From assembly GCA_964560175.1 (NCBI GenBank), contig CAZLKQ010000004.1, forward strand, positions 8,019-32,018: 24,000 bases of DNA, read 5' to 3'. Made by a program: the position numbers and the translations under genes. This document shows, piece by piece, positions 1 to 24,000 of this stretch (within the stretch, counting starts at the first letter, position 1; each line of letters begins with the position of its first letter). The notes beneath the pieces are model-generated. The model was given only the letters and a program-made list of their open reading frames with translations, was not told the origin of the DNA and did not search any database. The stretch comes from an uncultured Candidatus Saccharibacteria bacterium. GTDB lineage: Bacteria > Patescibacteriota > Saccharimonadia > Saccharimonadales > CAZLKQ01.

Positions 1-58
1 CAAAAACACCTAAATGTCAATACAGTCGGAGAATCTGTTTGACTAATTATCCTTATTT

Positions 59-970
59 ATGCATGATCATAGAATGAATTCTGACCTACTCATAGCGACT
101 TTAGCTGGACTTTCAGCAATGGTCGGCTGGGGTTTTGCAGATTTTTTCGCCAAGAAGACGATTGATATAGTGGGTGATCTGGTGTCTTTGGCTTGGGCCC
201 ATATCTTTGGAGTAGCGGTAATACTGGGCTTTGTACTAACCCGGGTACTTTCTAAAGGTGAATTAACAGGTATACCCGACAACTATTCTGAAATGCTAAT
301 GCTGTTATTTTTTGGCGCGCTACAAGCGATGGTCTACTTTTTTGTCTACAGAGGCTTCGGTAAAGGAAAACTTTCCCTGTTGAATCCGGTATTCTCATCC
401 TATTCCGCATTTGTCGTAATATTGTCCGTGTTTATTTTTGGCGAAGCAGTCGGACTCTCAGTTTTGTTTGTATTAGCATTGGTTTTTCTGGGGATTATGT
501 TGATAAATATTGACGAAGAATCTATTGAGCTAAGAAGAGTAAAATTCCTTCAGATCCAAGGAATAAAGGACATCCTTGTGGCAGTGGTTTTGGCCACAAT
601 TTGGACAATTTCTTGGGGGCGCTTTGTTGCCAACAAAGACTGGCTAATATATGCGGCTTTTATGTACGTATTTATGTCCATAACGATACTTGTTATTTGC
701 TTGATGACTAATGCAAAACTAAAGATTACCAAGAGCGGTATTTGGAAGTATTTTTTTTTAATAGGCTTTTCCGAAGTCATTGCCTATGTAGGTATTAGTA
801 TTGGGTATAGCCTTACCTCGCATTTAAGCATTGTAGCTGTGCTAAGTGCTGCCTTCTCTGTTCCTACCATAATACTGGCACATTATTTCTTAAAAGAGAA
901 AATCACAAAGCTTCAGCTATTTGGAGTTATGACGGTTATAGTTGGTGTGGTTTTGATTTCCTTGATATAG
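59..970 (+). CDS. EamA/DMT-superfamily-like polytopic permease
   Basis: 303-aa ORF that is almost entirely hydrophobic. About 10 helices fall into two ~140-aa halves, the architecture typical of EamA repeats. The N-terminal helix carries a WGFADFFAKK-type motif. Family assigned from architecture only. Confidence 0.6.
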   Translation: MHDHRMNSDLLIATLAGLSAMVGWGFADFFAKKTIDIVGDLVSLAWAHIFGVAVILGFVLTRVLSKGELTGIPDNYSEMLMLLFFGALQAMVYFFVYRGFGKGKLSLLNPVFSSYSAFVVILSVFIFGEAVGLSVLFVLALVFLGIMLINIDEESIELRRVKFLQIQGIKDILVAVVLATIWTISWGRFVANKDWLIYAAFMYVFMSITILVICLMTNAKLKITKSGIWKYFFLIGFSEVIAYVGISIGYSLTSHLSIVAVLSAAFSVPTIILAHYFLKEKITKLQLFGVMTVIVGVVLISLI

Positions 971-994
971 TTACCGAGAAAGAAAAAAACAAAA

Positions 995-2131
995 ATGGTA
1001 CCAAACAAGCTAGAAATCATCGAACAAGCACGTGATCTTAAATATAAGACACCCTTTTTCTATACCAGTAAGAGTATCTTAAAAAATAACTATGAAAGCT
1101 TTACCCACCTATTTGACAATGAAGAGGTTTACTATGCTATCAAAGCCAATTCTGATATAAAAATACTTGAGTACCTAAAAAAACTTGGTTGTGGTTTTGA
1201 AGCTGCATCTTTTTTTGAAATTAAATTACTTTTAGATCTCGGAGTAAAACCAGGAAAAATAATATACGGAACCTCTGTCAAACCAGCGAACCACATTAGA
1301 CTTGCTATGAAAAGCGGAGTCAATCGTATGGCCGCTGATTCAAAAGAAGAAATTGAAAAAATTGCAAGCAATGCGGCTGGAGCGAAAATTTTTGTCAGAG
1401 CTCAGGTTAATGATTCGGATAGTGTATTCGCTTTTTCAGAAAGATTTGGCTCTCCCCTGGAAAATATTGTTGATTTGCTGCTGTATGCAAGAAAACGTGG
1501 TCTGACACCATATGGCATAAGTTTTCATGTCGGTTCTCAAGCAATACACGTAGAACATTGGTCAGATGCCATCTTAAGTCTTAAGCCAATTATTGAAAAG
1601 CTTCAGAAGTCAGGTTTAGAGTTAGAAATAATCAACATCGGTGGTGGTTTTCCCGTAACATACAATAACCACAAGCAGGTACCCCATCTTAGCGACATTG
1701 TTGAGCATATACATAACACTATCCACTTACTTCCTTATATGCCCAAAATTATCATGGAACCCGGACGTGGCATAGTTGCCACCTCCACAGTAATGGTATC
1801 AGAAGTTATATCAAGAACCACAAGACGTGGTAAAGATTGGTTAGTTTTGGATGGCGGAGTATACAACTGCCTTTATGAAGCAATGATACATCAAGGTACG
1901 ACGCAATATGAAGTGCATACCACAAGGAAAGCCAGAAAGGACACCGAATTGAGCCCATATGTACTATCCGGTCCTACTGGAGACAGCATAGATATAATTA
2001 CTCGTGACATTAGTCTGCCATCTTCTATAAAAGTTGGCGACAGATTGATATTTGAAAATGCCGGTGCATATACAATAACCATGTCAAGTCCCTTTAATGG
2101 ATTTCCCAAACCAGAACTTTATCTAGGTTGA
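995..2131 (+). CDS. PLP-dependent alanine-racemase-fold decarboxylase (ornithine/lysine/arginine/DAP decarboxylase family 2)
   Basis: 378 aa. Motifs: YAIKAN (PLP lysine), FHVGSQ, GGGFP (phosphate-binding Gly loop), EPGRGIVA and SGPTGDSID (aligns to GPTCDxxD of ODC-type enzymes). Substrate cannot be assigned. Confidence 0.8.
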   Translation: MVPNKLEIIEQARDLKYKTPFFYTSKSILKNNYESFTHLFDNEEVYYAIKANSDIKILEYLKKLGCGFEAASFFEIKLLLDLGVKPGKIIYGTSVKPANHIRLAMKSGVNRMAADSKEEIEKIASNAAGAKIFVRAQVNDSDSVFAFSERFGSPLENIVDLLLYARKRGLTPYGISFHVGSQAIHVEHWSDAILSLKPIIEKLQKSGLELEIINIGGGFPVTYNNHKQVPHLSDIVEHIHNTIHLLPYMPKIIMEPGRGIVATSTVMVSEVISRTTRRGKDWLVLDGGVYNCLYEAMIHQGTTQYEVHTTRKARKDTELSPYVLSGPTGDSIDIITRDISLPSSIKVGDRLIFENAGAYTITMSSPFNGFPKPELYLG

Positions 2132-2182
2132 CAAGTGTTCGCTAAAAGCATAATGTAACGAAAAGGCTTATGTTTTAATATC

Positions 2183-3022
2183 ATGAAAACAAACGGATTT
2201 CAGAAATTTTTTGCAGTTTTCTTTGTTTTTATACTGACACTTTGGGCATACATACAAGTGCGTGGTTTCACCGGTGAAAATGCTAGCACTATTAATTTCT
2301 GGTATTCATTTCTATTTGGTCTGATTCCGTTTTTTGGTGGTTTGATCGGCATGCTTAAATCAAACATCTGGGGCGGCCTAAAGAGTGTGCTTGGAAAAGC
2401 GATCTTCTTCTTCTCGTTGGGATTGTTTATGTGGGGGTTTGGTGAAAATATTTGGTCTTATTACAATTTTTTTGTTGGCGAGCCAGCACCATACCCCTCT
2501 ATAGCTGACATCGGTTTTGCTCCAAGTATATTTTTCTGGATAATTGGCACATATTACTTAGCAAAAGCTAGTGGAGCGATGATAGCCTTTAAAAATCATA
2601 CTTGGGCCAAGGTACTTGCATATGTTGTGCCCATAGCCCTATCTATTGTTTCCTACCATGTGCTAGTTAACATAGCGCGTGGTGGAGTCCTTGTTCCCGA
2701 AGGTGAGACTTCTCTAAAAGTGATACTGGATATTGCATACCCACTTGGTGATTTTCTTGCCCTTACTTTTGCACTTGTTGTATTTGCGCTAACACGAAAA
2801 TATCTAGGTGGAATTTATCGAGGTGCTATTGGTTGTATTTTGTTTGGTTTGGCAATGATGTATTTCGGTGATTTTAGTTTTTCATATACCACAACTGCTG
2901 GGACATTTTACAACGGCAACTGGGGGGATCTATTGTTGGCAAGCGGTAATTTCTTTATGACTTTTGGTATTTTAGGTTTTGCAACTAAACCAAAAGTTTC
3001 TAAGGTAGATTTGGCTGCGTGA
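2183..3022 (+). CDS. polytopic integral membrane protein, unknown function
   Basis: 279-aa ORF with about 7-8 hydrophobic segments rich in aromatic residues. No motif recognised. Its stop lies 1 nt before the next ATG. Confidence 0.6.
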   Translation: MKTNGFQKFFAVFFVFILTLWAYIQVRGFTGENASTINFWYSFLFGLIPFFGGLIGMLKSNIWGGLKSVLGKAIFFFSLGLFMWGFGENIWSYYNFFVGEPAPYPSIADIGFAPSIFFWIIGTYYLAKASGAMIAFKNHTWAKVLAYVVPIALSIVSYHVLVNIARGGVLVPEGETSLKVILDIAYPLGDFLALTFALVVFALTRKYLGGIYRGAIGCILFGLAMMYFGDFSFSYTTTAGTFYNGNWGDLLLASGNFFMTFGILGFATKPKVSKVDLAA

Positions 3023-3023
3023 C

Positions 3024-3308
3024 ATGAGTGATATATCTAATATAGCGACGAAGATTATTGAGGAGCAGGAGGCGATTATTGGGCCGGTGGCTTTGGAGCA
3101 GGCTAGGCAAGTCAGTGGTCTCAAGATCACCTGGGATAAGAACAAGCACGATGTGACCATCGATGGTGATTCATCTGAAGTAGTAAACAATTTGGTCAAG
3201 AAATACCAGGCGCTGTTTGGCCAAACCTCTGTCGAAGTCTGCAAAGACGCTGTGGCTAGCATTCTCAGCAGCCTGCCATCTGAAAAAGTCCCAGCGTTGC
3301 TGAAGTAA
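3024..3308 (+). CDS. small soluble hypothetical protein
   Basis: 94-aa acidic ORF. Its ATG is 1 nt after the upstream TGA (gcgTGAcATG), suggesting translational coupling. No family recognised. Confidence 0.5.
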   Translation: MSDISNIATKIIEEQEAIIGPVALEQARQVSGLKITWDKNKHDVTIDGDSSEVVNNLVKKYQALFGQTSVEVCKDAVASILSSLPSEKVPALLK

Positions 3309-3316
3309 AACTTCAG

Positions 3317-3430
3317 CCGTTATCCGTTAACTATTCACCATTAGCCGTACATTAACCGTTAACCTTTTGCCATGGGAAATGGCAGATGGAAAACGTATGG
3401 AAAATGGAAAATAGACGATGGAAAACGAAT
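3317..3430. repeat. heptad-built imperfect palindrome, copy A (apex CCATGG 3370-3375)
   Basis: Left arm has CCGT/CCAT cores at 3317, 3324, 3338, 3345, 3356 and 3370. Right arm has ATGG cores at 3372, 3379, 3386, 3397, 3404 and 3418. Hand count in ungapped register: 36 Watson-Crick plus 5 G:T of 56 positions. Confidence 0.8.
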
Positions 3431-3438
3431 AAAGCATT

Positions 3439-3444
3439 TATACT
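3439..3444 (+). promoter_or_regulatory. -10 box TATACT, 6 nt upstream of ATG 3451 (leaderless-type promoter)
   Basis: Hexamer read directly. There is no Shine-Dalgarno between it and the start. The same geometry recurs at other genes in the window. Confidence 0.45.
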
Positions 3445-3450
3445 ATCCTT

Positions 3451-4836
3451 ATGCTTCGAACTAGAAGGGTAGGTATAGCTGCCCAAAACACCAACGACAT
3501 CTCTCATATCACCCAGGAGATGTACAAAAAGAACCTCGAGCTCAACGAGCGCAACAAGACATTGTCTCTGCTGCGGCGGATCGATGATATCGTCATCAGT
3601 CCGGAAAATGATACCAGCGATGTCATGAACAGGATCGCTGAGGCTATCATTGAAGGCACAGATTTTAGCAGCGCTTTGATCGGCTTAATCGACAAATCCA
3701 ATGGCACCATCAATTTTTACGGCCGAGCCGGCGACAAAGATGATTTAGGTAAAGTGCCGTCTCGGCCGCTAAGGCTGCTGACCTATGGCAAACTGCATGA
3801 CTGCGCCAAAGAACTCAAGAACACTGAATACAAGAGCCTGTCTGAAATTTTCCCACAAGAGCCTGATCATGTTACTTCGGATGGGGCAGGCACGGTCTTT
3901 TTGATGCCATTGATTGCCCGGCGCCAACCGATCGGCTTATTTATCATCCACAGCCCACAGACTAAAGAGGATCTATCAGATTTCAAAAAAACTTTACTTG
4001 AACGGCTGGTCAATGTCATCGGCATTGCCATCGACAGCAAACAACTCTACGAACAAGTCGTCGAAGCCAGCGCTGAGCTGCGCGTCAAAAATAAAAAACT
4101 CAAAGAACTGGACAAAGCCAAAGACGAATTTATCTCGATGGCCAGCCACCAGCTGCGGACACCACTGACCACAGTTAAAGGCTATATCTCAATGATGCTC
4201 GACGGCGACGCTGGCAAACTCGGCGAGCAGCAACATAACTTGTTGGACCTGGCCTATTTTTCCGCCCAACGGATGGTTTTTTTGATTACTGATCTACTCA
4301 ATGTGTCCAGGATAAATACCGGCAAATTCGTTATCGAATCAGCACCAGTAAATCTGCTCAGCGTTGTGACCTCAGAAATTGCCCAATTGCAGCAAACGGC
4401 CGCAACCCGCAATGTCCAGTTGGTCGCCGAGCTGCCAAAGGAATTCCCGACGGTCTATCTCGATGAGAACAAAACCCGCCAGGTAATGATGAACTTTATC
4501 GACAATGCCCTGTACTACACGCCATCAGGCGGCACGGTGCGGGTCCAGCTGGAACGGACACCTGACGCCATCGAATTCCGGGTGGTCGACAATGGCATCG
4601 GCGTGTCCGAGGCTGACAAGAAGAAACTGTTTGCCAAATTCTACCGAGCCGACAATGCCCGCGAGCAACGGCCTGACGGCACCGGCCTGGGCCTATTTAT
4701 GGCTAAAAAAGTCATCGCCTCGCAAAATGGCACGATCATTTTTGAGAGCCAGCTAGGCAAAGGCTCGACTTTTGGCTTTCGCTTCGCTCTAGCTATCGTC
4801 GGGAAAATGCCACCGAGTAGTGTAAGTAGCCAGTAA
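3451..4836 (+). CDS. cytoplasmic GAF-domain sensor histidine kinase (HisKA + HATPase_c)
   Basis: 461 aa. H-box SHQLRTPLT, N-box NFIDNALYYT, G1 DNGIGV, F-box FAKFYRAD, G2 GTGLGL. The N-terminal ~200 aa is GAF-like and preceded by a coiled-coil-like segment. No TM segment. No response regulator in the window. Confidence 0.9.
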   Translation: MLRTRRVGIAAQNTNDISHITQEMYKKNLELNERNKTLSLLRRIDDIVISPENDTSDVMNRIAEAIIEGTDFSSALIGLIDKSNGTINFYGRAGDKDDLGKVPSRPLRLLTYGKLHDCAKELKNTEYKSLSEIFPQEPDHVTSDGAGTVFLMPLIARRQPIGLFIIHSPQTKEDLSDFKKTLLERLVNVIGIAIDSKQLYEQVVEASAELRVKNKKLKELDKAKDEFISMASHQLRTPLTTVKGYISMMLDGDAGKLGEQQHNLLDLAYFSAQRMVFLITDLLNVSRINTGKFVIESAPVNLLSVVTSEIAQLQQTAATRNVQLVAELPKEFPTVYLDENKTRQVMMNFIDNALYYTPSGGTVRVQLERTPDAIEFRVVDNGIGVSEADKKKLFAKFYRADNAREQRPDGTGLGLFMAKKVIASQNGTIIFESQLGKGSTFGFRFALAIVGKMPPSSVSSQ

Positions 4837-4853
4837 GGTGTAGGAAGTAGGAA
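4817..4853 (+). repeat. (G)TAG heptad array E1 overlapping the histidine-kinase stop codon
   Basis: GTAG at 4817 and 4826, GTAA at 4833 (contains the real stop TAA 4834-4836), then GTAG at 4840 and 4847. The last four are in exact 7-nt phase. Confidence 0.5.
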
Positions 4854-4857
4854 GCTT

Positions 4858-4879
4858 GCGTGAGGAGTGCTCCTCACGC
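4858..4879. other. perfect 10-bp inverted repeat hairpin (GCGTGAGGAG tg CTCCTCACGC)
   Basis: Read directly. It is followed by AAAAAA on + (TTTTTT precedes it on -), so it is not a canonical intrinsic terminator in either direction. Confidence 0.4.
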
Positions 4880-4892
4880 AAAAAAGGTGAAT

Positions 4893-4940
4893 CAAAAAGT
4901 CCCGCTCTTTGTGGGCGGGACTTTATAAGTTTTATTTTTT
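4893..4940. terminator. bidirectional intrinsic terminator between the convergent histidine-kinase gene and the surface-protein operon
   Basis: Stem AGTCCCGC/GCGGGACT at 4898-4922. On + it is followed by TTATAAGTTTTATTTTTT. On - it is followed by TTTTT (AAAAA at 4894-4898 on +). Confidence 0.65.
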
Positions 4941-4942
4941 AT

Positions 4943-6538
4943 TTATTTGAGTAAAGCGCTTTTCAGTGCTCGCTTTGAGCGGAACCAATTTCCGATGGTG
5001 GCGCCCAATGCGCTGGTACCGACGAAGGCACTCATGGCAGCTCCCGGACCAGTTCTTGGCAGGGTGGTCGGAGTCGTAGGAATGCTGACTTCACACAAGT
5101 TTTGGGTTGTGCCTTCCGAAGTAACGATCTTTACGCTGGCTTTTAGATTACCGGCGGCTGGGTAGGTGTGGTTGATCACGTTGGTATCAACAGTTGCAGT
5201 TTGGCCGTCGCTAAAAGTGAAGATGTATTGTTTGGCAGTCACACCTGGGCTGAGCTTTGGAGTAGCGGTAAACTTGTACGACAAGTCGCCTATTTTGCTG
5301 GCCGTCAGGCCGTCGCAAGTAAAGCTGACCGCTTGGTCACAGCCATTACCTGGCTGGTCACCGTTTTTGTCGATGAACACCTTGGCATCATCTGATTTTT
5401 CAGTTACATCCTTGGCTCGCACAAATGCTACGTTCTTGAACTCACATGGTCCTTCTGGATCAATGGTTGTTCGGAAGGTTACAAAGCCGTTGCCATTTGG
5501 AGCGTAGTTGCCGACATTCATGCCGCCGGCGCCTAGAGCAGTATCATTTTGCTTGGTGCCAGGGTTGGCATTGTCCCACCAACGGATGCTGTTTGGAACC
5601 AAATTCAGTCCTGCTGGCATTTGGTCGCGAATCGTGATGTCATTAGCAACGTCTGTACCGCTGTTTTTGTAGTCAATTCTCCAGGTCAGAGTCTCGTCAG
5701 GTGAAGTGGTCAAGTCTTCCTTGAATTCACCCTTCCAGTCTTCGCTGCCGTCACTATTGTTAGAGATGGTAACTTTCTTGTTCAGATCGACATTGGCTGC
5801 TACGACCTTAACCTTGACGTAAACTCGGGTTGCAAACTCGAAACAACCGGGAAATTCACCGCTAGGGTTGATAGTACCATTTTGGTCCTGTCCCAGCTTT
5901 GTACCAGATCCGACAATGTTGTCAGACAGTGTTTGCAAAGTAGTATTTTGCTTGGCAGTCAAAGCCTTAGCCGAGCCTGGAACATATTCTATTCCAAAGA
6001 CCATATTGTCATTCTTTAGTTGGGATTCATCCCAAATCTCTACGGCTTTGTTCTTGCCATCGCTGCCACCAGCTGCCCACAAGTGAGCTTGCAGGTCGTG
6101 GCCGTTAGCGTTGCCATCGTCAAAGTCCAGTCGGACATTGGTATTTAGAGCAACACCGTCGCCGACACCGTTTCCGTCAGTGTCAGTGGTGTTTAATCCA
6201 GGTAGTGCAGTGTTGTGTACATATACACGCACCCAGTATTCTTGGCCAGCTTCTGCTAATTGGTCTTCTTGGTAGACATCATCTACAGGATTGTCATCTA
6301 CAGCTTTGGAAATTCGCACAAAGTTGCGTTCATCACCGTAGCCGGGAGCGTTAACGAAGTTGTTAAACTCGGGTCCGGTAGTGGCACCCTGTTCACCAGG
6401 CCATGTGTAAGTAGGCAGTGGGCTAGCTGAACCGTAAGCAAATACGATTGCTGGCAATCCTAGTACTAATAGGCCGACTAACACAGTTCTTAGTTGCTTG
6501 GAAAGATGCTTGAAATAGTTGGTAATTGATCGTGTCAT
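4943..6538 (-). CDS. sortase-anchored (LPRTG) cell-surface protein with DUF11-like and PKD-like Ig-fold repeats
   Basis: 531 aa. N-terminal signal peptide (LVGLLVLGLPAIVFAYG). The C-terminus is LPRTG (codons 5048-5062), then a hydrophobic stretch, then the basic tail RSKRALK. A DUF11-like segment reads TLTWRIDYKNSGTDVANDITIRDQMPAGL. A PKD-like segment reads YIFTFSDGQTATVDTNVINHTYPAAGN. SD AAGGAG lies 7 nt upstream of the ATG. Confidence 0.85.
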   Translation of the reverse strand: MTRSITNYFKHLSKQLRTVLVGLLVLGLPAIVFAYGSASPLPTYTWPGEQGATTGPEFNNFVNAPGYGDERNFVRISKAVDDNPVDDVYQEDQLAEAGQEYWVRVYVHNTALPGLNTTDTDGNGVGDGVALNTNVRLDFDDGNANGHDLQAHLWAAGGSDGKNKAVEIWDESQLKNDNMVFGIEYVPGSAKALTAKQNTTLQTLSDNIVGSGTKLGQDQNGTINPSGEFPGCFEFATRVYVKVKVVAANVDLNKKVTISNNSDGSEDWKGEFKEDLTTSPDETLTWRIDYKNSGTDVANDITIRDQMPAGLNLVPNSIRWWDNANPGTKQNDTALGAGGMNVGNYAPNGNGFVTFRTTIDPEGPCEFKNVAFVRAKDVTEKSDDAKVFIDKNGDQPGNGCDQAVSFTCDGLTASKIGDLSYKFTATPKLSPGVTAKQYIFTFSDGQTATVDTNVINHTYPAAGNLKASVKIVTSEGTTQNLCEVSIPTTPTTLPRTGPGAAMSAFVGTSALGATIGNWFRSKRALKSALLK

Positions 6539-6550
6539 CTTGATTCTCCT

Positions 6551-7840
6551 TTAGACTTTCTTGCCATTGTTCTTACGGATTCTGTTCTCATACTTTTTCC
6601 TTGCTCCGGCAAGCAAAGTTGCTCCGGCCAAGGCTATACCAAATATCGGATCGAAGGACTGTTGTTCAGCAGGAGCCTCAGCGGCTGCGGCAGTCGCACA
6701 ATATTCAGCAGTACAGTCTGTCTGGGGAGCTGTAGTGGATGTCGAGGAAGTGCCTTGAGCAGTAGTTTGAGTTGTACTTGGATTCGCTTCTTTCTCAGTA
6801 GTAGATGTGGTTGGGTTAGGAGGCGTATTAGTAGCAGGCGGAGCCGGTACAGTAGTAGTAATTTCGCCTGGAGGATTGGTACCAGGAGTACGGGTCGTAG
6901 TGGTCTCTTCTGGAGCCGGTACAGTAGTAGTAATTTCGCCTGGAGGATTGGTACCAGGAGTACGGGTCGTACTGGTGCTTTCTTCAGGAATAGTTGTGGT
7001 TCCTTCTGGAACAGTAGTTTCAGTAGGCTGGTCGGGCCGGTTAGGAGTTTGCATATTGTCACAAGCCCATTTTGCCATCAGGACAGCTGGTCCAGTAGTG
7101 CCATCAGCAAATTCCACTTGAACAGTCACGAATTCTGAAGCTGGGATTACCGTATTTGGCTTACCGTTTTTATAGGTGACTACAGCATTGCCATTGTCAT
7201 CGAAGCTGACGGTGAACTCTTTGTCATCTGAGTGAAGCACGATTACTGGTTCGCCGACTGGCAAAGGTAGCTCATTGGCATCGGTGTCTTCGATTACCCA
7301 ATCGCCAGGATTCTCTTTTTTAATCCGAGGACATGCCCAGTTATTCGGATCAACTATCTCGGTAGTTTTAGCGACTGAGCCTATATCAACCCATCCTTGC
7401 ATTATTTCGGCATTGGTAGCTCCAATCTTGTCTAGATTGGCTAGTACATTTAATTGACCAGGGGCATTTTCACCAATCCAAATAACACGTTCGGTGGCGA
7501 GATCTGCATTGGCTGGGTTAGTAAATAATTCCGTACGAAGTTCTTGGTAATCCGCTTCTGGATCAGTTGAGCTGGCATAAGCAGCTATTGCTTCTGCGCT
7601 AGTTTTGAATATACCACAGCCACCGGCATCAAATGAAAGCGGGGCCTCTTGGTCGCCATTACCAGCGGGGTCTCCTTGGATATCACGTTTAGAATCAGGA
7701 GAACCAGTGGATCGGCTAACCAGAAAAACGCCACCACCAACTATTGCAGCGCCAACACCACTAGAGACAACAATCCTACTCTTATCTAAAGAGTCTGGTG
7801 TGTCATGATAAAAATTTGAAACACCTTCTCGTAAACTCAC
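6551..7840 (-). CDS. Thr/Pro-rich surface protein with an N-terminal membrane anchor/signal and a non-LPXTG C-terminal hydrophobic-basic tail
   Basis: 429 aa with a GTG start (rc of CAC 7838-7840) and SD GGGAG 8-9 nt upstream. An N-terminal TM segment (VGAAIVGGGVFLV) precedes a globular region with two WAC motifs. A 24-aa tandem repeat is TTRTPGTNPPGEITTTVPAP... x2. The C-terminus is FDPIFGIALAGATLLAGARKKYENRIRKNNGKKV. Confidence 0.75.
   Translation of the reverse strand: MSLREGVSNFYHDTPDSLDKSRIVVSSGVGAAIVGGGVFLVSRSTGSPDSKRDIQGDPAGNGDQEAPLSFDAGGCGIFKTSAEAIAAYASSTDPEADYQELRTELFTNPANADLATERVIWIGENAPGQLNVLANLDKIGATNAEIMQGWVDIGSVAKTTEIVDPNNWACPRIKKENPGDWVIEDTDANELPLPVGEPVIVLHSDDKEFTVSFDDNGNAVVTYKNGKPNTVIPASEFVTVQVEFADGTTGPAVLMAKWACDNMQTPNRPDQPTETTVPEGTTTIPEESTSTTRTPGTNPPGEITTTVPAPEETTTTRTPGTNPPGEITTTVPAPPATNTPPNPTTSTTEKEANPSTTQTTAQGTSSTSTTAPQTDCTAEYCATAAAAEAPAEQQSFDPIFGIALAGATLLAGARKKYENRIRKNNGKKV
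6840..6983. repeat. 72-bp tandem duplication (2 units) inside the Thr/Pro-rich surface protein gene
   Basis: 6840-6899 is identical to 6912-6971 (60/60 by eye). The remaining 12 nt of each unit match 8/12. The period of 72 nt equals 24 codons, so the repeat is in frame. Confidence 0.9.
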
Positions 7841-7871
7841 GTATAATTCTCCCTAAACTTTACTAAACATC

Positions 7872-7900
7872 AATTTACCAGAATATTGTAAATATGTCAA
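7872..7900 (-). promoter_or_regulatory. sigma70-type promoter TTGACA-N17-TAAATT for the surface-protein operon
   Basis: On the minus strand, TTGACA is the rc of 7895-7900 and TAAATT is the rc of 7872-7877, with a 17-nt spacer. It lies about 30 nt upstream of the GTG start and its SD. Confidence 0.55.
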
Positions 7901-8003
7901 GTACTTTTGTTAATAATAGTTACTTTATGCAACTAGTTTGTGTCTTTACATCTGATTGTGCAGCAATATTTTAACGTTTGCAAGCATGTGCATTATCTAT
8001 AAT

Positions 8004-8160
8004 CACGACTCTTCCACTTTTCCATCGCCCCAATTCGTACCTGAACGGCTGCAAACTTTTACTCCTCATTCAACGTAACTATGGTTATGCCTCACTCGGA
8101 TTAAAAGTATTCGCTCGTTCATGTACACCCTGTCATCAATGGCTAAGTGGAAGAGGCGTG
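8004..8160. repeat. long-range inverted repeat upstream of umuD (possible degenerate member of the heptad-palindrome family)
   Basis: CACGACTCTTCCACTT (8004-8019) matches the reverse complement of AAGTGGAAGAGGCGTG (8145-8160) at 15/16. The arm-proximal sequences (CCAC/CCAT/CCCA on the left, ATGG/GTGG/GAGG on the right) resemble the family units, but with irregular 6-8 nt spacing. Confidence 0.45.
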
Positions 8161-8166
8161 ATGGAC

Positions 8167-8172
8167 TAATAT
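8167..8172 (+). promoter_or_regulatory. -10 box TAATAT, 6 nt upstream of umuD ATG 8179 (leaderless-type)
   Basis: Read directly. There is no SD upstream of umuD. Confidence 0.4.
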
Positions 8173-8178
8173 GTTTGT

Positions 8179-8580
8179 ATGAGTAAATTGTCTAAATTGG
8201 TTTTGACACCGGTCCACGCCGGCTTTCCCAATCCAGCGGCTGATGCCAGCGATACCCCGCTCGATCTAAATCGCTTAGTCGTCAGCCATCCAGCCGCGAC
8301 TTTTTATATGCGGGTCGAAGGCCGGTCAATGGAAGGAGCCGGCATACTGGACGGAGACCTGGTGGCGATCGACAAATCACTCGAACCGGGTCACGGCGAT
8401 ATCGTGGTGGCATATATAGACAGCGCTTTTACGCTCAAAAGGTTTGAGAAAAGAAACGGCAAAGCCCTACTGGTAGCTGAAAATCCCGAGTTTGAACCGA
8501 TCGAACCTCAAGGCGAAGATGATGCTATTTGGGGCGTAGTTATCGCCGTCATCCGCCAACTCCGCACCACTCAGCCCTAA
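8179..8580 (+). CDS. umuD: UmuD-like S24 self-cleaving peptidase (translesion polymerase accessory subunit)
   Basis: 133 aa with no N-terminal HTH domain. It has an AGFPNPA cleavage-site region (Ala-Gly), the nucleophile Ser in VEGRSM, GDLVAID, and the general-base Lys in FTLKRF. A umuC homologue lies downstream. Confidence 0.85.
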   Translation: MSKLSKLVLTPVHAGFPNPAADASDTPLDLNRLVVSHPAATFYMRVEGRSMEGAGILDGDLVAIDKSLEPGHGDIVVAYIDSAFTLKRFEKRNGKALLVAENPEFEPIEPQGEDDAIWGVVIAVIRQLRTTQP

Positions 8581-8585
8581 GGCAT

Positions 8586-8703
8586 CGTTCATTTGCCATT
8601 AGCCATTTACCGTTTTCCGTGCGTTTTCCGTTATCCATTCTCCATGGCAAACGGCTTATGGATAATGTGTGGTGAATGGTAAACGGTGAACGGACAATGA
8701 ATT
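8586..8703. repeat. heptad-built imperfect palindrome, copy B (apex CCATGG 8642-8647)
   Basis: C(A/G)T(T/G) cores sit at 8590, 8597, 8604, 8611, 8618, 8622, 8629, 8636 and 8643. The mirrored AATGG/AACGG units are in the right arm. Hand count in ungapped register: 35 Watson-Crick plus 8 G:T of 55 positions. Confidence 0.85.
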
Positions 8704-8728
8704 TAGCTACAAGGACGACCCTAATGTG

Positions 8729-8734
8729 TATAAT
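8729..8734 (+). promoter_or_regulatory. -10 box TATAAT, 6 nt upstream of ATG 8741 (leaderless-type)
   Basis: Consensus hexamer read directly. It argues that the transposase starts at ATG 8741 (MPSRF...) rather than at the ORF-track ATG 8726, which lies just upstream of the hexamer. Confidence 0.5.
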
Positions 8735-8740
8735 ACGCTT

Positions 8741-9355
8741 ATGCCTAGTCGCTTTGTGGTCAAGCACTACTCTCCGAAGTCTTATTATCACATCTATAGC
8801 CGTGGGCTGGGCGGCGGGGATCTGTTTCGAGATGAGACGGATTTTGTGGCTCTGACCGACATCTTGAAACGCTATTTGGGCCGCAAGCAGCTGCGTGACC
8901 CTTCTCGGCGGGCCTACAAGCACTATCGGGACCAGATCGATCTGGTGGCTTACTGTCTGATGTCGAACCATTTACATCTGTTGCTCTACCAAAAAGATGA
9001 AAAAGCCACTATCGACTTTATGCGCTCCCTTCTGACTAGTTACGCTATGTACTTCAATCTGCGCCACAAGCACCGGGGAAATATCTTCCACGGGCGTTAC
9101 CGGGCTTCCAATATCAAAAATAAGGACGATCTGACCGCTGTTAGCCGCTACATCCATCTGACGCCGATCGATTATGGAGCTTATCCACACTCCTCCTATT
9201 CGATCTTCACTGGAGCCCAAAAGGCCGATTGGCTGGCTCCACAACACGTTCTAAAGGTTTTCAAGGACGGACCTAGTTATAGCAGCTATGTAGGTGATTA
9301 CTCGGATTACAAGCGCTCAATCGACGGACTCAAACCAAATCTAGCTAATCGCTAG
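8741..9355 (+). CDS. HUH/Y1 single-strand DNA transposase of the IS200-like (Y1_Tnp) superfamily, RayT/TnpA-REP-like
   Basis: 204 aa (209 aa if started at 8726). Motifs: YHIYSRG, HUH in CLMSNHLHLLL, and the catalytic Tyr in VSRYIHLTPIDYG. The length and C-terminal extension fit REP-associated tyrosine transposases better than ~150-aa IS200 TnpA. No tnpB is present. Confidence 0.8.
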   Translation: MPSRFVVKHYSPKSYYHIYSRGLGGGDLFRDETDFVALTDILKRYLGRKQLRDPSRRAYKHYRDQIDLVAYCLMSNHLHLLLYQKDEKATIDFMRSLLTSYAMYFNLRHKHRGNIFHGRYRASNIKNKDDLTAVSRYIHLTPIDYGAYPHSSYSIFTGAQKADWLAPQHVLKVFKDGPSYSSYVGDYSDYKRSIDGLKPNLANR

Positions 9356-9395
9356 CTAGAAATTAGTAGTTAGGAATTAGAAACTAGTAAAATAA
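9353..9395 (+). repeat. TAG heptad array E3 starting at the transposase stop codon
   Basis: TAG at 9353 (the real stop), then at 9357, 9364, 9371, 9378 and 9385, the last five in exact 7-nt phase. Extra TAG at 9367 and TAA at 9388. Confidence 0.45.
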
Positions 9396-9417
9396 TATTG
9401 GTAGAAGGAGGTCTGGA

Positions 9418-10674
9418 ATGTATGCGGCGGTAGATTGTAATAGCTTTTTTGTCTCTTGTGAGCGGGTTTTCCGGCCTGATCTAGAAGGCCGCCCGGTAGT
9501 CGTATTGTCCAACAATGACGGCTGCGTGGTAGCCAGATCACCAGAGGCCAAAGCCCTGAGTATTCCCATGGGCGCGCCATTTTTCAAATACCGGGATATT
9601 CTAGAAAGCGCTAAAACAGAGGTGTTTTCAGCCAATTTTAGCCTGTATGGGGATATTTCCCAACGGATCATGTCGATTATGTCAGCTACTGGCGCGGCTA
9701 TCGAGCCATATTCGGTTGACGAGGCGTTTATCAGATTGAAGGATCTACATATTGATAATAAAACAGATTGGGCGCTCGATCTGCGTCAAAAAATTCTAAG
9801 CTGGACCGGCGTGCCGGTGTCGATCGGTCTCGGACCCAGCAAGACTCTAGCCAAAGCCGGCACTCAGTTGGCCAAACGGCTACCAGCCAGCGGCGGTGTA
9901 GTCGATCTATCCATGTCAAGGACAGTCCTTGACAGTTTGCCGGTGGAGGACGTCTGGGGTTTCGGCCGGCGATTAAGTCCTAGATTACATTCTATAGGTG
10001 TGCAAACGGCGGCTGATGCCACTAAGCTATCTGATGCCTGGATGCGGAGTTTGGCTGGCATCAGTGGTGAGCGGGTCATCCGGGAGCTCAGGGGCGAGGA
10101 TATTTTCGGTTGGAATGTAACTTACAATGAACCGCCTCAGCAGACTCTAGCGGCCACCCGCAGTTTCGGCCAGCCGATCACCGATGTAAACGTCGTCAAG
10201 GCTGCTGTGGCCAATTTCGTGGTCCGGGCGTCTTATAGATTGCGCCACCACAAAAAGCTCGCCAGAAGCCTCCAAGTGTTTCTGCAGGCCGGTCCCCACA
10301 AGAGGGCCAGATACTTTTCCGCCAAAGGCCAGCTACCCTATTCCACAGCTGATACTGGGATCATCATGGAATTTGCCCAAAACTTAACAGATCAGGCATT
10401 GAAAAAAGGCCTGGATTACCGAAGGGCTGGCCTAGTTTTAACAGATCTGGTAGGACTTGAGGCCCAACAGTTGTCACTACTACACGAAAACAGCGAAGAA
10501 GATTTCGTGAAAAGGGAAAACCTCATGAACGCCCTGGATGGTATCAGGGATAAATTCGGTCCGGCTAGTTTAGGTTTTGCGGTTGAAGACAAGATCGCCT
10601 GGCACTCCAAACGCAGCCAAGTTAGCCCTGCCTACACCACCAGATGGTCCGACTTACCAGTCCTAAAAGTTTAG
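9418..10674 (+). CDS. umuC: Y-family translesion DNA polymerase, UmuC type (Pol V catalytic subunit)
   Basis: 418 aa. The N-terminus [41 protein letters not shown] is UmuC-like, and SVDEAF supplies the catalytic acidic residues. SD AAGGAGG lies upstream. A possible own -10 (TAATAT) is at 9393-9398. Confidence 0.9.
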
Positions 10675-10685
10675 AACTGGTAAAT

Positions 10686-10748
10686 CCATTTTCCATTTAC
10701 AATTTTCCATTTTCCGTACGTTTTCCGGTATCCATTCCCCCATTAGCC
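10686..10748 (+). repeat. heptad repeat family, solo arm copy C (no CCATGG apex or right arm)
   Basis: 10707-10740 matches copy B 8610-8643 at 30/34 positions. It also matches the reverse complement of the copy A right arm at 27/34. Confidence 0.75.
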
Positions 10749-10790
10749 CAAAAACAACCTCAAAAACAACTATTACAACATATACTTCCT

Positions 10791-10815
10791 GTTTCCAGGT
10801 ACCGGCCCTGGAAAC
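10791..10815. other. 9-bp stem hairpin (GTTTCCAGG taccggc CCTGGAAAC) between convergent genes
   Basis: Perfect inverted repeat read directly. There is no U-tract on either strand, so a terminator function is uncertain. Confidence 0.35.
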
Positions 10816-10854
10816 AAATAGAAATTCTAAATTCTGAAATCAAATATCTACAAT

Positions 10855-11364
10855 TTAGGATTTGAAGTAGGAGCGAACTTGGAACAGGACGTACAGGCCG
10901 ATGAGCGAGCTAATGGCTTGAGTAACGATCCCAAATAAAGCGGCATTGGCTATGGCGTTTAAAACACCGAAAGCGAAGTTAAAAAGGGCCATATAGTAGC
11001 TGAGATTCCAACCGGCTTTTTTCAAAGCCTTGAGCTTTGGCACGGCCATTGCTCCGACTACAACTTCAGCGCCCAAAACTAGTAGTGCCAACCAAGCAAA
11101 GAGGAGATAGGAACCGCCGTAAGTAGCTGGAATTGCGGCTACCGTGCTAACAATACCCAGGACGCCTAGTAACGCAAAGAAAGCCAGGCCGCCCAAGATG
11201 ACAAATAGCAATTCAAAGATCCAAGCATAGGTGGCGATCCACTTGCGAGCATTTTCCGGCAACTGAAATGGAGCATTTTTGACTAACATGTCATTGAGCG
11301 TCCCCTCGAGCCCCTTGACACTAGCTTTGACAGTTTCAGTACCTACAGATTTATCATCGGCCAT
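10855..11364 (-). CDS. small integral membrane protein (about 4 TM), unknown function
   Basis: The ORF track gives 10855-11379. The second in-frame ATG (rc of 11362-11364, MADDKS...) has SD GGAGG 8 nt upstream, so the shorter 169-aa form is preferred. The C-terminal two thirds is hydrophobic. Confidence 0.6.
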   Translation of the reverse strand: MADDKSVGTETVKASVKGLEGTLNDMLVKNAPFQLPENARKWIATYAWIFELLFVILGGLAFFALLGVLGIVSTVAAIPATYGGSYLLFAWLALLVLGAEVVVGAMAVPKLKALKKAGWNLSYYMALFNFAFGVLNAIANAALFGIVTQAISSLIGLYVLFQVRSYFKS

Positions 11365-11391
11365 TGTCTGACCCTCCATTTAATTACCCTC

Positions 11392-11420
11392 TTTATACAC
11401 ACTATCCACCGATTGAGCAA
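11392..11420 (-). promoter_or_regulatory. candidate promoter TTGCTC-N17-TATAAA for the membrane-protein gene
   Basis: On the minus strand, the -35 is the rc of 11415-11420 and the -10 is the rc of 11392-11397, with a 17-nt spacer. Confidence 0.4.
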
Positions 11421-11441
11421 CAGATATACACATGGTAAAAT
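11413..11441 (+). promoter_or_regulatory. candidate promoter TTGAGC-N17-TAAAAT for tRNA-Glu
   Basis: -35 at 11413-11418 and -10 at 11436-11441, with a 17-nt spacer. The tRNA 5' end lies 10 nt downstream of the -10. Confidence 0.5.
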
Positions 11442-11451
11442 TGCCAAACAA

Positions 11452-11526
11452 GGTCCCATCGTCTAATGGTTAGGACACCAGGTTTTCATCCTGGCAATAG
11501 GAGTTCGATTCTCCTTGGGATCACCA
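11452..11526 (+). tRNA. tRNA-Glu (anticodon UUC), CCA encoded
   Basis: Cloverleaf folded by hand. Acceptor GGTCCCA/TGGGATC, D-stem GTCT/GGAC, anticodon stem CCAGG/CCTGG with loop TTTTCAT (anticodon TTC), T-stem AGGAG/CTCCT with loop TTCGATT, and a 3' ACCA. Confidence 0.93.
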
Positions 11527-11552
11527 CGTCAAAGCTCGACTTAAACCACCTG

Positions 11553-11581
11553 TTGTATCTGATCAATCAGATTGTTACAGT
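11553..11581 (+). promoter_or_regulatory. candidate promoter TTGTAT-N17-TACAGT with a 7-2-7 palindrome (ATCTGATcaATCAGAT, 11557-11572) in the spacer
   Basis: Read directly. It is positioned upstream of the small basic ORF and pgk. Both hexamers are weak. Confidence 0.3.
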
Positions 11582-11640
11582 AGAGTCAGAAGAATAAGCG
11601 AAATAGATTCGCTTTCAACAACAGCAATTAGGAGGGGAAT

Positions 11641-11697
11641 ATGGCCAAAGACAGAGGTCGCAAAGAGACCAAAAAACCAAAGCGCCCAAAGACTTAG
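11641..11697 (+). CDS. candidate 18-aa highly basic micro-protein (MAKDRGRKETKKPKRPKT)
   Basis: A perfect AGGAGG (11630-11635) lies 5 nt upstream of the ATG. This is the strongest SD I noticed in the window. The ORF ends 9 nt before the pgk start. It is too short to support statistically. Confidence 0.3.
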   Translation: MAKDRGRKETKKPKRPKT

Positions 11698-11706
11698 ATA
11701 TTCTAA

Positions 11707-12882
11707 ATGGCCTTCAACAAGCAAACAATCAAAGATATTGATATTGCCGGTAAGCGGGTTTTAGTCCGTGTCGACTATAACGTGCCACTAGGCAACAATG
11801 GCGAAATTCTCGACAATCTGAGGATAAAAGCCAGCCTGCCGACCCTAAACTATCTACTAGATAAAGGGTGTCGGTTAGTGTTGATGAGCCACCTGGGGCG
11901 TCCGGAGGGTAAAAAAGATTTGAAATTTAGCCTGCGCAACGTTGTGACAGCCCTGAGCAAGGAGTTAAAAAAATCAGTCGAATTTGTTGATGATTGTTTA
12001 AAACCGACTGATCCGAATGCCGAAATATCATTGCTCGAGAATGTCCGTTTTTATCCAGAGGAAGAGGCTAACGACAGTGATTTTGCCGCCAAACTAGCCA
12101 AAAATGGCGATGTATATGTCGATGACGCTTTTGGCGTGGTTCATCATCCCGGTGCTTCTCTAGTGGCGATTACCAAAATCTTACCATCGGTAGCTGGTTT
12201 ATTGTTGGAATCAGAAATTACGGCCATAACGACCGCAATAGACGACCCCGACCATCCGTTTGTGGCTGTTCTCGGCGGAGCCAAGATATCTGACAAAATC
12301 GAGCTAATAGACAATCTGATGAGCAAGGTCGACCGCTTGCTGGTCGGCGGGGCCATGGCCAACACTTTTCTGGCTGCCAAGGGATTGGCGATAGGTAAAA
12401 GCAAGTTTGAACCTGACGATATCGATGTGGCCCAACGAATTATGGAGTCAGCAGGTGACAAAAAAGTCGAGATTTTCTTGCCAGATATCGATACGGTTGT
12501 CGGAAGCACATTGACACCCGAAGAGCCGCGCAGGATCGTCTATATGGGGGCAGTCAAACCCACTGAACTAATCCTGGATATTGGTCCGGAAAGTCTGGCT
12601 AAATTTGAAAATGCCATCAAAGATGCCAAGACTATCATCTGGAATGGTACCTTGGGTATGACCGAACTGCCCCAATTTGCCGTCGGCAGCCAACAATTCG
12701 CCCTAGAGCTAGCTGCTAGAAAAGCTACCATAATAATAGGAGGGGGTGATACCTCTGGCTTTATTCATCACATCGGTATGGCTGACAAATTTACTCTCGT
12801 ATCAACCGGCGGCGGAGTCGCCCTGGAGCTAATGGCTGGTAAAAAACTAGAAGCTGTCGAAGCCCTCCCAGATAAAGCTTAA
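11707..12882 (+). CDS. pgk: phosphoglycerate kinase
   Basis: 391 aa. N-terminal KRVLVRVDYNVPL, MSHLGRPEG, and C-terminal IIGGGDTSGF. The length is typical. Confidence 0.95.
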   Translation: MAFNKQTIKDIDIAGKRVLVRVDYNVPLGNNGEILDNLRIKASLPTLNYLLDKGCRLVLMSHLGRPEGKKDLKFSLRNVVTALSKELKKSVEFVDDCLKPTDPNAEISLLENVRFYPEEEANDSDFAAKLAKNGDVYVDDAFGVVHHPGASLVAITKILPSVAGLLLESEITAITTAIDDPDHPFVAVLGGAKISDKIELIDNLMSKVDRLLVGGAMANTFLAAKGLAIGKSKFEPDDIDVAQRIMESAGDKKVEIFLPDIDTVVGSTLTPEEPRRIVYMGAVKPTELILDIGPESLAKFENAIKDAKTIIWNGTLGMTELPQFAVGSQQFALELAARKATIIIGGGDTSGFIHHIGMADKFTLVSTGGGVALELMAGKKLEAVEALPDKA

Positions 12883-12904
12883 GTGTTATAATTGCAGGCA
12901 GTTT

Positions 12905-20642: not shown

Positions 20643-22382
20643 ATGAAAAGATTTATTAAACATCTGTTTTTGGCGCTATTAGCGGTTGTCGTTCTAGCAT
20701 TACCGGCCACGGCAGCCCCGCCCGCCGAACTAACTATTTTCAGTCGCTACACTGTGGCTGAGACTGGCCGGACCACCAGAGTCGTCCACACCATTTCACC
20801 TAACGCCACTGGTGCTTTGAGCTTGAGTTTTCCCCACGGCGAAGTCCAAAATGCCAAATTGACCGCCGACAGCGGCCAAACCAGCTTGCCGGTTACCGCT
20901 CAAACCAGCGAGATTGACCACTTGGGCGGCAAATTATCACAAACAACCTTCGACTTTACGGTCACCAAACTTACAATTTTAGAGTTGAGCTACGATACCG
21001 ATCACGTGTTCGGCGAATTCGCAAATAGCTCCGTCTTTGTCTTGCCAGCTCAAACCAACATTGCCATCAAACGGGTAACCGTAGACTTGCCGACCTCGCG
21101 GGGGCTGGCTCTCAGCTTTGCCGGTCCGTCCAATGAAACCTCAATCGGCAGCGGTCACCAGATTTACCAATTCTTGCCAAGCGGGTCCGGTGTACCACAG
21201 ATTAAATTGATTCTTGGTAGCGCTACCACTGCCAAGCTAAAAATCAACCAAAAACTTTCCAACGGCAGTTGGTGGTGGAAGACCGTCAGCTTGGTACTGC
21301 CACCAGACACTAATCAACAAACCGTCTACCTCGAGAATCTGAGCCCCAAGCCCAGCCACATGGGCGTTGATCGTGACGGCAACATCAGGGTTGAATACCG
21401 GCTAGCTCCCAAAAAGTCTGTCGACATCTCAGCTGAAGCACTGATAAGTCTCAAAACCGTCAATTACAACACCTTAAACACCCGTACAGTAGCCGACGTG
21501 CCACAACTGCTGCGTGACTACGCTACCGACGCCGGTGACGCCAACCAAGCCGTCGTCAATCTTGTCAAAACAGCCTATGACGACAGCGTCACAGAACTTG
21601 CCAAGGTTGCCACTAAAGCCGAACGTGACAAATTGGTAGCCGATTTGACCAGCAAAATTACCGGCCAAGGCGTGCCGGCCCGGGTAATTCACGGCGTGAC
21701 ATTTGTCAGTTCAGGCCAGTTATCCACAGATTCCACGAATTCCAGCTGGGTGGAGGCTTTTGTGCCCGGAATAGGCTGGATGAGCGTCGACCCGTTGAGC
21801 CAGCAATTTGGTCAAGTCGACTGGCTCAGACTAGCTACTGCAATCACTAGTCAGGTTAGCAGTCCTGGGCTACCGACTGGCGATGGTTTGAAATTGGAAT
21901 ACAAGGCAGAAAATTTGCCCCTAGCTGATTATTCAAAGACTTCTGTCAAACTGGTCAAATATCCGCTACTGCCGCTTGTTAGCTTGGCAAGGGCCGAAGT
22001 AATCATGCCTCCAGGTAATGTTTTAGATGGCAGTGTAGCCAGTGGTCCAGGAATAACCAAGGTGCTTGGCTCGCTAGTGCCGTTACAAAAATCCCGCACT
22101 TTGAGCCTGGCTCTTGGCAGTAATGCCACTAGTCGCGGCGAAGTTCAGTTTGGACGCGGCGGCAGCGACGGTATCGGCGAAGTTTTGGCAACCGGACCAA
22201 CGAGTTTGAGCTGGTGGGCAGTCGGCATTGAAGTCGCAACTTTGGCATTGATCATCTTGGCAATGATAAAATGGCGTAGATCAGGTAAAAAAACCCAATC
22301 CGTGCCTCGGCTCGATGAGGCACCGCCGGAAGGGGAAATCGCGGCCGAGGATTTACTAAAACCTCCAACTAACGATATCTGA
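20643..22382 (+). CDS. secreted, C-terminally membrane-anchored protein with a degenerate transglutaminase-like core
   Basis: 579 aa. Signal peptide LALLAVVVLALPATAAPP. The segment GQGVPARVIHGV...SSWVEAFVPGIGWMSVDP resembles the GIPAR...HAW.E.....GW..DP core of transglutaminase-like proteins. The C-terminal TM segment is WWAVGIEVATLALIILAMIKWRRSGKK. Confidence 0.6.
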   Translation: MKRFIKHLFLALLAVVVLALPATAAPPAELTIFSRYTVAETGRTTRVVHTISPNATGALSLSFPHGEVQNAKLTADSGQTSLPVTAQTSEIDHLGGKLSQTTFDFTVTKLTILELSYDTDHVFGEFANSSVFVLPAQTNIAIKRVTVDLPTSRGLALSFAGPSNETSIGSGHQIYQFLPSGSGVPQIKLILGSATTAKLKINQKLSNGSWWWKTVSLVLPPDTNQQTVYLENLSPKPSHMGVDRDGNIRVEYRLAPKKSVDISAEALISLKTVNYNTLNTRTVADVPQLLRDYATDAGDANQAVVNLVKTAYDDSVTELAKVATKAERDKLVADLTSKITGQGVPARVIHGVTFVSSGQLSTDSTNSSWVEAFVPGIGWMSVDPLSQQFGQVDWLRLATAITSQVSSPGLPTGDGLKLEYKAENLPLADYSKTSVKLVKYPLLPLVSLARAEVIMPPGNVLDGSVASGPGITKVLGSLVPLQKSRTLSLALGSNATSRGEVQFGRGGSDGIGEVLATGPTSLSWWAVGIEVATLALIILAMIKWRRSGKKTQSVPRLDEAPPEGEIAAEDLLKPPTNDI

Positions 22383-22390
22383 TCTAGAAA

Positions 22391-23872
22391 GTGGTAAGTA
22401 TTACCGATACTGCTAAAAAGCCATTTTTTATTACATGTGCCATCCCGTATACCAATGCGCCGGCGCATATTGGCCATGCATTGGAATTTATCCAGACTGA
22501 CTGCTTGGCTCGCTACCAGCGCGCGCAGGGCTATGACGTGCTGCTCCAACACGGCGCCGATGAGCACGGCAGCAAAAACTACCAAAAAGCCCTAGAGCTA
22601 AACAAGACACCACAAGCTTTTGTCGATGAAATTACCGAAAAATTTATGAGCGTTCATAAAATTTTAAACATCAGCTACGACCGTTTCATCCGCACGTCTA
22701 GCGCCGAGCACAAAAAGGGCGCCACGGCCTTTTGGGAAGTCCTGGTGGCAGCCGGCGATATCTACAAAAGCCGCTATGAAGGCCTGTACTGCGTCGGCTG
22801 CGAGGCTTTCGTGACCGAAGCCCAAGCCAACGAAAATGGCGGCAGCTGCCCGATTCACGAACGGCCTTACGAAAAACTATCAGAAGAAAATTATTTTTTT
22901 CGTTTATCCAAATACACCGATCAGATCAAACAGGCCATCCAGACCGACCGTCTGAGGATCGTGCCCGAAACTCGCAAGCATGAGATATTGTCGTTGATCG
23001 AAGACGGCTTGCAAGATCTGTCGGCTTCTCGGCCAAAAGACAAACTCCCCTGGGGCGTAGGAGTTCCAGGCGACGAGACTCAAGTCATGTACGTCTGGTT
23101 TGAAGCCCTGATGAATTATCTGACGGTGCTGGGCTATCCGGGAGGCGACTTCGCCCATTATTGGCCGGCCCAAGTCCAAGTCATCGGTAAAGACATTCTC
23201 AGATTTCACGCCGCCATCTGGCCGGCCATGCTGCTGTCAGCCAAGCTGGAACTGCCGGCCACGCTTTATGTCCATGGTTTTGTCAACGTCGACGGCAAGA
23301 AAATGAGCAAAACTGCCGGTAACGGCGTCGATCCGTTCGAAGTCGTGAGCCAGTACGGCGTCGATGCTTTCCGCTACTATCTGCTGCGGCACATTCCATC
23401 CGGTGAAGACGGTGATTTTACCTGGGAAAAATTCGAACGGGCCTACAACGGCGAACTAGCCAACGATCTGGGAAACTTAGTGCTGCGGGTGGCCAATATG
23501 ATCCTGCAGTACCAAAAAGGCGCCACCGGCGAGGCCCCCGCCCACGAGCATGACGAAGGCGCTTATCACCGGGCTTTTAGTGAGATGCGCTTTGACAAGG
23601 CATTAGGTGCCGTTTGGCAGGAAATCCAGAGTCTAAATGAGTACATTGAGCAGGAAAAGCCTTGGATCTTGGCCAAAGAAGACCCCGAGCATTTAGGTGA
23701 GGTTTTGGCTTACCTGACCGGTTCTCTGTTGCAGATTACCGATCTGTTAGTACCTTTTTTGCCCGATACCAGCGATAAAATCCGCAAAATTTTCGGCTCT
23801 GGAGTCATACCCGACAAACTTGAGCCGCTCTTCCCCAAAATCCACAACTACACCGAAACCAGTAGCCAGTAG
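22391..23872 (+). CDS. metG: methionyl-tRNA synthetase (short form, no C-terminal tRNA-binding domain)
   Basis: 493 aa. HIGH motif PAHIGHA, KMSKT motif, and a CVGCEAF...CPIHE knuckle. The GTG start at 22391 is uncertain, as I see no SD or -10 upstream. Confidence 0.93.
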   Translation: MVSITDTAKKPFFITCAIPYTNAPAHIGHALEFIQTDCLARYQRAQGYDVLLQHGADEHGSKNYQKALELNKTPQAFVDEITEKFMSVHKILNISYDRFIRTSSAEHKKGATAFWEVLVAAGDIYKSRYEGLYCVGCEAFVTEAQANENGGSCPIHERPYEKLSEENYFFRLSKYTDQIKQAIQTDRLRIVPETRKHEILSLIEDGLQDLSASRPKDKLPWGVGVPGDETQVMYVWFEALMNYLTVLGYPGGDFAHYWPAQVQVIGKDILRFHAAIWPAMLLSAKLELPATLYVHGFVNVDGKKMSKTAGNGVDPFEVVSQYGVDAFRYYLLRHIPSGEDGDFTWEKFERAYNGELANDLGNLVLRVANMILQYQKGATGEAPAHEHDEGAYHRAFSEMRFDKALGAVWQEIQSLNEYIEQEKPWILAKEDPEHLGEVLAYLTGSLLQITDLLVPFLPDTSDKIRKIFGSGVIPDKLEPLFPKIHNYTETSSQ

Positions 23873-23903
23873 CCAGTAGTGAGTATTCGGTATTGGGTAT
23901 GTT
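23862..23903 (+). repeat. GTAG/GTAT heptad array E2 overlapping the metG stop codon
   Basis: Six units in exact 7-nt phase: GTAGCCA GTAGCCA GTAGTGA GTATTCG GTATTGG GTATGTT. The real stop TAG (23870-23872) belongs to unit 2. Confidence 0.6.
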
Positions 23904-23938
23904 AGAAGGAGCGTTCCTATTTGAATTTCTGTTGCTGG

Positions 23939-23944
23939 TAAACT
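23939..23944 (+). promoter_or_regulatory. -10 box TAAACT, 6 nt upstream of ATG 23951 (leaderless-type)
   Basis: Read directly. It has the same geometry as the other leaderless candidates. Confidence 0.35.
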
Positions 23945-23950
23945 AGCAGC

Positions 23951-24000
23951 ATGCAATTAGATCTAGCGAACAAAATATTCACCGTACATCAGCTTCCAAA
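23951..24000 (+). CDS. 5' end of an unidentified CDS running off the window (MQLDLANKIFTVHQLP...)
   Basis: Open frame from ATG 23951 to the window edge, preceded by a -10 box at the recurrent 6-nt distance. It is too short to identify. Confidence 0.3.
   Translation, partial: MQLDLANKIFTVHQLP

Follow-up and report, generated by a model that had tools for sequence, protein, structure and literature searches.

The window, that is the whole 24-kb stretch of DNA analysed here, encodes a UmuD-type S24 autoprotease and a UmuC-type Y-family polymerase as neighbours, and the pair constitutes a umuDC (Pol V) cassette (Table 1). The product of the first gene scores 133 bits against NF007621 (Pol V autoproteolytic subunit; cut-off 110), and the best NCBIfam match of the second is PRK03609 (UmuC; 337 bits, under its cut-off of 431). 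The two genes are separated by a spacer of 837 nt (8581-9417) that holds a third open reading frame, encoding an HUH/Y1 protein, together with palindromes and repeats. The sequence features listed in the initial annotation were all recovered, in place or within a few bases. Searching the window with Rfam returned one tRNA and nothing else, PADLOC returned no defence-system match, and no tnpB gene lies in the vicinity of the Y1 gene.

Table 1. Features of the umuDC locus and of the dispersed palindromes in the window
Feature	Coordinates	Strand	Evidence or remark
Heptad palindrome copy A	3318-3440	.	distant from any Y1 gene
UmuD-like S24 autoprotease gene, 133 aa	8179-8580	+	Pfam Peptidase_S24, 92.7 bits
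Heptad palindrome copy B, ~120 nt, CCRTTNN heptad arms, CCATGG centre	8579-8697	.	
Decayed cognate-hairpin remnant (CAAGGACGACCCTAATG)	8710-8726	.	just 5′ of -10 box
TATAAT -10 box, 6 nt 5′ of ATG, no SD	8729-8734	+	sequence
Predicted HUH/Y1 nuclease gene, 204 aa, class-2 TnpA_Y1 (RAYT-like)	8741-9355	+	HUH residues 77-79, Tyr137
8-bp hairpin TCTAGCTA-ATCGC-TAGCTAGA across Y1 stop codon	9340-9360	.	lacks the family-type core
TAG-rich heptad stretch between Y1 and umuC	9353-9387	+	TRF
TAATAT, possible umuC -10	9393-9398		sequence
umuC Shine-Dalgarno AAGGAGG	9405-9411	+	sequence
umuC-like Y-family polymerase gene, 418 aa	9418-10674	+	Pfam IMS, IMS_C, DUF4113, IMS_HHH
Perfect 10-bp-arm palindrome TGTCAAGGAC-A-GTCCTTGACA	9914-9934	.	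inside umuC CDS, core AAGG...CCTT
13-pair hairpin across umuC stop codon	10654-10683	.	immediately 5′ of solo heptad arm
Heptad palindrome copy C, solo left arm	10685-10740	+	3′ of umuC
Hairpin TGTTTCCAGG-TACCGGC-CCTGGAAACA	10790-10816	.	between convergent umuC and gene 10855-11379
Heptad palindrome copy D	16736-16832	.	distant from any Y1 gene

The Y1 reading frame runs unbroken from the ATG at 8741 to the stop codon at 9353-9355, with the HUH motif in NHLHLL (residues 76-81) and Tyr137 in SRYIHLTP, and the initial reading of an intact HUH and catalytic tyrosine therefore holds. Pfam Y1_Tnp (PF01797) matches the protein with 34.3 bits (cut-off 23), and NCBIfam NF047646 (REP_Tyr_transpos, REP-associated tyrosine transposase) gives 39.3 bits, under the equivalog cut-off of 80. 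Because sequence searches of the PDB gave weak matches (ISDra2 TnpA, E = 1e-3; 4er8, E = 0.7), a comparison of folds was needed. In the AlphaFold model (pLDDT 91) the C-terminal tail forms a helical extension of ~60 aa, in which no HTH was found. The top PDB match by Foldseek was 4er8, E. coli TnpA_REP (E = 3e-7 over 172 columns), with ISDra2 and IS608 TnpA ranking lower. Profile score, HUH motif, single tyrosine and TnpA-like fold place the protein in the HUH/Y1 endonuclease superfamily.

A total of 228 homologues were collected, mostly of ~204 aa, and the named ones are mostly from Saccharibacteria or Patescibacteria. Full-length homology (E = 1e-53) places the window protein in this Patescibacteria Y1 family; the best match in one genome-collection scan is 46% identical. 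Across 33 aligned sequences the consensus motifs are NHxHLL, FQ and YIHLNP, and H77, H79 and Y137 are invariant. The window protein keeps all 14 invariant family residues. Of 55 highly conserved positions eight are changed in it, H133A and N141T among them, and most of these deviations are conservative. Its own motif set is NHLH, FH and YIHLTP: FQ has become FH, and the Y motif retains P, contains no Q, and has T where at least 90% of the 33 sequences have N. In an NJ tree it forms the longest branch of its group.

Class 2 of the TnpA_Y1 proteins (RAYT sensu lato) carries Y-x-x-x-N-P, while IS200-type TnpA carries Y-x-x-x-Q (Quentin et al. 2018). The YIHLTP motif (of the Y-x3-NP type, with T for N), the best fold match to 4er8, the length of 204 aa and the 39-65% identity between paralogues in relatives bear out the proposal that the protein is RAYT-like and not an ordinary IS200/IS605 TnpA. 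From its sequence and modelled fold the protein is predicted to be a RAYT-like HUH/Y1 single-strand-DNA endonuclease, probably of class 2. By its motifs it comes closest to TnpA_Y1 subclass 2.1 (Quentin et al. 2018), which corresponds to the Group 1 RAYTs of Bertels et al. 2017 and to the TIRYT ('TIRtron') proteins of Di Nocera et al. 2013. Members of this subclass are marked by NH[YF]H or NHVH, by FQ and by Y[IV]HLNP, and many carry a DnaA_C-like HTH in their C-terminal extension (PMC6006769, Table 1). They are described either without REP-like flanks (Quentin et al. 2018) or with GGGGWSAS terminal inverted repeats. The consensus of the Patescibacteria family likewise has an NHxH-type HuH, FQ in place of W[EQ] and Y[IV]HLNP; its proteins extend C-terminally beyond the catalytic core and occur in few copies as diverged paralogues. 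Proteins combining Y1_Tnp with Bac_DnaA_C, an architecture described for subclass 2.1, are found among the weaker matches. In contrast to subclass 2.1, the window protein has no DnaA_C/HTH tail and carries YIHLTP and FH, and the Patescibacteria family is bracketed by short A-GG...CC-T hairpins. E. coli TnpA_REP (RAYT, YafM; 4er8), while the best structural match and similar to the family in its NP-type Y motif, has 14% sequence identity, and the hairpins of the family lack the GT[AG]G foot. The TnpA proteins of IS200, IS608 and ISDra2 (subclass 1.1) share the HUH/Y1 fold. Patescibacteria appear in the taxon lists of neither classification paper (Quentin et al. 2018; Bertels et al. 2017), and we found no description in the literature of a hairpin-bracketed RAYT-like family in this group.

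Transcription of the Y1 gene probably starts at a leaderless promoter, as the initial annotation had suggested. A -10-like hexamer lies 4-9 nt, mostly 6 nt, 5′ of the ATG in 22 of 29 close homologues, and this conserved position supports the leaderless reading; a consensus promoter scan missed the Y1 -10 box for lack of a -35 match. The further suggestion that umuD and umuC are now transcriptionally uncoupled is not favoured by the layout. The Y1 gene and umuC are co-oriented and 62 nt apart, and the sole hairpin between them is weak, AT-rich and placed across the Y1 stop codon. That the Y1 promoter also serves umuC is no less likely than uncoupling; umuC is probably transcribed together with the Y1 gene, whose promoter may now drive it.

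The relatives reveal the repeats that belong to this protein. In ~90 homologues from Saccharibacteria and other Patescibacteria, short genome-specific hairpins bracket the gene, with the same hairpin on either side in most homologue loci. These cognate repeats are 20-30 nt long, share an A-GG...CC-T core and lie tight around the gene; they stand on both sides of 43 genes, on one side of 32 and on neither side of 16, and hairpin density is 4.5 per kb in Y1 flanks compared to 1.3 per kb elsewhere. The stems covary, with 84 cells changed on both sides against 27 in shuffles and none of 500 shuffles reaching the observed value, the hairpins having been picked for being palindromes, which biases the percentage paired. 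The GG/CC pairs are invariant and the adjoining A-T pair is kept in 24 of 27. By inspection, the canonical REP foot GT[AG]G was not seen as conserved in the listed flanks; the conserved part is the inner A-GG...CC-T.

Eight paralogue pairs within the relatives' loci are 39-65% identical and carry different hairpins, and the class-2 trait of few copies with low identity between them is found in these relatives. As in the REPtron of TnpA_REP, the genes are bracketed by cognate hairpins, often as inverted doublets, with a hairpin type of its own for each paralogue; unlike in a REPtron, dispersal of the family hairpins across the sampled loci is sparse at most, and those of the window have decayed. 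Copies away from the Y1 flanks are rare overall, with a few at 1-12 kb in homologue loci L034, L035 and L076. Others lie inside the Y1 coding sequence itself (L029, L033, L034, L048 and L076), a likeness to subclass 2.4, in which REPs lie in-frame inside the tnpA_REP gene (Quentin et al. 2018), although the motifs (WQ, YIxNNP) and GTAG-footed REPs of that subclass are not those of the Patescibacteria family. The Y1 gene of the window has no internal hairpin. In L077 a decayed paralogue carries hairpins 96-100% identical to those of L022, from the same MAG, while the proteins are ~55% identical. The family unit is compact, spanning ~0.75-0.8 kb in the order hairpin, -10 box, gene, hairpin, and its hairpins are private to each genome and paralogue, with outer stems that covary around a constant A-GG-N5-CC-T core. 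By analogy with IS608 TnpA and E. coli TnpA_REP, the protein would bind these hairpins in single-stranded DNA, and cut and rejoin at their foot.

In the window the cognate hairpins are largely decayed. The one remnant kept, at 8710-8726, matches the right-hand hairpin of the relative L091 (CAAGGTCGGACCCTGATG) at ~15 positions with one gap, by reading; it no longer folds (-1.4 kcal/mol, z = -0.67) and is one of just four AAGG-N3-7-CC[CT]T sites in 24 kb. The two flanks of the Y1 gene share no k-mer of at least 9 nt, and a cognate palindrome on both sides, the REPtron feature seen in most relatives, is absent from the window. Decayed hairpins, together with the longest branch of the group and substitutions in the signature motif (N141T), near the catalytic tyrosine (H133A) and in the FQ motif (Q to H), might indicate a relic near loss, a gene non-functional in this lineage whose reading frame is merely not yet disrupted. 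We consider this unlikely, since the 204-codon frame is intact with every invariant residue kept, most of the eight deviations are conservative, a consensus TATAAT stands at the family's exact spacing, and a perfect palindrome of the family type lies nearby in umuC.

This umuC palindrome folds as DNA with -8.3 kcal/mol (z = -5.1), and its core equals the flanking hairpin of L052. Its origin by insertion was rejected, as the window UmuC is shorter, not longer, than that of L091 at this point. In the window, where the hairpins are largely decayed and the protein evolves faster than any other of its group, the module is unlikely to be mobile; the umuC palindrome hints that the protein may keep a local substrate, which weakens the notion of a decaying and immobile module. 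A bolder proposal takes the palindrome at 9914-9934 as the surviving substrate of an undescribed Patescibacteria RAYT-like class, in which the nuclease co-evolves with a private A-GG...CC-T hairpin that is still copied in trans to intergenic sites and in-frame into genes; in a variant, the same system gave rise to the 120-nt heptad palindromes as a new type of REPIN. There is little likelihood of this, in our estimation. If true, an HUH nuclease could nick or rearrange the gene of an error-prone polymerase when single-stranded.

The initial annotation had instead taken the flanking heptad palindromes and TAG heptads as the REPs of the Y1 protein. The arms of the heptad palindromes align in register, including a common 11-mer irregularity. 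Copy B folds as an imperfect long hairpin (z = -2.4), while solo arm C, 83% identical to the left arm of B, has no fold of its own. These two arms are closer to each other than either is to A or D (67-69%), and they bracket the Y1 gene and umuC as direct repeats, an arrangement that our preferred explanation leaves unaccounted for. The TAG array is a weak one, with a TRF score of 34 for 4.4 copies of period 7 at 75% matches.

A REPtron in which Y1 serves the ~120-nt heptad palindromes as their RAYT, perhaps the TAG heptads too, and mobilises them genome-wide, would agree with the dispersed, intergenic positions of the palindromes (24 kb hold 3.5 copies) and their capacity to form hairpins, with the position of copy B beside the Y1 promoter, with the similarity of the two bracketing arms, and with GTAG-containing heptads at three gene ends, GT[AG]G being the canonical REP foot. 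However, ~1.29 Mb of homologue loci contain no heptad palindromes, the cognate repeats of the family are of a different, short hairpin type, no repeat is common to the two Y1 flanks, and no Y1 gene is anywhere near copies A and D. Moreover, in L091 the gene occupies this very site and heptad palindromes are absent. For subclass 2.1 as such, Quentin et al. 2018 report other motifs in place of the residues with which TnpA_REP reads GTAG. A REPtron of this kind is quite improbable. More likely, the heptad palindromes are a dispersed repeat family in their own right in this genome, and nothing demonstrably links them with the Y1 protein.

Comparison of the umuD-umuC junction among relatives shows that the location is conserved. 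In L091, whose UmuC is 55% identical, the umuD-umuC spacer also holds the same Y1 gene, inverted and flanked by two intact hairpins (umuD-Y1(-)-umuC-hyp-pgk-tim), and this argues against a recent insertion that split the cassette, as had been supposed. Nor are the two genes normally adjacent in this clade: two relatives without a Y1 gene still have spacers of 253 and 172 nt. The initial annotation had named the same gene between umuD and umuC without these repeats as an observation that would count against its own REP proposal, and L091 provides it. In the ruvA|ruvC group the Y1 proteins are 59-69% identical, similar to RuvA and RuvC (49-72%). Modules probably stay long at one chromosomal site, diverging together with their neighbours. 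The module between umuD and umuC would already have been in place before the split from the L091 lineage, and its orientation would since have flipped, presumably by inversion, in one of the two lineages.

In the NJ tree the pairing of the Y1 proteins of the window and L091 is not robust, and independent insertions are conceivable. An active IS200-like element, a hairpin-gene-hairpin unit of 0.8 kb with rare transposition and a site preference, would explain the opposite orientations by separate entry into the two lineages. In the relatives the ~0.8-kb unit does resemble IS200, as both of its ends carry a hairpin, in some cases in direct orientation, and the hairpins and decayed extra copy in one MAG show some mobility. 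Against such an element, the Y motif is of the NP type with no Y-x3-Q, the protein has 204 aa compared to ~150 aa in IS200/IS605, and tnpB is absent. No near-identical copies were seen, the relatives' paralogues being 39-65% identical; Y1 divergence tracks that of the neighbours within syntenic groups, in keeping with long-term synteny; the window remnant resembles the L091 hairpin although hairpins are otherwise genome-specific; and other family members occupy many unrelated sites, with no evident site preference. We give the active element only a slim chance. It is instead likely that the Y1 gene is an intact RAYT-like nuclease gene and an old resident of the spacer, with its own hairpins decayed and nothing tying it to the heptad palindromes.

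The neighbours of the family also bear on a regulatory explanation, in which the palindromes are operators or terminators and Y1 is a domesticated DNA-binding regulator of adjacent genes, often repair genes (ruvA/ruvC, recA, umuC). The upstream palindrome does occupy the -35 position of the leaderless promoter, one palindrome in L091 separates the leaderless starts of Y1 and umuC, which are divergent there, and three syntenic groups contain repair genes. Other annotated Saccharibacteria loci, however, have unrelated neighbours (YchF, ABC transporter, PheT, ParA, LepA, TatC, LDH, Mur ligase and others), and by a rough estimate the repair link is not significant. The invariant HUH and tyrosine argue for catalysis, and hairpin copies that lie within coding sequences or far away are more readily explained by mobility than by an operator role. 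Regulation is the least probable of the explanations considered, and very unlikely. A DNA-repair link as a general rule, drawn from the ruvA|ruvC, recA and umuD|umuC contexts, was dropped, as 30 further annotated neighbours are unrelated.

Among domesticated bacterial transposases, RAYTs are the textbook example. To our knowledge no function has yet been established for them, and nearly all those characterised come from Proteobacteria and Cyanobacteria. The initial description of RAYT-like systems as mainly proteobacterial is partly outdated: class-2 TnpA_Y1 proteins have already been reported across many phyla. The Y1 gene of the window belongs, as a diverged member, to a RAYT-like family that is bracketed by hairpins and occurs across Patescibacteria. 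The locus thereby leads to a compact, long-retained module, a RAYT-like nuclease with a private covarying hairpin, that is widespread in ultra-small genomes, and its persistence in genomes under strong reduction argues for a function at the level of the host. With an invariant core, variable stems and hairpins that differ by paralogue, the family is a simple system for studying protein-hairpin specificity. For the window alone the consequence is modest, as the umuDC cassette has long tolerated the intervening gene.

A metagenome scan for the L091 hairpin core TCARGGTCSGACCYTGA found a Y1 gene within 400 nt in six of 80 loci, among the matches listed, which did not include the L091 contig itself; most of the other loci are probably chance 17-mers, so the scan is uninformative on dispersal. 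Beyond umuC in the window, the hairpin at 10790-10816 folds as DNA with -9.3 kcal/mol (z = -4.7), and may be either a family-like hairpin or a terminator.

A search of 5.8 billion proteins with Y1, the HUH/Y1 nuclease encoded in the umuD-umuC spacer, returned 228 relatives, nearly all of ~204 aa, of which the named ones are mostly from Saccharibacteria or Patescibacteria; the closest non-self match was only 47% identical. The family consensus reads NHxHLL, G-P-x-F-Q-S-R-Y and S-R-Y-I-H-L-N-P. Class 2 (RAYT-like) proteins are defined by Y-x3-NP and IS200-type transposases by Y-x3-Q, and the combination NH[YF]H / FQ / Y[IV]HLNP marks subclass 2.1, which is Bertels' Group 1 (Quentin et al. 2018, PMC6006769). 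Some weaker matches of the search join Y1_Tnp to Bac_DnaA_C, an architecture described for subclass 2.1. The sole NCBIfam match of the window protein was REP_Tyr_transpos (39 bits, below the 80-bit cut-off). AlphaFold, given 33 sequences, returned a confident model (pLDDT 91), whose top PDB match was E. coli TnpA_REP with its bound REP hairpin (4er8; E = 3e-7, 172 aligned columns), followed by the ISDra2 and IS608 TnpA structures. The RAYT-like assignment made in the initial annotation is upheld, and an ordinary IS200 TnpA is excluded. Of 55 highly conserved positions, the window protein (motifs NHLHLL and SRYIHLTP) departs from the consensus at 8, among them H133A and N141T flanking the catalytic Tyr; most changes are conservative, and Y1 is a genuine, intact RAYT-like gene. 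The genes, the 837-nt spacer, the Y1 ORF, its TATAAT box and the repeats described at this locus were likewise confirmed in the sequence. The top NCBIfam match of UmuC was PRK03609 (UmuC), at 337 bits under a model cut-off of 431.

Features of the umuD-umuC region and related repeats (window positions)
Feature	Position	Remarks
S24 autoprotease gene (UmuD-like)	8179-8580	NF007621 (Pol V autoproteolytic subunit) 133 bits, cut-off 110
Palindrome B	8579-8697	relatives at 3318-3440 (A) and 16736-16832 (D); repeat search
Decayed hairpin remnant CAAGGACGACCCTAATG	8710-8726	3 nt 5' of -10 box
TATAAT	8729-8734	6 nt 5' of Y1 ATG; no Shine-Dalgarno
Y1 ORF, 204 aa	ATG 8741, stop 9353-9355	Pfam Y1_Tnp 34.3 bits, cut-off 23
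AT-rich 8-bp hairpin	9340-9360	across Y1 stop codon; sole hairpin downstream of Y1, then TAG-rich stretch
TAG heptad stretch	9353-9387	weak, TRF score 34
AAGGAGG	9405-9411	upstream of umuC
Y-family polymerase gene (umuC)	9418-10674	domains IMS, IMS_C, DUF4113
Perfect family-type palindrome TGTCAAGGAC-A-GTCCTTGACA	9914-9934	inside umuC
Solo arm C	~10685-10740	after umuC
Strong hairpin	10790-10816	3' of umuC

Most Y1 genes in the homologue loci analysed are flanked on either side, at no more than ~100 nt, by a genome-specific palindrome, some of these being inverted doublets that resemble REPINs. One 21-24-nt sequence, CTAAGGGTCCGTCCTCTAGC, brackets Y1 in both L001 and L004, while Y1 is bracketed by GCTCAAGGTCCGTCCTTGAGC in L003 and by four copies of GCGCAAGGGTTCGTCCTTTGCGC in L008. 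Across the homologue loci, hairpin density was 4.5 per kb in Y1 flanks compared to 1.3 per kb elsewhere. Among 27 aligned hairpins, selected for being palindromes, both inner G-C pairs were invariant and the flanking A-T pair was kept in 24; the eight outer pairs vary on both sides, with 84 compensatory cells versus 27 in shuffles (observed value reached in 0 of 500) and a covariation score of 0.63 (slid partners, 0.16 at most). Y1 paralogues within one locus share 39-65% identity and have differing hairpins. L008 holds a second paralogue (10932-11552, 50% identical) with its own hairpin (ATAAGGTGAGACCTTAT), which adjoins a PIF1-type helicase gene; the ruvC-Y1-ruvA module is ~4 kb away.

Copies of the cognate hairpin also occur within the Y1 coding sequence (L029, 10150 and 10417; L033, 10449; L034, 8613; L048, 1333-1366; L076, 1910 and 2205), as reported for subclass 2.4 RAYTs (Quentin 2018, PMC6006769), and further copies lie 1-12 kb from Y1 in L034, L035 and L076. 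One MAG (JACPKG01) contains a frameshifted paralogue (L077, 10881-11559) and an intact gene (L022, 9800-10850) whose flanking hairpins are 96-100% identical whereas the proteins are only ~55% identical, which suggests that the hairpins are renewed in trans. These combined features resemble the protein-repeat pairing of a REPtron; unlike those of a REPtron, the hairpins of the Patescibacteria family have no GT[AG]G foot, a different core and apparently low copy numbers. Because no REP-like flanks are reported for subclass 2.1 (PMC6006769), the arrangement appears undescribed so far, and a literature search found no description of hairpin-bracketed Y1 modules for Patescibacteria. The hairpin-bracketed class-2 Y1 modules of Patescibacteria with an invariant A-GG...CC-T core are a variant of known RAYT-like systems, and this wider family is a more interesting result than the window locus itself.

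The mechanism of IS608 and ISDra2 TnpA and of E. coli TnpA_REP is established. As their structures are the best matches of the Y1 model, we propose by analogy that Y1 would bind its cognate hairpin in single-stranded DNA, then cut and rejoin via a 5'-phosphotyrosine intermediate. Repair-gene neighbourhoods recur around Y1 (ruvA/ruvC, recA, umuD/umuC); since thirty further neighbours were unrelated housekeeping genes, a functional link to DNA repair was dropped.

The initial annotation had likened the locus to a REPtron, with Y1 flanked by the heptad palindromes and the TAG heptads. All seven palindrome arms align in register, including a common 11-mer irregularity in the heptad series; they are homologous copies of one ~120-nt element rather than loose heptad runs. 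With its CCRTTNN heptads arranged about a central CCATGG, this element forms a coherent dispersed family (3.5 copies in the 24 kb), every copy sitting in the spacer immediately 3' of the stop codon that ends a + strand gene. No heptad palindrome was found in ~1.29 Mb of homologue loci. Since they are absent there and the cognate repeats of the family are other hairpins, the two repeat types do not belong to the latter. Both are tied to the protein solely by proximity, and a REPtron built on the heptad palindromes is not supported. Among the arms, the left one of B and solo arm C resemble each other most (83% identity, against 67-69% for either with A or D), and Y1 plus umuC lie between them, which a resident module does not account for.

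Small hairpins extend across a stop codon at 3300-3316 (CTGAAGT-AAA-ACTTCAG) and at 10654-10683 (13 pairs, umuC end), each immediately 5' of an arm of the heptad palindrome, and may represent a preferred target or junction structure of the element. Three + strand genes have a short run of (G)TAG-containing heptads (for example CCAGTAG x3 and GTAGGAA x2; TRF scores 30-42) across or just behind the stop codon, at 4816-4854, 9353-9387 and 23859-23879; the 7-nt period places TAG in all three reading frames. CAATTNN heptad arrays were seen in other Patescibacteria loci (L046, 16795-16822; L057, 20117-20151; L063, 2859-2886; L080, 7694-7714), and intergenic repeats with a 7-nt period may be frequent among Patescibacteria.

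In the window, the two flanks of Y1 have no common k-mer of at least 9 nt. The hairpin remnant upstream of Y1 has lost its fold (-1.4 kcal/mol, z = -0.67); the pattern AAGG-N3-7-CC[CT]T matches only four sites in the 24 kb, and the remnant is one of them. Perfect family-type palindromes such as that inside umuC are expected by chance at ~0.03 sites per 24 kb (rough estimate); an insertion there was rejected by comparison with the UmuC of L091.

Window UmuC has no close database relative (top matches 57%, 52% and 50% identity). The 52% match (55% in global alignment) is carried by L091, a 650-kb contig with the window's gene order, umuD - Y1 - umuC - hyp - pgk - tim - uvrD, in which Y1 has the reverse orientation and is bracketed by TGCATCAAGGTCGGACC[T/C]TGATGCA. 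The remnant and the right-hand L091 hairpin, on the same strand, match by eye at ~15 positions with one gap, a likeness that matters because hairpins are otherwise genome-specific. Two further relatives (UmuC identity 46-47%) have no Y1, their umuD-umuC spacers being 253 and 172 nt long; no hairpin was seen in these.

In the ruvA-Y1-ruvC group, Y1 identities (59-69%) match those of RuvA and RuvC (49-72%); inheritance of these modules is vertical. Between the window and L091, Y1 is 46% identical, less than UmuD (65%), UmuC (55%), Pgk (62%) and Tim (64%). L091 Y1 is closer to the main Y1 group (56-62%) than window Y1 (at most 54%); the acceleration falls on the window's branch. Independent insertions in the two lineages are a possible alternative. 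The simplest history is that a single ancestral insertion into the umuD-umuC spacer would have been followed by a flip of Y1 at its hairpins and by hairpin decay in the window lineage. Window Y1 has long resided in the spacer, and the hairpins of its own have decayed.

Of 29 close Y1 homologues, 22 have a -10-like hexamer at 4-9 nt (mostly 6 nt) 5' of the ATG and lack a Shine-Dalgarno sequence, so that leaderless transcription is a predicted trait of the family. The homologous umuC start of L091 (MYAAVDC, ~5025) is likewise 6 nt after a TATAAT; the called start (MQGGYNRIMYAAV..., 5001-5030) differs from it and is probably wrong. Given the MYAAVDC start, L091 umuC would be leaderless, and one L091 hairpin would then separate two divergent leaderless starts. 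In the window, Y1 and umuC point the same way across an interval of 62 nt that holds no convincing terminator, and they are probably co-transcribed; the suggested transcriptional uncoupling of umuD and umuC is unproven either way.

Just 5' of the umuD start, a 24-nt inverted repeat (8002-8025 / 8139-8162, 88% complementary, enclosing 113 nt), which has no Rfam match, may represent either a small inverted-repeat element or a long hairpin in the 5' leader. A tRNA gene (11452-11523; Rfam, 63.5 bits) lies between gene 10855-11379 and pgk. The - strand gene 6551-7840, whose product is Thr/Pro-rich and apparently surface-exposed, contains a 72-nt tandem duplication at 6817-6960 (~1.9 copies; 98% matches by TRF, 85% between listed copies in the repeat search).
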